Assembly (NCBI GenBank): GCA_021155985.1
Contig: JAJNBA010000004.1
Coordinates: 1 to 61,294 of the forward strand
Length of the DNA: 61,294 nucleotides
Origin: Actinomycetes bacterium
GTDB taxonomy: Bacteria > Actinomycetota > UBA4738 > HRBIN12
Direction: 5' to 3'
A model generated the notes under the pieces. The model worked only from the letters and a program-made list of their open reading frames with translations. It made no database searches and was not told the DNA's origin. A program made the translations under genes and the position numbers. Below, one piece after another: positions 1 to 61,294 of the stretch. How positions within the stretch are numbered: position 1 is the stretch's first letter; every line of letters starts with the position of its first letter.

Positions 1-568
1 CGACCAGCTCGAGGACCCGGATCTGGTGACCGAGGTCGAGGCCCGTCGTGGGTTCGTCGAGGAGGAGGAGCGGCGCCTCTTGCGCGAGCGCGCGCGCGAG
101 CACGGCCCGCTGCAGCTCACCGCCGGAGAGCGAGTCGAGGCGCCGCCCCGCCGCCCATCCGAGCTCGAGTTGCTCGAGCGCGGTCGCGACGGCCATCAGA
201 TCCGCCTTGCGCTCCGTGCCCAAGACGCCGAGGTGTGGCGTCCGACCCAACAGGACGTACTCCGTCACCCTGATCCCCTCGGGGATGACCGGCTTCTGCG
301 GCACGAGCGCGACGAGACGCGCTCGCTCGCGACGGGGGTAGGACCCCAGCTCGCGTCCCCACAGATCGACCCGGCCCTCGAAGGGGAGCAGACCGGCCAC
401 GGCATGCACCAGCGTGGTCTTCCCGGCGCCGTTCGGCCCGATCGCGCACACCCACGAGCCCGAAGAGACCTCGAACGCGACGTCGCGGAGGATCTCCTGT
501 CCGCCGAGACGGACACCGAGGCTCGACACTCCCAGGGCGATCGCATCGAGGTCGCTGTGCGCTGTCAC
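1..568 (-). CDS. ABC transporter ATP-binding subunit, BtuD/FecE type (partial, runs off window)
   Basis: Manual translation from GTG at 568 (GTGA overlap with permease stop): Walker A GPNGAGKT, signature LSGGE, Walker B LLLLDEPT. Not in the ORF track. Confidence 0.9.
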   Translation of the reverse strand, partial: MTAHSDLDAIALGVSSLGVRLGGQEILRDVAFEVSSGSWVCAIGPNGAGKTTLVHAVAGLLPFEGRVDLWGRELGSYPRRERARLVALVPQKPVIPEGIRVTEYVLLGRTPHLGVLGTERKADLMAVATALEQLELGWAAGRRLDSLSGGELQRAVLARALAQEAPLLLLDEPTTGLDLGHQIRVLELV

Positions 569-1578
569 ACTGACCTCCTCCCCGCTCGCCGGAGGGCCAG
601 CACGAAAAACGGCGCACCGACGAACGCGGTGATCACGCCGATGGGGATCTCCGCCGGAGCCACCGCCGTACGAGCCAAGATGTCGACGAGGATCAGGAAC
701 GAGGCCCCGAAGAGCACCGAGAGCGGCAACACCTGCCGGTACGACGTGCCTGCGAGCAGCCGGACCGTGTGCGGGACGATGATCCCGACGAATCCGATCA
801 GTCCCGCGACGGACACGGCGGCCGCGGTGGCGAGCGACGCGGCCACGACGACCACGAGCCGGAGCCGGCCCACGTTCAGCCCGAGGCTCTCGGCCTCGAG
901 ATCCCCTACCTCGATCACATCGAGCAGCCGGCGGACCAGCCAGAGGGTCGTCACGGCGACCAGAACGGAAGGGAGCGCGATCCGGGCGTCGTCCCAGCCG
1001 GTCGTCCCGAGGCGACCGAGGATCCACGAATAGACCTGTCGGAGCGTCTCGGCGTTCTGTTGCTGGATGAACGTCTGCACCGCGGTGAGGAACGACGCCA
1101 CCGCGATGCCGCCGAGGATCAAACTGGTCGAGGATCGGCTGCCCAGGCTGGATCGTCCGAGGCCGTACGCCATCCCGACCCCCGCAACCGCCCCGATGAA
1201 CGCGGCGAGGGGCACCGTGATCGCGAACGCGGTCGCGGGACCGAAGACCACCGCGACCGTGGCCCCGAGGCCGGCGCCGGCGGCTGCCCCGAGGAGGTAC
1301 GGGTCGGCCAGCGGATTCCGGAATACGGCCTGATACGCCGCGCCCGATGCGGACAGCGACGCCCCCACGAGCGCCGCGACGAGCACTCGAGGGAGGCGCA
1401 GGTTCCCCAGGATGGCCGCCTGTTGCTCCGACATGCCGTCCGGCGGGTCGCCGAACGAGACCAGCCATCGGAGCGCGTCACTCGCAGCGATGTGCACCGG
1501 CCCCACGAGCAGACCCGCCACGATCGACAGGAGGAGCAGCCCGACGGCGACCGTGAGCCAGCGAGCGCGCCGGCTCAC
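565..1578 (-). CDS. FecCD/BtuC-family ABC permease (cobalamin)
   Basis: RLPRV, FRNPLADPYLLG, IGFVGIIVPH and EIPIGVITA motifs; GTG start overlaps the stop of the binding-protein gene. Confidence 0.9.
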   Translation of the reverse strand: MSRRARWLTVAVGLLLLSIVAGLLVGPVHIAASDALRWLVSFGDPPDGMSEQQAAILGNLRLPRVLVAALVGASLSASGAAYQAVFRNPLADPYLLGAAAGAGLGATVAVVFGPATAFAITVPLAAFIGAVAGVGMAYGLGRSSLGSRSSTSLILGGIAVASFLTAVQTFIQQQNAETLRQVYSWILGRLGTTGWDDARIALPSVLVAVTTLWLVRRLLDVIEVGDLEAESLGLNVGRLRLVVVVAASLATAAAVSVAGLIGFVGIIVPHTVRLLAGTSYRQVLPLSVLFGASFLILVDILARTAVAPAEIPIGVITAFVGAPFFVLALRRAGRRSV

Positions 1579-2516
1579 GCGGCACTCATCTCCGGCACGC
1601 TCTCGACCGCGGCCGCGATCCGGCGCAGGTAGTCGACGACCCGCGGTCCCCACCGGGACGCGACATCATCGTTCAGGGGGATCACCCCACCATGCACGAC
1701 GGCATCGATCCGGGCCCAGCCGGGACGCTCCGACACGGTGCGCGGCGACTGGCCACAGCACTTCGTGTCGGCGAGGAAGATCAGGTCGGGGTCCGCTTCG
1801 ATGATGTACTCGGCCGACAGCTGCGGGTAGCCCCCGCCGGCGCCCTTCGCCTCGTCCGCGATGTTCCGGAGCCCGACGAGCGAGTACAGCTGGCCGATGA
1901 ACGTCGAGGACGTGACCGAGTAATACGTGTCGTCCAGCTCGTGATAGAAGCTCAGCGGCGGGTCGGGCGTTTCGATCGACTCGACGATCGCGTCGATGTC
2001 CCCTCGCATCTCCTCCACGAGTTCGGCCGCCTCGGTCGTGTTGCCGGTCGCCATCCCGAGCTGGTCGATCTGGTCGTACACGTCTTCGAGCGTCGCCGGT
2101 GCGTCCTGTTGCAGCGTTGGGATGCCGAGCCCCTCGAGCGAGGAACCGAGGTCACCCGGTTCCGTCGCATACACAACGAGGTCTGGCTCGTAGGAAACGA
2201 TCGCCTCCACGTTCGGCTCGAACCCCGAGAGATCCGTCTGCGGGGCCTCTGCCGGGAAGTTCGACTGGTCATCGACGGCCTCGATCTGCTCGCCGGCACC
2301 GATCCCGAACAACATCTCGGTCGCCGTCGGGGAGAGGGACACGATGCGCTCCGGGCGACGCTCGAGCGTCACATCGCCGTTCGCTGCGGCGATCGTGACC
2401 GGGAAGGCGGAGCCAGGCCGTGGCGTCTCGGGCGAGGCCTGGGGCGTCGTGGGCTCCCCACAGGAAGCGAGGAGGAGCAGGATGGCGACGATACCGCCGA
2501 CGGTTCGGTGGATCAT
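1575..2516 (-). CDS. BtuF-like substrate-binding lipoprotein
   Basis: Lipobox LLASC, PERIVSLSPTATEMLF motif; directly downstream of a cobalamin riboswitch. Confidence 0.9.
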   Translation of the reverse strand: MIHRTVGGIVAILLLLASCGEPTTPQASPETPRPGSAFPVTIAAANGDVTLERRPERIVSLSPTATEMLFGIGAGEQIEAVDDQSNFPAEAPQTDLSGFEPNVEAIVSYEPDLVVYATEPGDLGSSLEGLGIPTLQQDAPATLEDVYDQIDQLGMATGNTTEAAELVEEMRGDIDAIVESIETPDPPLSFYHELDDTYYSVTSSTFIGQLYSLVGLRNIADEAKGAGGGYPQLSAEYIIEADPDLIFLADTKCCGQSPRTVSERPGWARIDAVVHGGVIPLNDDVASRWGPRVVDYLRRIAAAVESVPEMSAA

Positions 2517-2558
2517 GGCGCGTCTCCCTTCACGCGAAGGTGACGGTCCTCTCGCGCT

Positions 2559-2730
2559 CGGGCAGGTCTCCTGACTCCCGGATCCTCGCTCCCCGACCCT
2601 TCCCGGGCCCTTCCCGATGAGATGGCCCAGTGGTTCGTGTCGGGTTCGCTCCCCGGTCACAGTGGCGCGACCGTGCCGGACTCACACCGGCTTCCCTCTT
2701 CGGGCTCGAACGGGATACGCCCGCCGAGCC
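2559..2730 (-). promoter_or_regulatory. Cobalamin (B12) riboswitch
   Basis: Minus strand reads AAGAGGGAAGCCGGTGTGAGTCCGGCACGGTCGCGCCACTGTGA ... CCACTGGG...GGGAAGG ... GAGTCAGGAGACCTGCC (B12 box), upstream of the btu-like operon. Ends approximate. Confidence 0.93.
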
Positions 2731-2794
2731 CTCCGGCCGCCGAAGCGGCCACTCGGGCACGTGAACCTCTGTGCCGCGAAGTCTAGCGCGGTTC

Positions 2795-3178
2795 CTAGAT
2801 CGGGCTGCACCAGCTGGATCGCTCTACCGTCCAGCCCGGATCGAGCGGCGCGAGGATCATCGTGACCTCCCCGAACTCGTCCGTATCGACGACAACTCGC
2901 TCCGTCCCAGGGCTCGGCCCGGGCTGACCTGCCGCGACCGCTGCACCGATCGCCTCATCCGACGCCTGGGCCTCGAGGCGCTCCAGCTCGGCGCCGACGG
3001 CCTCGTCCCGCGTGGCCATCCCGTCGCCACCGGCCTCGTTCATCGACCGAGTGGGAGTGAACCCCTCCGGACATGAGCCTCGGCCGTCCTCGTCGGAGCC
3101 CGAACACGAGAGCGCCCCGATCGTGAAGACCAGCGACACGGACAGCCGCGCGAGCAGCTTGGACGACCTCGGTGCCAT
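2795..3178 (-). CDS. Hypothetical lipoprotein
   Basis: Signal peptide with lipobox-like ALSC, acidic mature part. Confidence 0.6.
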   Translation of the reverse strand: MAPRSSKLLARLSVSLVFTIGALSCSGSDEDGRGSCPEGFTPTRSMNEAGGDGMATRDEAVGAELERLEAQASDEAIGAAVAAGQPGPSPGTERVVVDTDEFGEVTMILAPLDPGWTVERSSWCSPI

Positions 3179-3227
3179 GGCGTGACCGTACCGAGTCTCC
3201 ATCTCGACGTGTGGGATGCTCTCCCGC

Positions 3228-3887
3228 ATGCCCGCCCCGAGCAAGCGCACGCAGGTCCACCGTCACCCCGAGCGGGGTGACTACGACCGCGCCACGATCG
3301 ACCAGATCCTGGACGAGGCGCTCATCTGTCACGTCGCCTTCAACGATGGCGACAGCGCCCCCCGCTGCCTGCCCACGATCCACGCACGCGTGGGCGACAC
3401 GGTCTATCTGCACGGCTCCACGGCCGCCCGCGCCTGGAAGGCCCTCCGCGCCGGCGCCGAGGTCTGCATCGTGGCCACCATCGTCGACGGTCTGGTGATG
3501 GCGCGCAGCGCCTTCAACCACTCCATGAACTACCGGTCCGTCGTGGTCTTCGGGACGGCCCGCGAGGTCACCGAGGAAGAGGAACTGCACACGGCCGCGG
3601 CGGCGATCACCTCGCATGTCGCCCCCGGCCGCGAAGATGAAGCCCGGATGCCCACCGCCGCCGAGTACCGACAGACCCTCCTGCTCGCGGTCCCGATCGA
3701 GGAAGCATCGGCCAAGGTCCGCTCGGGTCCGCCGAAGGACGACGAGGAGGACATGGAGCTGCCGATCTGGGCCGGCGTGCTCCCGCTCCACACGCGACCC
3801 GGCGAGCCGCAACCCGATCCTCAGCTCAGCGGGGACCTCGATGTTCCTCCCTCCGTCTCCGGGTACCACCGACCCGGCGGGCAGTGA
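3228..3887 (+). CDS. Pyridoxamine 5'-phosphate oxidase-like (NimA-type) flavin-binding protein
   Basis: ILDEALICHVAF, YLHGS and ARSAFNHSMNYRSVV motifs. Confidence 0.88.
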   Translation: MPAPSKRTQVHRHPERGDYDRATIDQILDEALICHVAFNDGDSAPRCLPTIHARVGDTVYLHGSTAARAWKALRAGAEVCIVATIVDGLVMARSAFNHSMNYRSVVVFGTAREVTEEEELHTAAAAITSHVAPGREDEARMPTAAEYRQTLLLAVPIEEASAKVRSGPPKDDEEDMELPIWAGVLPLHTRPGEPQPDPQLSGDLDVPPSVSGYHRPGGQ

Positions 3888-5101
3888 ACTCACCCGTCGA
3901 GCGGGGTCCACGGCTCCGCGACAGCTTCCGCGCGATGCCGCGCACCGCGTGGATCCTGTTCGCAGGCACGTTCGTGCTCCGGCTCGGGAGTTTCGTCTTC
4001 CCGTTCCTCGCGCTGTACCTGACGAAGAACGGACTCTCGGTGACCGAGGCCGGTCTGGCGATCACGGGGTACGGGATCGGGGCGATGCTCGCGCAGTTCT
4101 CCGGCGGTCTGCTGACGGACCGGATCGGTCGCCGGAACGCGATCGCGATCTCGATGATCACCTCGGCCGGGCTGGTCCTCCTCCTGCTCCAAGCACGATC
4201 CCTTCCCGCGGTGCTCACGATCGTCGTCGTCTACTCGTTCTTCGCGGAGCTCCACCGCCCCGCTTCGGGTGCCCTGATCGCCGACCTGATCCCTCCGGAG
4301 CACCGTGTCGCCGCGTACGCGTTCAACCGGCTGTTGTTCAACCTCTCTTTCGCGATCGGTCTCGCGATCGGGGGACTCCTCGCGGAGGAGCACTTCCGCG
4401 AGCTGTTCATCGCCGACGCCGCCACCTCGGTGGTCTTCGGCCTGATCTCGCTGGTCGCGCTCCCCCACGGCACGCGCACCACCCGAGCGCAGGATCGGGA
4501 GATCGGCAGCGCTCGGGCCGCGATCCTCGCCGATCGGGGGTTCCTGCTGGTCCTCGCGGCGATCCTCGCGGGGGGGCTCGTCTACGCGCAGGGGTACTCC
4601 ACGTTCCCGCTGTGGGTCCGCGACCTGGGCTTCCCCGAGAGGGTCTACGGGTTCCTGCAGGGTGGGAACGGCTTCCTCGTCGCGATCTTCGAGCTCGGCG
4701 TCACCGCGATCGCGATGCGATACCCGCGGATCCGGATGATCGCCCTGGGCGTACTCCTCACGGGCCTCGGGTTCGGAGCGTTCGGCATCCTCTTGACGGG
4801 GATCGGGATGGCCGGCGCGGTCTTCGTGTGGACCTTCGGCGAGATGTTCGGATCTCCGAGCACCGCGGCGTTCATCGCCGACCGAGCGCCGGCGCATCTC
4901 CGAGGCCGGTATCAGAGCAGCCTGGGGCTCACGTACTCGCTCGCGTTCACGATCGGGCCGATCGGGGGAACGGCGATCTACGAGTGGTGGCCACGAGGCC
5001 TCTGGATCACCTGCGCAGCACTCGGTGTGGCCGGAGCAGCCCTGGCCCTCGCGGGTGAGCGGTATCCCGCACCCGCTCCGGTCGACTCGCCTCCCGGTTG
5101 A
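3884..5101 (+). CDS. MFS transporter
   Basis: About 12 hydrophobic segments, motif A GLLTDRIGRR, APAHLRGRY. Confidence 0.88.
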   Translation: MNSPVERGPRLRDSFRAMPRTAWILFAGTFVLRLGSFVFPFLALYLTKNGLSVTEAGLAITGYGIGAMLAQFSGGLLTDRIGRRNAIAISMITSAGLVLLLLQARSLPAVLTIVVVYSFFAELHRPASGALIADLIPPEHRVAAYAFNRLLFNLSFAIGLAIGGLLAEEHFRELFIADAATSVVFGLISLVALPHGTRTTRAQDREIGSARAAILADRGFLLVLAAILAGGLVYAQGYSTFPLWVRDLGFPERVYGFLQGGNGFLVAIFELGVTAIAMRYPRIRMIALGVLLTGLGFGAFGILLTGIGMAGAVFVWTFGEMFGSPSTAAFIADRAPAHLRGRYQSSLGLTYSLAFTIGPIGGTAIYEWWPRGLWITCAALGVAGAALALAGERYPAPAPVDSPPG

Positions 5102-5122
5102 CGCTCGGCGGCTCCCAAGCTA

Positions 5123-5155
5123 TATATCGAGCCGATATACCGCCCCGATATATCG
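5123..5155. promoter_or_regulatory. Candidate PadR operator (palindromes)
   Basis: TATATCG-AGC-CGATATA (5123-5139) and CGATATATCG (5146-5155), an AT-rich island upstream of padR. Confidence 0.6.
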
Positions 5156-5183
5156 CGGCGCTACGTGGAAGGGATGCTCGAAC

Positions 5184-5801
5184 ATGCTCGAACTCGCGGT
5201 CCTGGGTCTGCTGAAGGAGCGGCCCATGCACGGCTACCAGCTCTCCCGTGAGCTGGGCGATTCGCTCGGAGGCCTGTGGAGGGTCTCCTACGGTTCCCTC
5301 TATCCGACGCTGCGCCGTCTGGAGCGGGACGCCGCGATCGAGTCGGAGGCGGGAGACGTGCGAGGCGCCCGCAGGAAGAAGGTCTACCGGATCACCCCCA
5401 AGGGAGAGCAGATCTTCCTCGAGCTCCTACAGGAGTCGCCGCAGGACACGCAGACGGAAGACGCTCGTTTCCGGATGCGCCTGGCGTTCTTCCGCTACCT
5501 GCCACCGGAGACGCGGATCCGGTTGCTGGAACGACGTCGTCAGGCGCTGAAGGAGCGTCTGTCCACGATCGACGAGTCGGTCCGCACCGGCCGTGGCGGC
5601 ACGGACGATTACGGACGCGCGCTGATCGAGCACAACCGCACCATCACCGAGTCGGACATCACGTGGCTCGAGCAGCTGATCGCGGCCGAACGCGCCAAGA
5701 ACCCGCCCACCGGGGGACTGAAGCGCCGCCGCGCGGCACTGCGGGCACGAACGGGCTCAAGCAGCGGAGCGGTAGCCCGAGGAAAGGAGCGCATCTCGTG
5801 A
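5184..5801 (+). CDS. PadR-family transcriptional regulator
   Basis: [20 protein letters not shown]...[12 protein letters not shown]; coupled to ino1, as commonly seen in actinobacteria. Confidence 0.9.
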
Positions 5802-6928
5802 GCAAGGTCCGGATCGCGATCGTGGGCGTGGGCAACTGCGCCTCATCGCTCGTGCAGGGGTTGACGTACTACCGGGACGCGGATCCGTCCGAGAAGGTCC
5901 CGGGCCTGATGCACGTCGAGCTGGGCGGGTATCACGTCGGCGACGTCGAGGTCGTCGCGGCGTTCGACGTCGACGCGAAGAAGGTCGGTAAGGACGTCGC
6001 CGAGGCGATCTTCACCGAACCGAACAACACGATCCGGTTCGCCGAGGATGTCCTGCCGACCGGGGTCACCGTGAGCCGTGGGCGGACGCTCGACGGTCTC
6101 GGCGCGTTCTACCGCGAGGTGATCGAGGAGTCCGACGAGCCCGAGGCCGACGTCGTCCGGGTCCTGCGGGACGCGGAGGCCGACGTCCTGGTCTCCTACC
6201 TGCCGGTCGGGTCCGAGGAGGCAGCGAGGTTCTACGCGCAGTGTGCGATCGATGCCGGCGTGGGCTTCGTGAACTGCCTCCCGGCGTTCATCGCCTCGGA
6301 CCCGCTCTGGGCGCGGAAGTTCGGCGAGGCCGGCGTGCCGATCGTGGGTGACGACATCAAGTCGCAGGTCGGGGCCACCATCACCCACCGGATGCTCGCG
6401 AAGCTCTTCGAGGATCGCGGCGCCGAGCTCGACCGTACGTACCAACTGAACTTCGGCGGCAACATGGACTTCATGAACATGCTCGAGCGCTCCCGGCTGA
6501 CCTCGAAGAAGATCTCGAAGACGCAGTCGGTCCAGTCGCAGCTCGATGTGCCGCTCGACAAGGACTCGATCCACATCGGACCCTCGGACCACGTCCCGTG
6601 GCTGGAGGATCGCAAGTGGGCGATGATCCGCCTCGAGGGCCGCAACTTCGGCGACGTCCCGATCTCGGTCGAGATGAAACTCGAGGTATGGGACTCGCCC
6701 AACTCCGCCGGTGTCGTGATCGATGCCGTCCGTTGCGCGAAGCTCGCGAAGGATCGTGGGATCGGCGGGCCCCTGATCGGGCCCAGTGCCTACTTCATGA
6801 AGTCGCCGCCGGTGCAGTTCTCGGATGCGGCGGCACACGACATGGTGGAGAGCTTCATCCTCGGCAACGGCCACGCCGAGGATCAGGACTGGACCCGGTT
6901 CTTCGACGTCCAGTCCGCCGAGGCCTGA
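5798..6928 (+). CDS. ino1: Myo-inositol-1-phosphate synthase
   Basis: [31 protein letters not shown] and VWDSPNSAG motifs. Confidence 0.95.
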
Positions 6929-6970
6929 CCGGCCGGAGTCTCCTGCTGCCTCGGATAGCCTGACGGCTCG

Positions 6971-8428
6971 GTGAACATCGGGCCGGGCACGCTGGAACGG
7001 ATCCGTGGGGCTCTCGCGAGCCCGGATTTCCGCAAGTTGTTCGCGATCCGGCTCGTCAGCCAGTCCTCCGACGGGCTGTTCCAGGCGGCCCTCGTGGCCT
7101 CCGTGGTCTTCCTGTCCCCGGAGCAGCAGGACACCGCCACCGGCTTCCTGAAAGCGACGCTCGTCATCGCGCTCCCCTACTCGATCCTCGGGCCGTTCGT
7201 CGGCGTCTTCATCGACCGGTGGCGACGTCGGAGGATCCTGCTGTTCGCCCCATGGGTCAAGGCGGCGTTGGTGGGGCTCGTCCTCTTCGATCCGGTCGAC
7301 CAAGCCGGCCCCTTCCTCGCGGGGGCGCTCCTCATCATGTCGGTGAACCGGTTCTTCCTGTCGACCGCCGCCGCCGTCGTCCCGCGGCTCGTCCCGCACG
7401 AGGACCTCCTCGTCGCGAACTCCCTGGCCACGGTCGGTGGCACCGTGGCGTTGCTCTCCGGTGTGTTCGTCGGAGGTCGTGTCATCGATGTCGTCGACAT
7501 CACCGCCCCGGTGGTCATCGCGGCAGGCGTCGGCTGGCTCGCTGCCTCGTGGATCGCGTCGCGGATCGCGAGCTCGCTCAGGCCCCACACGAAGCCCGAG
7601 GATCCCGGCCTCCTCCGGCACCAGCTGCGGCGCGTCCGCGTGGAGTTCACCGACGGGGCCCGCCGCCTCCTCCGGAGTCCGCGTGCGATCGGCCCGATCG
7701 CGTCCATCACCCTCGACCAGATCGGACAGGGGATCGTCCTCACGCTGTCCCTCGTGGTGTTCCGACACACGTTCGGTGAAGGGGTCGCCTCGTTCTCGAA
7801 CCTGATCGGGGCCGGCGGCATCGGCGTCCTGATCGGCATCCTGACGGTGGGCAAGCTCGAGGAACGGTTCTCGAAGCCGCGGATCGTGGCAGCTGCGTTC
7901 GTGGTCGGCGGGATCGCCCTGATCGCCGTGTCGTTCCTCATCCGGGACTGGAGCATCCTGCTCGCGAGCTTCGCCGTAGGACTCACCTTCGCGTGGAAGA
8001 AGATCTCCATCGACACGATGGTGCAGGAGGCGATCCCCGACGGGTATCGCGGACGCGTGTTCAGCGTGTACGACGTCGTCTACAACCTCGCGAGGGTCAT
8101 CGCGGCGGCGCTCGCGATCCCGATGATCCCTCGCCTCGACGTCGAGGGGTCTCTCGCGATCGTGGGCATCGTGTTCCTCCTGTGGCCCCCGGTGATCGGC
8201 CGCTGGTACGGGCGGGAGCCGGAGGTGGAGCTCGTTCGTACCTGGCGAGAAGAGCGGGACGGGCAACGGCGGCTCGCCTTCCGACTGGCCCTCGAGGACG
8301 GGACGCAGCTCGACGTCAGCCGCCCCGAGCCGGACGGGCCCTGGCGTCTCGATCGCGAGGACGACCGTCTGCCCTCCGACTCGGGGAGGAGCCGTATCGT
8401 GTCCCGAGATCCCATGGAGAGACCATGA
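6971..8428 (+). CDS. MFS transporter with C-terminal soluble extension
   Basis: RLVSQSSDGLFQAAL, GPFVGVFIDRWRRR and YRGRVFSVYD, typical of the actinobacterial MFS found near oriC. Confidence 0.85.
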   Translation: MNIGPGTLERIRGALASPDFRKLFAIRLVSQSSDGLFQAALVASVVFLSPEQQDTATGFLKATLVIALPYSILGPFVGVFIDRWRRRRILLFAPWVKAALVGLVLFDPVDQAGPFLAGALLIMSVNRFFLSTAAAVVPRLVPHEDLLVANSLATVGGTVALLSGVFVGGRVIDVVDITAPVVIAAGVGWLAASWIASRIASSLRPHTKPEDPGLLRHQLRRVRVEFTDGARRLLRSPRAIGPIASITLDQIGQGIVLTLSLVVFRHTFGEGVASFSNLIGAGGIGVLIGILTVGKLEERFSKPRIVAAAFVVGGIALIAVSFLIRDWSILLASFAVGLTFAWKKISIDTMVQEAIPDGYRGRVFSVYDVVYNLARVIAAALAIPMIPRLDVEGSLAIVGIVFLLWPPVIGRWYGREPEVELVRTWREERDGQRRLAFRLALEDGTQLDVSRPEPDGPWRLDREDDRLPSDSGRSRIVSRDPMERP

Positions 8429-9039
8429 ACGAGCGGAGCAGACGGAACGCATCGATCGTCGGCGCGATCGTCCTGGCCCTGCTCTCGATCGGTGCGGGAA
8501 CGCTGATCGCGCTCTCCGATGACGACGAGCGGGCGAGCACGCCGACCACGACCTCGAGCCTCACGCCTTCGGCCGAGCCGAGCGACGAGCCCAGCGTCCC
8601 TCCCGACCCGACGATGCCCGCGTCGCCGGCGCCGCCGGGGGGTGAGTCGCCCGTCCTCGAGGACGGCCACCACTTCGGGTACATCGCGGGTGCATCCCGT
8701 CTGGAGGACGGCACCTCGGAGGTGGAGTTCGACCTGGCGTACTTCTACGTGGGCGAGCCCGCCGAGCGGGAAGCCGCCGAACGCGACGACGAGGTCCTGA
8801 ACGGCTACTACATCGTGAACGAGAACGACCGGCTGCGGACGTTGCCGCTCGCCGATGACGTCGAGGTCGCGTACATCCCCGTCGATGCATGCTGCGACCT
8901 CCGGCCGGGGAGCGTCGACGACTGGCTCGAGGCGATCCTCGAGACGAATCAGACCCCCTACGGCGGTGCGGACGTCCCCTGGTGGTTCACGGTCGAGGGC
9001 GGCGAGATCACGCGGATCGAGCAGCAGTATCTGCCGTAG
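8425..9039 (+). CDS. Hypothetical membrane-anchored/secreted protein
   Basis: N-terminal TM helix, Pro/Thr linker, NGYYIVNEN and C-terminal ITRIEQQYLP; ATGA overlap with the MFS gene. Confidence 0.75.
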   Translation: MNERSRRNASIVGAIVLALLSIGAGTLIALSDDDERASTPTTTSSLTPSAEPSDEPSVPPDPTMPASPAPPGGESPVLEDGHHFGYIAGASRLEDGTSEVEFDLAYFYVGEPAEREAAERDDEVLNGYYIVNENDRLRTLPLADDVEVAYIPVDACCDLRPGSVDDWLEAILETNQTPYGGADVPWWFTVEGGEITRIEQQYLP

Positions 9040-10273
9040 GAATCTCCGTGCTTGCCGTTGCGGTGTCTCGCGCCCGCACAGCGAACAGACCGGCCCCCGC
9101 GGCGATCGCCCCGCTCGCGACGATCGCTTCGGGCGCCCCCCAGAACTCGGCGACCCATCCGGCGATCGGCCCTCCGATCGCGCTGCTTCCCAGGAAGATC
9201 GTCGTGTACAGCGCCATCACGCGTCCACGCATGTCGGCTCGGGTGAACCGCTGCAGCGTGGAGTTCGCCGTGATGGCGAACAGCATCGAGGCGTACCCCA
9301 CCGGCACCATCGCGATCAGCCCCACGACGAACGTCGGCGCCCATCCCGCGACGGCGAGGAACGCACCGAACGCGATCGAGAAGCCGGCCAGCCGGCGCAA
9401 CGTCGGCTCCGTCTGACGGTTCGCCATCGCGATGGCACCGAGGAACGCCCCGAGGCCGAGCGCGGCGTACAGCCACCCGATCTCCATCCCCGAGCCTCGG
9501 TAGGTCCGGTGCGCCTGGAGCGGGATCACGACGCTGAAGTTGAAGGTGAACAGGTACACGAGTGCCATGACGACGAGGGGGACCCGGAGCTCCCGGGAGC
9601 TCCACACGTACCGGAGCCCCGCGCGGACGAGCCCCGGTTCACGCTCGGCCTTGCGTTGGGGGTGAAGCTCGTGGATCCGCATCGCCAGCAGGGCGGCGAT
9701 GACCCCGACGTACGAGATCGCGTCCAGGAGGAAAGGCGACCAGAGCCCGAACGTATCGATCATCGTCCCGGCGATCGCGCCACCGAGCACGCGGGTGCCG
9801 GTGAACACGGCGCTGTTCAGGCTGATCGCGTTCGTGATGTGCTCCTCCCCGACCAGCTCCACATAGAAGGACTGCCGCGTCGGCGGTTCGATCGCGAGGA
9901 TCAACCCGGTCAGGAACGCGATCACGAACACCATCCAGATCTCGACGACGCCCGTGGCGACCAGCGTGAACTGAAGAGCCGCGAGCAGGGCGTAGCCGGC
10001 GTTCGACCAGACGAGGATGCGTCGCTTGTCGAACCTGTCGGCGAGCGAGCCGGCGTAGACCCCGAAGAGGAGGACCGGCAGGAACAGGAGCGCCGCCTCG
10101 ATCCCCAGCGCGACGCCGCTGTCCGTGAGCTCCAGCACGAGCACGGCGCCAGCGGTCCAGTTCACCCAGGTGCCGGTGACGGAGATCAGCTGCCCGACGA
10201 AGAAGAGCCGGAAGTTCCTCGAGACGTGCATCGAGGCGAACGTCTTCCGCATCTCGTCGGCCAGCCGGGACAT
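9008..10273 (-). CDS. MFS transporter (MFS_3-like)
   Basis: NFRLFFVGQLISVTGTW, GSLADRFDKRR, MRGRVMALY. Confidence 0.88.
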   Translation of the reverse strand: MSRLADEMRKTFASMHVSRNFRLFFVGQLISVTGTWVNWTAGAVLVLELTDSGVALGIEAALLFLPVLLFGVYAGSLADRFDKRRILVWSNAGYALLAALQFTLVATGVVEIWMVFVIAFLTGLILAIEPPTRQSFYVELVGEEHITNAISLNSAVFTGTRVLGGAIAGTMIDTFGLWSPFLLDAISYVGVIAALLAMRIHELHPQRKAEREPGLVRAGLRYVWSSRELRVPLVVMALVYLFTFNFSVVIPLQAHRTYRGSGMEIGWLYAALGLGAFLGAIAMANRQTEPTLRRLAGFSIAFGAFLAVAGWAPTFVVGLIAMVPVGYASMLFAITANSTLQRFTRADMRGRVMALYTTIFLGSSAIGGPIAGWVAEFWGAPEAIVASGAIAAGAGLFAVRARDTATASTEIPTADTAARSA

Positions 10274-10342
10274 ACATCCCAGACTACGAGGCGTGACGAA
10301 CCGCCTTCCGCGGGGTGGTGACCGGCGGGTCGGACCGGCCTC

Positions 10343-10918
10343 CTAGATGAACAGACTCACCGCGGCGTCGCGCATCTCCGCGATCGCGGTGGCGGCACCG
10401 ATCGGCTCCTCGAGCCCGTCGAGCAGATCCTTCCGCTGCAAACCGAGGAGGTCCATCGTCATCTGGCAGGGGATCAGGCGCACACCGAGGTCCTGCGCCG
10501 TCTGGATCAGCTCCTCCGGCCTGGCCACCTGACGGTCGTCGGCGAGCTTCTTGAACATCGCTGGCCCGGCGCCGGCGAACTGGTACCGGCTGAGCTTGGC
10601 CTTCTGCGCGGAGCCCGGGTTCATCATCGACATCATCTTCTGCATCCAGTTCGAGCCCGTGATGCGCACGTCCGGCTTCACGATCGCGAAGAGCCCCCAG
10701 AACGTGAAGAAGACGGAGGACTCCATCCCGGAAGCGGCGGCGGTCGTGGCGAGGATCGTCGTCGGCCAGATCCTGTCGAGGTCACCGCCCCAGGCGATGA
10801 TCGTCAGCTTGTTCTTCTTCTCGATCCGCTTGCCACCGGCTTCCTCGAGCGCCTCGACGCGGTGGAGCAGGTCCGCGAGCTGGAGCTCCGAGGTCAGGTC
10901 CGTCTCCGTCGTGGCCAT
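10343..10918 (-). CDS. DsrE2/DrsH-like sulfur-transfer protein
   Basis: VFFTFWGL and GVRLIPCQMTMDLLG motifs. Confidence 0.85.
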   Translation of the reverse strand: MATTETDLTSELQLADLLHRVEALEEAGGKRIEKKNKLTIIAWGGDLDRIWPTTILATTAAASGMESSVFFTFWGLFAIVKPDVRITGSNWMQKMMSMMNPGSAQKAKLSRYQFAGAGPAMFKKLADDRQVARPEELIQTAQDLGVRLIPCQMTMDLLGLQRKDLLDGLEEPIGAATAIAEMRDAAVSLFI

Positions 10919-10923
10919 CGCGC

Positions 10924-11154
10924 TCACCGCTTCCTGATGACGTAGCGGTAGACGCCGTCGGACTCGTCGGTCTCCAGCAGCTCGTTCCCGCTGAGCTCCG
11001 CCCAGCTCGGGACGTCGCTCTTCGAGCCGGGATCGGTCGCGAGCAACTCGAACAGGGCGCCGCTGCTCGCGTCTCTGATGGCCTTGGCCAGCGACACGAG
11101 CGGCCCGGGGCAGGATTGCCCCTTCGCATCGATGGTGGCGGTGATGGTGTCCAC
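10924..11154 (-). CDS. tusA: TusA/SirA-family sulfurtransferase
   Basis: DAKGQSCPGP (CPxP), ATDPGSKSDVPSWA, YRYVIRK; GGAGG RBS upstream. Confidence 0.88.
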   Translation of the reverse strand: MDTITATIDAKGQSCPGPLVSLAKAIRDASSGALFELLATDPGSKSDVPSWAELSGNELLETDESDGVYRYVIRKR

Positions 11155-11385
11155 GGCGGGACCTCCTGGGATCTCTGAGGGCGGTCGGTGCAGGATGGTG
11201 CGGCAGGGCTGGGTCCGTCCCGGTCAAGCGGGACAGCAGATGCGGTCGGGGATCATCGCCCCCACGGTCCCGGCTTCGCGTGTACGCACCATTCGCAGGT
11301 GCAACACCCTAGTCGACCGTTCTCATCCCGGCAAGGTCGAGGCACACCGCCCAGCCGACCATCTTTCCTTGCCTCCCAACGCGCA

Positions 11386-12186
11386 TCACGGGCCGATCGG
11401 CTCCATCACCTTGATGCACCCAGCGTCGGCGCCGAGCTGACGGAGTCCTTCCCGGTCGCCCGGACCGAAGTCCACCACCCCGCCTCCCGAGGGGTGCATC
11501 AGCTCTCCGGCCGCCCGGACGTGTCCGAGCCCCATCAGGTGGCCCAACTCATGGAGGATCACGGGTCCCTGTTGGCCGGGCGCGCTGAATCCCGGTGGGT
11601 TGGGATCGTCGGCGTTGATGGCCACCCATCCGCTCACGTAGACGTCCTCGAGTCGGGTCGGAGCGATGCGCGGGACGGCGACCCCGGCGGCGACGCGATC
11701 ACCGCGTCGGAACGGGATGTCCGAATCGTCGGGATCCGTCCACGCGATGAGGACCGGCACCCATCGATCCCCGTATCGATCGAACTGATACACGTCGCGG
11801 GAGATCGAGGCCTCCTCGTCGGTCGTCCCTTCGTAGACGAAGGCGATCCCCGTGGCCGCCGTCATCCGGTGAACGGCCTCATGGACGTCCTCGATCGATC
11901 CCGGCGGCGCGAGCTCGGCGTTGACGACGTAATGGATCGGCTCGCAGGGGTCCCATCGGGTCGGGGTCCCCTGGTCGGTCCGATCCAGGAACAGGAAGCC
12001 GGGCCCTCGGGCCTCCTCCGTGCCCTCGAACAAGGGTGCGATCGCCACCGCTCCCATGCTGAGAGCGAGGAGCACGCAGACGACCGTCACCCCGAACGGG
12101 AAGCGGCGGCGGCGCGGGACCTCGCTCCCCACCGGAGCGAGGTCGGGCCTGAGCGGTACCGGTGGCGGGGGAAGCTGCTCCATCAC
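11386..12186 (-). CDS. Matrixin-like (metzincin) metalloprotease
   Basis: HELGHLMGLGH zinc motif plus Met-turn (ELMHP); N-terminal TM segment. Confidence 0.85.
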   Translation of the reverse strand: MMEQLPPPPVPLRPDLAPVGSEVPRRRRFPFGVTVVCVLLALSMGAVAIAPLFEGTEEARGPGFLFLDRTDQGTPTRWDPCEPIHYVVNAELAPPGSIEDVHEAVHRMTAATGIAFVYEGTTDEEASISRDVYQFDRYGDRWVPVLIAWTDPDDSDIPFRRGDRVAAGVAVPRIAPTRLEDVYVSGWVAINADDPNPPGFSAPGQQGPVILHELGHLMGLGHVRAAGELMHPSGGGVVDFGPGDREGLRQLGADAGCIKVMEPIGP

Positions 12187-12264
12187 TCGATCCTAGGTCG
12201 TCTCGTATGAAGGGCATCGGCGTGCCCGGGTTCCGGCTTCAGCGACCGTGGATAGGGTGTCCCG

Positions 12265-13701
12265 ATGAACCGCCGCGGCTTCTTCCTGGTGATCTGCCTC
12301 GGTGCGTTGGTCGCGGTGATGGCTCCGGTGCCGAGCGCCTTCGCCGCCGCATCCCTCACCGTCGACACGTTCGAGGACACGTACGACGGGAGCTGTGCGG
12401 ACGCGGACTGCTCGCTCCGTGACGCCGTCGTCTCCGTGGATCCGGGTGGGACCGTTCGGGTGCCTCCGGGCTTCTACGCGCTCGCCCGTTCCGGCGCGGG
12501 TCCTGACGCCGGCGACGTCGACCTCAGCCGACCGGTCACGATCGTGGGCACCGGCGAGATCGGGAGCTTCGTCGATGCGTCCGCGCTCGGGGATCGCGTG
12601 TTCGATGTGTCAACCGATGTCTCGCTCCGCCATCTCGCGTTGCTCGGCGGGAGCCAGGTCGGGCGAGGTGGGATCGTCCGCGCATCGGTGGGCACACTCG
12701 TGGTGCGCCGCTCCACGCTCGTCGGCGGCCGGGCGGACAACGGAGGGGCCGTCGCGGTGGGGAACGCCGCCACGGCATCGATCGACCGCTCCTGGATCTC
12801 GGAGAACGGGGCGACGGTTCGCGGCGGCGCGCTCTTCCTTCTCGGAACGACGGTCGTCTCGCGATCGACGATCTCGGGGAACGTCGCGGCGGGAGGAGGC
12901 GGTGCCTTCGTTGGTCCGTCCGCTTCTCTCACGATCGGGAACGCCACCGTCTCGAGGAACGTGGCCGTCCACGGTGGAGGCGTTCGAGCGACCGGCGACA
13001 TCGGACTCTTCTTCGCGACGATCGTGGCCAACCGGGCCGGCGTGGGTGGCGGCGTGCTCATCTCGTCGGAGTCGGAGAGCTCGACGGCGAACAGCGTTTT
13101 CGCGCGCAACCGTGCCTCCGACCACGGATCGCTGTGTGTCCGGCCCCTCACTTCGGATGGACGCAACGTCGCCGATGCCAGAGGCTGCGGTCTCAGGGCG
13201 CCCGATGACGTGACCGGTGTGAACCCACGGGTCGGGATCCTCCGACAGAACGGTGGCCCAACGCCGACCCACGCCCTGAAGCCCGACAGTCCCGCCCGAG
13301 GCCGAGGCAGCGGATGCCACCCGACCGATCAACGCGGCGCGCCTCGATCCGCGTGCGACAGCGGCGCGTACGAGCTCGTGTTGTGCCGCGGCCGACCGGT
13401 CACGATCGTGGGGACACCCGGACCGGACGAGTTCTCCGGCGGCCTCGGACGGGACGTCTTCCTCGGGCGCGGGGGCGACGACGAGTTCCAAGGGTCTCTC
13501 GACGCGGATCGCGCGTGCGGAGGGAAGGGCGACGACCATCTGATCGGAGGCCCCGGCGACGACCAGCTCGCGGGCGCCGCGGGTCGCGACCTGCTCCTCG
13601 GCGAGAGCGGTGGCGACCTCCTCGTCGGAGGTCCAGGCGTCGACGTGTGCCGCGGCGGCGACGGGAACGACGTCACCCGCCGCTGCGAAACCGTTCCCTG
13701 A
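12265..13701 (+). CDS. Secreted CSLREA-type beta-helix protein with RTX-like Ca-binding repeats
   Basis: Signal peptide, DCSLRDAV, GGA-rich repeats, NGGPTPTHAL...DQRG..R..CDSGAYE, GGxGxD nonapeptides. Confidence 0.82.
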   Translation: MNRRGFFLVICLGALVAVMAPVPSAFAAASLTVDTFEDTYDGSCADADCSLRDAVVSVDPGGTVRVPPGFYALARSGAGPDAGDVDLSRPVTIVGTGEIGSFVDASALGDRVFDVSTDVSLRHLALLGGSQVGRGGIVRASVGTLVVRRSTLVGGRADNGGAVAVGNAATASIDRSWISENGATVRGGALFLLGTTVVSRSTISGNVAAGGGGAFVGPSASLTIGNATVSRNVAVHGGGVRATGDIGLFFATIVANRAGVGGGVLISSESESSTANSVFARNRASDHGSLCVRPLTSDGRNVADARGCGLRAPDDVTGVNPRVGILRQNGGPTPTHALKPDSPARGRGSGCHPTDQRGAPRSACDSGAYELVLCRGRPVTIVGTPGPDEFSGGLGRDVFLGRGGDDEFQGSLDADRACGGKGDDHLIGGPGDDQLAGAAGRDLLLGESGGDLLVGGPGVDVCRGGDGNDVTRRCETVP

Positions 13702-13706
13702 CGTCC

Positions 13707-14165
13707 CTATGCGATCCGGCGCCGGCGCTCCTTCGGCCAATAAACGAGCACGACCTTCGCCTTCACCTGCTCCCGTCTGACCGGCCCGAAGTGGCGGCTG
13801 TCGGTGGATGCGTCCTCGCGATCGCCCTCCACCCAGAGCTCGTCGTCGGCCAGCGTTCGTTCACCCACACGCTCGTTCGGGACGCCCGTGATCCGTTTCA
13901 CCATCTCGTAGCCGGGGCGGCCGGGATGCTCGACGACCACGATGTCCCCGCGCCGGAACCGACGGCGGGCCACGGTCAACGCCCAGTCGCCGGGCATCAA
14001 CGTCGGCACCATGCTGGCGCCCTGGACCTCGATCCTGGACGGCCTCCAGCGGAACAGGGCGACGCCGATCGCCCCCACCGTGGCTACGGCGCTCAGCGCC
14101 GCAAGCGGTCTCGGGGACCGATGGTAGGGTGGCTGCTCACCCCACGTCGGAGGAGGCGGATCCAT
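13707..14165 (-). CDS. sodX: S26-family Ni-SOD maturation protease (start uncertain)
   Basis: VQGASMVPTL (Ser), MVKRI (Lys), GD...STDSRHFGPV; divergent from sodN. Confidence 0.8.
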   Translation of the reverse strand: MDPPPPTWGEQPPYHRSPRPLAALSAVATVGAIGVALFRWRPSRIEVQGASMVPTLMPGDWALTVARRRFRRGDIVVVEHPGRPGYEMVKRITGVPNERVGERTLADDELWVEGDREDASTDSRHFGPVRREQVKAKVVLVYWPKERRRRIA

Positions 14166-14559
14166 GTTCGAAGCATTCCTCAAACCGCAGCGGACCGTCC
14201 ACGCCCACTGCGACCTTCCATGCGGCATCTACGATCCGGCACAGGCGCGCATCGAGGCGGAGTCCGTGAAGGCCTGCCAGGAGAAGTACCAGGGCTCCGA
14301 CGACGCGATCTTCAAGGACCGCGCGGTCTCCATCAAGGAGCAGCGCGCGAACCTCGTCAAGGAGCACCTCTGGGTCCTGTGGACCGACTACTTCAAGCCG
14401 GAGCACCTCGAGACCTACCCGCAGCTGCACGAGCTCTTCTGGAACGCCACGAAGGAGGCCGGCAACGCCAAGCGCTCCGAGGATCCGGCGCAGGGCCAGA
14501 AATTGCTGGACGCGATCGACGAGCTGTCGAAGGTGTTCTGGGAGACCAAATCGGCGTAG
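14164..14559 (+). CDS. sodN: Nickel superoxide dismutase precursor
   Basis: Ni-hook HCDLPCGIYDP after a 14-aa leader, HLWVLWTDYFKP; GGAGGAGG RBS. Confidence 0.96.
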   Translation: MFEAFLKPQRTVHAHCDLPCGIYDPAQARIEAESVKACQEKYQGSDDAIFKDRAVSIKEQRANLVKEHLWVLWTDYFKPEHLETYPQLHELFWNATKEAGNAKRSEDPAQGQKLLDAIDELSKVFWETKSA

Positions 14560-14585
14560 CCCCGAGCCGTTCCCCCCAGGGTGCC

Positions 14586-14618
14586 TGAGGGCCGGGCCGC
14601 TTCGCGGCCCGGCCCTCA
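14586..14618 (+). terminator. GC-rich hairpin after sodN
   Basis: TGAGGGCCGGGCCGC-TTC-GCGGCCCGGCCCTCA, perfect 15-bp stem. Confidence 0.7.
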
Positions 14619-14889
14619 CCGTTCCCACCCCACGTGCAAGAGAAGAGGCCGACGGGCGGGGCCGTCGGAGCATCCGCCCGCCGGCGACGCGCACCCGAGG
14701 GTGCACGCTCAGGTCCTCCGATCCTTCACCCCCCTCACGGGGCGAAAGAGAACCGGCGGCGCCGAGGCGGGTCTGGCGGCACCCCGGCGCCGGCCGGTCT
14801 CGTGCGCAAGCATCGGACAGGAGCCGCACCGCGCATAGTGGTCGAAGGTCGAAAGTTGCCCGACTTCCGGCTGATACGTTGGCCTACCA

Positions 14890-15864
14890 ATGCGGGACAT
14901 CGGTCTGGTCGGCGTGCCCTTCTCGGGGAAGTCCACGCTTTTCAGGGCGCTGACCCGAGCCGGATCGCACGGAGGGCAGGCCAACGTCGCGGTCGTCCCC
15001 GTCCCCGACCCACGTCTGGGCGTCCTGACGGACATGGAACGGTCGAAGAAGACCGTGCCCGCGCAGGTTCGCTTCGTCGACGTTCCGGGCGGCACGTCGA
15101 GCGCCCAAGGTCTGGCGAAGCTCCGCGAGTCCGACGCGCTCGCGGTCGTCGTGCGGTCCTTCGGCGTCGACCGGGCGCCGGCCCGCGAGCTGGCGGATGT
15201 CCGCAGTGAACTGTTGCTGGCCGACCTCGGGGTGCTGGAGAGCGCGCTCGAGAAGGGCCTGAAGCGGGCGAAGGGGCGGCCGGGACCGGACGTGCACGCG
15301 CTCCAGCGCGCGAAGGACGCGCTCGACGCGGAGCGACCGCTCCGCGACGCCGGTCTCGACGACCAGGAGCTCGCCCATCTGAAGGGGATCGCGGCCCTGA
15401 CCCTGAAGCCGGAGGTCGTGATCGCGAACCTCGAGGAGGGAGACGAGCTCCCGGCCGAGCTCAGCGACGCGGTCGGTGTCTACGCCTCGATCGAGGCCGA
15501 GACCACCGAGATGGAGCCGGAGGAAGCCCGGGCGCTGCTCGAGGAGTTCGGCGTCAGCGAGCCCGGGCTCGACCGGGTGATCGCCGCAGGGTACGGGGCG
15601 CTCGAGCTGATCACGTTCCTGACCACGGGCGACGACGAGACCCGCGCGTGGGAGGTGCGGCGGGGCGCGAGAGCGCCCGAAGCCGCAGGTGTCATCCACA
15701 CCGATCTCGAGCGTGGCTTCATCCGTGCCGAGGTGATCTCCTACGACGAGCTCGTCGCGATCGGCTCGATGGAGGCAGCGAAGGCGTCCGGCAAGCTCCG
15801 CGTCGAGGGGAAGGACTACGTCGTGCAGGAAGGCGACATCCTGCACGTGCGCTTCGCCGTCTGA
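14890..15864 (+). CDS. ychF: YchF-like Obg-family NTPase (divergent, shortened)
   Basis: P-loop GVPFSGKST, FVDVPG; C-terminal TGS/DUF933 region AAGVIHTDLERGFIRAEV, EGKDYVVQEGD. Confidence 0.82.
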   Translation: MRDIGLVGVPFSGKSTLFRALTRAGSHGGQANVAVVPVPDPRLGVLTDMERSKKTVPAQVRFVDVPGGTSSAQGLAKLRESDALAVVVRSFGVDRAPARELADVRSELLLADLGVLESALEKGLKRAKGRPGPDVHALQRAKDALDAERPLRDAGLDDQELAHLKGIAALTLKPEVVIANLEEGDELPAELSDAVGVYASIEAETTEMEPEEARALLEEFGVSEPGLDRVIAAGYGALELITFLTTGDDETRAWEVRRGARAPEAAGVIHTDLERGFIRAEVISYDELVAIGSMEAAKASGKLRVEGKDYVVQEGDILHVRFAV

Positions 15865-15867
15865 GGC

Positions 15868-16417
15868 CTACACCCCGCCGATCCCCGACCCCCGGCAGGC
15901 CATCCCACGGAGGGATCCGAACTCCACTTCCGCGATGACCGAACCGTCTCGCACGACCTGCCACGTGCCGTCCCATCCGGAAGTGCCGCCCGGGTCCCTG
16001 GTCATCTGCTCGATCGCGTCGGTCTGCTGGAATCCGGCCATGTTCCCCCTGATGTAGGCGGGCCCGCCCGGCAGGATCCGCGGGCCGTCCGGAGTCATGA
16101 AGGCGAGCTGGTCCTCCTCCGCGCAGTCGAGCTCGATGATTCGGTCGCTCGGCGCGTCCACCACGTCGAACGTCACGGTGAAGTCACTCTCCCCACCGCC
16201 GGTAGATCCACGCGACCGGGTCCCGGATCGTCTCGGACTTCGCGAGCGTCCGCGCGAATGCCTCCGCTGTCGCTTCTTCCGCGATGTCCCCTCGACCGGC
16301 CGTATAGGCGAAGAGCGTGCGGAACACCCCGGAACCGGCCTCCCGGAACAGCTCGTCGAAGTCGTGCGCCTCGGTGGTGCGCTCGTCAGCCAGCGGGACC
16401 TCCGCGATCGCCTGCAC
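15868..16417 (-). pseudogene. Truncated ECF sigma factor (region 2) joined out of frame to the 3' part of another gene
   Basis: 16184-16417 encodes FDELFRE...AEEATAEAFAR...DPVAWIYR and stops without region 4. A second open frame (GGGESDFTVTFDVV...) starts near 16200. Confidence 0.6.
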
Positions 16418-16451
16418 GTCGGACGATAGAGGGGCCGGACGCCTCCGGCGT

Positions 16452-17756
16452 TTATCCGCTGCCGTTCGGCCCGAGCAAGAACCGTGCCGGGGTCGGGCCC
16501 TTCCCCTTCAGGTTCACGACGTGCACCTCAGAGAACCGGAACCGGTCGTTCAATCGATCGTGCACTGCCTCGGAGACCTGGATCTCGCTCGGGACCCCGT
16601 TCGACTCCATCCGCGCGGCCGTGTTCACGGTGTCGCCCCACAGGTCGTAGGCGAACTTCCGAGTACCGATCACCCCGGCGACCGCCGGCCCCGTGGCCAT
16701 CCCGATCCGGACGGTCATCGGATCGCCGCTCGGCCACCTGAGCGCCTGGATCTCGTCGCGCATCGCGAGTGCCATCTCCGCGGCCACCTCCGCATCGTCC
16801 GCTCGGGGCTCCGGCACGCCGGCGACGGCCATGTACGCATCACCGATCGTCTTGATCTTCTCGAGGCCGAAGCGCTCGGCAAGCGCGTCGAAGCGCGAGA
16901 ACACCTCGTCCAGCACCTCGACGATCTCCGGCGGCTGCGATCGACCGGACTGCTGCGTGAAGTCGACGAGGTCGGCGAACACGACGGTCACCTCGTCGAA
17001 CGCCTGCGCGATGTGACCGTGCTCAGTCGCGGGGTCGCGCTGCTTGAGGAGGTCGGCGACCTGCTCCGGCAGGATGTTGCGCAGGAGTCCCTCGGACCGG
17101 CCGCGTTCCCGGTCGAGCTCGCGGTCACGCAGGAAGAGCAGTCGCTGCGAGCGCTCCAGCACGTACGCACCGACCGTGCCGATGAACGCTGTGATGAGGA
17201 GGAAGTAGTCGCCGAAGACGATGTCGATCGTCAGGTCGTCCGTGAAGAGGAAGGCGCCGACGTTGTGCATCACGATCAGCGTGACGCCGGCGAGCGCCGA
17301 GTAGCGGAACTGCAGCCGGCTGAGGATGTACGCGAAGATCAGGATCAGCATGTTGCCGGCATAGCCCCAGTCGGAACGCCCTTCGGCCACGAACGCTCGG
17401 TGGATCACCCACACGAGCCCGCTGAACAGGATCGCCCCGGTGATCATCGGCTGCCAGATGCGCCGATAGTTCGGCAGGTACGTGAGCGCGAGGCTCACGA
17501 GTCCCGTCGGAACGCCGAGTCCGTATCGGATCACGGAATCGAGGACGACCCCTTCCCCGTCGACGACGAGCAGGGCGAGCGGGCCGAACGCGGCCCAGGT
17601 CACGGCGCCCAGGAACGTCGCGACCCGGATGTATTGGATGTTCTCGTCGAAGTACGTGTCCTGGAACCGGCGCTCGAGCCACTGGTCCTTGAACTTCAGC
17701 GACCAGGGCCGGAGCTCGGGTGCTTGATCGAGGAAGGCGCGGACGGCACGGAGCAC
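16452..17756 (-). CDS. Membrane-bound class III adenylate/guanylate cyclase
   Basis: About 6 TM helices; VFADLVDFT, KIKTIGDAYM, YDLWGDTVNTAARMES. Confidence 0.92.
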   Translation of the reverse strand: MLRAVRAFLDQAPELRPWSLKFKDQWLERRFQDTYFDENIQYIRVATFLGAVTWAAFGPLALLVVDGEGVVLDSVIRYGLGVPTGLVSLALTYLPNYRRIWQPMITGAILFSGLVWVIHRAFVAEGRSDWGYAGNMLILIFAYILSRLQFRYSALAGVTLIVMHNVGAFLFTDDLTIDIVFGDYFLLITAFIGTVGAYVLERSQRLLFLRDRELDRERGRSEGLLRNILPEQVADLLKQRDPATEHGHIAQAFDEVTVVFADLVDFTQQSGRSQPPEIVEVLDEVFSRFDALAERFGLEKIKTIGDAYMAVAGVPEPRADDAEVAAEMALAMRDEIQALRWPSGDPMTVRIGMATGPAVAGVIGTRKFAYDLWGDTVNTAARMESNGVPSEIQVSEAVHDRLNDRFRFSEVHVVNLKGKGPTPARFLLGPNGSG

Positions 17757-17916
17757 GCCTCAGCGATCCCTTCCGATCGGAGCGAGGCGCCCGGCAGACA
17801 TAGCCGCGCATCGTGCCACAAGTTGAAGGCTCGGCGACGGGGTCACCCTAAGGAACGCCCTATGACTTGTTTTCCCTACCGATAGCTGCATCTGAACCTG
17901 TATACTCCGCGATTCC

Positions 17917-18303
17917 ATGGACGACTATCGGATCGGGCAGGCGGCGGAGGCGATCGGCGTCCGGGTCGAAACGCTTCGGCGGTGGGAGCGAGACGGGAGG
18001 CTGAGCACGGTCCGAACCGCGGGAGGTCAGCGTCGGGTCCCCGCCGCGGAGGTGGCTCGCCTCGTCGCGGAGCGACGAGCCGAGCGAGCGCCGGCTTCCT
18101 CCAGCCGGCGGAACGCGTTCCCAGGGGTCGTCACGAAGGTCACGCGCGACACGGTCTCGGCGCTCGTCGAGATCCAGGCCGGGCCGCACCGGGTCGTGTC
18201 GCTGATCACCCGTGAAGCGGCCGACGAGCTCAACCTCAAGCCGGGCATGGAGGCCGTCGCCACCGTGAAGGCGACCAGCGTGATGATCGAGGTGGAGAAG
18301 TGA
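17917..18303 (+). CDS. MerR-like HTH-TOBE molybdate-responsive regulator
   Basis: IGQAAEAIGVRVETLRRW; TOBE region SSRRNAFPGVV...VKATSVMIE; heads the mod operon. Confidence 0.87.
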   Translation: MDDYRIGQAAEAIGVRVETLRRWERDGRLSTVRTAGGQRRVPAAEVARLVAERRAERAPASSSRRNAFPGVVTKVTRDTVSALVEIQAGPHRVVSLITREAADELNLKPGMEAVATVKATSVMIEVEK

Positions 18304-19049
18304 GGGCAGGCGCCCTCCTCGCCTCGTGGCTGATCGTCGGAACCGCGTGCGGAGCCACCAGATCGGGCGACACGACCGACGCCGTCACGGTTTTCGCGGC
18401 GGCCTCCCTCACCGAGGCGTTCACGCGGATCGCCGACGAGTACGGAGAGCTCCACGGCGTCGAGGTCCGTCTCAGCTTCGGCCCCTCCGACGGCCTCGCG
18501 ACCCAGATCCAGGAAGGCGCTCCGGCGGACGTCTTCGCATCGGCGAGCCCGAAGTGGATGGACGCGGTGGCGGAGGACCCCGGCGTCACCGACCGGGCGG
18601 ACTTCGCACGCAACATCCTCGTCGTCATCGTTCCTGCCGGGGATCCCGCCGGCATCGTCACGGTCGGCGATCTCGGAGAACCGGGGATCAAGCTGGTCCT
18701 CGCTGCCGAAGGCGTGCCCGTCGGGGACTACGCCCGCGAGATGCTCGCGAACGCGGGGATCGCGGAGGAGGCCCTCGCGAACGTGGTGTCGAACGAGGAC
18801 GACGTCAAGGGGATCGTCCAGAAGGTGGCCCCCGGAGAAGCCGACGCCGGCATCGTCTACCGGACGGACGTCACCGCCTCGGTCGTCGAGGACGTCGAGA
18901 CGATCGACGTGCCCGACGACATCAACGTCGTGGCCGTCTATCAGATCGCCGCCCTCGACGGTGCCGCCCAGCACGCTCGCGGGTTCGTCGAGTACGTTCT
19001 CGGTCCCGGGCAGGAGACGCTCCGGGGATCGAGCTTCCTGCCACCGTGA
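18300..19049 (+). CDS. modA: Molybdate ABC transporter substrate-binding lipoprotein
   Basis: VFAAASL, GAPADVFASA, VPVGDYA, GEADAGIVYRTD. Confidence 0.92.
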   Translation: MRAGALLASWLIVGTACGATRSGDTTDAVTVFAAASLTEAFTRIADEYGELHGVEVRLSFGPSDGLATQIQEGAPADVFASASPKWMDAVAEDPGVTDRADFARNILVVIVPAGDPAGIVTVGDLGEPGIKLVLAAEGVPVGDYAREMLANAGIAEEALANVVSNEDDVKGIVQKVAPGEADAGIVYRTDVTASVVEDVETIDVPDDINVVAVYQIAALDGAAQHARGFVEYVLGPGQETLRGSSFLPP

Positions 19050-19828
19050 GACGCCGGCTCCCCATAGGCGTCGTCGCCCTGGCGGCCCTCGGTGCAGCGT
19101 TCGTGCTCCTCCCGGTCGCCGGATTGCTCGACCGAGCGCCCTGGGACCAGTCGGCAGAGCTCCTCTCCTCCGACATCGCGGTCGAGGGGCTCCGCGTGTC
19201 CCTGCTCGTGTCGTTGGGCGCCGCGGCGATGTCGATCCTCGTCGGGGTCCCGCTCGGCCTGCTGCTCGGCCGGACCTCGTTCCCCGGGATCGCGCTGGTT
19301 CGCGCAGTCGCCCTCCTCCCGCTCGTCCTTCCCCCGGTCGTCGCCGGGATCGGGCTGCTCACGGCGTTCGGGCGCCGAGGACTGCTGGGAGGACCGGCGC
19401 GCGCGATCGGCCTGGAGCTCCCGTTCACCACGGCGGGAGCTGCGGTGGCAGCCGCGTTCGTATCGTTCCCGTTCGTCGTGCTCGCCGTCGAAGCCGGGCT
19501 CCGCTCGCTCGACACCCGCCTCGAGGACGCCGCCTCTTCCCTCGGCGGGTCGAGGGGGTACGTCCTCCGGCGGGTCACCCTCCCGATGCTGGCTCCGCAG
19601 CTCGTAGCGGGGACGGTGCTTGCCTGGGCGCGCGCGCTCGGGGAGTTCGGAGCGACGATCACGTTCGCGGGCAACTTCCGCGGGGAGACCCAGACGATGC
19701 CGCTCGCCGTGTTCGAGGCGCTCCAGTCGGATCCCGGTGCCGCGACCCTCCTGTCCCTCGTCCTGGTGGTCGCGTCGCTGGCCATCTTGATCGCGCTGCG
19801 AGGCCGGTTCATCGGGGCGCCGACGTGA
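19046..19828 (+). CDS. modB: Molybdate ABC transporter permease
   Basis: LPLVLPPVVAG, WARALGEFGATITFAGN; GTGA coupling. Confidence 0.92.
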   Translation: MRRRLPIGVVALAALGAAFVLLPVAGLLDRAPWDQSAELLSSDIAVEGLRVSLLVSLGAAAMSILVGVPLGLLLGRTSFPGIALVRAVALLPLVLPPVVAGIGLLTAFGRRGLLGGPARAIGLELPFTTAGAAVAAAFVSFPFVVLAVEAGLRSLDTRLEDAASSLGGSRGYVLRRVTLPMLAPQLVAGTVLAWARALGEFGATITFAGNFRGETQTMPLAVFEALQSDPGAATLLSLVLVVASLAILIALRGRFIGAPT

Positions 19829-20919
19829 GCCTGCGGGCAACGGTCGCGGCAGACCGCGGGTCGTTCGAGGTTCGGGCGACGATCGCCGCCCAGGAGGGCG
19901 AGACGCTCGCGTTGCTCGGTCCCAACGGTGCGGGGAAGACCACGGTCGTCATGGCGCTCGCCGGGCTCATCGACAGCACCGGTGCGATCGAGCTCGGAGA
20001 CGAACGGATCGACGGCCTCCCCCCGGAGCGACGGCCCCTCGGCGTCGCGTTCCAGAACGGCGCCCTGTTCCCTCGGATGAGCGCCCTCGCGAACGTGGCG
20101 TTCCCCCTCCGGGCCCGCGGCATCCGGCGCGGCCCAGCGCATGCCGAGGCGAGTGCCACCCTCGCTCGCCTCGCGCCCGACGTTCGACCCGAAGCCCTGC
20201 CACCGACGCTGTCCGGGGGCGAGGCGCAGCGCGTGGCGGTCGCTCGGGCCATCGTCCACGAGCCACGACTCCTCCTCCTCGACGAACCGTCCTCGGGTCT
20301 CGACGTTCGAGGCCGGGCGGAGCTCCGCCCGGTCCTCGTCGACACGCTGGCGTCGTTCCCCGGTGTCCGCGTGCTCGTCACCCACGACCCCGTGGAGGCG
20401 ATGACCCTCGCCGATCGCGTGGCGATCCTCGAAGGCGGTCGGGTCACCCAGGAGGGAACGTTCGACGACGTGCGCCGGACCCCGCGAAGTCGGTACGCAG
20501 CCGAGCTGGTCGGCGTCAATCTCTTCGTCGGGCGGCTGGAGCCGATCGACGGCGGGGCGGGGCGCCTCATCGCCGGCGAGGGCGACGTCGTGGTCGGCTG
20601 GCCGGACGGGGTCCCGCGCCGGCCGGTCGACGGGGTGACCGGGACCTTGCGACCATCGGACGTGGTCGTGCACACCGGCCCGCCCGCGCGGAGCTCCGCC
20701 CGCAACGTTTGGCGCGGGACGGTGGAGGAGCTCGCGATCTATGGAGAGCGCGTCCGAGCGCGGATCGCCTCTCGACCGCCGCTCGTGGCCGAGGTCACGG
20801 CGGGCTCCGTCCGTCAGCTCGGCTTGGCTCGGGGCTCCGAGGTCTGGGCCTCGTGCAAAGCCGTCGAGGTGGAGATCACGCTCCCCGCTTCACAGAGTGG
20901 GAGGACGTACCCTGGGTGA
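19825..20919 (+). CDS. modC: Molybdate ABC transporter ATP-binding protein with TOBE domain
   Basis: GPNGAGKT, LSGGEAQR, LLLLDEP, C-terminal SSARN TOBE. Confidence 0.9.
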   Translation: MSLRATVAADRGSFEVRATIAAQEGETLALLGPNGAGKTTVVMALAGLIDSTGAIELGDERIDGLPPERRPLGVAFQNGALFPRMSALANVAFPLRARGIRRGPAHAEASATLARLAPDVRPEALPPTLSGGEAQRVAVARAIVHEPRLLLLDEPSSGLDVRGRAELRPVLVDTLASFPGVRVLVTHDPVEAMTLADRVAILEGGRVTQEGTFDDVRRTPRSRYAAELVGVNLFVGRLEPIDGGAGRLIAGEGDVVVGWPDGVPRRPVDGVTGTLRPSDVVVHTGPPARSSARNVWRGTVEELAIYGERVRARIASRPPLVAEVTAGSVRQLGLARGSEVWASCKAVEVEITLPASQSGRTYPG

Positions 20920-20920
20920 G

Positions 20921-21577
20921 GTGAAAACGGATGAGCGCTCCCTCCGGAAGACGGACGGAGATGGCGAGGGCCCACGGCCCAAGAAGCGCCGCCACCCGGC
21001 GCTCACGTTCCTCGGCGAGCTGCCGGGCCTGATCCTCATGGCGTTCGCCCTGGCTTTGTTCATCAAGAGCACCCTGCTGCAGGCGTTCTGGATCCCCACG
21101 GGCTCGATGGAACCCACGTTGGTCCCGGGCGACCGCGTCATCGTCGCCAAGGTCCCCTACTACTTCCATGACCCGCAGCGCGGCGACGTCATCGTGTTCG
21201 AGGAGCCCGATCCCGCCAAGGAGCCGGATCGCGGCGTGTGGGGTGCGATCACCCACTGGCTCGGACAGGGCCTCGGATTCTCTCCGCCCGACCACCCCGA
21301 CTACATCAAGCGGGTGATCGGCGAACCGGGTGACGTCGTCTCCGCGAGGAACGGGAACGTGTACGTGAACGATGTCCGGATCTCCGAGCCGTATCTCCAT
21401 GAACGCACCGCCCGGTTCCCGGAGACGACGGTTCCCGCAGGGAAGCTGTTCGTGATGGGCGACAACCGCTCCAATTCGCTCGACTCCCGGTTCACCCTCG
21501 GGTTCGTTCCGGTCGACCGGGTGGTGGGCAAGGCGGTCTGGATCATCTGGCCCGTCGAGAACATGAGCGGCTTCTAA
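20921..21577 (+). CDS. lepB: Signal peptidase I
   Basis: IPTGSMEPTL, DYIKRVIG, MGDNRSNSLDSR. Confidence 0.92.
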   Translation: MKTDERSLRKTDGDGEGPRPKKRRHPALTFLGELPGLILMAFALALFIKSTLLQAFWIPTGSMEPTLVPGDRVIVAKVPYYFHDPQRGDVIVFEEPDPAKEPDRGVWGAITHWLGQGLGFSPPDHPDYIKRVIGEPGDVVSARNGNVYVNDVRISEPYLHERTARFPETTVPAGKLFVMGDNRSNSLDSRFTLGFVPVDRVVGKAVWIIWPVENMSGF

Positions 21578-21590
21578 CGAGGGAGAGCTC

Positions 21591-21980
21591 GTGCGCGGGC
21601 TCCTGATCGCCGGTGGTGTCCTCGTGGGCCTGTGGCTGCTCGCCGCCGTCCTGCTGCTGGTGATCGGGCGAAGGACGACCGCTCGGGAGCTCGTCACGTT
21701 CCTTCCGAACCTCATCCGTCTCTTCCGCGGCCTGCTCGGTGACGAACGGGTGCCTCGTTCCTCGAAGGCCCTTCTGCTGCTCGGAGCCTTCTGGCTCGCG
21801 TCCCCGATCGATCTGATCCCCGAGTTCTTGCCGGGGGTCGGTGCGCTCGACGACGCCGTCGTCGCGGGGCTCGTCCTGCGACACGTCGTGAAACGGGCCG
21901 GCCCCGACGTCGTGAGGGACCATTGGCGGGGAGACCCGAAGACCATCGGTCTCATGCTTCGGGCTGCTCGCGTCTCCTAG
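21591..21980 (+). CDS. DUF1232/YkvA-family membrane protein
   Basis: SPIDLIPEFLPGVGALDD motif. Confidence 0.85.
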   Translation: MRGLLIAGGVLVGLWLLAAVLLLVIGRRTTARELVTFLPNLIRLFRGLLGDERVPRSSKALLLLGAFWLASPIDLIPEFLPGVGALDDAVVAGLVLRHVVKRAGPDVVRDHWRGDPKTIGLMLRAARVS

Positions 21981-22051
21981 TCGAGCACCTTCCCCTCCGC
22001 CGCGGAACGGAACGACGAGTTCCTCGATCGGCTTCGGTCCGGTTCCGCTCG

Positions 22052-23422
22052 CTAGCCGATCTCCCGCTCCTTCGCCCAGGCGTCCAGCAGCTCGTACGCT
22101 TCGTCCTCCGGGATCTCGCCGCGCTCCATGCGCACGTCCATCAGGAACGCGAGCGCCTCGCCCACCACGGGCCCGGGCTCCACGCCGAGTCGCTCCATCA
22201 CCTGCCGACCGTCGAGGGTCGGGCGTATGGAATCGAGGTTCTCTTGCTCGGCGAGGCGGGCGATCCGATCCTCGAGCTCGTCCTGCAGCCGGGCGAACCG
22301 CTCCGCGCGCTTCGGGTCGCGAGTCGTGCAATCCGCCCGCGTGAGCTGGTTCAGCTTGTCCAAGAGGGGGCCGGCGTCGCGGACGTACCGCCGCACGGCG
22401 GCATCCGTCCACCCATCGCCGTACCCGTGGAACCGGAGGTGGAGCTCGATGAGCGTTCGGACGTCCTCCACCGTGGAGTTGGGATATCGCAGCGCGCGGA
22501 GCCTCTGCTCCGCCATCCGCGCGCCGACGACCTCGTGATGATGGAAGGAGACGCCGTCGGGAGTGATCTCCCGGGTCGAAGGCTTCCCGATGTCGTGGAG
22601 CAGACCCGCGAGCCGGAGCACCGGATCGGGCTCCAGCCGTTCGACGACCGCGAACGTATGCCGCAGCACGTCCTTGTGCCGATGGACCGGGTCCTGCTCG
22701 AGCTGGAGAGCCGGGAGCTCTGGAAGGAACTCGTCCGCGAGCCCGGACTCGACGAGCATCGCGAGCCCGGTGCCGGCCGACCCGCCGATGAGGGTCTTGT
22801 CGAGCTCGTCGCGGATCCGTTCCGAGGAAACGATGCGGAGGCGTTCCCGCATCGTCGCGATCGCTTCGACGACCCGCGGAACCGGCGTGACGCTGAACTG
22901 GGAGACGAAGCGTGCGGCCCGCAGCATGCGCAAGGGGTCATCCGAGAACGCGATCTCGGGGTCGAGCGGCGTGTCGAGGCGCTTCGCGGCGAGATCCTTG
23001 ACCCCTTCGAACGGATCGACGAACTCGCCGTCGGGCATCCGCACGGCCATCGTGTTGATCGTGAAGTCACGGCGGGACAGGTCGGTCCGGATGTCTTTCG
23101 CGAACGAAACCGCCGGCTTGCGCTCGTCCTCCGGATACCGCTCCTCGCGGAAGGTCGTGATCTCGAGCAGGGTGCCGTGTCGACGCGCCCCCACCGTGCC
23201 GAACTTCACGCCCACGAGATACAGCGCGTCCGCCCATCCCCGAAGAAGCCGAGAGGTCTCGGCCGGCGAGGCGTCGGTCGCGAAGTCGAAATTGGTCGCC
23301 GGGGTCAGTCGACCCATCACCAGGTCACGGACGACCCCGCCCACCAGGTACAGCTCGTGACCGGCCGCCTGGAAACGGTCGCCGAGTTCCTTCGCGAGCG
23401 GATCGATCTCGAGGGTGGTCAC
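22052..23422 (-). CDS. pcnA: CCA tRNA nucleotidyltransferase / poly(A) polymerase family with HD domain
   Basis: LYLVGGVVRD, DLSRRDFTIN, FSDDPLRMLRAARF, LLHDIGKP; conserved position. Confidence 0.92.
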   Translation of the reverse strand: MTTLEIDPLAKELGDRFQAAGHELYLVGGVVRDLVMGRLTPATNFDFATDASPAETSRLLRGWADALYLVGVKFGTVGARRHGTLLEITTFREERYPEDERKPAVSFAKDIRTDLSRRDFTINTMAVRMPDGEFVDPFEGVKDLAAKRLDTPLDPEIAFSDDPLRMLRAARFVSQFSVTPVPRVVEAIATMRERLRIVSSERIRDELDKTLIGGSAGTGLAMLVESGLADEFLPELPALQLEQDPVHRHKDVLRHTFAVVERLEPDPVLRLAGLLHDIGKPSTREITPDGVSFHHHEVVGARMAEQRLRALRYPNSTVEDVRTLIELHLRFHGYGDGWTDAAVRRYVRDAGPLLDKLNQLTRADCTTRDPKRAERFARLQDELEDRIARLAEQENLDSIRPTLDGRQVMERLGVEPGPVVGEALAFLMDVRMERGEIPEDEAYELLDAWAKEREIG

Positions 23423-23476
23423 GACGTCCAACCTTACCCTCGCACTCCTCCCGCCCCGGCGGAGTACGGTGCGGCG

Positions 23477-23842
23477 ATGCCCATCTGGCTCGGATTCATC
23501 TGGACATCGCCGAACACGCTGCTCGGCCTCGTGCTCGGTGTCTTCACGTTCCAGATGCCCCGGCTCGATCACGGGGTGGTCATCTTCGATCGTGCTCCCC
23601 GAGGGCTCACGGCGCTGCTGCCACGTCTCGGTCGTACCGCGATGACCATCGGCTTCGTGATCGTGTCGGCCCGGCCGCTCGAGGGACGACTCCTCGCCCA
23701 CGAGCGACATCATGTCCGTCAGTACCTCGCCTGGGGCCCGCTCTTCATCCCGGCGTACCTAGTGGTCGCGGTCCGATCCGGGTACCGGCGCCATCCGATG
23801 GAGCTCGCCGCAGTCCGCGCAGCGGAGGCGGCGGAGCCGTAG
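23477..23842 (+). CDS. Small membrane protein with HExxH motif
   Basis: WTSPNTLLGL, AMTIGFV, AHERHHVRQY, WGPLFIPAY. Confidence 0.7.
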   Translation: MPIWLGFIWTSPNTLLGLVLGVFTFQMPRLDHGVVIFDRAPRGLTALLPRLGRTAMTIGFVIVSARPLEGRLLAHERHHVRQYLAWGPLFIPAYLVVAVRSGYRRHPMELAAVRAAEAAEP

Positions 23843-23846
23843 CCGA

Positions 23847-24965
23847 TCAGTAGGGGAGGCTCTCGGAGGCCGCCTCCGCCTCGTCGAACGCCGCGCGGCG
23901 TTCGAGCGTGCCGTGGAGCGCCAGATCGAAGTCGTGGGGGTTGGTCGCCGTCCGGCGGGCCTCGTCCGGCGAGACGACGCCTTCCTTCACGAGCTTCACG
24001 AGCGCTTGGTCGAATGTCTGCATCCCGTAGAACTCCCCGCCTTGGATCACCTCGAGGATGCCCGACGTCTCCTCGGGGTCCACGATCCTGTCGAAGACGC
24101 GCCCGGTGTTCACGAGCACTTCCACGACCGGGACGCGCCCCTTCCCGTCGGCACGGGTCACGAGACGCTGGGACACGATCCCGCGGAGGGCTCCGGCGAA
24201 CGACGAACGGATCTCCCGCTGCTGTTCGGGCGGGAACAGGTCGAGCGTGCGGTTGATCGTCTCCATCGCGTCGATCGTGTGCAGGGTGGAGATCACGAGG
24301 TGCCCCGTCTCGGCCGCCTGGATCGCGGCGAGCGCCGAGTCGGAGTCACGGATCTCCCCGATGAAGATCACGTCCGGGTCCTGGCGGATGACGTGCCGCA
24401 GAGCGGCGGCGTACGACTCCGTGTCGATCCCGATCTCGCGCTGCTGGACGATCGAGAGTTGGTCGTCGTGCACCACCTCGATCGGATCCTCGACGGTCAC
24501 GATATGGGTCCGGCGGGTGCGGTTGATGTGACCGATCATCGCGGCGATTGTCGTCGTCTTCCCGGTTCCCGTCGGACCGGTGATCAGGATCAGGCCGCGA
24601 GGGGAGGCCGCGAGCGTGCTCATCACGGGCGGCAATCGGAGCTCCTCGAACGACGGCACCTCGGCGCGGACGCGACGGATCGCGAGCCCGATCACGCCGC
24701 GCTGACGGAAGACGTTGACACGGAACCGTCCGACGCCGGAGAGCGTGTAGCCAAGGTCGGCCTCGTTCGTCCGCTCGAACTCCCGCTTCTTGTGCTCGCT
24801 CATGAGCGCGTCGGCGAAGCGGTCGGTGTCGGCGGCGGAGAGGTAGCCGAGCTCGGCCGGCGAGAGCTCGCCGTCCACACGCACGAACGGGACGTTGCCC
24901 GCTTTCAGGTGGAGGTCGCTCGCGCCCCGCTCGACCGCGTACCGCAGCAGCTCATCGATGTCCAT
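23847..24965 (-). CDS. pilT: Type IV pilus retraction ATPase PilT/PilU
   Basis: ASDLHL, GPTGTGKTT, TVEDPIE, RQDPDVIFIGEIRD, AETGHLVISTLH, GMQTFDQ. Confidence 0.9.
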   Translation of the reverse strand: MDIDELLRYAVERGASDLHLKAGNVPFVRVDGELSPAELGYLSAADTDRFADALMSEHKKREFERTNEADLGYTLSGVGRFRVNVFRQRGVIGLAIRRVRAEVPSFEELRLPPVMSTLAASPRGLILITGPTGTGKTTTIAAMIGHINRTRRTHIVTVEDPIEVVHDDQLSIVQQREIGIDTESYAAALRHVIRQDPDVIFIGEIRDSDSALAAIQAAETGHLVISTLHTIDAMETINRTLDLFPPEQQREIRSSFAGALRGIVSQRLVTRADGKGRVPVVEVLVNTGRVFDRIVDPEETSGILEVIQGGEFYGMQTFDQALVKLVKEGVVSPDEARRTATNPHDFDLALHGTLERRAAFDEAEAASESLPY

Positions 24966-25077
24966 GCCAGACCGACGCTCCTCTTCTCATCGCTGGTCAC
25001 GCGTCCTTCGGACGCCCGGTACATGCATCGGCCCCTCCCCACGGAGACCTGAGGAACGGAACCTAGAATCAGGCCGG

Positions 25078-25845
25078 ATGGCTGAAGGAGGCGGAGCGGC
25101 GACGCCGGGCGAGGATGCCGGCGGCTCGAAGCGCCGTCGCAGACGACGGCCGAGGCGGGGCTCCTCGCACGCGGCCGGTGCGGCGAAGGCACAGGGAGCG
25201 ATCCGGGGCGGCGATACGGCACGCGATGCCCCCCGGCCGGCGCAAGCCGACCGGGCCCGTGCCGAGCCGGGGCGCACCCAGGCGGGTACGGGCCGAGGTC
25301 AGAAGCGCAAGCCCCAGCGGAAGGGCCCGGAACAGGACAAGAAGAAGGACCAGAAGAGCCGGAAGCAGCGGCGGAAGCGGCGAGACACGTCGGGGAAGGC
25401 TTCCCCGAGATCACGTGGCGCCCCCTCCAAGCGAGAGATCTCGGCGGGCGGCGTGGTCTACCGACGGGACGGCGGGGAGATCGAGATCGTCCTGGCGTCG
25501 CGACGCACTCGCCGTGGCGAGCTCGCCTGGGGGCTGGCGAAGGGCGGTATCGAGGACAACGAATCCCCGGAGGAGGCGGCGGTTCGGGAGGTCCGTGAGG
25601 AGACCGGGCTCCTCGCGGAGATCGAGGACTCCCTGGGGGAGACCCGCTACTTCTACGTGTGGGAGGACGTGCGCATCCGCAAGACCGTCCACTTCTTCTT
25701 GATGCGACACACGGGCGGGAACATCGACGACCGTGATGACGAGATGGAGGAGATCCGCTGGTTCCCGCTCGAGCGCGCGCTCAAGCGGGCCGCGTACCGT
25801 GGCGAGCGCGACGTCCTCGTCCGTGCCGCCGAGATCCTCCGGTGA
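25078..25845 (+). CDS. NUDIX hydrolase with long basic N-terminal extension
   Basis: Nudix box GGIEDNESPEEAAVREVREETG, EISAGGVV. Confidence 0.88.
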   Translation: MAEGGGAATPGEDAGGSKRRRRRRPRRGSSHAAGAAKAQGAIRGGDTARDAPRPAQADRARAEPGRTQAGTGRGQKRKPQRKGPEQDKKKDQKSRKQRRKRRDTSGKASPRSRGAPSKREISAGGVVYRRDGGEIEIVLASRRTRRGELAWGLAKGGIEDNESPEEAAVREVREETGLLAEIEDSLGETRYFYVWEDVRIRKTVHFFLMRHTGGNIDDRDDEMEEIRWFPLERALKRAAYRGERDVLVRAAEILR

Positions 25846-26606
25846 GTCCCGTCGACGTCGCGATCGCCGTGGCGATCGGCCTGATCTCCGGCGTCCTGGC
25901 CGGTGTCTTCGGCGTCGGGGGCGGGATCGTGATGACACCCGGCATCCAGGTACTCCTCGGGGCGCCGCCGATCGTGGCGCTTGCCACACCCTTGCCGGTG
26001 ATCTTCCCGACCGCGCTCGCCGGCGCGCTCGCCTACCGTCGCCGCGGTGAGGTCGACATCCAGGCGGCCGCGTGGCTGGTCGGACCCGGCGTCGTCGGCG
26101 CCGCGCTGGGAGCCTGGCTCACCACCGCGATCGATACGAGGGTGCTGCTGATCGTGACGGCCCTCCTGCTCGGCTGGCAGGCGGTCTCGATCCTGCGCGC
26201 GGGCCAGCGGCAACGAGCAGGCCGACCGGCAACAGCCCCCATCCTCGGAGGGATCGGGGCCCTCGCCGGCCTCGTGTCCGGTCTCTTGGGCATCGGCGGC
26301 GGCCTCGTGATGGTGCCGTTGCTCGCGGGCTGGCTCGGGATGCCACTCAAGCGCACCCTGGGAACATCGCTCCTCGCGATCGTCGCTCTCGTGGTCCCCG
26401 GAGCGGTGGTCCATGGGGTGCTCGGCCACCTCGACCTTTGGCTCTGCATCGCGCTCATCGTCGGATCCGTGCCCGGAGCCCGGCTCGGCGCGACCATCGC
26501 GCTGGGCGCGCGGGAGCGGACGCTTCGGGTCGTGGTGGGGTGCGGACTCCTTGCCGTTTCGATCCTGTATGCGATCGAGCAGGCCTCGGCGATGCTGGAC
26601 CGCTGA
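25842..26606 (+). CDS. TauE/SafE-family sulfite exporter
   Basis: Duplicated G.FGVGGG / GLLGIGGG motifs; hydrophobic. Confidence 0.88.
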   Translation: MSPVDVAIAVAIGLISGVLAGVFGVGGGIVMTPGIQVLLGAPPIVALATPLPVIFPTALAGALAYRRRGEVDIQAAAWLVGPGVVGAALGAWLTTAIDTRVLLIVTALLLGWQAVSILRAGQRQRAGRPATAPILGGIGALAGLVSGLLGIGGGLVMVPLLAGWLGMPLKRTLGTSLLAIVALVVPGAVVHGVLGHLDLWLCIALIVGSVPGARLGATIALGARERTLRVVVGCGLLAVSILYAIEQASAMLDR

Positions 26607-26633
26607 GGTCGGGGACTACGATTGTCGCTCGGC

Positions 26634-28670
26634 ATGCGTCGCTCCCGCGGACCACATCTGGCCCTGAGCCTCCTCTCGATCCTTTCGGCGATCGTCTGGA
26701 TCGCGGCGCCCGCGCACGCCCAGGGGGAACCGGACGCAACGATCCGCCTCATCAGGCAGACCGCGTACACCACGCCGGAACAACCGGTGATCAGGCTCGC
26801 GATCCGGATCAGCAACGTCCGCGCGACGATCCCCGACGCGGTGATCGGTTGGCGGCTCGGTCCGAAGGTGGTGTCCCGCGTCGGCTACGAGACCGCGCTG
26901 AAGGTTGGTCCACCGTACGCAGCGGCAGCCGACACGGTCTTCGACCCCGGGGACATCAAGCCCGGGGAGACGATCGACATCGCGATCAAGATCGACACGT
27001 CGGAGACCGGAGCCATCGAGGATGACTCCGGCGTCTATCCGCTGCAGATCGAGCTCCGGAGCGGCGACGAGCTCACGACGTCGATGACCACCGCCGTGAT
27101 CCACATCTTCCAACCCCCGGAGAAGCGGGTGTGGTTCTCCTGGTGGACCGAGGTTGCGACACCGATCGCGTTCGGGCCCGACGGCACCCTGATCGACCTC
27201 GGCTTCGAGAGCACGCTCGAGTCCGGCGGCGGGATCGTCGCGCAGGTCGAGGCCCTCCGGGACCTGCTGCAGGGAGCACCGGCGAGCGCGGCCGTCGACC
27301 TGATCGTCTCGCCCGTGGCCCTCGACCAGCTCGAGCGGGCGGCGGACGGGTACAGACGGGCCGATGGAACGACGGTTCCGAGCAGCGATCCCGCGCCGCT
27401 CGCGGCCGCAGCGACGCTGGAGCGTCTCCGAGAGATCGCCGCCTCGCCGCTCGCCCGGCTCCACGCGATGCCGTTCGCTGCTCCGAGACTCCCCGCATTG
27501 CTCTCCGCCGGCCTGAAGTCGCATCTCGACGCTCACTGGCGCGTGGGTGACGAGACGTTCGAGCGGATCCTGGGCGAGCGCCCGGACCCGGCGGTCGCGA
27601 GACCGCCCGGGTTGGCGTTCGACCAAGCGTCGGTGGACTCGATGGAGGCGCGCGGGGTCACCACGCTCCTCGGAGCCGTGGACACGGTTGCCCGGCCACC
27701 GCAGGACAACGACTTCGCCCCACCGCCGGCTGCGACCCTGCACACGTCATCGGGGGGAGATGTGACGCTCCTCCTCCCCGACCCCGGAGCGACGTCACTC
27801 TTGAATGACCCCGTCATCCGAGAGGACCCGATCCTGGCGGCGCACGTCCTCCTCGGCGAGCTCGCCACGATCTGGAAGGAGCGGCCCGTTCCACCAGATG
27901 ACGTGGAGCGCGGCCTCGCACTCGACCTCGCGCCCGATCTTCCGGCAGCGTTCTGGCTCCCCGCCGTTCGCCGGCTCTCCCAGGCGCCGTTCCTGGAGCC
28001 GGCCCATGCCGGGGATCTGCGCGGCCACGTGCTGCCTCCCCCCGAGCCGGCGACCCTCGGCTCGGAACCGGCCGAGGCGTTCCTCTCCTCCTACACGACC
28101 GACCTCGTCGCGGCCGCCCAGCGCGTGAACACGTTCGGCAGGGTCGTCGAGGAGCCGGCAGGTGAGGCGGACCGGCTCAGGCGCGGGCTGCTGTACGCGG
28201 AGGCGTCGCAGTACATCCGCAACGAGGGGTCCGGCCGGATCTGGATCAACTGGGTGAACGACGTGATCGACAGCACGTTCGATGCGATCGCCCCGGACAC
28301 CGCACGCCCACTCACGTTCACGTCGCGATCGGGCACGATCCCCCTCCGGATGGGCGATCCCGGTTCGCGTGTCCTGACCGTGCGGGTGGAGCTGGCATCG
28401 GTTCGGGTCGACTTCCTCGGAACCGGAAGCCGGCCGGTGCGGATCACCGAGCCGAACCAGGTGATCACGTTCGATGCCGAGGTGAGGGCAGCCGGGACGA
28501 GCCGGGTCGAGGTGTTCGTGCGCTCGCCCGACGGCGTGGAGCTGTCGCGGGCCGTGCTGGTCGTTCGATCCACCGCGATCAACCCGATCGCCCTGGCGAT
28601 CACGATCGGAGCCGGCCTGGTCCTCGTCGCTCTGTGGTCGAGGAGACTGTTCCGCCGGCGGCAGACGTGA
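26634..28670 (+). CDS. Large secreted, membrane-anchored protein (DUF6049-like)
   Basis: Signal peptide, GVYPLQIEL, C-terminal TM helix; conserved position upstream of murJ. Confidence 0.75.
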   Translation: MRRSRGPHLALSLLSILSAIVWIAAPAHAQGEPDATIRLIRQTAYTTPEQPVIRLAIRISNVRATIPDAVIGWRLGPKVVSRVGYETALKVGPPYAAAADTVFDPGDIKPGETIDIAIKIDTSETGAIEDDSGVYPLQIELRSGDELTTSMTTAVIHIFQPPEKRVWFSWWTEVATPIAFGPDGTLIDLGFESTLESGGGIVAQVEALRDLLQGAPASAAVDLIVSPVALDQLERAADGYRRADGTTVPSSDPAPLAAAATLERLREIAASPLARLHAMPFAAPRLPALLSAGLKSHLDAHWRVGDETFERILGERPDPAVARPPGLAFDQASVDSMEARGVTTLLGAVDTVARPPQDNDFAPPPAATLHTSSGGDVTLLLPDPGATSLLNDPVIREDPILAAHVLLGELATIWKERPVPPDDVERGLALDLAPDLPAAFWLPAVRRLSQAPFLEPAHAGDLRGHVLPPPEPATLGSEPAEAFLSSYTTDLVAAAQRVNTFGRVVEEPAGEADRLRRGLLYAEASQYIRNEGSGRIWINWVNDVIDSTFDAIAPDTARPLTFTSRSGTIPLRMGDPGSRVLTVRVELASVRVDFLGTGSRPVRITEPNQVITFDAEVRAAGTSRVEVFVRSPDGVELSRAVLVVRSTAINPIALAITIGAGLVLVALWSRRLFRRRQT

Positions 28671-30310
28671 GCTCGGAGCACGGACGTCCGCACCGCGACT
28701 CGCGGGAGACACTGGTGCGACATGCCGCCGTCATGACGGTCGGAACCACCCTCTCGCGCCTCACCGGGTTCCTCCGCCTCAGCGCGATGACGGCGGCGCT
28801 CGGCGTCACCATCAGCACGCTGGGCTCGATCTACACGGTCGCCAACCTCACGCCCAACATCGTCTACGAACTGATCCTCGGGGGCATCCTCACCTCGGTG
28901 TTCGTCCCGGTCTTCGTCGGCCGCCTCGAGACGCACGGCACCGAGGACGCCCGTGAGGTGGCCGATCGAGTCATCTCGCTCGTAGCGGTCATCCTGGTCA
29001 CGGTCGCCGCCCTGGGCGCCGTGTTCGCGGAGCAGATCATCCGCCTCTACCTCGTCTCCTCGGACGCTCCGGACCGCGAAGCGCAGATCCAGCTCGGCGT
29101 CTTCTTCCTCCGATGGTTCATGCCGCAGATCGTTTTCTACGGCGTGGGCGCGGTCGTCATCGGACTCCTCCAGGCCCACCGGCGGTTCGCGGCGCCGATG
29201 TTCGCGCCGATCCTGAACAACCTGGTCGTGATCGGGACCTTCATCGCCTACGCGGCCGCGCGGGGGAGTCGAGCACCCGATGTTCGAACGATCACCGACC
29301 TCGAGCGGACGATCCTCGCCGGGGGGACGACCCTCGGCGTCGTCGTGATGACCGTGGCGTTGTGGCCCTCCCTCCGCGCGATCGGGTACCGCATCCGGCT
29401 CCGGCTGACGTGGCGACACGAGGCCGTCCGGCAGCTGGTGCGTCTGGCTGGCTGGGTCGCTCTCTACGTCGCCGCCAACCAGCTCGCATACGTCGTGGTG
29501 ATCGTGCTCAACAACCGCTTCGACGCCGGCCCGCAGGTGTACACCACCGCCTTCATCGTGTTCCAGCTCCCCCACGCGATCTTCGCGGTCTCGATCTTCA
29601 CGGCGCTGTTGCCCGGGATGAGCGAGCGCTGGGCGACCGGCGACCCCGCGGGTGTACGCGCGTTCCTGTCTCGCGGCCTCCGCGACACGGCCGTCGTCAC
29701 GATCCCGGCCGCCATCGGCCTCTTCGCGCTCGCGGAGCCGATCGCTCGTCTCCTGTTCGAGCACGGGGCTGCCGTCGACGCGGACGCGGTCGCCATCGGC
29801 GCCGCCCTGCAGGGATTCGCCGTCGGTCTGCTGTTCTTCTCGTCGTTCCACCTCCTGACCAGAACGTTCTACGCCATGCAGGACACTAGGACGCCGGCCC
29901 TCGTGAACGTGGTGGTCGGTTGCGTGAACGTGGCCGCGGCCCTCCTGTACACGGCCGGCCCCCTCGATCTCGGTCTCCGGGGGATGGCCCTGGCGCACGC
30001 GACCTCGTACGTCGCGGGCGCGGGGATCCTCCTGATCCTCCTCCGGAGGAGGCTGGGAGCCCTCGACGGGAGGCGGATCGCGAGGACCGTCGCGCTGACC
30101 TCGATCGCAGCGATCGCCTCCGCCTCAGCCGCCGTCGGCGTGCTCCGGGTCTGGGACCTCCCGGCGGACGCGGGGGCGCTCACGCAGGCTGCGCACGTCG
30201 GCACCGCCGTCGCCGCCGGGGTGCTGGTGTTCCTGATCTCGGCCCTTATCCTGCGAGTCGGAGAGGTCGATGACCTGAGGAGGTCCATCGTCAGGAGGCT
30301 CCGAGGATGA
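28667..30310 (+). CDS. murJ: Lipid II flippase MurJ
   Basis: TLSRLTGFLR, ANLTPNIVYELILGG, PQIVFYG, RTFYAMQDTRTP. Confidence 0.93.
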   Translation: MSSEHGRPHRDSRETLVRHAAVMTVGTTLSRLTGFLRLSAMTAALGVTISTLGSIYTVANLTPNIVYELILGGILTSVFVPVFVGRLETHGTEDAREVADRVISLVAVILVTVAALGAVFAEQIIRLYLVSSDAPDREAQIQLGVFFLRWFMPQIVFYGVGAVVIGLLQAHRRFAAPMFAPILNNLVVIGTFIAYAAARGSRAPDVRTITDLERTILAGGTTLGVVVMTVALWPSLRAIGYRIRLRLTWRHEAVRQLVRLAGWVALYVAANQLAYVVVIVLNNRFDAGPQVYTTAFIVFQLPHAIFAVSIFTALLPGMSERWATGDPAGVRAFLSRGLRDTAVVTIPAAIGLFALAEPIARLLFEHGAAVDADAVAIGAALQGFAVGLLFFSSFHLLTRTFYAMQDTRTPALVNVVVGCVNVAAALLYTAGPLDLGLRGMALAHATSYVAGAGILLILLRRRLGALDGRRIARTVALTSIAAIASASAAVGVLRVWDLPADAGALTQAAHVGTAVAAGVLVFLISALILRVGEVDDLRRSIVRRLRG

Positions 30311-30708
30311 ACGTTCGACGCGACGAAGCCGGATTCGTGGGCAAGATGATCGTCGTGTGGCTCCTCTTCCTCGCGGTGATCGCCGTCGCGGCGATCGATG
30401 CGGCTTCGATCGCGTTCACCACCTACAAGCTCTCCGACGTCGGATCCACCGCGGCGAGGGAAGGGGCGCTCGTCTTCAAGGCCGATCACGACGTCCGCAA
30501 GACCTGCGCTCGCGTCGCGAAGGTGGTGACCGCACAGGAGCCGACGGCGAAGGTCGCCCGCGGCGGCTGCAGCGTGGAGGCTCCGACCGGCCTCGTGACC
30601 GTGAAGATCCAGAAGCTGGCGAGCACCGTCATCGTTCACCGCATCTCCTTGACGGAGGACTTCGCTTCCGTGATCGTCACCGAGACCGCCGGACCACCCT
30701 CGCTGTAG
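30307..30708 (+). CDS. Pilin/TadE-like small membrane protein
   Basis: RRDEAG followed by a hydrophobic helix, AAREGA, two Cys. Confidence 0.55.
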   Translation: MNVRRDEAGFVGKMIVVWLLFLAVIAVAAIDAASIAFTTYKLSDVGSTAAREGALVFKADHDVRKTCARVAKVVTAQEPTAKVARGGCSVEAPTGLVTVKIQKLASTVIVHRISLTEDFASVIVTETAGPPSL

Positions 30709-30719
30709 CGTTCGACGCG

Positions 30720-31316
30720 GTGACTGCTTCCGAGACCGACGAACTTCTCGTCCGACGGTTCCAGGACGGGAGCTCCGACGCGTTCGAGACCCTCGTGCAG
30801 CGCCACGGCGCGCGCGTCTACAACCTGTGCCTGCGGATCCTCGGCGACGCGGAGGAAGCCGCCGACGCCTCTCAGGACACCTTCCTCGCCGTACTGCGCA
30901 AGCTGAGCAGCTTCCGCGGAGATGCCGCCTTCACGACATGGCTCCACCGCGTCGCCGTCAACGCCTGCTACGACTCCCTCCGCAAGAAGCGGCGACGCCC
31001 TATGCTCCAGCTGGCTGCCGATGAGGGCGACGAGCGGCCGGAGCCGTCACTCCCCTCGCCCGATCACGCGGAAGGGGTGGTGTTCTCCGTCGACGTGGCG
31101 CAGGCGCTGGCCAAGGTGCCGGAGGAGTTCCGCGTCGTCCTCGTGCTCGCGGACGTGCAGGACCTCCCCTACGAAGAGATCGCGGCCGTCCTCGAGATCC
31201 CGGTGGGAACGGTGAAATCGAGGGTCTTCAGGGGCCGGGCGGCTCTCGGGAAGGCGCTAGGCGTGACCGAAGGGGAACCCTCCGGAGCGTCACGGACGTC
31301 AGAGGAAGAGGCATGA
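30720..31316 (+). CDS. ECF sigma factor (SigM-like)
   Basis: AADASQDTF, FTTWLHRVAVNAC, IPVGTVKSRVFRGR; upstream of trxB. Confidence 0.9.
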   Translation: MTASETDELLVRRFQDGSSDAFETLVQRHGARVYNLCLRILGDAEEAADASQDTFLAVLRKLSSFRGDAAFTTWLHRVAVNACYDSLRKKRRRPMLQLAADEGDERPEPSLPSPDHAEGVVFSVDVAQALAKVPEEFRVVLVLADVQDLPYEEIAAVLEIPVGTVKSRVFRGRAALGKALGVTEGEPSGASRTSEEEA

Positions 31317-32029
31317 ATCATCCCTACGAGCAGCTGGCCGCCCTGATGGACGGCACCCTGGACGAGCGCGAGCTCGCCGGAGTGCAGGCGCATCTGGATC
31401 TCTGTGCCACCTGCCGACAGGACGTCGACCTCGCGACCCACGGCGCCAGAGCCGCTCGCTCCCTCCCCGTCGTGGACCCTCCTCCCGACCTGCATCGGCG
31501 TGTCGTGGGAGCCGGCGGCGGCCACGGCACCCCGGCGTGGTACCGCTGGGCCGGTGCGGCCGCGGCCGCCGCCGCGGTGATCGCGATCGCGATCGCCCTC
31601 CCCAACGTCGGGAGCGACCCGGACCGCGGCGAGGTCTCCAGCCTGGCCGGCGAAGACTCCGCGGCTACGGTCGAGAGCGGTCCGGTGGGTGGAGATGTCG
31701 TCATCAGCGAAGAAGATCGCGACTACGACGCCGCGGGGCTCGAGGAGCTCGCGCGCTCCGCCAGGGCGTCGCGCCGCGATGCCCCGAACGCAGCCGGAGG
31801 GGCCGGGCAGGATGCGACGGCCGCCGTCGGCTGCGTCTCCCGGGCCTTCGGAGACCAGCAGGCGGGGCGGCTGACACGACTGATCCGAGCGAGGTTCGAA
31901 GGTGAGGAGGCCTACATCGCCGTTTATCTCGAAGGCCCGGGCGCGGGCGAGCCGCCGGACACAGTCGCGGTGTGGGCGGCGTCAACCGAGGACTGCAGTG
32001 TGCTCTCCTTCGCGTCGGCTCGCATCTGA
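31313..32029 (+). CDS. Zinc-finger (HxxxCxxC) anti-sigma factor
   Basis: HLDLCATC, single TM helix; ATGA coupling to the sigma gene. Confidence 0.85.
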
Positions 32030-32105
32030 CCTCCTTCCCGACGGGCACGCGGGAAGGAACCGGCTCACGGGCGGCGTTCAGGTCGTGTGGGAGGATGACC
32101 ATCGC

Positions 32106-33104
32106 ATGACCACGGAACGCGAGAACGACGTCCGGAACATGATCGTGATCGGGTCCGGCCCCGCCGGATTCACGGCGGCGCTCTACGCCGCCCGGGCCAA
32201 CCTCGAGCCATTGGTGCTCAAGGGCGTGGAGGCCGGCGGCCAACTGATGTTGACCACCGACGTGGAGAACTATCCGGGCTTCGCCGACGGGATCCTGGGG
32301 CCGGAGCTCATGGACCAGATGGAGAAGCAGGCCGCCCGGTTCGGCGCGGAGATCCTCTCGGTCCACGTGACCCGCGTCGATCTCTCCTCGCGGCCCTATC
32401 GGGTCTGGGCGGGCGACGAGGTCTGGAAGACGCGGACCGTGGTGATCGCCACGGGGGCGACGGCGAAGTGGCTCGACGTCCAGGGCGAGGAGAAGCTCCG
32501 CGGGAGAGGCGTCTCCGCCTGTGCCACCTGCGACGGCTTCTTCTTCCGCGATCGAGAGCTCGTCGTCGTGGGCGGGGGTGACTCGGCGATGGAAGAGGCG
32601 ACGTTCCTCACGAAATTCGCCTCCAAGGTGACGATCGTTCATCGGCGCGACGAGTTCCGCGCGTCGAAGATCATGCAGGATCGCGCCCTCGCGAACCCGA
32701 AGATCGAGGTCGCCTGGAATGCCGAGGTCGTCGAGATCATCGGCGACGACGCGGTCACCGGCGTGAGGCTCCGCGACACCTCGACCGGTGAGATCAGTGA
32801 CCTCCCCACCGACGGTGTCTTCGTGGCGATCGGCCACACGCCGAACACCGAGCTCTTCGTCGATCGGTTGGAGCTCGACCCGGACGGGTACATCGTGATC
32901 CAGGAGCCGCGCACCCAGACCTCGGTCGAAGGGGTGTTCGCGGCCGGCGACGTCACCGACCGGATCTATCGTCAGGCCGTCACGGCCGCAGGACAGGGGT
33001 GCAAGGCAGCGATCGACGCCGAGCGACTACTCGAGGCGGAGTCCCACGCCGCGGTCGAGGCAGGGAATCTCGCCGCTCGAGGGAGCGTTCAGAGCGAGGC
33101 CTAG
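32106..33104 (+). CDS. trxB: Thioredoxin reductase
   Basis: [28 protein letters not shown]. Confidence 0.96.
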
Positions 33105-33142
33105 ACCCCGCCGGCGAGCCGGCGGTCGAGAGGAGAGCAGAG

Positions 33143-33469
33143 ATGGCGAACATCGGAGATGTGAACGACACGGAGTTCCAGACGAGCGTCCTCGATTCCG
33201 AGACACCGGTCCTCGTGGATTTCTGGGCGGAGTGGTGCGTGCCGTGTCACATGGTCTCTCCGGTCGTGGAGGAGATCGGGCAGGAGAAGGGCCAGGATCT
33301 CAAGGTCGCGAAGCTGAACATCGACGAGAACCCGGACGCCACCAGGACCTACGGGGTCATGTCGATCCCCTCCTTGATCTTGTTCAAGGCAGGCAAGGAG
33401 GTCGCGCGGGTCACCGGCGCCCGGCCGAAGGACGCGATCCTGCGCGACCTCGAACCGCACCTCGCGTAG
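33143..33469 (+). CDS. trxA: Thioredoxin
   Basis: VLVDFWAEWCVPC, GVMSIP. Confidence 0.93.
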   Translation: MANIGDVNDTEFQTSVLDSETPVLVDFWAEWCVPCHMVSPVVEEIGQEKGQDLKVAKLNIDENPDATRTYGVMSIPSLILFKAGKEVARVTGARPKDAILRDLEPHLA

Positions 33470-33537
33470 GGCGTCTTCCCCACCCCGCTCCCGTCGGCGG
33501 TTGCCGTCGCCACGCGTACCCACGCACACTCGAACCG

Positions 33538-34569
33538 ATGGGCATCTTCCGCAAGGGTGACAGCGGCCCGGAGATCGCGGACATCCAGTCGAGGTTGACA
33601 GCGCTCGGGGCCAAGATCGACGGCGAGGAACTGGTGGGCGTGTTCGGATCGTCCACCGCGGCCGCCGTCCGCTGGTTCCAGGAAGATCGGCACCTCCAGG
33701 TGGACGGCCTCGTCGGCCCGGACACGTGGGAACAGCTCGTCGAGGCCGGTTGGCTGCTGGGCGACCGCACGCTGTATCACCGCGCCCCGATGTTCCGAGG
33801 TGACGACGTGCGGGAGATCCAGCGGATGCTGAACGCGCTGGGCTTCGACAGCGGCAAGGAAGACGGGTTCTACGGCCCCCGGACGGACGGAGCCCTACGA
33901 TTGTTCCAGCGTAACGTCGGGGACGAACCGGACGGGATCGTCGGCCCGCACACGCTGTCGGTGCTTCGGCGGATGCGTCCGCTGGATGCGGCCCCGTCAC
34001 GAGCCCTCGTGCGCGAGCGCGAGGAATTGGATGCCACGCGGGGGCCGATCGAGGGCCGAGTCATCGCGGTCGACATCGGTGAAGGGGCCGCCGCGGCCGG
34101 CGAGTTGCATCGGCGCTCGGCGCTCGCCCTGGTGGAGGAGCTGCGGGCGGTGGGTGCCGATCCGAAGCTCCTCGTCACCGACGACCAGGCGGCCGCGCCT
34201 TCGGACCGAGCCCGTCTCGCGAACGAGGCGGGCGCGGCGGCGTCCATCACCATGGAACTCACCGCCAGGGACGGGGAAGGTGAGGGCGGCCCCGTCTGCT
34301 CGTACTTCGGAAGCCGGACCACCCATTCCCCCTCCGGACTCGTTCTCGCGCAACTGATCCTGGAAGAGCTCGAGGCGGAGCTCGGCCTGTCCGGACGGGT
34401 CCGTCCGCTGACGATCGCACCCCTGCGCGAGACGCGGATGCCGGCGGTCCAGGTCGAACCGTTCACCGGCGCGGGCCGACAGGAGGAAAGGCTGCTGCGC
34501 GAGCCCGACCTTCCGACGCGCGTCGCCCGCGCCGTCGCCGTGGGGGTGGGTCGCTTCTTCTCAGGGTAG
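33538..34569 (+). CDS. Peptidoglycan-binding, degenerate amidase protein (CwlM-like)
   Basis: Two PG-binding domains (FQ...DGLVGPDT; FQRN..DGIVGP), GDRTLY, LRETRMPAVQVE. Confidence 0.82.
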   Translation: MGIFRKGDSGPEIADIQSRLTALGAKIDGEELVGVFGSSTAAAVRWFQEDRHLQVDGLVGPDTWEQLVEAGWLLGDRTLYHRAPMFRGDDVREIQRMLNALGFDSGKEDGFYGPRTDGALRLFQRNVGDEPDGIVGPHTLSVLRRMRPLDAAPSRALVREREELDATRGPIEGRVIAVDIGEGAAAAGELHRRSALALVEELRAVGADPKLLVTDDQAAAPSDRARLANEAGAAASITMELTARDGEGEGGPVCSYFGSRTTHSPSGLVLAQLILEELEAELGLSGRVRPLTIAPLRETRMPAVQVEPFTGAGRQEERLLREPDLPTRVARAVAVGVGRFFSG

Positions 34570-34677
34570 ACACGGGCGACGCGCGAGCATCGCGAGACCC
34601 GCGCCGAGGATCAGACCGAGGAGGGTCGCTTTCAGCGCGCGTTCCCGTTCCGACGGGTACCGGCCGGTGTGATCCAT
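34561..34677 (-). CDS. Small single-TM protein (38 aa)
   Basis: MDHTGRYPSERERALKATLLGLILGAGLAMLARRPCLP, downstream of parB. Confidence 0.45.
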   Translation of the reverse strand: MDHTGRYPSERERALKATLLGLILGAGLAMLARRPCLP

Positions 34678-34727
34678 CTGCTGAGCGTCCGGCGTGAGGT
34701 CCGTCTCGGGTCGTATGATGTTATCAC

Positions 34728-35618
34728 TCAATCGGGGGCAAGGCCGGGCCCGGAACCCACGATCTCCGACACGATCCGCTCGAGGTCGTCGGCGGAGCCG
34801 AACTCGATCAAGACCTGACCCCGTTTGCGTCCCATGCGGATCTGCACCCGGGTCGCGAGCTGCTCGGACAGGATCTCCTCGACCTCCGCGAGGTTGGGGT
34901 CGGAGACCTCCGCATCCGTGCCGGCCTTTTTGGGAGCGGGCTCGGGCGGACCCTCGATGAACCGTCGAACGATCTCCTCCGTCTCGCGGACCGAGAGATC
35001 CTCCGCCGCGACCCGAAGCGAGAGCGACGTGATCGCGTCGGCATCGCCCAAGGCCAGCAACGCCCGCGCGTGACCCGCCGAGAGCTTCTCGTCCGTGAGG
35101 AGCTGCTGCACCTCGAGGGGCAGGGCGAGGAGGCGGATCGTGTTGGCGATGTGCGACCGTGAGACGCCAACGCGATCGGCCAGCTCCTCCTGCTTCAACC
35201 CCAGCTCGTCCAGGAGCTGCCGGAACGCCTCGCCGAGCTCGATCGGATTGAGGTCTTCCCGATGGATGTTCTCGATCAGAGCTTCCCTGAGTAGATCGGC
35301 GTCGTCGGAATCCCGCAGGACGACCGGGACCGTCGCCAACCCCGCGAGCTTCGCGGCTCGGAGGCGCCGCTCGCCGGTGACGACCTCGTAGCCCTGGCCC
35401 GCCCGCCGAACCACGATCGGTTGAAGGATCCCGACCTCGCGGATGGAGGCGGCGAGCTCCTGCAACGCCTCGTCGTCGAACCTGCTCCGCGGCTGCTTCG
35501 GGTTGGGGGCGATCGCCCCTGCGGGCACCTCGAGCAGCCCGGTGGCCACCTCCCCCGCCTCGGGCGCGCCGGGTATCAGCGCGGAGAGCCCCCGTCCCAG
35601 ACCCCCTCGCTTGGACAT
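34728..35618 (-). CDS. parB: Chromosome partitioning protein ParB
   Basis: GLGRGLSALI, NPKQPR, GERRLRA, ENIHREDLNPIE, SAGHARAL. Confidence 0.95.
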   Translation of the reverse strand: MSKRGGLGRGLSALIPGAPEAGEVATGLLEVPAGAIAPNPKQPRSRFDDEALQELAASIREVGILQPIVVRRAGQGYEVVTGERRLRAAKLAGLATVPVVLRDSDDADLLREALIENIHREDLNPIELGEAFRQLLDELGLKQEELADRVGVSRSHIANTIRLLALPLEVQQLLTDEKLSAGHARALLALGDADAITSLSLRVAAEDLSVRETEEIVRRFIEGPPEPAPKKAGTDAEVSDPNLAEVEEILSEQLATRVQIRMGRKRGQVLIEFGSADDLERIVSEIVGSGPGLAPD

Positions 35619-37108
35619 CAATCGCCTCCCTTGCGGAACATCCGCCAACGCCGTTTCCGGCCCAGCTCCTCGTCCAATGTCGCGCCGATGTCCGCCATCC
35701 CCTCACGATGCTCGTCCGCGGGAGCCGGAGGCGCCTCCTGTCCCGCCTCGATGTCGATGTCGGAGTTCTCGTCGATCACCACGACCCGTCGCTGGGGCAG
35801 CTCCCCGGGTGGAGCGGGTCTCGACGGAGGCTTGACCCTCGGCTCAGGTTGGCGGGCAGGCTCCTCCCAGGCGTCATCGTCCGCGTCCACCGCGGTGCCG
35901 CTGGCCTTCCGGGCGGGAGGTGGGCTCGACGTGGGAGATGCGGCCATCTCGACCTGTGGTGCGGGGTCCGCTGGCTGAGACTCCGGCTCCGGTTGACGTG
36001 CCGCCGTCTCAGGCCGCGGTTCCGGTGCAGCCGGCTCGGGGGTCAGGTCGACGACGGGCTCCCGCTCGGCCGCGCGCTCGATCATGGGATCGGATCTGGA
36101 GGCTCGCGGTTCCTCCGACGGCTCCGGATGCCCCCCGTTCCCGGAAGCTCCCTCGGCGCCCTCGGGTCGCTCCATCGGAGGCATCACGGCGATCGGCATC
36201 TTGTCGAACTGCGGCATCGGAGCCTCTGGCGGGGGGCGCAGCGCGACCTCCTGGGCGAGCTGGCGGTACGCCTGGGCGCCCTTCGACTTCGCATCGTAGA
36301 TCGTGATGGGCTGTCCGAACCCCGGCGCCTCCGACAATCGCACCGTGCGAGGGATGATCACGTCGTAGACGAGATCGCCGAAATGACGCTTGACCTCTGC
36401 CACGACCTGCTCCGACAGCTTCGTTCGCGGGTCGAACATCGTCATCACGATCCCCGACAGCCTGAGGCCGGAGTTGATGTTCTGCTGAACGAGGGAGACG
36501 TTCCGGAGCAGCTGCCCCAGCCCCTCCAGGGCGTAATACTCGCACTGGATGGGCACGATCAGCTCCTCGGCCGCGGTGAGAGCGTTGATCGTCAGTAGCC
36601 CGAGGGAGGGCGGACAGTCGAGGAGGATGAAGTCATACGCTCCCTCGAGGACGGGCTCGATCGCCTTCTTCAACCTCGACTCGCGAGAGAATTGCGACAC
36701 CAACTCGATCTCGGCTCCGGCCAGGTCGATCGTTGCCGGCACGGCATGAAGCCGCTCCACCGGGGTGTGCACGATGGCATCCTGGATCTCGGCCTCGGAG
36801 ACGACGACGTCATACACCGTGACCTCCCGAGCGTCGTGACGGATCCCCATCCCTGTGGATGCGTTTCCCTGCGGATCGAGATCCGCAACTAGCACGCGAT
36901 ACCCGATGTCGGCCAGCGCGGCGCCGAGACTCACCGCCGTCGTGCTCTTGCCGACCCCGCCCTTCTGATTCGCGATCGCGATGACCCTGGCTCGACCCGG
37001 GACGTTCGGAACCACAGGCCCCTTCCTCCTCGACCGCTTGGGCGAGGTGGGGCGGGTCGGCGTGGTGGGTGCCACGGCGTGGGTCGAGCTGGCAGACGCC
37101 TTGCTCAC
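35618..37108 (-). CDS. parA: Chromosome partitioning ATPase ParA with long C-terminal extension
   Basis: NQKGGVGKST, DLDPQGNA, DCPPSLG, QCEYYALEG. Start uncertain. Confidence 0.93.
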   Translation of the reverse strand: MSKASASSTHAVAPTTPTRPTSPKRSRRKGPVVPNVPGRARVIAIANQKGGVGKSTTAVSLGAALADIGYRVLVADLDPQGNASTGMGIRHDAREVTVYDVVVSEAEIQDAIVHTPVERLHAVPATIDLAGAEIELVSQFSRESRLKKAIEPVLEGAYDFILLDCPPSLGLLTINALTAAEELIVPIQCEYYALEGLGQLLRNVSLVQQNINSGLRLSGIVMTMFDPRTKLSEQVVAEVKRHFGDLVYDVIIPRTVRLSEAPGFGQPITIYDAKSKGAQAYRQLAQEVALRPPPEAPMPQFDKMPIAVMPPMERPEGAEGASGNGGHPEPSEEPRASRSDPMIERAAEREPVVDLTPEPAAPEPRPETAARQPEPESQPADPAPQVEMAASPTSSPPPARKASGTAVDADDDAWEEPARQPEPRVKPPSRPAPPGELPQRRVVVIDENSDIDIEAGQEAPPAPADEHREGMADIGATLDEELGRKRRWRMFRKGGD

Positions 37109-37701
37109 TGTCGGGTCATGATAACGATGGGTCCGCCGCTTTCAAGGGTGGGACTCTCGATGGCCGCGATGCGAGCGTCCTCGGGCACCTGATCCGACCG
37201 GAACGTCGTTCCTGCCCAGTAGATCAGGCTCCCGTCCGGGGGGAGAAGGCGCCGCGCGACCGCCCAGGTCCGGGAGGGGTTGCCGAACCCCCTGGCGAGG
37301 CACATCTCGGCATCCGAGGGCAGCTCCTCGGCTGGCTTGGGGAAGACCAGGACGTTGGGGAGAGACAGACGCTCGACGACGAGCTCGAGGAAGGCCGCCC
37401 GCAGCTGCCGGGGCTCGGTGAGCGTGAGGAGCAGGTCCGGCCGAGCCACCGCGACAGGGATGCCGGGAAGGCCTGCTCCCGATCCGAGATCGATCACCGG
37501 CTGCTTCGCCGGACCGAGGTGGGGGACCGCGCGGAGACTGTCGAGCACGTGGCGCGCACGGAGGTGGGCCCGGTCGGACGACGAGACCATCCCACGAGGG
37601 ATCGCGTGGTCGGCGAGGAGACCTTCGAACGCCTCAAGAGCAGCGACCTGGCCAGGAGAGAGGTCGGCGACGGTCCAACCCTCATGTTTCACGTGAAACA
37701 T
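37105..37701 (-). CDS. rsmG: 16S rRNA m7G527 methyltransferase
   Basis: RHVLDSL, DLGSGAGLPGIP. Confidence 0.9.
   Translation of the reverse strand: MFHVKHEGWTVADLSPGQVAALEAFEGLLADHAIPRGMVSSSDRAHLRARHVLDSLRAVPHLGPAKQPVIDLGSGAGLPGIPVAVARPDLLLTLTEPRQLRAAFLELVVERLSLPNVLVFPKPAEELPSDAEMCLARGFGNPSRTWAVARRLLPPDGSLIYWAGTTFRSDQVPEDARIAAIESPTLESGGPIVIMTRQ
37685..37700. promoter_or_regulatory. parS: parS centromere site
   Basis: Perfect consensus palindrome TGTTTCACGTGAAACA. Confidence 0.93.
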
Positions 37702-37725
37702 GGCCTCCCTTGGAGAGGGGCCCTC

Positions 37726-38256
37726 TCAGAGGGGCCGGACCACCACGAAGCGATCGGGATCGGCGCCCTCGGACACGCTCTCGAGGGTATCGAACTCCGC
37801 GATCACGTCATGCACGAGCTTGCGCTCGTAGGCGTTCATCGGATCGAGCTGCTCCTCCTCGCCCGTGCGTTGCACCCGTTCGGCGATCTCTCGCGCCTGC
37901 TCGACGAGCCGCTCCTCTGCCCTCTTCCGGTAGTCCCCGACGTCGACGAGCACGCGGATGCGGTCGTCCAGGCGTCGGCCGACCGATGTTCGTGCCAGCT
38001 CCTGGATCGCATCGAGCGTCTGGCCGTGCCGGCCGATCAGGAGCGCCATGTCATCGTCAGGACCGTCGACGATGTCGACGTAGACGTGGCCTCGGTGGGT
38101 CGTGGGCTCCGCGATGGCATCGATCCCCATCCGCTCGAGGAGCTCCTCGACGAAGTCGGCGATCGCATCGGCCTGCTCCTCGAGCTCGGGAGCGTCCGGA
38201 TCCCTGTCTCGGCGATCCTCGCCCACGGCTCCCGTCGATTCCGGCTCTCGCTCCAT
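37726..38256 (-). CDS. jag: Jag/EloR (KhpB) KH-R3H RNA-binding protein
   Basis: LIGRHGQTLDAIQ (KH), MNAYERKLVHD (R3H), SEG..P.R.VV. Confidence 0.9.
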   Translation of the reverse strand: MEREPESTGAVGEDRRDRDPDAPELEEQADAIADFVEELLERMGIDAIAEPTTHRGHVYVDIVDGPDDDMALLIGRHGQTLDAIQELARTSVGRRLDDRIRVLVDVGDYRKRAEERLVEQAREIAERVQRTGEEEQLDPMNAYERKLVHDVIAEFDTLESVSEGADPDRFVVVRPL

Positions 38257-38259
38257 CGC

Positions 38260-39408
38260 CTACCTTCCCGGCCGCTTCGGCCGATTCGGACCGGATCGCC
38301 TTGGACCCGCCGACCCACCCTTCGATCGCTTTCCCGAGCTGCCCGAGCCTGAACCCTTCGCGGTTCCTGCCCGGCCCGAGCCACCCTTGGGCGAGGCCTT
38401 GCTCGAGCCCGACGTGCGCGGAGGTGGCTTCCGAGGCGGCTCTGGCTCGCCGAGCCGCCGTTTCCGTTCCTGCTCAGCTCGCTCCATCATCCTGCCCATG
38501 ATGCCGGTCCTCGGCTTGTCGGTTCGCGTCTCGGCCTTGGACTTCGCCTCGGTCAGGCGTCGATCCATCGCCTGCGGGCCGATGTGGCCGAGCCGGAGCA
38601 TCACGGCCTGTTGGCCGATCTGGAAGAGGTTGGACACCGTCCAATAGAGGATCAGACCCGTGGGGAACGCGAATCCGAAGACCCCGAACATCAACGGCAT
38701 GACCTTCGTGATGATCTGGGTCTGCGGGTTCTGCGCCGACGCCGGGGTCGCCTTCTGCGTCTGCCGGCTGGAGTAGAACGTGGTCCCGATCATGAGGAGC
38801 AAGATGGCGTAGTAGGGGATACGGTCCGCGATCCCATCCCCGCATTCCAGTTTGTCCCCCGTTGGGTCCCCGGCCGTGTCCCGGACGTCCACGGTCTTGC
38901 CGGCGTTCTGCGGCGAGCACTGGAGGTTCATCAACAGGAAGCCCTGTCCCTTCCCCTCATGGGCCGTGACATCGATGAACAGATCCGAGTCTTCGGGGAG
39001 ATGGTTGTCCTTGAACTCGACACCTGGGGGTCGATCCTCCGGCGCGTAGGGGACCGGCGCTCGGATCACGGAATACATCGCGATCAGGATCGGGAATTGC
39101 AGGAGGAGCGGGAGGCACCCGCCGAGCGGGTTCACGCCGTACTCCTGATACAGCTTCATCGTCTGCTCTTGGACCTTCTGCTTGTTCCCCTTGTACTTCT
39201 TCTGGATCTCCTTGATCTTCGGCTGGAGCGCCTGCATCGCCTGCATCGATTTGATCTGCTTGATGCCCAGGGGGAGGAGGACGATCCGGAAGACGATCGT
39301 CAGGATGATGATCGCGAATCCGAAGCTGCCGGTGAGGTCGTACAGCCACGCGAGCAGCCATCCGATCGCATCGAGCAACGCTTGGAACGGACCGATCTCA
39401 GCCAGCAT
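38260..39408 (-). CDS. yidC: Membrane protein insertase YidC
   Basis: MQALQPKIKEIQKKYK, GVNPLGGCLPLLLQFP, LYWTVSN. Confidence 0.93.
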   Translation of the reverse strand: MLAEIGPFQALLDAIGWLLAWLYDLTGSFGFAIIILTIVFRIVLLPLGIKQIKSMQAMQALQPKIKEIQKKYKGNKQKVQEQTMKLYQEYGVNPLGGCLPLLLQFPILIAMYSVIRAPVPYAPEDRPPGVEFKDNHLPEDSDLFIDVTAHEGKGQGFLLMNLQCSPQNAGKTVDVRDTAGDPTGDKLECGDGIADRIPYYAILLLMIGTTFYSSRQTQKATPASAQNPQTQIITKVMPLMFGVFGFAFPTGLILYWTVSNLFQIGQQAVMLRLGHIGPQAMDRRLTEAKSKAETRTDKPRTGIMGRMMERAEQERKRRLGEPEPPRKPPPRTSGSSKASPKGGSGRAGTAKGSGSGSSGKRSKGGSAGPRRSGPNRPKRPGR

Positions 39409-39733
39409 GGCTTCGCCGGATCAGATGGGGGAGCGTGGGATCGCTGGGTCGCTGTATGGTGGTGTCATACGAAACGTGGGGCATCGGCACCGGATCGAGG
39501 CCGCCACGCCCGAACGGATTGCAACGCAACACGCGTCGCGTGGCGAGGAAAGCACCCCGCGTCGCCCCCAACGAACGGATGGCCTCCTCCGCGTACCGAG
39601 AGCAGGTAGGGGAGAATCGGCACTGTCCGCCGAGCCACCCCGAGAGCGTGAGCTGATAGGTGCGGATCGCAGCCAGGAGGACGAGGCGAGCGGGAGCGCC
39701 GGCGTTCCATAGGATCCGTCGGACGGATGTCAT
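39398..39733 (-). CDS. yidD: Membrane protein insertion efficiency factor YidD
   Basis: CRFSPTCSRYAEEA, RVLRCNPFGRGGLDPVP. Confidence 0.92.
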   Translation of the reverse strand: MTSVRRILWNAGAPARLVLLAAIRTYQLTLSGWLGGQCRFSPTCSRYAEEAIRSLGATRGAFLATRRVLRCNPFGRGGLDPVPMPHVSYDTTIQRPSDPTLPHLIRRSHAG

Positions 39734-40035
39734 CGGCGCGTCCCTCCGCGTTGGAGCAGCTCGGTCATCTCGGTGATCAGATCCTGGGTTCGGGCGTCTC
39801 GGATGGCCTCGCGGGCCACCAGGACGACGTCGTGTCCTTCCACCCCACGCGGCGCGACCTCGCGGATCGCTGCCCGAAGGACCCGCCGCGCTCGGTTCCG
39901 CTGCACCGCGCCACCGATCTTCTTGCCGGCGACCAGCGCGAACTCCCCCGAGCCGGGAGCGACAAACAGTACCACCCGCTTCCCGTGCATCGGCTCCGCG
40001 TCGTGGAAGACGCGCTGGATCGCCCGGGTGCGCAC
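39730..40035 (-). CDS. rnpA: Ribonuclease P protein component (start uncertain)
   Basis: KKIGGAVQRNRARRVLR (RNR motif); synteny. Confidence 0.88.
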   Translation of the reverse strand: MRTRAIQRVFHDAEPMHGKRVVLFVAPGSGEFALVAGKKIGGAVQRNRARRVLRAAIREVAPRGVEGHDVVLVAREAIRDARTQDLITEMTELLQRGGTRR

Positions 40036-40043
40036 CGTTGCGG

Positions 40044-40193
40044 TCAGCCGGAGACGCTGAGGCGGCTGCGGCCCTTGCGTCGGCGGGCGGCGAGGATCGA
40101 CCGGCCGGCACGGGTCCGCATCCGCAGACGGAAGCCGTGCGTCTTGGCACGGCGGCGCGTGTTCGGCTGGTACGTACGCTTTCGCTTGGCCAT
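40044..40193 (-). CDS. rpmH: 50S ribosomal protein L34
   Basis: [38 protein letters not shown]. Confidence 0.97.
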
Positions 40194-40245
40194 CCTCGGA
40201 TTCCTTCGCGGAAGGAAGGCCGGCAACGCCGCCGGCCGAAGGGGA

Positions 40246-40445
40246 AGTATACGGAAACATCCCTGGGTGGAGGGGTTGACAACAGAAAGAGCGTCAAGAC
40301 GGTTCCGGCCGCTCGCTTGGGGAAAAACCCCGGTGCTATAGTCCGCCCCGCGCTTCCCCGGGGTGATGGGGCCCCCGGCGTCCCCCGACCCCGCGACCTC
40401 CCCGGGATGGGTTATCCACCGGTGTGGAAAGGCTCTGTGGAATCT
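40246..40445. promoter_or_regulatory. Divergent rpmH/dnaA promoter region with DnaA boxes
   Basis: TATACT on the minus strand (40246-40251); extended -10 TGCTATAGT (40334-40342); DnaA-box-like TTATCCACC (40412-40420) followed by two TGTGGAA. Confidence 0.65.
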
Positions 40446-40448
40446 CAG

Positions 40449-41870
40449 ATGGCCGTCGCTTTGCCCGATCAGGAAGCGAGAAGAGCCTGGTCAGCCGTGC
40501 TCGATCGCGCTCGAGCGGAGCTCCCGGAGACCACGTTCCTGATGTGGTTCACCGATGTGCGGCCGATCGCGGTCCGCGATCAGGTGCTCTCCCTCGCGGT
40601 CCCGAGCCAATTCGTCCGGGAACGCCTTCAGCACAATCATCTTGGGCTCATCGAACATACCGCCGAGGAGGCGTTCGGCCACCCCATCAAGATCGAGATG
40701 GACGTGGACGAAGGCATCCGCCACGAGGAGGGCCCGCTGGCGGACACCACCACCACACCTCCGGCCGCCTACGCCGCGATCGGTGCACCGGCGACGCCGC
40801 CAACGGCGGGCAAGCCCCTCGGCGCTCCCGGTCTGCCGTTCCCCAACTACACATTCGACGCATTCGTCCCCGGCCCGTCGAGCCGGTTCGCGCACGCCGC
40901 GGCCATGGCGGTCGCGGAGGCACCGTTGTCGACCGCGTACAACCCCTTGTTCATCTACGGGGGCACGGGCCTCGGCAAGACGCACCTTCTGGTCGCGATC
41001 GGGCATCACATCTGGCGATTGATGCCCGACACGCGGATCAAGTACGTGACCTCGGAGCAATTCGTCACGGAGTTCATCAAGGCCGTTCGCGAACGACAGG
41101 GCGACGCGTTCCGGCACAAGTACCGCGAGGTCGACATCCTGCTCGTCGACGACATCCAGTTCCTCGCCAAACGCGAGGAAACGCAGACCGAGTTCTTCCA
41201 CACGTTCAACCATCTCCACGGCGCCGGGCGACAGATCGTGATCGCGTCGGACCGGCCGCCGCACGAACTCTCCGGCCTGGAGGAACGGCTGGTGAGCCGG
41301 TTCCGGTGGGGTCTGTGCGTGGACGTGCAGCCGCCGGACCTCGAGACACGCATCGCGATCCTCCAGCTGAAGGCCGAACGGGAGAACATCCCCGCCGTCG
41401 TGCCCGAAGTGATCGAGTTCGTTGCCTCGAAATTCGACCAGTCCGTCCGTGAGCTCGAAGGCGCCCTCGTGCGCGTGGTCGCGTGGTCCGAGCTCACTCG
41501 CCAGCCGATCGATATCGAGCTCGCGGAGCGAGCCCTGCAGGACCTGATCCCGCAGACCGAGCACGAGATACCACCACCCCTCATCCTCGAGGAGACCGCG
41601 ACGTACTTCCAGCTCTCGACAGGGGACCTGGTGTCGAAATCTCGCTCGCGACCGCTCACGCAGGCGAGACACATCGCCATGTACCTGATGCGAGAATGCA
41701 CGGGCCTGTCCCTGGTGAAGATCGGCGAGATCTTCGGAGGGCGCGACCACACCACCGCCCTCCACGGCATCAAGAAGGTGGAGGACGAGATGCGGTCTCG
41801 CGACGACACGTTCCGTCAGGTTCAGGACCTCACGCGGATCATCCGCGGCCGTGTCCGGGGGTTGGTGTGA
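40449..41870 (+). CDS. dnaA: Chromosomal replication initiator DnaA
   Basis: [39 protein letters not shown]. Confidence 0.97.
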
Positions 41871-42094
41871 TGTCGGTGGACAACTTCGCGGAGATCGCCG
41901 TTCTCGTCCCCCGTAGAGCGCTTCTCGGAAGAGCGCCAAGGACGGTCCACCGGTCGTCCCCATGTCGGACACCTGCGCTACGCTGCGCGGATACCCCACT
42001 TCTCCACTTCTCCACCGCCCCTACTACCGCTCTTCATCGATAAGAACCTAAGAAGCAACAGCCTGGGAACAGGCCACGACCGGGAGGTTGACGA
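41871..42094. other. oriC: Putative oriC (dnaA-dnaN intergenic region)
   Basis: DnaA-box-like GGTGGACAA (41875-41883), tandem CCCCACTT/CTCCACTT/CTCCAC, CTACTAC trio-like run, then an A-richer stretch; canonical actinobacterial position. Confidence 0.72.
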
Positions 42095-43195
42095 ATGAAG
42101 TTCCGATGCGACCGTGACGACCTGTCCGAGGCGTTGCAGACCGTTCAGCGCGGCGTGTCCTCGCGCCCGGGGATCCCCGCGCTCACCGGCGTGTTGCTCG
42201 AGGCAGCGGACGACGGCACCCTGATGCTCACGACGACGGATCTGGAGGTTTCGGCACGGCTCTCGATCGCCGTCCAGGTTCAGGAGGCCGGCACGGCATT
42301 GGTACCGGCTCGCCTGCTGGCGGACACCGTGAAGTCGCTCTCCGAAGCTCCGGTGGACTTCGAGACGGATCAGTCGCAGGCACACATCCGTTGCGCGGCG
42401 TACGAGGGCGCCCTCCGACTGCTGCCCGCCGACGATTTCCCGGGGCTGCAGGAGCCGTCGGGGACCGTGATCTCCGTCGAGCCGGCCGCGTTCGCCGAGG
42501 CCGTCGCCCAGGTATCCCGGGCGGCCTCGAAGGACGAAGCCAGGCCGGTGCTCACGGGTGTGTTGCTCGAGATCAGCAGGGAAGGCGTGGTCCTCGTCGC
42601 CACGGACTCGTACCGCCTCGCCGTCCGTGACCTCGTCGCCACCGCCGACGGCGAGGCGAAGGCGATCGTCCCCGAGCGCGCATTGACGGAGGCCGGCCGT
42701 GCGGCCGTCGACCAGAAGGCCGGGGTGGAGGCGTCGGTGAACGCGTCGCAGATCGCGTTCCGTGTCGGCTCCCTCACCCTGACGTCTCGCCTGATCGAGG
42801 GGGAGTTCCCCAACTATCGCCAGCTGCTGCCGGAGACCGTCGAGAGCCGACTGACGATCTCGCGACAACAGCTCCTCGAAGCCGTCCGTCGGGTTGGGCT
42901 GCTCGCTCGTGACACGACCCCGGTGCGTTTGGAGTTCAACGCGCTCGGTGTGAAGCTCTCGTCATCCAGCCCGGACCTCGGTCAAGCCGTCGAGACGGTC
43001 GAGGCTCGCTACGAAGGGGAGGACCTCGTCGCGGCGTTCAACCCGCAGTACCTCGTCGACGGTCTGACCGCGGCCACCGGCGAGAGCGTGCGGATCGACG
43101 TGCGCGACGGGCTCAAGCCCGGGGTGATCCGCGGCGAGGGTGACGAGCTGACCTACCTCGTGATGCCGGTCCGGCTCCCCGCCGCGGTCGGCTGA
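42095..43195 (+). CDS. dnaN: DNA polymerase III beta clamp
   Basis: TTDLE, RPVLTGV, ATDSYRL, LIEGEFPNY, YLVMPVR. Confidence 0.96.
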   Translation: MKFRCDRDDLSEALQTVQRGVSSRPGIPALTGVLLEAADDGTLMLTTTDLEVSARLSIAVQVQEAGTALVPARLLADTVKSLSEAPVDFETDQSQAHIRCAAYEGALRLLPADDFPGLQEPSGTVISVEPAAFAEAVAQVSRAASKDEARPVLTGVLLEISREGVVLVATDSYRLAVRDLVATADGEAKAIVPERALTEAGRAAVDQKAGVEASVNASQIAFRVGSLTLTSRLIEGEFPNYRQLLPETVESRLTISRQQLLEAVRRVGLLARDTTPVRLEFNALGVKLSSSSPDLGQAVETVEARYEGEDLVAAFNPQYLVDGLTAATGESVRIDVRDGLKPGVIRGEGDELTYLVMPVRLPAAVG

Positions 43196-43219
43196 ATCGC
43201 CGGTCGGTCGCGGACCCGG

Positions 43220-44308
43220 ATGCGCCTGGAGTGGCTCGAGCTCCGGGAGTTCCGGAACCACCGACTCACTGGCGTCGATCGCGTCGCGGACGGTCTGACG
43301 GTGGTCGTGGGACCGAACGGCGAGGGGAAGACCAACCTACTGGAGGGCATGTTCTTCCTGTACGCGCTCCGTTCGCCCCGCTCCTCCACGAACGCCCCGC
43401 TCGTCCGCGAGGGGGCCGACGTCGCGTACGCGCGGGGTGAGTTCTCGGGGATCGAGGGCAAGGCCCTGGTCGAGGTGGAGATCCCGCGGAAAGGTGCGAG
43501 TCGCGTGAAGCTGAACAAGAGCCCGCTCCGACGCAAGCGCGAGCTGCGTCGTCAGGTGCGCTCGGTCCTCTTCGGTCCCTTCGACCTGCCCGTGGTGATC
43601 GGTGATCCCTCGAAGCGACGCGACCTCATGGACGACGCGATCGTGGCCCTGTGGCCATTGAAGGAAGGGCTGTCCACCGCGTACGAACGGGCGCACCGTC
43701 AGCGGAACCGGCTGCTCAAGGAATGGGACGGGCACCGCGGTGGCCCGTCAGGGATCGAGGCGTGGGACGAGGAGCTTGTCCGGACCGGCGTGCCGGTGAT
43801 CGAGGCACGCCGCGATGCCGTCGCACACCTCGCCGCCGACGCCTCCGTCGAGTTCGAGGCGCTCTCGGGCTACGAGCTCCTCGTGACGTACGCCCCGAAC
43901 GTGACGGGCGCCTCGGAGGAGGCGTTCCGGGAGCAGCTCCACGCGCGACGGCCCGACGAGCTGGTCCGCAGGACGTCCCTCGTCGGGCCGCATCGCGACG
44001 ACCTCACCCTCGCCGTGCGCGATCTCGGGGCTCGCGCGTTCGGTTCGCACGGTGAGACGTGGGCGGCCGCCCTGTGCCTGCGCCTCGGCCTCGCCGCGGC
44101 CGTCGCCGCCGAGACGGGCGAGCCGCCGCTCCTGCTCGTCGACGATCCGTTCAGTGCCCTCGACCCCGACCGCCGCGACCGGATCGCGCAGCGGCTCGCG
44201 GATCGAGGAGGCCAGGTCGTGATCAGCGTGGCGGACGAGGCCGACGTGCCGCGCGCCTCGTCCGCGGTGTGGGACGTGATGGAGGGAACCGTGGCGGTGC
44301 GGGGCTGA
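43220..44308 (+). CDS. recF: DNA replication/repair protein RecF
   Basis: FRNH, GPNGEGKTNLLE, GPHRDDL, LLLVDD. Confidence 0.93.
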   Translation: MRLEWLELREFRNHRLTGVDRVADGLTVVVGPNGEGKTNLLEGMFFLYALRSPRSSTNAPLVREGADVAYARGEFSGIEGKALVEVEIPRKGASRVKLNKSPLRRKRELRRQVRSVLFGPFDLPVVIGDPSKRRDLMDDAIVALWPLKEGLSTAYERAHRQRNRLLKEWDGHRGGPSGIEAWDEELVRTGVPVIEARRDAVAHLAADASVEFEALSGYELLVTYAPNVTGASEEAFREQLHARRPDELVRRTSLVGPHRDDLTLAVRDLGARAFGSHGETWAAALCLRLGLAAAVAAETGEPPLLLVDDPFSALDPDRRDRIAQRLADRGGQVVISVADEADVPRASSAVWDVMEGTVAVRG

Positions 44309-44649
44309 TGCCGAGCGCGAAGGGATTCCCCCGACGGAAGGACGGGCCGAGCGAGGAGGGGGTCGAGCTCGGAGAGGTGATCGACAACCTCCTGTCCGAG
44401 CAGGTCTTCGCGCGGGGCTTGCCGGTGGCCCGGCTCGCCGGGTCCTGGGCCTCGATCGTCGGCGAACGGCTGGCGTCGGAGACCGCGCCGGCGGCCCTCG
44501 AAGCGGGCGTCCTGACCGTCACCGCAGCCTCCGGGCCGTGGGGCGCTCAGGCCCGATTCCTCCACGAGGAGATCCGCCGTCGGGCGGACGAGGCGCTCGG
44601 CGGCGACCAGATCACCGCGATCCGGATCGTCGTGCGAAACCGCAGGTAG
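44308..44649 (+). CDS. dciA: DUF721/DciA-family protein
   Basis: WASIVGERLASET.P, GVLTV; lies between recF and gyrB. Confidence 0.82.
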   Translation: MPSAKGFPRRKDGPSEEGVELGEVIDNLLSEQVFARGLPVARLAGSWASIVGERLASETAPAALEAGVLTVTAASGPWGAQARFLHEEIRRRADEALGGDQITAIRIVVRNRR

Positions 44650-44694
44650 AAGGCCGATTTCCGCGACCCGAAACACCCTTCCCGTCACCCCTGA

Positions 44695-46719
<2,025 letters not shown>

Positions 46720-46766
46720 GCCGTCAGGCGAGCGTAGTCATCGAGAAGGAAAGAGAGCGGAACACG

Positions 46767-49211
46767 ATGGCGCAAGAGGGATTGTTCGCGGGGCGGGTCG
46801 AGCCGATCGAGCTCGGGGAGGAGATCCAGCGTTCCTACCTCGACTACGCGATGTCGGTCATCGTCGGGCGAGCCCTCCCCGAGGTGCGAGACGGGTTGAA
46901 GCCGGTCCACCGACGGATCCTCTGGTCGATGCTCGAGGCAGGGCTCCGCCCGGATCGCCCACACCGCAAGTCCGCGTGGGCAGTCGGTGAGGTCGTGAAG
47001 AAGTACCACCCGCACGGCCTCGAAGCCGTATACGACGCGTTGGTCCGGATGGCGCAGGACTTCTCTCTCCGGTACCCGCTCGTCGACCCGCACGGCAACT
47101 TCGGTTCGGTCGACGGCGATCCGCCGGCGGCGATGCGGTACACGGAGGCTCGACTGGCTCCGGCGGCGATGGAGATGCTTCGCGACATCGACGCCGAGAC
47201 CGTCGACTTCGTGCCGAACTACGACGGGTACGAGCAACAGCCCTTCGTCCTGCCCTCACGGTTCCCGAACCTGCTCGTCAACGGCTCCGGCGGCATCGCG
47301 GTCGGGATGGCGACGAACATCCCGCCCCACAACATGGGCGAGGCGATCGACGCGGTCGTCCACTACCTGGAGCATCCGGAATCGACGTCGAAGGACCTCA
47401 TGAAGTTCGTCAAGGGACCCGACTTCCCAACGGGCGGGATCATCATGGGTCGCGACGGCATCCGCGATGCCTACGAGACCGGCCGCGGGTCCATCAAGAT
47501 CCGCGCGGTGTGCTCGGTCGAGGAGGGATCCGCGGGTCGAGCCCGCATCGTCGTCAGCGAGCTGCCGTACCAGGTGAACAAGGCGCGCCTGGCGGAGAAG
47601 ATCGCCGAGCTGGTGAAGTCCGGCAAGGTGAAGGAGATCGCGGACCTGAAGGACCACTCCTCGGGCCGGGCGGGGATGCGCCTCGTGATCGACCTGAAAC
47701 GCGGCGCTAATCCCCAGGTCGTCCTGAACCAGCTCTACAAGCACACGCAGCTCCAGGAGTCCTTCGGCGTGATCATGCTCGCACTGGTCGACGGCGTCCC
47801 TCGCACGCTGAACCTCGCCGAGATGATCGGCCATTACGTCGATCACCAGATCGACGTCGTCACCCGACGCACGCGCTACGACCTGCGCAAGGCCGAGGAG
47901 CGCGACCACATCGTCCAGGGCCTCCTGATCGCCCTCGATCACCTGGACGAGGTCATCCAGGTGATCCGGGGCTCGCGGGATGCGGAGCAGGCGCGCACCA
48001 AGCTGATGTCGAAGTTCAAGCTCTCGGAGATCCAGGCCAACCACATCCTGGACATGCCGCTCCGACGGCTCACGAAGCTCGCCCGCACCGAGCTCGAAGA
48101 GGAGCACGAGGAGCTGCTCGCGAGGATCAAGTACCTCAAGGCTCTGCTCAAGGACCCGAAGAAGATCCGCGGCGTGATCAAGGAAGAGATCCTGGGGATC
48201 AAGAAGAAGCACGGTGATCCTCGGCGTACGCAGATCAAGGCGGATGAGGGCTCCTTCGACATCGAGGACCTGATCGCCGAAGAGGACGTGGTCATCACCG
48301 TCAGCCGGGCCGGCTACGTCAAGCGCGTCCCGATCGACACGTTCCGTCGGCAAGGCCGCGGGGGCAAGGGCGTGCGCGGAGCGACGCTCAAGGAAGAGGA
48401 CGTGGTCGCCAACGTCTTCACCACCACCACGCACCACTGGCTGCTGTTCTTCACGACGAAAGGCAAGGTCTACCGCGTCAAGGTCCACGAGGTCCCCGAC
48501 GCCTCTCGCATCGCTCGAGGACTCTACGCGGCCAACCTCCCGGGCGTGGCCATCTCGGGCGACGAGGGCGTATCCACCGTGCTGCATCTGAAGGAGTACG
48601 ACCCCAAGCGGTTCCTGCTCTTCGCCACGAAGAAGGGGATGGTCAAGAAGACGCCGCTCCCGGAGTACGAGTCCGCGCGTGCAGGCCTCGCCGCGATCAA
48701 CCTCAAGCCGGGCGACGAGCTCATCGACGTGAAGCTCACCGATGGGAAGGACGATGTCTTCCTCGTCTCCCGGAAGGGTCAGGCCATCCGTTTCAGGGAG
48801 CAGCTGGCTCGCCCGATGGGCCGGGCCACCGCGGGCGTGATCGGGATGCGGCTCGCCGAGGACGACGAGGTGATCTCGCTGAGTCTCGCTTCCGACGGTG
48901 AGGAGATGATCAGCGTTTCGCAGCAGGGGTACGGCAAGCGCTCGCCGCTGAAGGACTACCCCGTGAAGGGGCGCGGAGGCAAGGGCGTCATCGGCCACCA
49001 GATCACGAAGAAGACGGGGCTGCTCGCCGGTGCGTTCGTCGGCTCGAAGGAGCAGGATCTGTTCGCGATCTCCTCCAGTGGGATCGTGATCCGCGTGCCG
49101 GCCGGGGAGATCCGCCGGGTCGGGCGATCGAGCCAGGGCGTTCGCACGATGCGCGTCGAGGGCGCCCAGGTCGTCGCGATCGCACCGGTGATCATGCAGA
49201 TGGAGGAGTAG
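46767..49211 (+). CDS. gyrA: DNA gyrase subunit A
   Basis: DGLKPVHRR, catalytic Tyr in AAMRYTE, GyrA-box QGRGGKG, C-terminal pinwheel repeats. Confidence 0.96.
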
Positions 49212-49290
49212 CGCACTCCGAGAGCCGGACGGATCCGGAAGGGAACTGCAGCGCACCGCCGGGCGTTACTGCGATGATGTCGGGACTCCC

Positions 49291-50214
49291 ATGAACATCG
49301 GACTCGGCTTGCTCGTCGAGGCCGCCGCGTTCCTGGCGGCCGTCTACGTCGTTGTGCAGCTGCGGCCGCATCTCCCGCGCCAGACGACGGATCTCGTGCT
49401 CGGGTCGATCGGCTGCGTGATGGGTGCCGGCGCCCTGCTGTTCCAGAGGGACGTGAGTCTCGCCGGTGGTGTGCTCGCCCCTCTGTTCGCGGCGGTCATC
49501 GTGGTGGGGCACGTGCGCGGGTTGGACCTCATGGGTGTCCGTCTCCCGGCCTGGGTGCAAATCCCCGCGCGGGGGCGCCGAGGAGCGTACGCTATCGACC
49601 CAGCCGAGACCCGAACGATCGAGGAGCCTGTGCAGCAACGACGGTCAACGACGGAGCCTGAGCCGGCATCCGGGTTCGATCCCGAGCCGTTGCCCGACGA
49701 CGAGCCGTTCCCTCGCGAGGATGAGCTCGTTCCTCCACTCGGTCCGGTGACCCCGGAAGCGACATGGCCGTCCACGGTCGTCCGGCCGCCCGCGCGAGCG
49801 CGGCTCCCGCGGCGCGGTGTGCGCAGGACACGCGTGGAGATCAGACGGATCGGCCCGCTTTCGGTGCTGAAGTTCTCGCTGATCTTCTACTTCTGCGTCT
49901 TCCTCGTGATCTATCTGTCTCTCGCGATCATCTGGGGCATCCTGTCCGCGAGCGGTGCGATCGAGTCGCTGGAGAAGCTGCTTGGCGTCATCTTCCCGTC
50001 GGCCGGCGCCCAATCGCCGACCGGCGAGCTGAGCACCGGTGAGGCGCCGCCCCTCGAGATCGTCACAGGCCAGCTCTTCACCTGGCTCTTCATCGGTGGA
50101 TGCGTCGGCGTCGCGATCTGGTCGTGCATCAACGTGTTCGTGGCGATCATGTACAACCTGATCAGCGACATCATCGGGGGGATCGAGGTCACGCTCGCAG
50201 ACCGTCGCGACTGA
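49291..50214 (+). CDS. DUF3566-like membrane protein with extra N-terminal TM segments
   Basis: RRIGPLSVLKFS...YNLISDIIGGIEVTL; conserved position after gyrA. Confidence 0.8.
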   Translation: MNIGLGLLVEAAAFLAAVYVVVQLRPHLPRQTTDLVLGSIGCVMGAGALLFQRDVSLAGGVLAPLFAAVIVVGHVRGLDLMGVRLPAWVQIPARGRRGAYAIDPAETRTIEEPVQQRRSTTEPEPASGFDPEPLPDDEPFPREDELVPPLGPVTPEATWPSTVVRPPARARLPRRGVRRTRVEIRRIGPLSVLKFSLIFYFCVFLVIYLSLAIIWGILSASGAIESLEKLLGVIFPSAGAQSPTGELSTGEAPPLEIVTGQLFTWLFIGGCVGVAIWSCINVFVAIMYNLISDIIGGIEVTLADRRD

Positions 50215-50262
50215 GATCGTCAGGATCGGGGCTCGCCCAAGGAGCCCGCGAAGAGGTTTCGA

Positions 50263-50292
50263 TTGACACGGTTTCCGGACCGTGATTACCCT
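50263..50292 (+). promoter_or_regulatory. Sigma70-type promoter for tRNA-Ile
   Basis: TTGACA-N18-TACCCT. Confidence 0.6.
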
Positions 50293-50314
50293 GCGCCGAG
50301 GGCTCGCGGCCCTC

Positions 50315-50389
50315 GGGCCTGTAGCTCAGCTCGGTTAGAGCGCTTCCCTGATAAGGAAGAGGTCGATGGTTCAAGTCCATCCAGGCCCA
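50315..50389 (+). tRNA. tRNA-Ile (GAT)
   Basis: Cloverleaf GGGCCTG...CAGGCCC-A, anticodon loop CTGATAA, T-loop GTTCAAGT; CCA not encoded. Confidence 0.96.
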
Positions 50390-50423
50390 CTTCGTCCACC
50401 ACCCCGATAGGAGGCTGTGCGCG

Positions 50424-50597
50424 ATGGGACACGACACCGAAAGCACGGAGAAGAAGGGCGGATTCTTCCGGAAGCTCCTGAAGCTCGCCTTCATCGGGGC
50501 CCTGGTGGCCGCCGTCATGCAGTTCATGAAGCGCCGGCGCGGCGAGGACGTCGACGACGTGGAGTGGCAGGAGCTGCCGCCGCCCGCGGGCGGGTAG
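50424..50597 (+). CDS. Small membrane protein (57 aa), positional analogue of the DLW-39 family
   Basis: MGHDTESTEKKGGFFRKLLKLAFIGALVAAVMQFMKRRRGEDVDDVEWQELPPPAGG; AGGAGG RBS; followed by a hairpin. Below the ORF-track cutoff. Confidence 0.7.
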   Translation: MGHDTESTEKKGGFFRKLLKLAFIGALVAAVMQFMKRRRGEDVDDVEWQELPPPAGG

Positions 50598-50618
50598 TCC
50601 TACCCGATCGTCCGACGC

Positions 50619-50646
50619 AGAGGGCCCGCCGAACGGCGGGCCTTCT
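50619..50646 (+). terminator. Intrinsic terminator-like hairpin
   Basis: AGAGGGCCCGCC-GAAC-GGCGGGCCTTCT. Confidence 0.65.
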
Positions 50647-50680
50647 CCGTGTCCGAGGCTCCGGCTCTAGACTCGCCCGC

Positions 50681-51508
50681 GTGCTCGAGCCCGGAACGCC
50701 TTGGGATCTGGCCCACGCGGCGGGCCGGGCCGCGAACGTGGAGTTGCGCCCCCTGACCGCGCTGGCGCAGTTCGACGATGCGCTCGAGGTCATGGTGGCC
50801 ACGTGGGGCGCGTTCCAGCTGCCGCCTCGCGAGATGATGACCGCGCTCGCGCACAGCGGGAATGTTCCGTTCGGAGCCTACGACGGCGATCGGCTGGTGG
50901 GGTTCGTCCTCGGCTGGGCAGGCGTGGATCACGGCGGGCTCCACGTCCATTCGCACATGCTGGCCGCGCTGCCGGATCGGCGCCATCGAGGGGTCGGCTA
51001 CGCGTTGAAGCTGGGACAACGCGCGCAGGCGCTCGAGCAGGGCATCCACGTGGCGCGCTGGACCTTCGACCCGCTGGTGGCGCGCAACGCGTGGTTCAAC
51101 CTCGGCAAGCTGGGCGCGGTGGCGGACGGCTTCGGCCGGGCGTTCTACGGGGAGATGACCGACGAGATCAACGCAGGCGATCGCTCCGACCGGCTCGTGG
51201 TCCGTTGGGATCTGGACCCCGACCCGGCGCCGCGTCCCTGGCCCGAGGGCCTCCCGACCGTGCTCGCGGCGGAAGGCGACCCGGACGGGCCTCTCCCGGT
51301 CCCGGTCGGGGCATCCGGCCATGACGGTGGGGTCGTGGAGGTGCCGCGCGACCACGCGGAGCTCCGCCGCCGGGACCCGGCGCTCGCCGCGCGCTGGCGC
51401 GAGGCCACCGCCGAGACGCTCGAGGCCTGCTTCCGCGCCGGATCGATCGCCGCCTCGTTCGACAAGGCCCGGTCGGCATACGCGCTCGTACCCGGGGCGA
51501 GCGAGTGA
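50681..51508 (+). CDS. GNAT-family acyltransferase (D-amino-acid N-succinyltransferase-like)
   Basis: HSHMLA, GVGYALKLGQR, WTFDPLVARNAWFNLGKLG, FYGEMTD...SDRL; coupled to an OSBS/NSAR gene. Confidence 0.82.
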   Translation: MLEPGTPWDLAHAAGRAANVELRPLTALAQFDDALEVMVATWGAFQLPPREMMTALAHSGNVPFGAYDGDRLVGFVLGWAGVDHGGLHVHSHMLAALPDRRHRGVGYALKLGQRAQALEQGIHVARWTFDPLVARNAWFNLGKLGAVADGFGRAFYGEMTDEINAGDRSDRLVVRWDLDPDPAPRPWPEGLPTVLAAEGDPDGPLPVPVGASGHDGGVVEVPRDHAELRRRDPALAARWREATAETLEACFRAGSIAASFDKARSAYALVPGASE

Positions 51509-52647
51509 GCCGGGTCCGCGCCGTCGAGCTGCTCCTCGTGGAGCTGCCGCTCGTTCACCCGTTCCGAACCAGCTTCGGGGAGATGCGCGAGAAGCGCTGC
51601 ATCGTCGTGCGGGTGGAGACCGACGGCGCCGAGGGGTGGGGGGAATGCGTCGCCGACGTGCGGCCCGACTTCAGCGAGGAGTTCAACGACGGCGCCTGGA
51701 TCGTGTTGCGGGAATTCCTCGCGCCCGCGCTGCTCGGTGCGGACACGACCGACGTCGAGAGCGCCGAGCGGGCCTTCTCCGGGGTCCGTGGGCATCCGAT
51801 GGCGAAGGCCGCCCTGCTGAACGCGATCCTCGACGCCGAGCTCCGCTCGGACGGGACCTCGCTGGCGTCGTGGCTCGGGGCGGACAAGGCACGGGTGGAA
51901 TGCGGCGTCAGCATCGGGATCGCCCCGTCGACCGAACTTCTGCTGGATCACGTCGAGGGCTATCTGGCGGAGGGGTACCGCCGGATCAAGCTCAAGATCC
52001 GGCCCGGCGCGGACCTCGAGCGCGTCCGCGCCGTGCGTGCGACGCACCCCAACATCCTTCTCTCCGTTGACGCGAACGCCGCCTACACCCTCGCCGACGC
52101 TGAGGTGTTCCGGTCCATGGACGACCTCGGACTCCTGATGATCGAACAGCCCCTCCACCACGAGGACCTCGTCCGGCACGCCGAGCTCCAGGCGATGCTC
52201 GGGACGGCCTTGTGTCTCGACGAATCGATCCGATCGGCCGCCGCCGCCGCCGCCGCCCTCGAGCTCGGCGCCTGCAGGATCGTGAACATCAAGCAAGGAC
52301 GGGTGGGCGGTGTGCTCGAGGCGAGGAGGATCCACGACCATTGCCGGGAGAACGGGGTGCCGGTGTGGTGTGGCGGGATGCTCGAAACCGGGGTCGGCAG
52401 GGCCCTCAACCTCGCCCTGGCGGCGATGCCCGGCTTCACGCTCCCGGGCGACACGAGCGCCTCGGCGCGCTACTTCGAGCACGACCTGACGAGGCCGTTC
52501 GAGCTCGCGTCCGACGGGACGATGGCCGTTCCCTCGGAGCCCGGGATCGGCGTCTCGCCACTGCCGGAGAGGCTCCGGGCCTGCGTCTCGCGGCGCGACG
52601 TCATCCTCCCCGATCGAAAGAGTGACAAAAGCGGCGGACCGGGTTGA
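51505..52647 (+). CDS. menC: o-Succinylbenzoate synthase / N-succinylamino acid racemase
   Basis: PFRTSFG, KLKI, VDANAAY, EQPL, LDESI, WCGGMLE, PGDTSAS (NSAR/OSBS subfamily). Confidence 0.88.
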   Translation: MSRVRAVELLLVELPLVHPFRTSFGEMREKRCIVVRVETDGAEGWGECVADVRPDFSEEFNDGAWIVLREFLAPALLGADTTDVESAERAFSGVRGHPMAKAALLNAILDAELRSDGTSLASWLGADKARVECGVSIGIAPSTELLLDHVEGYLAEGYRRIKLKIRPGADLERVRAVRATHPNILLSVDANAAYTLADAEVFRSMDDLGLLMIEQPLHHEDLVRHAELQAMLGTALCLDESIRSAAAAAAALELGACRIVNIKQGRVGGVLEARRIHDHCRENGVPVWCGGMLETGVGRALNLALAAMPGFTLPGDTSASARYFEHDLTRPFELASDGTMAVPSEPGIGVSPLPERLRACVSRRDVILPDRKSDKSGGPG

Positions 52648-52856
52648 CGGTGAACCCCTCCCGCTCCTATCGTTCGCAGTGAGAGACCGCTGGAGCCCTC
52701 GGGTTCCGGCGGTTTCTCACGTTCCGGCCCGTTCCGGCCCCCCCGGTTCACCTCGGAAGAGATCTCCTGCTCAGCGCCGCTGTCGTCATACTTGTGTCGT
52801 GCCGTCCAGGGAGCGACGATAGCCGGACGTCCGATGCGTCATCGGACGCCCATGCG

Positions 52857-53417
52857 ATGAAGAAGCGGGTCGTCAGAGCCGAGGAATTCGAGATCCTGGA
52901 TGCGGCGGGCCATGTTCGGGTGCGGATCGGTCTGTCGAACGACGATTCACCGTTCTTCTCGATGCTGGATCCTGGTGGGCAGGTTCGCGCACGATTCGGC
53001 CTCTCGTCCGACGGGTCCGCGGGACTCGCGATCGGCGACGACAACGGGAAAGTCCGGGCGACCCTCGGGCTTTCGAGTGACGGTTCCGCCAGCTTGGCGT
53101 TCGGGGACCGGAACGGGAAGATCCGCGCCAAGTTCGGTCTGGCCTCGGACGCCTCGCCGACCCTTGGAGCGCACGTGGAGGGCGAGGAGGTCAGCCACCG
53201 GTACACGCTCGCCGACCAAGGGTCGCCGACCCTGGGCTTGTACGATCGGTTGGGACGGGTACGGATCCGGCTGGGGCTCGCGGCCGAAGGATTCCCGATC
53301 CTCCGGCTGCTCGACGCGGAGGGCGAGCTGCGTGCGCTGGTGGGACTGGCAGACGATGGGAGCCCATTGATCCAGTTCATGAACGAGCGCAAACAGCCGA
53401 CATGGACGATGCGATGA
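52857..53417 (+). CDS. Hypothetical protein made of 23-aa beta-type repeats
   Basis: About 7-8 repeats of L.L.D..G.VRA.LGL..DGSP; ATGA overlap with the next gene. Confidence 0.75.
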   Translation: MKKRVVRAEEFEILDAAGHVRVRIGLSNDDSPFFSMLDPGGQVRARFGLSSDGSAGLAIGDDNGKVRATLGLSSDGSASLAFGDRNGKIRAKFGLASDASPTLGAHVEGEEVSHRYTLADQGSPTLGLYDRLGRVRIRLGLAAEGFPILRLLDAEGELRALVGLADDGSPLIQFMNERKQPTWTMR

Positions 53418-53923
53418 GCGGCTGGTGGACCGCGGCCTTCGTCGGACAATGGGTGCTCCTCGTCGTCCTGTGCGTCGTCGTGGTGGCGCTCGCCCGGCAG
53501 GTGGGGACGCTGCACCTGCGGCTGGGACCGCGTGGCGCGTTGGAGATCGACACGGAGGGTCCGATGCTCGGTGAGCCGCTGCCTCCGGTCGACGCGCGGG
53601 CGGCGGACGGGACGCCGATCGTGATCGGCGGCCCGGGGTCGAGGCGACTGGTGCTGTTCTCCTCCCCCACGTGCATCGTCTGCCGGGAGGTGGCGCCCGC
53701 GCTGCCGGCGGCCGCACGGTCCGCGGACCTCCTCGCCCAGGTGGTGCACGACGAGAAGGTGGAACGCGTGTTCGACGTTCCCGGCACCCCGTATCTCTTG
53801 GTCCTCGACGAGATGGGGGTCGTCCGGGGGAAAGGCACGGTCAACAACCTGGAACAGGTGGAGGGGTTGGTCGATACCGCCCGGCGCAGGATGCGGGAGG
53901 ACGGTGAGCGATGGGCGAGCTGA
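53414..53923 (+). CDS. MauD-like membrane-anchored thioredoxin-fold protein
   Basis: N-terminal TM, ALARQVGTLHLRLGPRGAL, EGP..G, LFSSPTCIVC, VPGTPY, KGTVNNLEQVEGL (MauD signature pattern). Confidence 0.85.
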   Translation: MSGWWTAAFVGQWVLLVVLCVVVVALARQVGTLHLRLGPRGALEIDTEGPMLGEPLPPVDARAADGTPIVIGGPGSRRLVLFSSPTCIVCREVAPALPAAARSADLLAQVVHDEKVERVFDVPGTPYLLVLDEMGVVRGKGTVNNLEQVEGLVDTARRRMREDGERWAS

Positions 53924-54447
53924 CCGGCCTGGAGCGGGCTCAACGAGCGCTCGCGCAACGCACGAGCCGCCGAGGGTTCCTCGGGCGCGTGGGCCGGGGC
54001 GTGGTCGCGCTGGCGGGAGGATCGCTGGTGGCGACGGCCCTCGCGCCGGATCGGGCCGAGGCCCTGCACATCTGCGGGCACACCTTCACGACGGGCTCGT
54101 GTCCTCATCCGTACGCTCCCTCGTCGCGGACCGACCGGTATGGGTTCCCGGTGCACCCGACCTACGGGTACCCGGTGGACGACCGAGGGAAGCTCTACCG
54201 TGATCCAGCGACGCAGGAGCGCTCGAAGACCTGTGAGCAGCGCGTCCCGGACGTGTACTCCTTCGTGAACAACCCGCGGTACGGGGGAGGCTGGACCCGG
54301 TGTTGCTTCGGGCGGCTCAGGCACATCCAGGACTGTTGCTCCCGCTCCTCGATCCGGATCAACGGCGACTACGCGGTGCGTGGCTACTGCCCCTCCGGAC
54401 TCAAGGTGTTCTGCATCACGTACCGAGAGCTCGCGAAGACGTGCTGA
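53911..54447 (+). CDS. Tat-exported cysteine-rich protein resembling amine dehydrogenase light chain (MauA-like)
   Basis: Twin-Arg signal RTSRRGFLG, AEA cleavage site, 10 Cys, GWTRCC...IQDCC...VFC. Confidence 0.72.
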   Translation: MGELTGLERAQRALAQRTSRRGFLGRVGRGVVALAGGSLVATALAPDRAEALHICGHTFTTGSCPHPYAPSSRTDRYGFPVHPTYGYPVDDRGKLYRDPATQERSKTCEQRVPDVYSFVNNPRYGGGWTRCCFGRLRHIQDCCSRSSIRINGDYAVRGYCPSGLKVFCITYRELAKTC

Positions 54448-55637
54448 GCGACGCCGGGCTCGTATCGCTCGCCGCCGCCGCGGCGGTCGCCGGCTGGTCC
54501 GCGTTGTGGGGTCCCTGAGGTCTCTCGATGGTGGAGACCATCAGCCCCGTCGTGTACGGGACGCGGACCCGCTGGGCGGGGGCCCTGGCGCTCCACGCCG
54601 TGGGCGCGACGGCGACCGCGGCAGGCTTCGGTGCCCTGGTCGCCGCGGCCGCCGCGATGCTCGGTGCCCCCTGGGGGAGGGCCGGCGGCGCGATCGTGGC
54701 AGGGGTCGCCCTCCTGTATCTCGTCCGAGAGCTGAGCGGGATCCGCCTGCCGGTGCCGCAGCTGCGCCGACAGGTGCCGGACTGGTGGCGGACGTACTTC
54801 GGCCGACCGCTGGCGGCGCTGCTGTACGGCGCCGGTCTCGGCGTCGGCTTCTTCACCTTCCTCGGCCACGGGACGCTCGTCGTGGTCACGGCGGGCGCGG
54901 CCTCGACCGGCCGACCGCTGTGGGGTGCGCTCGCGGTGGCGCCGTTCGGGCTCGCGCGGGGCCTGGCGCCGCTCGTCGCTGCCGGATCGCGGGAGCCGGA
55001 GGACGGCCGCCGACTCGTCGACCGTCTGAGCTCGACGTCGGACCGACTCCGGAGGGGGCTGAACGGCCTCGCCCTCGCGGGGATCCTGGTAACCGCCGCC
55101 GCCGCGGCGTGGCGTTCGCGCGACGGCTGGGCCGCGGCGGGCGCCGCGGTCCTCGCGGTGACGTTCGCATGGTCCTCGATCGACAAGGTCGTCGGATGGA
55201 GCCGATGGCGACGGGCCCTCAGCGGCCATGCATTCCCACCGAGCGTGACGCGCGTCGCCGCCTGGGTGGCGCCGGGGACCGAAGCCCTCGTCCCGGCCCT
55301 CGCGCTCCTCGGGCGGCCGCGAGCCGCGGCCGTCGTCGCGCTCGCCGCGATCGTGGTCTTCTCCGCCGCCCTCGTGCGCCTCGCCCTTCGCGACGGCCCC
55401 CGCGTCTCCTGCGGCTGCCTCGGCCGAGGGTCGATCGACGTGCGGGTGGCGCTCGGGCGGAACGCGGCGCTCGCCGCCGCCGCCGCCGCCTCGTGGACCT
55501 CGGCGTCCCCGGACCCGCACCTCCAGCTCCCGCGCGCCGACGAGTCGCTGCCGGCCCTGCTCCTGGCGGGTGCAGTCGCTGCCGCCGTGATCACCGGATG
55601 GCGTGCCGCGATCTGGCTGCGAAAGGGGAGCGTGTGA
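54441..55637 (+). CDS. MauF-like/MauE-like fusion membrane protein, candidate selenoprotein (TGA 54516-54518 = Sec26)
   Basis: GTG 54441 overlaps the upstream stop. Reads MLSDAGLVSLAAAAAVAGWSALWGP-TGA-GLSMVETISP, in frame with the 54528-55637 ORF. PQLRRQVP..W, YGAGLGVGFFT (MauF-like); K...E...SCGCLG...RN (MauE-like). Confidence 0.78.
54519..54562 (+). promoter_or_regulatory. Candidate bacterial SECIS hairpin(s)
   Basis: Just 3' of the TGA: GATGGT-GGAG-ACCATC (or the alternative GGTCTC...GAGACC), then CCCGT-CGTGT-ACGGG with a GT in the loop 32 nt after the TGA. Confidence 0.5.
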
Positions 55638-56227
55638 AGGCGCGGCGGCTGCTGTCGACGCTCGCGCCGTTCGGTGCTGCCCTCGTCACCGTGGCGCTGG
55701 TCACCGCGATCGCCGGCGCACACGACACCGACCTGACCGATCCGAACGACACCCGAGGCAGCCTCGACGTGCGACAGGTGCGTCTCTCGCATAAGTCGGG
55801 ACCGCCTGCGTGGACGATCGTGACCTTCGGCGAATGGCGAACGGGAAAGATCTGGGACCGCGGCTACCTGATGGTCTTGCTCGACACCCAGGGGAAAGAG
55901 GACGCCGAGTACTACCTGCTCGTGCGGTCCGCGGGGACCGGCCTCCTGGGGTCGCTCTGGCGGATCCGCAACGTAGGGCCCGACTCCTACCTCGGCTCCG
56001 TGCCCGTCCAGCGGTTCTCGCGGCTGAGCGCGACCGTCCGGGTCGGTCTGTCTCGGCTCACGTTCGGTGCGCACCGGCTCTTCTATCGATGGTGGGTGGA
56101 GACGCTCTTCACGGGCGAGCGCTGCAAGCGGACGTGCCACGACCGTGCTCCCAACCGCGATCCCGTCCTCCAGTGGAGGCCCGGGATGTCGCCGTCGCCA
56201 CCTCCGAGCGAGTCCCCGTCCCCGTGA
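55634..56227 (+). CDS. Hypothetical secreted protein
   Basis: Signal peptide (AIAGA-H), DPNDTRGSLDV, C-terminal CKRTCHDRAP; GTGA coupling to the upstream gene. Confidence 0.72.
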   Translation: MKARRLLSTLAPFGAALVTVALVTAIAGAHDTDLTDPNDTRGSLDVRQVRLSHKSGPPAWTIVTFGEWRTGKIWDRGYLMVLLDTQGKEDAEYYLLVRSAGTGLLGSLWRIRNVGPDSYLGSVPVQRFSRLSATVRVGLSRLTFGAHRLFYRWWVETLFTGERCKRTCHDRAPNRDPVLQWRPGMSPSPPPSESPSP

Positions 56228-56324
56228 TGGCTCTCGACGGGTGAGCCCGTTTCCCTCGACCAGCGAGCGGGTAGTCGCTGCTCATGCGGTAGCTGCTCCG
56301 GCGATCGAAAGAAAGGAGCCCAGG

Positions 56325-56909
56325 ATGCGGACAGGTCGGATCCTCGCTATCGTCATCACGGCCGGTTTCCTCATCTCGATCCTCGTCGCCGGCACGTCTT
56401 CCGGAGTGCCGGCTGGCTGCACGATCATCGGAACCCCCGACAGCGACCACCTGTCTGGTACTGACGGCCGCGACGTGATCTGCGGCCTCGGGGGGAGGGA
56501 CCAGATCCACGGCAAGGGAGGGAACGACGTCCTCATCGGCGGCGATGGCGGTGACACCGTCCGGGGCGGCGCAGGCAAGGACAGGCTGCGAGGAGGAGGC
56601 GGTGTGGACTTCCTCATCGGTGGCGGAGGCCGCGACGTGGCGCGCGGCGGGAGGGGTCAGGACTTCGTTCTCGGGGGACCGAAGGCCGACAGGCTCTTCG
56701 GCGGTCCCGGCAACGATCCCCAGGTCTGGGGCCAGTCCGGCACCGGGGACTTCGTCAGCGGTGGCAACGGGAACGACTTCTGCTTGATCACCCAGGACGG
56801 CGACGGTGACGACGTGGTGGTGGGCGGCCCGGGTCGTGATACCGCCGAAGCCGATCCGGGAGACGCTCGGCGGAGCGTTGAGACGTTCGAGATCTGCCTC
56901 GGCGGATAG
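56325..56909 (+). CDS. Secreted RTX/hemolysin-type calcium-binding repeat protein
   Basis: AAGGAG RBS, signal peptide, CTIIGT...DVICGLGG.D, multiple GGxGxD nonapeptides. Confidence 0.85.
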   Translation: MRTGRILAIVITAGFLISILVAGTSSGVPAGCTIIGTPDSDHLSGTDGRDVICGLGGRDQIHGKGGNDVLIGGDGGDTVRGGAGKDRLRGGGGVDFLIGGGGRDVARGGRGQDFVLGGPKADRLFGGPGNDPQVWGQSGTGDFVSGGNGNDFCLITQDGDGDDVVVGGPGRDTAEADPGDARRSVETFEICLGG

Positions 56910-57224
56910 CTCCGGTCCACCACGGGGTCGGTGAGCCCCGCCGCCATCGGTGGAGTATCTACCCCGTGATCCCTTCTCACGGAGGGTGCTCCGTCCCTAC
57001 GTCGGGTCTACCTGCGGCGATCCTCGGGGGCACGGCATCGGGTTCTCCCCTGAGGACGAGGACACGAGCACGACTACGTACGTCGATCTACGGATAGGTC
57101 TGAGCACCTCCGCGTCAGGCTGACCACATCTCAGCGCCGGCGATCAGGAAGCTGCATGGCTCGGTCCTCTACACTCGTCCCCGCGACCTGTGAAGAAGCC
57201 TTCGATGGCTCTCCGGGTCGGCGC

Positions 57225-57297
57225 GGGGACGTAGCTCAGCTGGTAGAGCACCTGCTTTGCAAGCAGGGGGTCGGCGGTTCGAGTCCGCTCGTCTCCA
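57225..57297 (+). tRNA. tRNA-Ala (TGC)
   Basis: GGGGACG...CGTCTCC-A with G3:U70, anticodon loop TTTGCAA, GTTCGAGT. Confidence 0.96.
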
Positions 57298-57442
57298 CCG
57301 AACTCAGAGCCTCCTCCCGACGAACAAGCGCGGCTTGGCCCGATGCCGGGTACGGCCGACCGTGAGAGCCTCGACCTGTCGGCAAGGTTGGGCCGCGCCA
57401 TCCCTACAATCCTGACGTCCACCGACCCGGGGGAGAGCGCCT

Positions 57443-60198
57443 TTGGCAGGTGACGTCATCGGGCGCGAGTCCGAGCTCGCGGTCCTCGATCGCTTCCTGG
57501 ACTCGATCCCGTCCGGGCCGAGTGCAGTGCTCCTCTCCGGTGACCCCGGCATCGGGAAGACCACCGTATGGCAGGAAGGGCTGGCGGGTGCACTGCAACG
57601 GCGCTACCGCACGCTCTCATGCCGCCCGGTCGAGGCGGAGACGCGCCTGTCGTACGCCGCCCTCGGTGACCTCCTCGAGCCCGTCCTCGAGGAAGCACTT
57701 CCTGCGGTGCCCGAGCCGCAGCGCCGGGCCCTCGAGGTGGCCCTCCTGCGGTCCCCGAGTTCGGGCGCCCGGGCCGACCAGCGGGCCGTGTCCCTGGCCG
57801 TCCTCGGATGTCTCCGGTCGGTGGCCTCCACCTCCCCCGTCGTCCTGGCGATCGATGACGTCCAGTGGATGGACCTCCCCTCGGTCCGGGTGCTCCAGTT
57901 CGTCGTGCGGCGCCTGAAGGACGAGCAGGTTGGTTCGATGACGGCCGCTCGAGGCGCCCGTGCCGATGACGACCCCCTGGGCGTCGTGTCGACCTTCGCC
58001 GAGGATCGCGTGCACGCCGTCCACGTCGGACCGCTGTCGCAGGACGCCCTCGAACAGGTGCTCCGGGCCAAGGTGGGGGAAGGGTTCTCCCGAACGACGC
58101 TCCTGAGCCTCCACGAGATGTCGGGAGGCAACCCCTTCTTCGCTCGGGAGATCGGATTGGCGCTCCTTCGCCGTGGAGGTGACGTGACGGCCGGCGAACG
58201 GCTCCCGATCCCTGACCGCCTTCAAGAGCTCATCGAGGATCGCCTCGGGGGGCTCCCTGCGCGGACCGTCGAAGCCCTGGAGGTCGTCTCGGCCCTGTCG
58301 GCTCCGACGTTCGATGCGATCGCTGCCGCGACCGATCCTTCCGAGGTCGACCGTCGCCTGGGTCCGGCGATCGAGAACAGCGTCGTCGAGTTCGTCGGCG
58401 ACCGCCTTCGGTTCACCCACCCCCTCCTCGCGTCCGCCGTCTATCAGAAGATCCCGCTGACTCGGCGTCGCGAGCTGCACGCGCGGCTCGCGACGATCGT
58501 CCGAGATCCGGAGGAACGAGCCCGCCACCTGGCGCTTTCCGTCGAGGGCCCGGACATCGCCGTCGCCGCCGCCCTCGAGGAGGCCGCCCCGCTGGCCTCC
58601 TCTCGGGGAGCGCCACAATCCGCGGCTGAGCTCTGGGAGATGGCCTGCCGCGCCACGCCGCGGGACCGGGGCGAGGACCTGGTGCGCCGGACCCATCAGG
58701 CGGGCATAGCGCACTACGAGAGCGGGGACACCTCGCTCGCGCGGAGTGTCCTCGAGCAAGCGGTGGATCTCTCGATGGCCGGGCCGGCTCGGGGCCGCGT
58801 GCTGCTGGACCTGGGGATGGGCCTCGCCGAGACCGAAGGGTGGCGGGGGGCCTGGGCCGTGTTCGAGGCCGCTCGGGGCGAGGCGGGGGACGATCTCGCG
58901 CTGAGGGCACGGGTCGAGCAGAACCTCGGGTACGCCTGGCTGTTCAGGGGGGACCTCGCGGCATCGGAACGGCACGCTCGCGCAGCGCTGCAGCTCGCCG
59001 AGGAGCTGCAGGAACCACAGGTGATGGCCGAAGCGTTCCAGGCGTATCCATTCGTCGAGTTCCTCCTCGGACGCGGGGTCGATCAGGCGAGTTCAAATCC
59101 CACGTCATCCGTGCAAGCTTCACTCTGGCGCAGCTCCTAAAGTTCACCGATCGCCTGGACGAAGCCCGCCGGACGTTCACCGAGCTCCTGGGTGATGCCG
59201 CGGCGCACGGCGTTGAGACCCCGATCCCGCAGATCCGGTACCACCTCGCCGAGCTCGAATGCCGGGCGGGCAACTGGGATGCAGCCATGGAGCACGCCCG
59301 GGAGAGCAGGGCGGCCGCCGAGCGACTCCGCATGGGGGCGTGGATGTTGTCGGAGGGCCACTTCGCGGTGGGCCTCGTGGAAGCCCATCTGGGGCGGGCC
59401 GATCCGGCGAGGCTGGCAGCCCTCGAGGGGCTCCGGTTCACCGAGGCGGCCGGCGAGATCCTCCTCCAGATCCTGAATCTGGCGGTCCTGGGGTTCCTCG
59501 AGCTCTCCCTGGGCCGACCCGCCGAGGCCGATGCGTTCCTGTCCAGGGCGGTGGAGCTCGAGCAAGCGATGGGCGTTCGGGAACCCGCGTACTTCCGGAT
59601 CGTCCCGGATGAGATCGAGGCGCTCGTGGGCCTGGGACGGCTCGACGAAGCCGAGGCGCTCCTCGCGCCCTTCGAGGACGCGGGCCGACGCCTCGATCGG
59701 GCGTGGGCCATGGCGACGGGAGCCAGATGCCGGGCGCTCGTGTTCGCGGCCCGGGGTGATCTCCAAGCTGCATCCGATGCAGCCGATGAGGCTTTCCTTC
59801 ACCACGGGCGCCTGCCGCTTCCGTTCGAGCTGGGTCGGACGCTGTTGGTGACCGGAACGGTGCAGCGCCGGGCGAAGAGGAAGCGTGAGGCTCGGGACAT
59901 GCTCACGCAGGCCCTGGAGATCTTCGAGGGGCTCGGCGCCGCGGCGTGGTCGGAACGCACGCGTGCCGAGCTCGCCCGGATCGGGGGGCGGGCCGCCTCC
60001 TCGGTGGACCTGACCCCGACCGAGGCCAGGGTGGCGGAGCTGGTCGCCGCCGGGAGCACCAACCGAGAGGCGGCCGACGCCCTGTTCGTCAGCGTCCATA
60101 CCGTGGAAGCCAATCTCAAGCGGATCTACCGCAAGCTGGGCATCCGCTCTCGCACGGAGCTGGCCTCGAAGTTCCCATCCGGCTCCCCGGGATCCTGA
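57443..60198 (+). pseudogene. LAL/MalT-type AAA-ATPase-LuxR regulator split by a frameshift near 59085
   Basis: First frame: GRESEL, GDPGIGKT, IDDVQW, SGGNPFF, FTHPL. Second frame: TPR-like region and LuxR HTH (LTPTEARVAELVAAGSTNREAADALFVSVHTVEANLKRIYRKLG). Confidence 0.8.
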
Positions 60199-60317
60199 GC
60201 CGAGACATACCGATCACCGCCTCGATCGGTACGGATTTCGGGGATTCCCCGGGTCGATGCTCCTTCTAGCCTCGGGCTCAGGGATCGGCGATCGGTCCCC
60301 AGGTGAAAGGAGGAACC

Positions 60318-60725
60318 ATGAGCACGAAGGCAGGAACCCTCGGGGTCTCGGGTCTGCCGGCGCGGTTCACGCTGTGGACCACGGCCGTGTCCGTCCTGGC
60401 GGCCGCGGCGCTGATCATGAGCGCGTTGGCGCTCACCTTGGCGGGGCGAGCCGATCGCTCCGTGACGAGCGTGGCAGGCAGCGGCACCCAGGAGGCGGCG
60501 ACCATCGGAGTGCCTCTGTGGGACGCGGGCAAGCTCGAAGCCATGCAGGGCCGTGTGCTCGCAGAGACCGTCCGGGCCGAAGGGTCCGCGGCACGCTGGG
60601 ACGCCGACAAGCTCGAGGCCATGCGGGGCCGTGTGCTCGCCGAGACCGTCCGGGCCGAAGGGTCCGCGGCGCTCTGGGACGCGGGCAAGCTCGAAGCCAT
60701 GCAGGGCCGTGTGCTCGCCGGGTAG
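60318..60725 (+). CDS. Small membrane-anchored protein with 26-aa tandem repeats
   Basis: AAAGGAGG RBS, TM helix, WDAGKLEAMQGRVLAETVRAEGSAA repeated about 2.6 times. Confidence 0.72.
   Translation: MSTKAGTLGVSGLPARFTLWTTAVSVLAAAALIMSALALTLAGRADRSVTSVAGSGTQEAATIGVPLWDAGKLEAMQGRVLAETVRAEGSAARWDADKLEAMRGRVLAETVRAEGSAALWDAGKLEAMQGRVLAG
60519..60720 (+). repeat. 78-bp tandem repeat, about 2.6 copies
   Basis: Units start at 60519, 60597 and 60675 (TGGGACGC.G.CAAGCTCGA.GCCATGC.GGGCCGTGTGCTCGC). Confidence 0.9.
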
Positions 60726-60907
60726 CCCATGGTCGTGCCGACCGGTTGGGTTGAGGCTCGGAGCGGGCGCCAGCGCTGGGAGGAGTGGAGGAGTCGTGAG
60801 GATGCGGCGATCGCGTCAACCGGACCAAGCGCGCATGGGGGGCAGACTCATCGGCCAAGACCGGTAGGTCCCGTTCGCTTGGCCAGGCCGCTACACGTCG
60901 CGCGGGC

Positions 60908-61294
60908 TCAGGCGACGAGGCCCATCTTCGCGGTCTCCTTGATGAGCGCCACGAGCGCCTTCTCGTCGAGGTCCGCGAGCTTCTTGAACATCACGCAGGA
61001 CTTGCCGATGCTGGCCTTCGGGAGCCGCTCGACGTATCGCTCGGCCACGTAGCCGTTCGAGTCGGCGGCGAAGCAGTACAGCGAGATGTACGAGGCGTTG
61101 CTGGCGATCGAGAGCTTGCAGGCGTCGCCCTCGCGGCCGCTCGCATAGCGATAGTGGAACGGCCCGTAGCCGAGCATGCCGCCCATGATCACCGGCTCGA
61201 GCTTCGGCGCGTGCTTGCGGATCAGCGCATCGAGTGCCGCGATGTCGGACCGGCGCTCGTCATCCACCGCGGCGATGTACCCGGCCGGGGTCTT
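60908..61294 (-). CDS. DUF1801/YdhG-like protein (5' end beyond window)
   Basis: YIAAVDDERR, MLGYGPFHYRYASGREGD, YISLY, IGKSCV.FKKL.DLD. Confidence 0.85.
   Translation of the reverse strand, partial: KTPAGYIAAVDDERRSDIAALDALIRKHAPKLEPVIMGGMLGYGPFHYRYASGREGDACKLSIASNASYISLYCFAADSNGYVAERYVERLPKASIGKSCVMFKKLADLDEKALVALIKETAKMGLVA

Follow-up and report, generated by a model that had tools for sequence, protein, structure and literature searches.

A conserved actinobacterial operon encoding a predicted selenocysteine-containing MauF-MauE fusion and a ten-cysteine exported protein

Gene order and conservation of the operon

Which product is served by MauD-, MauE- and MauF-like proteins in an actinobacterium whose gene cluster contains neither MauB nor MauG? 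The question is raised by positions 52857-56227 on the + strand of contig JAJNBA010000004.1 (assembly GCA_021155985.1), of which we analyzed one whole stretch of 61,294 nt, referred to here as the window. Five overlapping genes lie there, which we call g1 to g5: g1 (52857-53417) encodes a 186-aa protein of beta-hairpin repeats, g2 (53414-53923) a membrane-anchored MauD-like thioredoxin with the CxxC motif C87-I-V-C90, g3 (53911-54447) a 178-aa precursor with a Tat leader and a ten-cysteine mature domain, g4 (54441-55637, GTG start) a 398-aa MauF-MauE fusion when it is read through a TGA codon, and g5 (55634-56227) a 197-aa protein with a hydrophobic N-terminus. All four junctions were re-read from the sequence. 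The stop codon of g1 overlaps the ATG of g2 within ATGA at 53414-53417 (an alternative ATG for g2 lies at 53402), g2 and g3 overlap by 13 nt, the GTG of g4 at 54441 sits 7 nt inside g3, and GTGA at 55634-55637 joins the end of g4 to the start of g5. The five genes form a translationally coupled operon, and the overlaps, junctions and protein types described in the first-pass annotation were all confirmed. In the gap that separates g1 from the enolase-superfamily gene upstream, a consensus scan returned a single promoter-like site (TTGACG, 18-nt spacer, TATCGT; 52644..52673, + strand) where 0.1 would be expected from shuffled sequences, which is to be read as a pattern match only.

The first-pass annotation had also proposed a survey of gene neighbourhoods, and this survey established that the clustering is conserved: the order of the five genes is kept across 80 related loci, drawn from 204 species genomes, far beyond what chance would give. 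Within these loci g2 and g3 were recovered 80 times each, g1 77 times, g4 74 times and g5 65 times. Judged from locus lengths and match positions, the missing genes fall at contig ends, with the sole exception of one locus (L046) that has 2.5 kb of sequence upstream of g2 and still lacks g1. Among the 294 genomes of the order, 144 carry g3 and with it the cassette. RNA-library contigs from three studies cover the operon, and one of them, 1084 nt long, corresponds to 53468-54551 and reaches from g2 through g3 into the first part of g4, past the TGA; carry-over of DNA into these libraries is possible for all of them. Parts of the operon that lacked RNA-contig cover in single runs were not counted as evidence.

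The in-frame TGA of g4

The N-terminal half of the g4 product is MauF-like (about residues 5-181) and the C-terminal half is a MauE with the motif C324-G-C326, recognized by PF07291: the score of 67.6 bits exceeds the cut-off of 27, and the match takes in positions 7-126 of the 128 in the model. No MauF model exists in Pfam or NCBIfam. Direct comparison with MauF gave 29% identity over 156 aa by BLASTP (E 3e-07), and the profile-profile comparison by hhalign, with 16 g4 sequences on the one side and 20 MauF sequences on the other, gave a match of 99.1% (E 1.4e-18, 177 columns). The g4 product matched neither PF13386 nor the NCBIfam selenoprotein models. The MauF alignment runs through an in-frame TGA at 54516..54518 (+ strand), which corresponds to residue 26 in the motif W-G-P-U-G-L-S-M and falls in the column of Cys79 of Paracoccus denitrificans MauF (W-S-P-C-G-Y-S-S), the only invariant cysteine among the 20 MauF sequences. 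Going by this alignment, g4 carries the conserved cysteine of MauF in the form of a Sec-for-Cys replacement. MauF is reported, from older work with mau mutants, to be needed for synthesis of the small subunit of amine dehydrogenase; to our knowledge, no active residue or mechanism has been put forward for it since the mau clusters were described. We found no paper in the literature describing a MauF selenoprotein.

Another reading of the TGA would be that of an ordinary stop, which ends a micro-ORF of 25 codons and is followed by a separate MauE-like gene from the ATG at 54528. Public gene calls and Atlas records indeed start after the TGA, translation table 11 gives an ORF at 54528-55637, and Rfam finds no SECIS match. 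Nevertheless, we consider this reading very improbable. All 79 assessable copies have TGA at this point of a shared motif (GP-U-G-L-S-M), never TAA or TAG, and TGC or TGT do not occur either. The 25 codons before it are conserved and belong to the MauF homology that continues across the TGA into the column of the invariant cysteine, most loci keep a constant spacing between the stop codon of g3 and the TGA motif, and the machinery for selenocysteine insertion is present in the genome. Among full-length copies of g4, residue U26 is kept in 61/61, and C324 and C326 in 60/61 each. It is thus almost certain, as far as comparative sequence data can tell, that g4 contains an unannotated selenocysteine, and the Sec-containing MauF/MauE fusion that the first-pass annotation had proposed is upheld by the constancy of the TGA, by its alignment with the MauF cysteine and by the Sec genes of the host. 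Hydropathy analysis of g4 could not bring the positive-inside rule into agreement with the topology published for MauE, so that Sec26 is not assigned to either side of the membrane.

Two conserved hairpins follow the TGA. The first, a candidate SECIS element (GAUGGU-GGAG-ACCAUC; 54527..54542, + strand), begins 11 nt after the U of the UGA, which is reportedly the UGA-to-hairpin spacing rule derived from work on E. coli fdhF. Its positions are paired in 98.7% of cells, five of its six pairs are invariant in 75 distinct sequences (there is no covariation), and it appears in the RNAalifold consensus. Synonymous sites within its stem are frozen: TCG is used in 61/61, ACC in 59/59 and ATC in 61/61 copies. 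The second hairpin ((G/C)CCCCGU-loop-ACGGG(G)(C/G); 54544..54562, + strand) is paired in 94.5% of cells, and for its outer pair (35-53) CG was counted in 49 sequences and GC in 22. Codons in its loop vary freely, while in the stem CCC and GGG are each kept in 60/61 sequences. Searched against Rfam with E <= 10, positions 54400-54700 gave two chance matches, neither of them to a SECIS family, and the single-sequence fold of 54516-54565 (z -1.07 relative to shuffles) is not distinctive at this G+C content. The genome itself encodes tRNA-Sec, SelB (304 bits), SelA (486 bits) and SelD (381 bits), the three proteins all scoring over their curated cut-offs. We also considered whether the Sec machinery is tied to the presence of the cassette and dropped this idea, since SelA occurs in 267/294 genomes of the order and g3 in 144/294.

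The exported protein and its neighbours

The mature domain of g3 contains ten invariant cysteines and a single tryptophan, W128, which is invariant and stands beside C131-C132; there is a cysteine at the C-terminus, and several histidines are invariant or nearly so. The leader, a long twin-arginine one that resembles that of MauA in its conserved n-region, scores 17.0 bits with the Tat model TIGR01409 (cut-off 16.7) and aligns with the MauA leader by hhalign (97.3%, E 2.5e-11), over 42 columns that comprise the leader only. Likewise, the 18.4-bit match of TIGR02659 is confined to residues 7-41, and a PDB profile search matched nothing but the leader of 3c75_L (E 0.28). PF02975 gave no match at E <= 1, and the mature part found no match in Pfam, NCBIfam or PDB sequences. 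By sequence comparison, g3 has a MauA-type leader on a mature part that is unrelated to MauA. As g3 holds a single tryptophan, formation of TTQ is impossible. Its relatives number 553 in 90% clusters and 189 clusters at 50%; identities range from 68 to 90% among the 120 relatives listed and from 69 to 97% in the 80 loci. In merged gene calls, a second g3-like subfamily (about 40-45% identity) follows sequence that resembles MauE and MauD. The family is large, strongly conserved and unnamed, so that its function constitutes a real gap. An AF2 model of g3 built on a 23-row alignment (pLDDT 58.7) is too poor for comparison, and a Foldseek search of the PDB with this low-confidence model returned nothing at E <= 0.001, its top rows being NTF2-like chance matches.

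Upstream of g3, the g2 product matches the MauD model TIGR02661 with E 1.8e-20 and 73.2 bits, under the equivalog cut-off of 188.6; on this score we call it MauD-like rather than a MauD equivalog. Annotated mauD genes were matched by tblastn in 22 plasmid records with 27-35% identity. The cysteines C87 and C90 are kept in 78/78 sequences, and a hydrophobic stretch can be read from the sequence at residues 4-27.

Neither g1 nor g5 matched a family in Pfam or NCBIfam. The g1 protein is built from a 23-aa unit repeated about 7.5 times; its start, M(K/R)KRV, is conserved and nothing upstream of it is. It is presumably cytoplasmic because its sequence carries no signal peptide or other export signal. 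AF2 predicts a single-layer antiparallel beta-sheet of 16 strands (pLDDT 91.4, pTM 0.80), and the best Foldseek matches are engineered extended single-layer beta-sheets of OspA (PDB 2fkj, 3cka and others; E 8.6e-08, TM 0.62-0.71), which, like the model, have beta-hairpins repeated along an extended antiparallel sheet. At 13-17% identity there is no sequence relationship, and g1 differs from the OspA sheets in having no lipoprotein signal and no globular domains capping the ends; the likeness of the predicted fold concerns shape, not function. A complex prediction for g1 and g3 scored 0.00 (mark 0.32), which says nothing about binding as the fold of the g3 partner is itself uncertain. In the Atlas, g1 falls into hypothetical Actinomycetota clusters only, and g5 likewise into clusters of hypothetical proteins, one of which gives a weak pointer to PF09985 (Glucodextran_C; 20% of its members, score 0.92). 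The Atlas searches on g1 and g5 also gave a lead to the tail-fibre protein gp37 (0.85), which is a lead only. The g5 product, presumably exported in view of an N-terminus that looks hydrophobic by eye, has the pair C164-x3-C168 in 62/62 sequences and a Pro/Ser-rich tail.

Relation to mau systems and possible function

The closest known arrangement is mauFBEDACJG of P. denitrificans PD1222 (plasmid 1, NC_008688). Both clusters encode homologues of MauF, MauE and MauD and, after mauD, a small Tat-exported cysteine-rich protein, the leaders being homologous. In contrast to the P. denitrificans cluster, the present operon lacks MauB, MauG, amicyanin and MauJ, has MauF and MauE fused and the MauF cysteine changed to selenocysteine, and adds g1 and g5 of no known family; its host belongs to the Actinomycetota, not the Pseudomonadota. 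The protein in the mauA position differs from MauA in its unrelated mature part, its single tryptophan and its 10 instead of 12 cysteines. The first-pass annotation had noted the lack of MauB and MauG in the window, and in the genome, which is 91% complete, neither the MauB domain (PF06433) nor the MauA domain (PF02975) was found, both weak negatives as these searches rang in no control genome; the MauG domain (PF03150) was not found either, with the same search ringing in 4 control genomes. The idea that the MauDEF proteins serve a different disulfide-rich exported product is in line with g3 being MauA-like in its leader only and having one tryptophan.

CcdA/DsbD-type proteins share with MauF and g4 a polytopic membrane architecture and a Pro-Cys motif located where a helix ends. 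Some MauF entries bear the name CcdA in the databases they come from, and PF13386 is present in one MauF entry. However, MauF and g4 have one conserved Cys/Sec where CcdA/DsbD use two, and therefore a two-cysteine relay of the CcdA/DsbD type is not applicable. A precedent for selenocysteine in a DsbD-like membrane protein is TsoB, which a 2026 review lists in a table (PMC13188914). The MauE half of g4 resembles the MauE proteins of a recent preprint (bioRxiv 10.64898/2026.03.05.709764), whose active-site motif is given there as C-x-C, in its C-G-C motif and in the thioredoxin-fold partner encoded alongside. The accessible text describes stand-alone MauE and thioredoxin fusions and mentions neither MauF nor selenium, whereas here MauE is fused to a Sec-containing MauF and accompanied by one client.

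Taken together, we are inclined to regard the locus as a dedicated selenium-dependent oxidative-folding operon, which would mature the exported g3 with membrane thiol-redox machinery of its own and would not make a methylamine dehydrogenase. On this proposal g3, with its MauA-type leader, would be exported by Tat, to which the SRRGFLG motif points. Outside the membrane, the anchored g2 would use its CxxC motif to form and shuffle five disulfides in g3, by analogy with MauD and DsbA, and the MauE half of g4 would recycle g2 via C-G-C and pass electrons to the quinone pool, as may be extrapolated from the preprint on DsbB-like MauE (bioRxiv 10.64898/2026.03.05.709764). The ribosome would read UGA-26 as selenocysteine with SelB and the hairpin 11 nt downstream, which the conservation and the presence of the machinery suggest. 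Sec26 would probably serve as a strong nucleophile in the attack on mixed disulfides or in their resolution, providing an isomerase or reductase branch beside the oxidase. The g1 protein may escort the precursor, and g5 may be an extracytoplasmic partner.

Two other functions have to be weighed against this proposal. Since DsbB, VKOR and a second MauE were not found in the 91%-complete genome, g4 being its only PF07291 protein, g2 and g4 may also, or instead, serve general disulfide formation. In the strict form of this idea, they are the general DsbA/DsbB-type system of the cell, and g1, g3 and g5 are mere neighbours or a few of many clients. It would agree with the preprint, according to which MauE can stand in for DsbB in E. 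coli and is far more widespread than MauA (bioRxiv 10.64898/2026.03.05.709764). We nevertheless think it unlikely: the gene order and overlaps are kept in the 80 loci, the cassette is present in only 144 of the 294 genomes of the order, four of five high-quality relatives without g3 carry a stand-alone MauE over the cut-off, a second MauE of the present genome could be unassembled given its completeness, and the MauA-type leader points to a specific client. Alternatively, g3 could be a true functional analogue of MauA, i.e. a cofactor-carrying small subunit in some unrecognised redox enzyme of the extracytoplasmic space (with, e.g., a quinone derived from the single Trp and Cys, or a metal site), and g1 or g5 its partner subunit. 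The position of its gene, which follows a mauD-like gene as mauA does, the leader, a conservation very strong for a small exported protein, and W128 with the neighbouring cysteines and conserved histidines would fit; by eye, GGW-TRCC...IQDCC even recalls ASW-VASC...YRDCCG of MauA, a lead rather than a test. Yet the profiles align in the leader only and PF02975 does not match, the by-eye alignment has Phe at the position of the second TTQ tryptophan, and the cassette contains no MauG, flavoprotein or radical-SAM gene, with no MauG domain in the genome; we judge this role for g3 to be rather improbable. A combined scheme, to which we likewise give little credence, would make the MauA-type leader a recognition tag that hands varied cysteine-rich cargoes to a Sec-run MauF/MauE/MauD machine, with g3 as a redox small subunit whose cofactor arises from the single Trp and neighbouring Cys/His, g1 as cytoplasmic escort and g5 as outer partner.

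A natural Sec-for-Cys swap at the only invariant MauF cysteine would mark this residue as catalytic and redox-active. The finding would extend the selenoproteins by a polytopic membrane family, for which a term search of the 2026 review of prokaryotic selenoproteins gave no occurrence of mau or methylamine (PMC13188914), and would correct public gene calls that truncate g4. The operon would also tie the DsbB-like MauE to a defined client, offering a tractable system for the correct pairing of five disulfides. The hosts of the operon are a widespread group of uncultured soil Actinomycetota.

A predicted selenocysteine in a MauF–MauE fusion

Five overlapping genes on the plus strand (g1–g5, 52857–56227) form the operon, and all four junctions match the first-pass annotation: ATGA between g1 and g2 (53414–53417), a 13-nt overlap between g2 and g3 (53911–53923), a 7-nt overlap between g3 and g4 (54441–54447) and GTGA between g4 and g5 (55634–55637). 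The g4 frame runs from a GTG at 54441 through 25 codons of a hydrophobic segment ending in W-G-P to an in-frame TGA (54516–54518, residue 26), and then continues with G-L-S-M-V-E-T-I. Of 80 related loci, 78 carry this motif, as does the window, and the sequences of L054 and L074 stop short of it. All 79 copies have TGA at this position, and none has TGC, TGT or another stop. Even though the g4 proteins are as low as ~45% identical, the peptide 5' of the TGA is conserved, and in most loci the start codon lies 25 codons before the TGA and overlaps the g3 stop.

The C-terminal half of g4 contains a MauE domain (67.6 bits; threshold 27), whereas the N-terminal half has no family match because neither Pfam nor NCBIfam holds a MauF model. 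By BLASTP, g4 is 29% identical to Paracoccus denitrificans MauF over 156 residues (E 3e-07), with Sec aligned to the Cys of MauF W-S-P-C-G-Y-S-S; this residue, C79, is the sole invariant cysteine when 20 MauF proteins are aligned. A profile built from 16 g4 sequences matches the MauF profile with 99.1% probability (E 1.4e-18; 177 columns, g4 residues 5–181), and this alignment continues through the TGA. An alignment spanning the TGA, together with Sec placed on the MauF Cys, identifies g4 at the sequence level as a MauF–MauE fusion, with the predicted Sec at the one conserved Cys of MauF. Besides Sec, the only conserved cysteines of g4 are C324-G-C326 in the MauE half (60/61 each). Some MauF records go under the name CcdA at source, and PF13386 is found in one; this hints at a possible distant DsbD/CcdA kinship.

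The source genome (2.67 Mb in 139 contigs, 91% complete, the window being contig C73) encodes one tRNA-SeC (ARAGORN) as well as SelB, SelA and SelD, with profile scores of 304, 486 and 381 bits, each above cut-off. The selA and selB genes are adjacent (contig C26:639–3896, minus strand), and selD lies on contig C18 (16642–17568, minus strand). The earlier proposal of a Sec-MauF/MauE fusion is thus supported by the invariant TGA, the position of Sec on the MauF Cys, the MauE score and this machinery.

Downstream of the TGA, a first hairpin (GAUGGU-GGAG-ACCAUC, 54527–54542, plus strand) begins 11 nt past the U, with five of six pairs invariant among 75 distinct sequences; a second (54544–54562, plus strand) has CG as outer pair in 49 sequences and GC in 22. 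Codons in the stems are frozen (Ser29 TCG 61/61, Thr33 ACC 59/59, Ile34 ATC 61/61, Pro36 CCC 60/61, Gly40 GGG 60/61), while loop and spacer codons are free to vary. Averaged over 13 codons close to the TGA, codon entropy is 0.78, versus 1.15 over 82 elsewhere (one-sided Mann–Whitney p 0.044, only indicative since the sequences are kin). This codon usage is compatible with an RNA constraint. Two results speak against the Sec reading: no Rfam SECIS family matches the region, and it folds no better than shuffled sequences (z -1.07). Our literature search found no paper joining MauF with a selenoprotein. The main text of a 2026 review of prokaryotic selenoproteomes (PMC13188914) contains neither 'mau' nor 'methylamine', though its supplements may list further families; the nearest entry is a table row for a rhodanese/DsbD fusion-like selenoprotein.

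The ten-cysteine protein and its companions

The proposed client, g3, is a protein of 178 aa with an SRRGFLG Tat motif, a single Trp (W128) and ten invariant cysteines, one of them the C-terminal residue. Its close relatives comprise 553 proteins in 90% clusters, with 68–90% identity among the 120 matches listed. Distant relatives are few (189 clusters among 1.84 billion representatives), but include a second subfamily of ~40–45% identity that shares the Cys/Trp framework and has longer inserts (P0133, P0138, P0132, P0144). In two merged gene calls of this subfamily (P0133, P0138), MauE-like and MauD-like sequence lies directly upstream of the g3-like part, the same mauE-mauD-mauA order as in the canonical mau cluster.

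Compared with a profile of 26 MauA sequences, g3 aligns over its leader only (97.3%, E 2.5e-11, 42 columns); mature g3 has no match in PF02975, TIGR02659 or the PDB, and a fold search is meaningless with an AF2 model as poor as this one (pLDDT 58.7). By eye, G-G-W-T-R-C-C ... I-Q-D-C-C of g3 resembles A-S-W-V-A-S-C ... Y-R-D-C-C-G of MauA, with Phe167 at the position of the second TTQ Trp, and both points serve as leads only. A TTQ cofactor on g3 is excluded, since g3 has one Trp and no MauG was found in the 91% complete source genome.

g2 is MauD-like, scoring 73.2 bits with TIGR02661 (under the equivalog cut-off of 188.6) and being 27–35% identical to annotated mauD genes by tblastn; all 78 sequences compared keep its C87 and C90. 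The g5 protein combines a hydrophobic N-terminus with a Pro/Ser-rich tail and an invariant C164-x3-C168 pair (62/62), and no family match was found for it in Pfam, NCBIfam or Atlas searches. g1 (186 aa) has a conserved M(K/R)KRV start, no conservation 5' of it and no signal peptide. It consists of ~7.5 repeats of 23 residues, modelled by AF2 as 16 antiparallel strands (pLDDT 91.4). The model resembles engineered extended single-layer beta-sheets of OspA (Foldseek E 8.6e-08, TM 0.62–0.71) and, more distantly, Rhs-repeat shells, a likeness of shape rather than function.

Taken together, the earlier suggestion that MauDEF-type machinery serves another disulfide-rich protein is supported, the MauA likeness of g3 lying in its leader. 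The operon is most readily understood as a novel form of the MauF/MauE/MauD maturation system that uses selenium and serves an unnamed ten-Cys protein.

Distribution and breadth of role

g3 is encoded in 204 species-representative genomes, and a neighbourhood survey bore out the co-occurrence of the five genes, which are syntenic in the best 80 loci. The nearest relatives of the source genome are uncultured Actinomycetota MAGs throughout. Within the order, in tallies that take in genomes flagged unpublished, g3 occurs in 144 of 294 genomes (60/109 high-quality ones) versus 267 of 294 for SelA (105/109); selenocysteine use is therefore order-wide and untied to the cassette. The occurrence of g3 is patchy: three genera have it in 23/26, 6/38 and 0/6 genomes, and one family in 0/27. 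Two loci are titled Candidatus Velamenicoccus archaeovorus (L046) and Gemmatimonadales (L056), with cassette proteins 74–75% identical to those of the window; both contigs have probably been mis-binned. Among the 80 loci, only L046 has space upstream of g2 yet lacks g1.

g2 and g4 could also act in general disulfide formation. A 2026 preprint shows that MauE substitutes for DsbB in E. coli via its C-x-C motif and is far more widespread than MauA (bioRxiv 10.64898/2026.03.05.709764). In the source genome, at 91% completeness, neither DsbB nor VKOR was found, and g4 was the only MauE, so that a general role is possible. Among five high-quality relatives without g3, a stand-alone MauE over cut-off is present in four and VKOR in one. 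A dedicated role is favoured on three grounds: the five genes keep a fixed architecture, g3 carries a MauA-type leader, and the distribution is patchy.

Expression hints and genomic setting

RNA-library contigs from three studies (X15; X16 and X17; X18) match the operon at 90–100%, although DNA carry-over is possible and the contigs fall short of proving a single transcript. A 1084-nt contig from X15 (53468–54551) runs from inside g2 through the whole of g3 and its overlap with g4 and on past the TGA; pieces from X16 cover g1, g2–g3, g4 and the g4/g5 junction, and two from X18 are identical to the window.

The cassette occupies a conserved chromosomal place. Upstream (46767–52647, plus strand) lie gyrA, a membrane protein gene, tRNA-Ile (50315–50390), a GNAT-domain gene and an overlapping enolase-superfamily gene, followed by a 210-nt gap with a promoter-like site (52644–52673, plus strand). 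Among 48 loci with full flanks, the protein-coding genes of this upstream flank are common to 37–46, the downstream flank to just 2–3. Directly 3' of the cassette is a small RTX protein with calcium-binding nonapeptide repeats (56322–56909, plus strand; PF00353, 83.9 bits), present in only 3 of the 48 loci and therefore placed outside the cassette. Beyond tRNA-Ala (57225–57299), a LuxR-family regulator is apparently split across two overlapping plus-strand frames (57443–60198), one with an AAA_16 N-terminus by domain match (57443–59140) and one ending, by eye, in a LuxR-type helix-turn-helix (58840–60198); this could reflect a frameshift, an assembly error or a pseudogene.

What the first reader, a model, noticed from the sequence alone, without database searches (positions are those of the whole stretch)
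54441..55637. Candidate selenoprotein: MauF-MauE-like fusion with in-frame UGA at a conserved Cys position
Seen: a GTG overlapping the upstream stop gives a hydrophobic N-terminus, then ...WGP-TGA-GLSMVETISP..., continuing in frame for about 370 more codons. The ORF track splits this into two ORFs. Stable hairpins follow the TGA (GATGGT-GGAG-ACCATC; CCCGT-CGTGT-ACGGG, loop 32 nt downstream with GT). Known: MauF/CcdA/DsbD-beta-type membrane proteins carry a redox Pro-Cys motif (S/T-W-S-P-C-G-x-S-M-like) near the first helix, and bacterial SECIS elements lie immediately 3' of the UGA. The C-terminal half has the MauE CGC motif. Inference: UGA encodes Sec26, giving a Sec-containing transmembrane redox relay fused to MauE that standard gene callers would truncate.
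Basis: partly seen in the sequence, partly recalled or inferred. Interest (0 to 1): 0.9.

Follow-up and report, generated by a model that had tools for sequence, protein, structure and literature searches.

The report
New membrane selenoprotein fused to MauE
The in-frame TGA is very probably a selenocysteine codon in a membrane protein (a CcdA/DsbD-like domain fused to MauE) that belongs to a large family of soil Actinomycetota genes which current annotation cuts short at that codon.

Summary
GTG 54441 to TGA 55635-55637 is one 398-codon gene with an in-frame TGA at 54516-54518 (codon 26).

- **Conservation:** the same TGA sits at the same column in 64 of 65 orthologous loci; the 65th is cut by a contig end. 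It is also present in 5 of 5 stand-alone paralogues, with in-frame conservation on both sides (A-G-W-S-x-L-x-G/S-P-U-G-L-S-M).
- **Cys homologues:** full-length relatives carry Cys there (TWSPCGLSM).
- **RNA structure:** two hairpins follow the UGA, with compensatory changes. Hairpin 1 is kept in Sec genes (mean 5.7 of 6 pairs, n=40) but not in Cys genes (3.1 of 6, n=11).
- **Sec machinery:** the genome encodes selA, selB, selD and tRNA-Sec.
- **Domains:** the N-terminal half is a distant CcdA/DsbD_2-like domain that keeps only the first Pro-Cys site, as Pro-Sec. The C-terminal half is MauE with an invariant CGC.
- **Operon:** a MauD-like thioredoxin and a Tat-signal protein with 10 invariant Cys lie immediately upstream.

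The family is not among the 119 families of a 2026 review, and no NCBIfam model matches it. Selenium incorporation and the proposed redox-relay function are inferred, not shown.

The parts
54441..55637 (+). Complete selenoprotein gene: 398 codons plus stop. The GTG start overlaps the stop of the upstream gene. Annotation and the ORF lister see only 54528-55637 (369 aa).
   Evidence: Start position is inferred: a start-type codon lies about 25 codons before the TGA in most orthologues. All 13 of 13 database relatives fetched begin MVETI[ST]P, that is, at the Met after the TGA.
54516..54518 (+). In-frame UGA, codon 26, read as selenocysteine.
   Evidence: TGA at this column in 64 of 65 orthologous loci and 5 of 5 paralogues. 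Cys at this column in full-length relatives. Synonymous variation occurs in the Gly and Pro codons just upstream.
54527..54542 (+). Hairpin 1 (GAUGGU-GGAG-ACCAUC): 6 bp, 4-nt loop, starting 8 nt after the UGA. Candidate SECIS or part of it.
   Evidence: 97.3% of cells paired over 68 sequences, with GC>CG compensatory changes at 2 pairs. Found by RNAalifold. 5.7 of 6 pairs in 40 Sec genes against 3.1 of 6 in 11 Cys genes. -7.0 kcal/mol alone.
54545..54561 (+). Hairpin 2 (CCCGU-CGUGU-ACGGG in the window; CCCCGUG-GUC-CACGGGG in most orthologues). The loop starts 32 nt after the UGA. Candidate SECIS or part of it.
   Evidence: 91.2% of cells paired, 4 pairs with compensatory changes. RNAalifold. 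-7.0 kcal/mol alone, -15.5 for both hairpins together. In one stand-alone subgroup it is replaced by a shifted hairpin.
54441..55124 (+). N-terminal membrane domain (aa 1 to about 228), a distant CcdA/DsbD_2-like domain. Sec26 sits at a helix break. No other conserved Cys.
   Evidence: No Pfam or NCBIfam hit for the window's own domain. DsbD_2 matches 3 of 25 relatives and DsbD_TM 2 of 25, and DsbD_2 matches 3 of 10 Cys forms. hhalign against the genome's own CcdA puts Sec on the first Pro-Cys (E 0.0012, probability 19.5%). AF2 pLDDT 89, helices 4-23 and 25-33.
55137..55496 (+). MauE domain (aa 233-352).
   Evidence: PF07291, E 2e-18, 67.4 bits, cut-off 27.
55410..55418 (+). Invariant Cys-Gly-Cys (C324, C326) of the MauE domain. 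Proposed partner of Sec26.
   Evidence: Invariant in 31 of 31 full-length orthologues. Lies in a beta hairpin 321-333 of the model. CGC is also present in 6 of 6 separate MauE genes next to stand-alone forms.
53402..53923 (+). MauD-like membrane-anchored thioredoxin-fold protein (CIVC motif), same operon.
   Evidence: TIGR02661 MauD E 2e-20, below the curated cut-off. Weak Pfam thioredoxin hits. Gene order conserved across genera.
53911..54447 (+). Tat-signal secreted protein with 10 invariant Cys and one invariant Trp. Family unknown. Leader resembles that of the methylamine dehydrogenase light chain. Likely client of the system.
   Evidence: It lies directly upstream of the Sec gene in other families of the phylum as well.
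52794..53417 (+). Repeat protein (about five G-x-V-R-A-x-L-G-L-S-x-D-G-S repeats), first gene of the conserved block. Function unknown.
55634..56227 (+). Conserved downstream gene. N-terminal hydrophobic segment and a Pro/Ser-rich tail in relatives. No family.

Best explanation
UGA 54516-54518 is decoded as selenocysteine. The gene 54441-55637 therefore makes one 398-residue polytopic membrane selenoprotein, not a 25-codon ORF plus a 369-codon ORF.

Recoding is directed by the conserved RNA structure immediately 3' of the UGA, either one or both of two tandem hairpins, read by the genome's SelB and tRNA-Sec.

The N-terminal half is a degenerate CcdA/DsbD-type domain. It keeps only the first intramembrane Pro-Cys site, here as Pro-Sec. 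The C-terminal half is MauE with an invariant Cys-Gly-Cys.

Proposed mechanism (inferred): Sec26 and the CGC form a selenylsulfide/disulfide relay across or within the membrane. This relay exchanges redox equivalents with the co-encoded MauD-like thioredoxin, which forms or shuffles the disulfides (or a Cys-derived cofactor) of the co-encoded Tat-signal 10-Cys protein.

My odds: Sec decoding about 0.9; a thiol/selenol redox role about 0.5. The confidence given is for the Sec reading together with the domain assignment.
For: 1. **Recurrent TGA.** 64 of 65 orthologous loci have TGA at the column, and the 65th is cut by a contig end. 5 of 5 stand-alone paralogues have it too. In the order sample, every listed match that spans query residue 26 has an in-frame TGA, and every listed stop-free match starts at residue 37 or later.
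2. **Phylum sample.** Of 86 matches that span the column, 73 carry one TGA and 13 carry none. All 13 stop-free ones were read and have Cys. Without the unpublished genomes the figures are 63 of 76.
3. **In-frame conservation on both sides.** G18, P25, U26, G27, S29 and M30 are invariant in 31 of 31 orthologues. Synonymous changes occur in the codons just upstream.
4. **RNA structure.** 94.0% of 884 cells are paired, against 35-61% when the partners are slid. Six pairs show compensatory changes. 0 of 500 shuffles reach the observed covariation score and percentage paired, and 1 of 500 reach the counts of pairs and of pair types. RNAalifold finds the same two hairpins.
5. **Sec genes against Cys genes.** Hairpin 1 keeps 5.7 of 6 pairs in 40 Sec genes and 3.1 of 6 in 11 Cys genes. 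In Sec genes the seventh codon after Sec is ACC or AGC in 40 of 40, complementary to the fifth codon.
6. **Sec machinery.** selA 486 bits, selB 304 bits, selD 380 bits, tRNA-Sec 70 bits, all over their cut-offs. ARAGORN calls a tRNA-SeC with anticodon tca.
7. **Association with selA.** selA was found in 9 of 10 genomes with a TGA form and in 2 of 10 with only a Cys form. These genomes are related, so they are not independent.
8. **No code change.** TGA is the ordinary stop of this gene and of its upstream neighbour.
9. **Function, by association.** MauE domain. Sec aligns with the first Pro-Cys of the genome's own CcdA. The operon with the MauD-like thioredoxin and the 10-Cys Tat protein is conserved across genera and families. 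MauE genes with CGC lie next to the stand-alone forms in 6 of 6 loci examined. Natural fusions occur: MauE-MauD, and one open frame holding MauE, MauD and the Cys-rich protein.
Against: - No protein or selenium data exist; everything here is comparative.
- The window's own 60 nt after the UGA fold no better than shuffles (z = -0.38, 65 of 200 shuffles fold at least as well).
- Each hairpin alone is -7.0 kcal/mol, just short of the -7.5 limit of the published bSECIS model. Hairpin 1's loop starts 14 nt after the codon (17 nt from its U), at or under the model's range of 16-37.
- 3 of 40 Sec genes have no G in the first two loop positions of hairpin 1.
- One genome with a TGA form (G421, 98% complete) gave no selA match.
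- The window's N-terminal domain itself matches no Pfam or NCBIfam model. The CcdA link is weak (hhalign probability 19.5%). The second Cys that defines CcdA/DsbD is missing.
- Foldseek found no solved structure like the model (best E 0.26, TM below 0.2).
Confidence: 0.85

Rival explanations
1. The protein is a Sec-containing metal or metalloid transporter or chaperone rather than a redox relay. The conserved Sec/Cys, the Met four residues later and nearby His would bind a soft metal (for example Cu(I)) or an arsenic or selenium species, perhaps to load the His/Cys-rich Tat protein.
For: - Only one conserved redox residue exists in the domain, which does not fit the two-Cys CcdA mechanism.
- M30 is invariant and H52 nearly invariant.
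- One paralogue gives a weak match to the ArsG efflux permease model (E 5.2e-5, far below its cut-off).
- The review lists DsbD-related and transporter selenoproteins: SO_0444 Cu/Zn efflux, MerT-like, YeeE/YedE.
- The client protein has an invariant H-x-C-G-H...C-P-H-P segment.
Against: - The conserved partners are a thioredoxin-fold MauD-like protein with CxxC and MauE with CGC. That is the make-up of a thiol-disulfide system.
- No metal-binding domain or P-type ATPase was seen in the block.
- The ArsG match is far under its cut-off.
Confidence: 0.2
2. The UGA is read through by another route, with Trp, Cys or Gly inserted by a near-cognate or suppressor tRNA, or under a local code change, and not as Sec.
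For: One database protein (P0147) has Trp at the column (GPWGLSM) and is fused to the upstream ORF. Direct evidence for selenium is lacking.
Against: - TGA is the ordinary stop of this gene and its neighbours.
- The complete Sec machinery is present.
- The TGA forms go with selA, 9 of 10 against 2 of 10.
- The aligned residue in relatives is Cys.
- A hairpin specific to the TGA forms follows the codon.
- P0147 looks like a miscalled or differently translated record.
Confidence: 0.04
3. The UGA is a true stop. A 25-codon upstream ORF and the 369-codon ORF from ATG 54528 are separate, perhaps translationally coupled, and the hairpins are a regulatory or coding by-product.
For: Every gene caller starts the protein at Met30. 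An ATG lies 3 codons after the TGA. The thermodynamic z-score is not significant.
Against: - The 25 upstream codons align, in frame and without a gap, with the first transmembrane helix of the Cys forms, which run straight through the column.
- The Met is the conserved M of the motif C/U-G-x-S-M in the Cys forms too, so it is no evidence of a start.
- The truncated protein would lack the first helix and the only conserved redox residue of the domain.
Confidence: 0.03

Closest known systems
CcdA / DsbD transmembrane domain (Pfam PF02683 DsbD_TM, PF13386 DsbD_2)
   Same: Polytopic membrane domain. The Sec column aligns with the first intramembrane Pro-Cys of the genome's own CcdA. Some relatives score over the DsbD_2 cut-off. 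It is encoded with a membrane-anchored thioredoxin-fold partner. That CcdA typically works with such a partner is recalled, not from a call.
   Different: Sec instead of Cys. The second conserved Cys is absent, so the intramolecular two-Cys shuttle cannot operate. The window's own domain matches no Pfam model. It is fused to MauE.
MauE, MauD and MauF of methylamine-utilisation (mau) clusters
   Same: The C-terminal half is a Pfam MauE member. The neighbour gives a MauD hit. The client has a leader like that of the methylamine dehydrogenase light chain. That MauE and MauD are needed for the disulfide-rich small subunit, and that MauF is a membrane protein, is recalled and was not read here.
   Different: The mature 10-Cys protein shows no detectable likeness to the light chain in sequence or fold. 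No dehydrogenase large subunit was seen in the conserved block. MauF itself could not be compared.
TsoB, rhodanese/DsbD fusion-like selenoprotein (NF045694), and other membrane selenoproteins in the 2026 review (SO_0444 Cu/Zn efflux, MerT-like, YeeE/YedE)
   Same: Predicted bacterial selenoproteins with DsbD-like or transporter membrane domains (review Table 1).
   Different: Other motifs (UxxxxU, UxC, C/SxxU, GUxSG) and other architectures. The NCBIfam scan of this protein and five paralogues returned none of these models. The motif here is P-U-G-x-S-M with a single Sec.

Membership tests
Bacterial selenoprotein (UGA recoded by SelB and SECIS) | In-frame UGA conserved at one column among orthologues, with in-frame conservation on both sides | tested here: met
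   64 of 65 loci, 5 of 5 paralogues. 73 of 86 spanning matches in the phylum sample. Invariant flanking residues.
Bacterial selenoprotein (UGA recoded by SelB and SECIS) | Homologues with Cys aligned to the UGA | tested here: met
   TWSPCGLSM... in full-length relatives. 13 Cys genes read in genomes.
Bacterial selenoprotein (UGA recoded by SelB and SECIS) | Stem-loop 3' of the UGA within the limits of the bSECIS model: loop 3-9 nt, stem 4-16 bp, G in the first two loop positions, spacing 16-37 nt, MFE at most -7.5 kcal/mol (review section 5) | tested here: inconclusive
   Hairpin 1: 6 bp, loop GGAG, spacing 14 nt (17 from the U), -7.0 kcal/mol. Hairpin 2: 5 bp, loop CGUGU, spacing 32 nt, -7.0 kcal/mol. 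Both miss the energy limit by 0.5. Both are conserved with compensatory changes, and hairpin 1 is specific to Sec genes. z-score -0.38.
Bacterial selenoprotein (UGA recoded by SelB and SECIS) | selA, selB, selD and tRNA-Sec in the genome | tested here: met
   All four over their curated cut-offs. tRNA-SeC with anticodon tca.
Bacterial selenoprotein (UGA recoded by SelB and SECIS) | Selenium shown in the protein | not testable with these tools
   Needs 75Se labelling or mass spectrometry.
CcdA/DsbD (PF02683, PF13386) | Match to the family model over its cut-off | tested here: not met
   The window's domain gives no hit even at E up to 10. Among relatives: DsbD_2 in 3 of 25 and DsbD_TM in 2 of 25 at E up to 0.01, and DsbD_2 in 3 of 10 Cys forms.
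CcdA/DsbD (PF02683, PF13386) | Conserved Pro-Cys in the first transmembrane helix | tested here: met
   P25-U26 is invariant. It aligns with ...SPC... of the genome's CcdA (weak: probability 19.5%). A helix break at residue 24 appears in the model.
CcdA/DsbD (PF02683, PF13386) | Second conserved Cys in the fourth helix (the two-Cys shuttle) | tested here: not met
   No second conserved Cys in the N-terminal half. CcdA's ...WTPC... aligns with Cys-free columns.
MauE (PF07291) | Match to the family model over its cut-off | tested here: met
   67.4 bits against 27, aa 233-352. CGC is invariant.
MauE (PF07291) | Role in maturation of a methylamine dehydrogenase small subunit | tested here: inconclusive
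   The co-encoded Tat protein resembles the light chain only in its leader (TIGR02659 E 0.0016 over aa 7-41; 3c75_L E 0.29 over profile positions 4-39). Its mature part gives no match.
MauF | Sequence likeness to MauF of mau clusters | not tested
   No MauF model or sequence was available. A tblastn of a Cys form against plasmids found nothing.

The most novel reading that the evidence does not exclude
This is an uncatalogued selenoprotein family, possibly among the commonest in soil Actinomycetota, in which Sec rather than Cys is the usual state. A single selenocysteine sits inside the membrane in a CcdA fold that has lost its second Cys. It works in trans with the Cys-Gly-Cys of MauE as a selenylsulfide relay. 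The relay's client is a new Tat-exported 10-Cys protein with a methylamine-dehydrogenase-type leader, possibly a carrier of a Cys/Trp-derived cofactor. On this reading the MauE/MauD/MauF-type maturation machinery is far more widespread than methylamine metabolism.
Probability: 0.3. Interest if true: 0.85.

Novelty: new variant of a known kind. Interest (0 to 1): 0.7.

Why it matters
**Annotation.** Public annotation truncates these genes at the Met after the UGA. All 13 of 13 fetched relatives of the window protein start there. So do 103 of the best 150 cluster representatives of a family with 4814 representatives at E up to 0.001. The truncation removes the first helix and the catalytic residue.

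**Selenium biology.** The family adds a membrane-embedded Sec site to a catalogue dominated by soluble thioredoxin-fold proteins. In the phylum sample the Sec form outnumbers the Cys form 73 to 13, the reverse of what I recall for most selenoprotein families.

**Redox biochemistry.** A CcdA-like domain with one redox residue, always paired with or fused to MauE (CGC) and a MauD-like thioredoxin, gives a testable model for what MauE does. As far as I recall, that has stayed unclear since the mau clusters were described.

**Ecology.** Selenium availability may condition the maturation of an unknown secreted Cys-rich protein in abundant uncultured soil Actinomycetota.

Tried and rejected
**Searches and tests that led nowhere**

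- Single-sequence folding of 54516-54575 is not better than shuffles (z = -0.38). I therefore make no thermodynamic claim.
- Foldseek of the AF2 model of the whole protein against the PDB found nothing (best E 0.26, TM below 0.2).
- Foldseek of the 10-Cys protein model (pLDDT 72) found nothing, and no methylamine dehydrogenase light chain.
- phmmer of the 10-Cys protein against PDB sequences gave 0 hits. The A4 profile gave only the light-chain leader at E 0.29.
- The A2 profile against PDB sequences gave chance hits only.
- tblastn of a Cys form against plasmids gave no match.
- Source names of the clusters were uninformative: 'hypothetical protein', 'MFS family permease'.
- A sequencing error is rejected.
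- The '2 TGA' and '3 TGA' matches are explained. The further TGAs are the true stops of stand-alone paralogues, beyond which the alignment ran on.
- RNA libraries X15 and X16 hold contigs 88-99% alike over the gene. These are contigs of relatives and do not show transcription of this gene. The depth peak at 54488-54581 reflects the many relatives that share this conserved stretch. I draw no conclusion from either.

**Steps not taken, and why**

- Complex prediction was not used. Its text admits only proteins read by code 11, which would leave out the Sec helix.

**Literature**

- Searches found no paper on a MauE or DsbD_2 selenoprotein.
- Of the review PMC13188914 I read the outline, one find passage, section 5 and parts 1-2 of section 7, which hold Table 1. 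I did not read the papers it cites as references 12-13 and 59-90.
- Supplements are closed, so the family could still stand in a supplementary list of a large screen.

**Unpublished genomes**

- The tallies include G199, G147, G040, G189, G053, G032, G074, G087, G173 and G200. L044, one row of alignment A1, is G199.
- The tallies include G422, G362, G217, G410, G312, G201, G561, G449 and G245 (L104, L107, L108, L115, L117).
- The figures and the alignments A2, A3 and A4 leave them out.
Full report
**What is in the window**

One search shows GTG at 54441 overlapping the TGA stop (54445-54447) of the upstream gene. A hydrophobic stretch follows, then ...AGWSALWGP, TGA at 54516-54518, then GLSMVETISP..., and 372 more codons to TGA 55635-55637. 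The ORF lister splits this into 54300-54518 and 54528-55637. Read through, the product has 398 residues. Pfam finds MauE at residues 233-352 (E 2e-18, 67.4 bits, cut-off 27) and nothing in the N-terminal half. NCBIfam finds nothing at all.

**Is the TGA real and recurrent?**

A word-indexed search of the read-through protein returned 573 relatives, of which the best 120 are listed. Nearly all of those are 369 residues long. All 13 of the 13 I fetched begin MVETI[ST]P, that is, at the Met three codons after the TGA. Either this Met is the true start, or all these genes carry the same TGA and are cut short by gene callers.

A six-frame search of 201 genomes of the same order settled it. 141 genomes have a match. 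Every listed match that spans query residue 26 contains an in-frame TGA. Every listed match without a stop begins at residue 37 or later; these are contig ends or pieces of frameshifted genes.

I read the DNA of 65 orthologous loci (L021-L085; L021 is the window itself). 64 have TGA at the same column, in A-G-[WLIVF]-S-x-L-x-[GS]-P-TGA-G-[LMIF]-S-M-[VA]-x-T-I-x-P-V-V. The 65th (L034) is cut by its contig end. The Gly and Pro codons just before the TGA vary at their third positions (GGT/GGG/GGC/GGA, CCC/CCT/CCG/CCA). This is the mark of selection on the protein upstream of the 'stop'. Contigs of two soil DNA runs from a study other than the possible source lie across the TGA with 0 and 1 differences, so it is not an assembly error.

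**A wider family, with Cys forms**

The order search also returned weaker matches to the N-terminal half alone. Five of these (L086-L090) are stand-alone genes of 225-277 codons without MauE. All five have TGA at the same column, in W-S-P-TGA-G-x-S-M.

A profile of 25 such domains (A2) was run against 1.84 billion cluster representatives. It found 4814 at E up to 0.001, 2573 at 1e-10 and 398 at 1e-30. Of the best 150:

- 103 begin exactly at profile position 27, the Met after the Sec column;
- 35 are full length, aligned from profile position 2-7 onward;
- 12 are other fragments.

I fetched 29 of the 35 full-length proteins. 28 have Cys at the column, mostly as T-W-S-P-C-G-L-S-M-L-S-S-I-T-P. 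One (P0147) has Trp and is fused to the upstream ORF. I take it for a miscalled record.

In a sample of 401 genomes of the phylum, 86 have a match at E up to 1e-10. Of the 94 listed matches, 86 span the column. 73 of these carry one TGA and 13 carry none. I read all 13 and they encode Cys. I read 47 of the 73, and in each the TGA sits in the motif. Without the unpublished genomes the figures are 63 of 76. So Sec and Cys forms coexist, the classical signature of a selenoprotein family, and here the Sec form is the commoner.

**The RNA after the UGA**

In a gap-free alignment of 68 distinct sequences (63 orthologues and 5 paralogues, A1) two hairpins stand out.

- **Hairpin 1** (window 54527-54542, GAUGGU-GGAG-ACCAUC) starts 8 nt after the UGA.
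- **Hairpin 2** (within 54545-54561) has its loop 32 nt after the UGA.

Counted on my structure, 94.0% of 884 cells pair, against 35-61% when the 3' partners are slid by 1-3 columns. Six of 13 pairs show changes on both sides. 0 of 500 shuffles reach the observed covariation score or percentage paired, and 1 of 500 reach the number of covarying pairs or of pair types. These sequences are related, so the shuffle numbers are not probabilities. RNAalifold predicts the same two hairpins on its own.

The compensatory changes alter the protein. Met-Val-x-Thr-Ile (AUG GUN ... ACC AUC) becomes Met-Leu-x-Ser-Ile (AUG CUN ... AGC AUC) in the stand-alone forms, which keeps the pairing.

The most telling control is the Cys forms. 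In 40 Sec genes from published genomes, hairpin 1 keeps 5.7 of 6 pairs on average (29 with six, 10 with five, 1 with four). In 11 Cys genes it keeps 3.1 (range 1-5). In Sec genes the seventh codon after Sec is always ACC or AGC (19 and 21 of 40). In Cys genes it is ACG, CAG, ACC, AGC or TCG. Hairpin 2 is less uniform (5.45 of 7 against 3.5 of 7). In one stand-alone subgroup a hairpin in a shifted register takes its place.

Three points count against the hairpins.

- The window's own 60 nt fold no better than shuffles (z = -0.38).
- Each hairpin alone is -7.0 kcal/mol and both together -15.5. The published bacterial SECIS model asks for -7.5 or lower, a 3-9 nt loop, a 4-16 bp stem, G in the first two loop positions and 16-37 nt of spacing (review section 5). 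Hairpin 2 meets all but the energy limit. Hairpin 1 meets all but the energy limit and, depending on how one counts, the spacing.
- 37 of 40 Sec genes have a G in the first two loop positions of hairpin 1, so 3 do not.

I cannot say which hairpin SelB binds.

**Sec machinery**

The genome (2.67 Mb, 139 contigs, 91% complete) encodes four components, each over its curated cut-off:

- selA and selB side by side (C26, 486 and 304 bits);
- selD (C18, 380 bits);
- a tRNA-Sec (C8, 70 bits), which ARAGORN calls tRNA-SeC with anticodon tca.

selA was found in 9 of 10 genomes with a TGA form. The exception is G421, which is 98% complete. It was found in 2 of 10 genomes with only a Cys form. These genomes are related and few, so this is an association and not a test. 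In G354 the TGA gene lies 2 kb from selA. TGA is the normal stop of this gene and of its neighbour, which argues against a changed genetic code.

**What the protein is**

The N-terminal domain of the window matches no Pfam model even at E up to 10. Relatives do better:

- DsbD_2 matches L086 (33.9 bits) and L088 (25.2 bits), against a cut-off of 24.9.
- At E up to 0.01, DsbD_2 matches 3 of 25 members of A2 and DsbD_TM matches 2 of 25.
- DsbD_2 matches 3 of 10 Cys forms at E up to 0.01.
- The protein Atlas places a Cys form among Actinomycetota 'hypothetical protein' clusters, with a faint DsbD_2 link.

A profile comparison of A2 with the genome's own CcdA (C11; PF02683, 70.5 bits) gives E 0.0012 and probability 19.5%. 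It puts the Sec column exactly on the first ...S-P-C... of CcdA. CcdA's second ...W-T-P-C... falls on Cys-free columns.

In 31 full-length orthologues the only invariant Cys/Sec positions are U26, C324 and C326. The AF2 model is confident (pLDDT 89, pTM 0.85). It shows a break between helices 4-23 and 25-33 at the Pro-Sec, and places the Cys-Gly-Cys in a short beta hairpin at 321-333. No solved structure resembles the model by Foldseek.

I therefore describe the domain as working like the first half-site of CcdA/DsbD. I do not file it as a member, because the model match and the second Cys, both defining features, were tested and not met.

**Context**

Five genes overlap or abut, and their order is conserved across genera:

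1. a repeat protein (52794-53417);
2. a MauD-like thioredoxin-fold protein with C-I-V-C (53402-53923; TIGR02661 E 2e-20, below its cut-off);
3. a Tat-signal protein with 10 invariant Cys and one invariant Trp (53911-54447);
4. the selenoprotein;
5. a protein of no known family (55634-56227).

The 10-Cys protein also lies directly upstream of the Sec gene in other families of the phylum. Its leader resembles that of the methylamine dehydrogenase light chain (TIGR02659 E 0.0016 over residues 7-41; PDB 3c75_L E 0.29). Its mature part matches nothing in sequence or fold, so I do not call it MauA.

Where the Sec/Cys domain stands alone, a MauE gene lies nearby in 6 of 6 loci examined (Pfam E 2e-4 to 2e-15, five of them over the cut-off). 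All six carry C-G-C. Two fusions occur. One locus has MauE fused to a CxxC thioredoxin domain. Another has a single open frame holding MauE, the thioredoxin domain and the 10-Cys protein. In the window's lineage the DsbD_2-like domain is fused to MauE. Such shifting fusions argue that the four parts work together.

**How it most likely works**

- **Shown:** a conserved in-frame UGA with Cys homologues, a conserved covarying RNA structure after it, and the Sec machinery.
- **Inferred, recoding:** SelB with Sec-tRNA reads the UGA with the help of one or both hairpins.
- **Inferred, chemistry:** Sec26 lies at a break in the first transmembrane helix. It exchanges a selenylsulfide with the Cys-Gly-Cys of the MauE domain and passes redox equivalents to or from the MauD-like thioredoxin. 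That protein makes or shuffles the disulfides, or a Cys-derived cross-link, of the 10-Cys Tat protein.
- **Main rival for function:** metal or metalloid handling, with Sec/Cys, the invariant Met and a His as ligands. I give it about 0.2.
- **Rivals for the codon:** read-through as another residue, or a true stop. Together I give them under 0.1.

**Comparison with what is known, and novelty**

A 2026 review lists 119 prokaryotic selenoprotein families and subfamilies. I read its Table 1. It has no MauE, DsbD_2 or P-U-G-x-S-M entry. The nearest entries are TsoB (a rhodanese/DsbD-like fusion, UxxxxU), the SO_0444 Cu/Zn efflux transporter (UxC), a MerT-like protein and YeeE/YedE.

No NCBIfam model (release 20) matches the protein or five paralogues. 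NCBI names relatives 'MauE/DoxX family redox-associated membrane protein' at the truncated length. Six full-text searches found no paper on such a protein. Supplements were closed and the primary papers behind the table were not read, so an earlier mention in a supplementary list cannot be excluded.

All 33 related loci in named records are uncultured Actinomycetota or Actinomycetes MAGs, apart from one labelled Gemmatimonadales and one labelled only 'bacterium'.

I rate it a new variant of a known kind. It is a selenoprotein by the usual criteria. The setting is unusual: a single membrane-embedded Sec, a half-degenerate CcdA fold, obligate pairing with MauE, and a Sec form commoner than the Cys form.

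**Verdict**

Confidence in Sec decoding is about 0.9, and in the redox-relay function about 0.5. Interest is 0.7.

Noticed in passing
L086-L090 (G081, G117, G108, G030); L134-L160: Stand-alone genes of 200-280 codons for the same domain, without MauE, also carry the TGA (W-S-P-U-G-x-S-M). They occur in many families of the phylum and are called from the Met after the TGA in databases.
   Followed up: partly
G354:C1:1777798-1779060 and 1781046-1781687: In this genome a stand-alone TGA-form gene lies about 2 kb from selA.
   Followed up: no
G421: This genome has a TGA-form gene but gave no selA match, although it is 98% complete (120 contigs). This could be an assembly gap, or a gene stranded after loss of the Sec machinery.
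   Followed up: no
L199 (G347:C5), oriented 2744-4072: One open frame of 443 codons holds MauE (CGC), a CxxC thioredoxin domain, an internal Tat-like RR motif and the 10-Cys protein. It is either a natural triple fusion or adjacent genes with no stop between them. A Cys-form DsbD_2-like gene follows.
   Followed up: partly
window 53911-54447: The Tat-signal protein has 10 invariant Cys, an invariant Trp (W128) and an invariant H-x-C-G-H...C-P-H-P segment. Only its leader resembles that of the methylamine dehydrogenase light chain. Its fold and family are unknown (AF2 pLDDT 72).
   Followed up: partly
P0147: This database protein has Trp at the Sec column (GPWGLSM) and is fused to the upstream Cys-rich ORF. 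It is probably a record translated with TGA as Trp, or a messy contig.
   Followed up: no
window 52794-53417: The first gene of the conserved block encodes about five repeats of G-x-V-R-A-x-L-G-L-S-x-D-G-S-x-x-L-A-x-G-D. No family is known. A similar C-terminus (...QPTWTMR) appears near a paralogue in L202.
   Followed up: no
window 56067-56909: This ORF has RTX calcium-binding nonapeptide repeats (PF00353, E 2.8e-23) and lies just downstream of the block.
   Followed up: no
window 54488-54581: In metatranscriptome run X15 the summed contig depth is 120-144 here, against roughly 10-50 elsewhere. This fits many relatives sharing the conserved Sec motif and hairpin stretch. It is not a measure of expression.
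   Followed up: no
G000:C127:19903-21054: A match to the selB model (193 bits, below the cut-off) has one in-frame TAG. It is probably two adjacent translation-factor genes.
   Followed up: no
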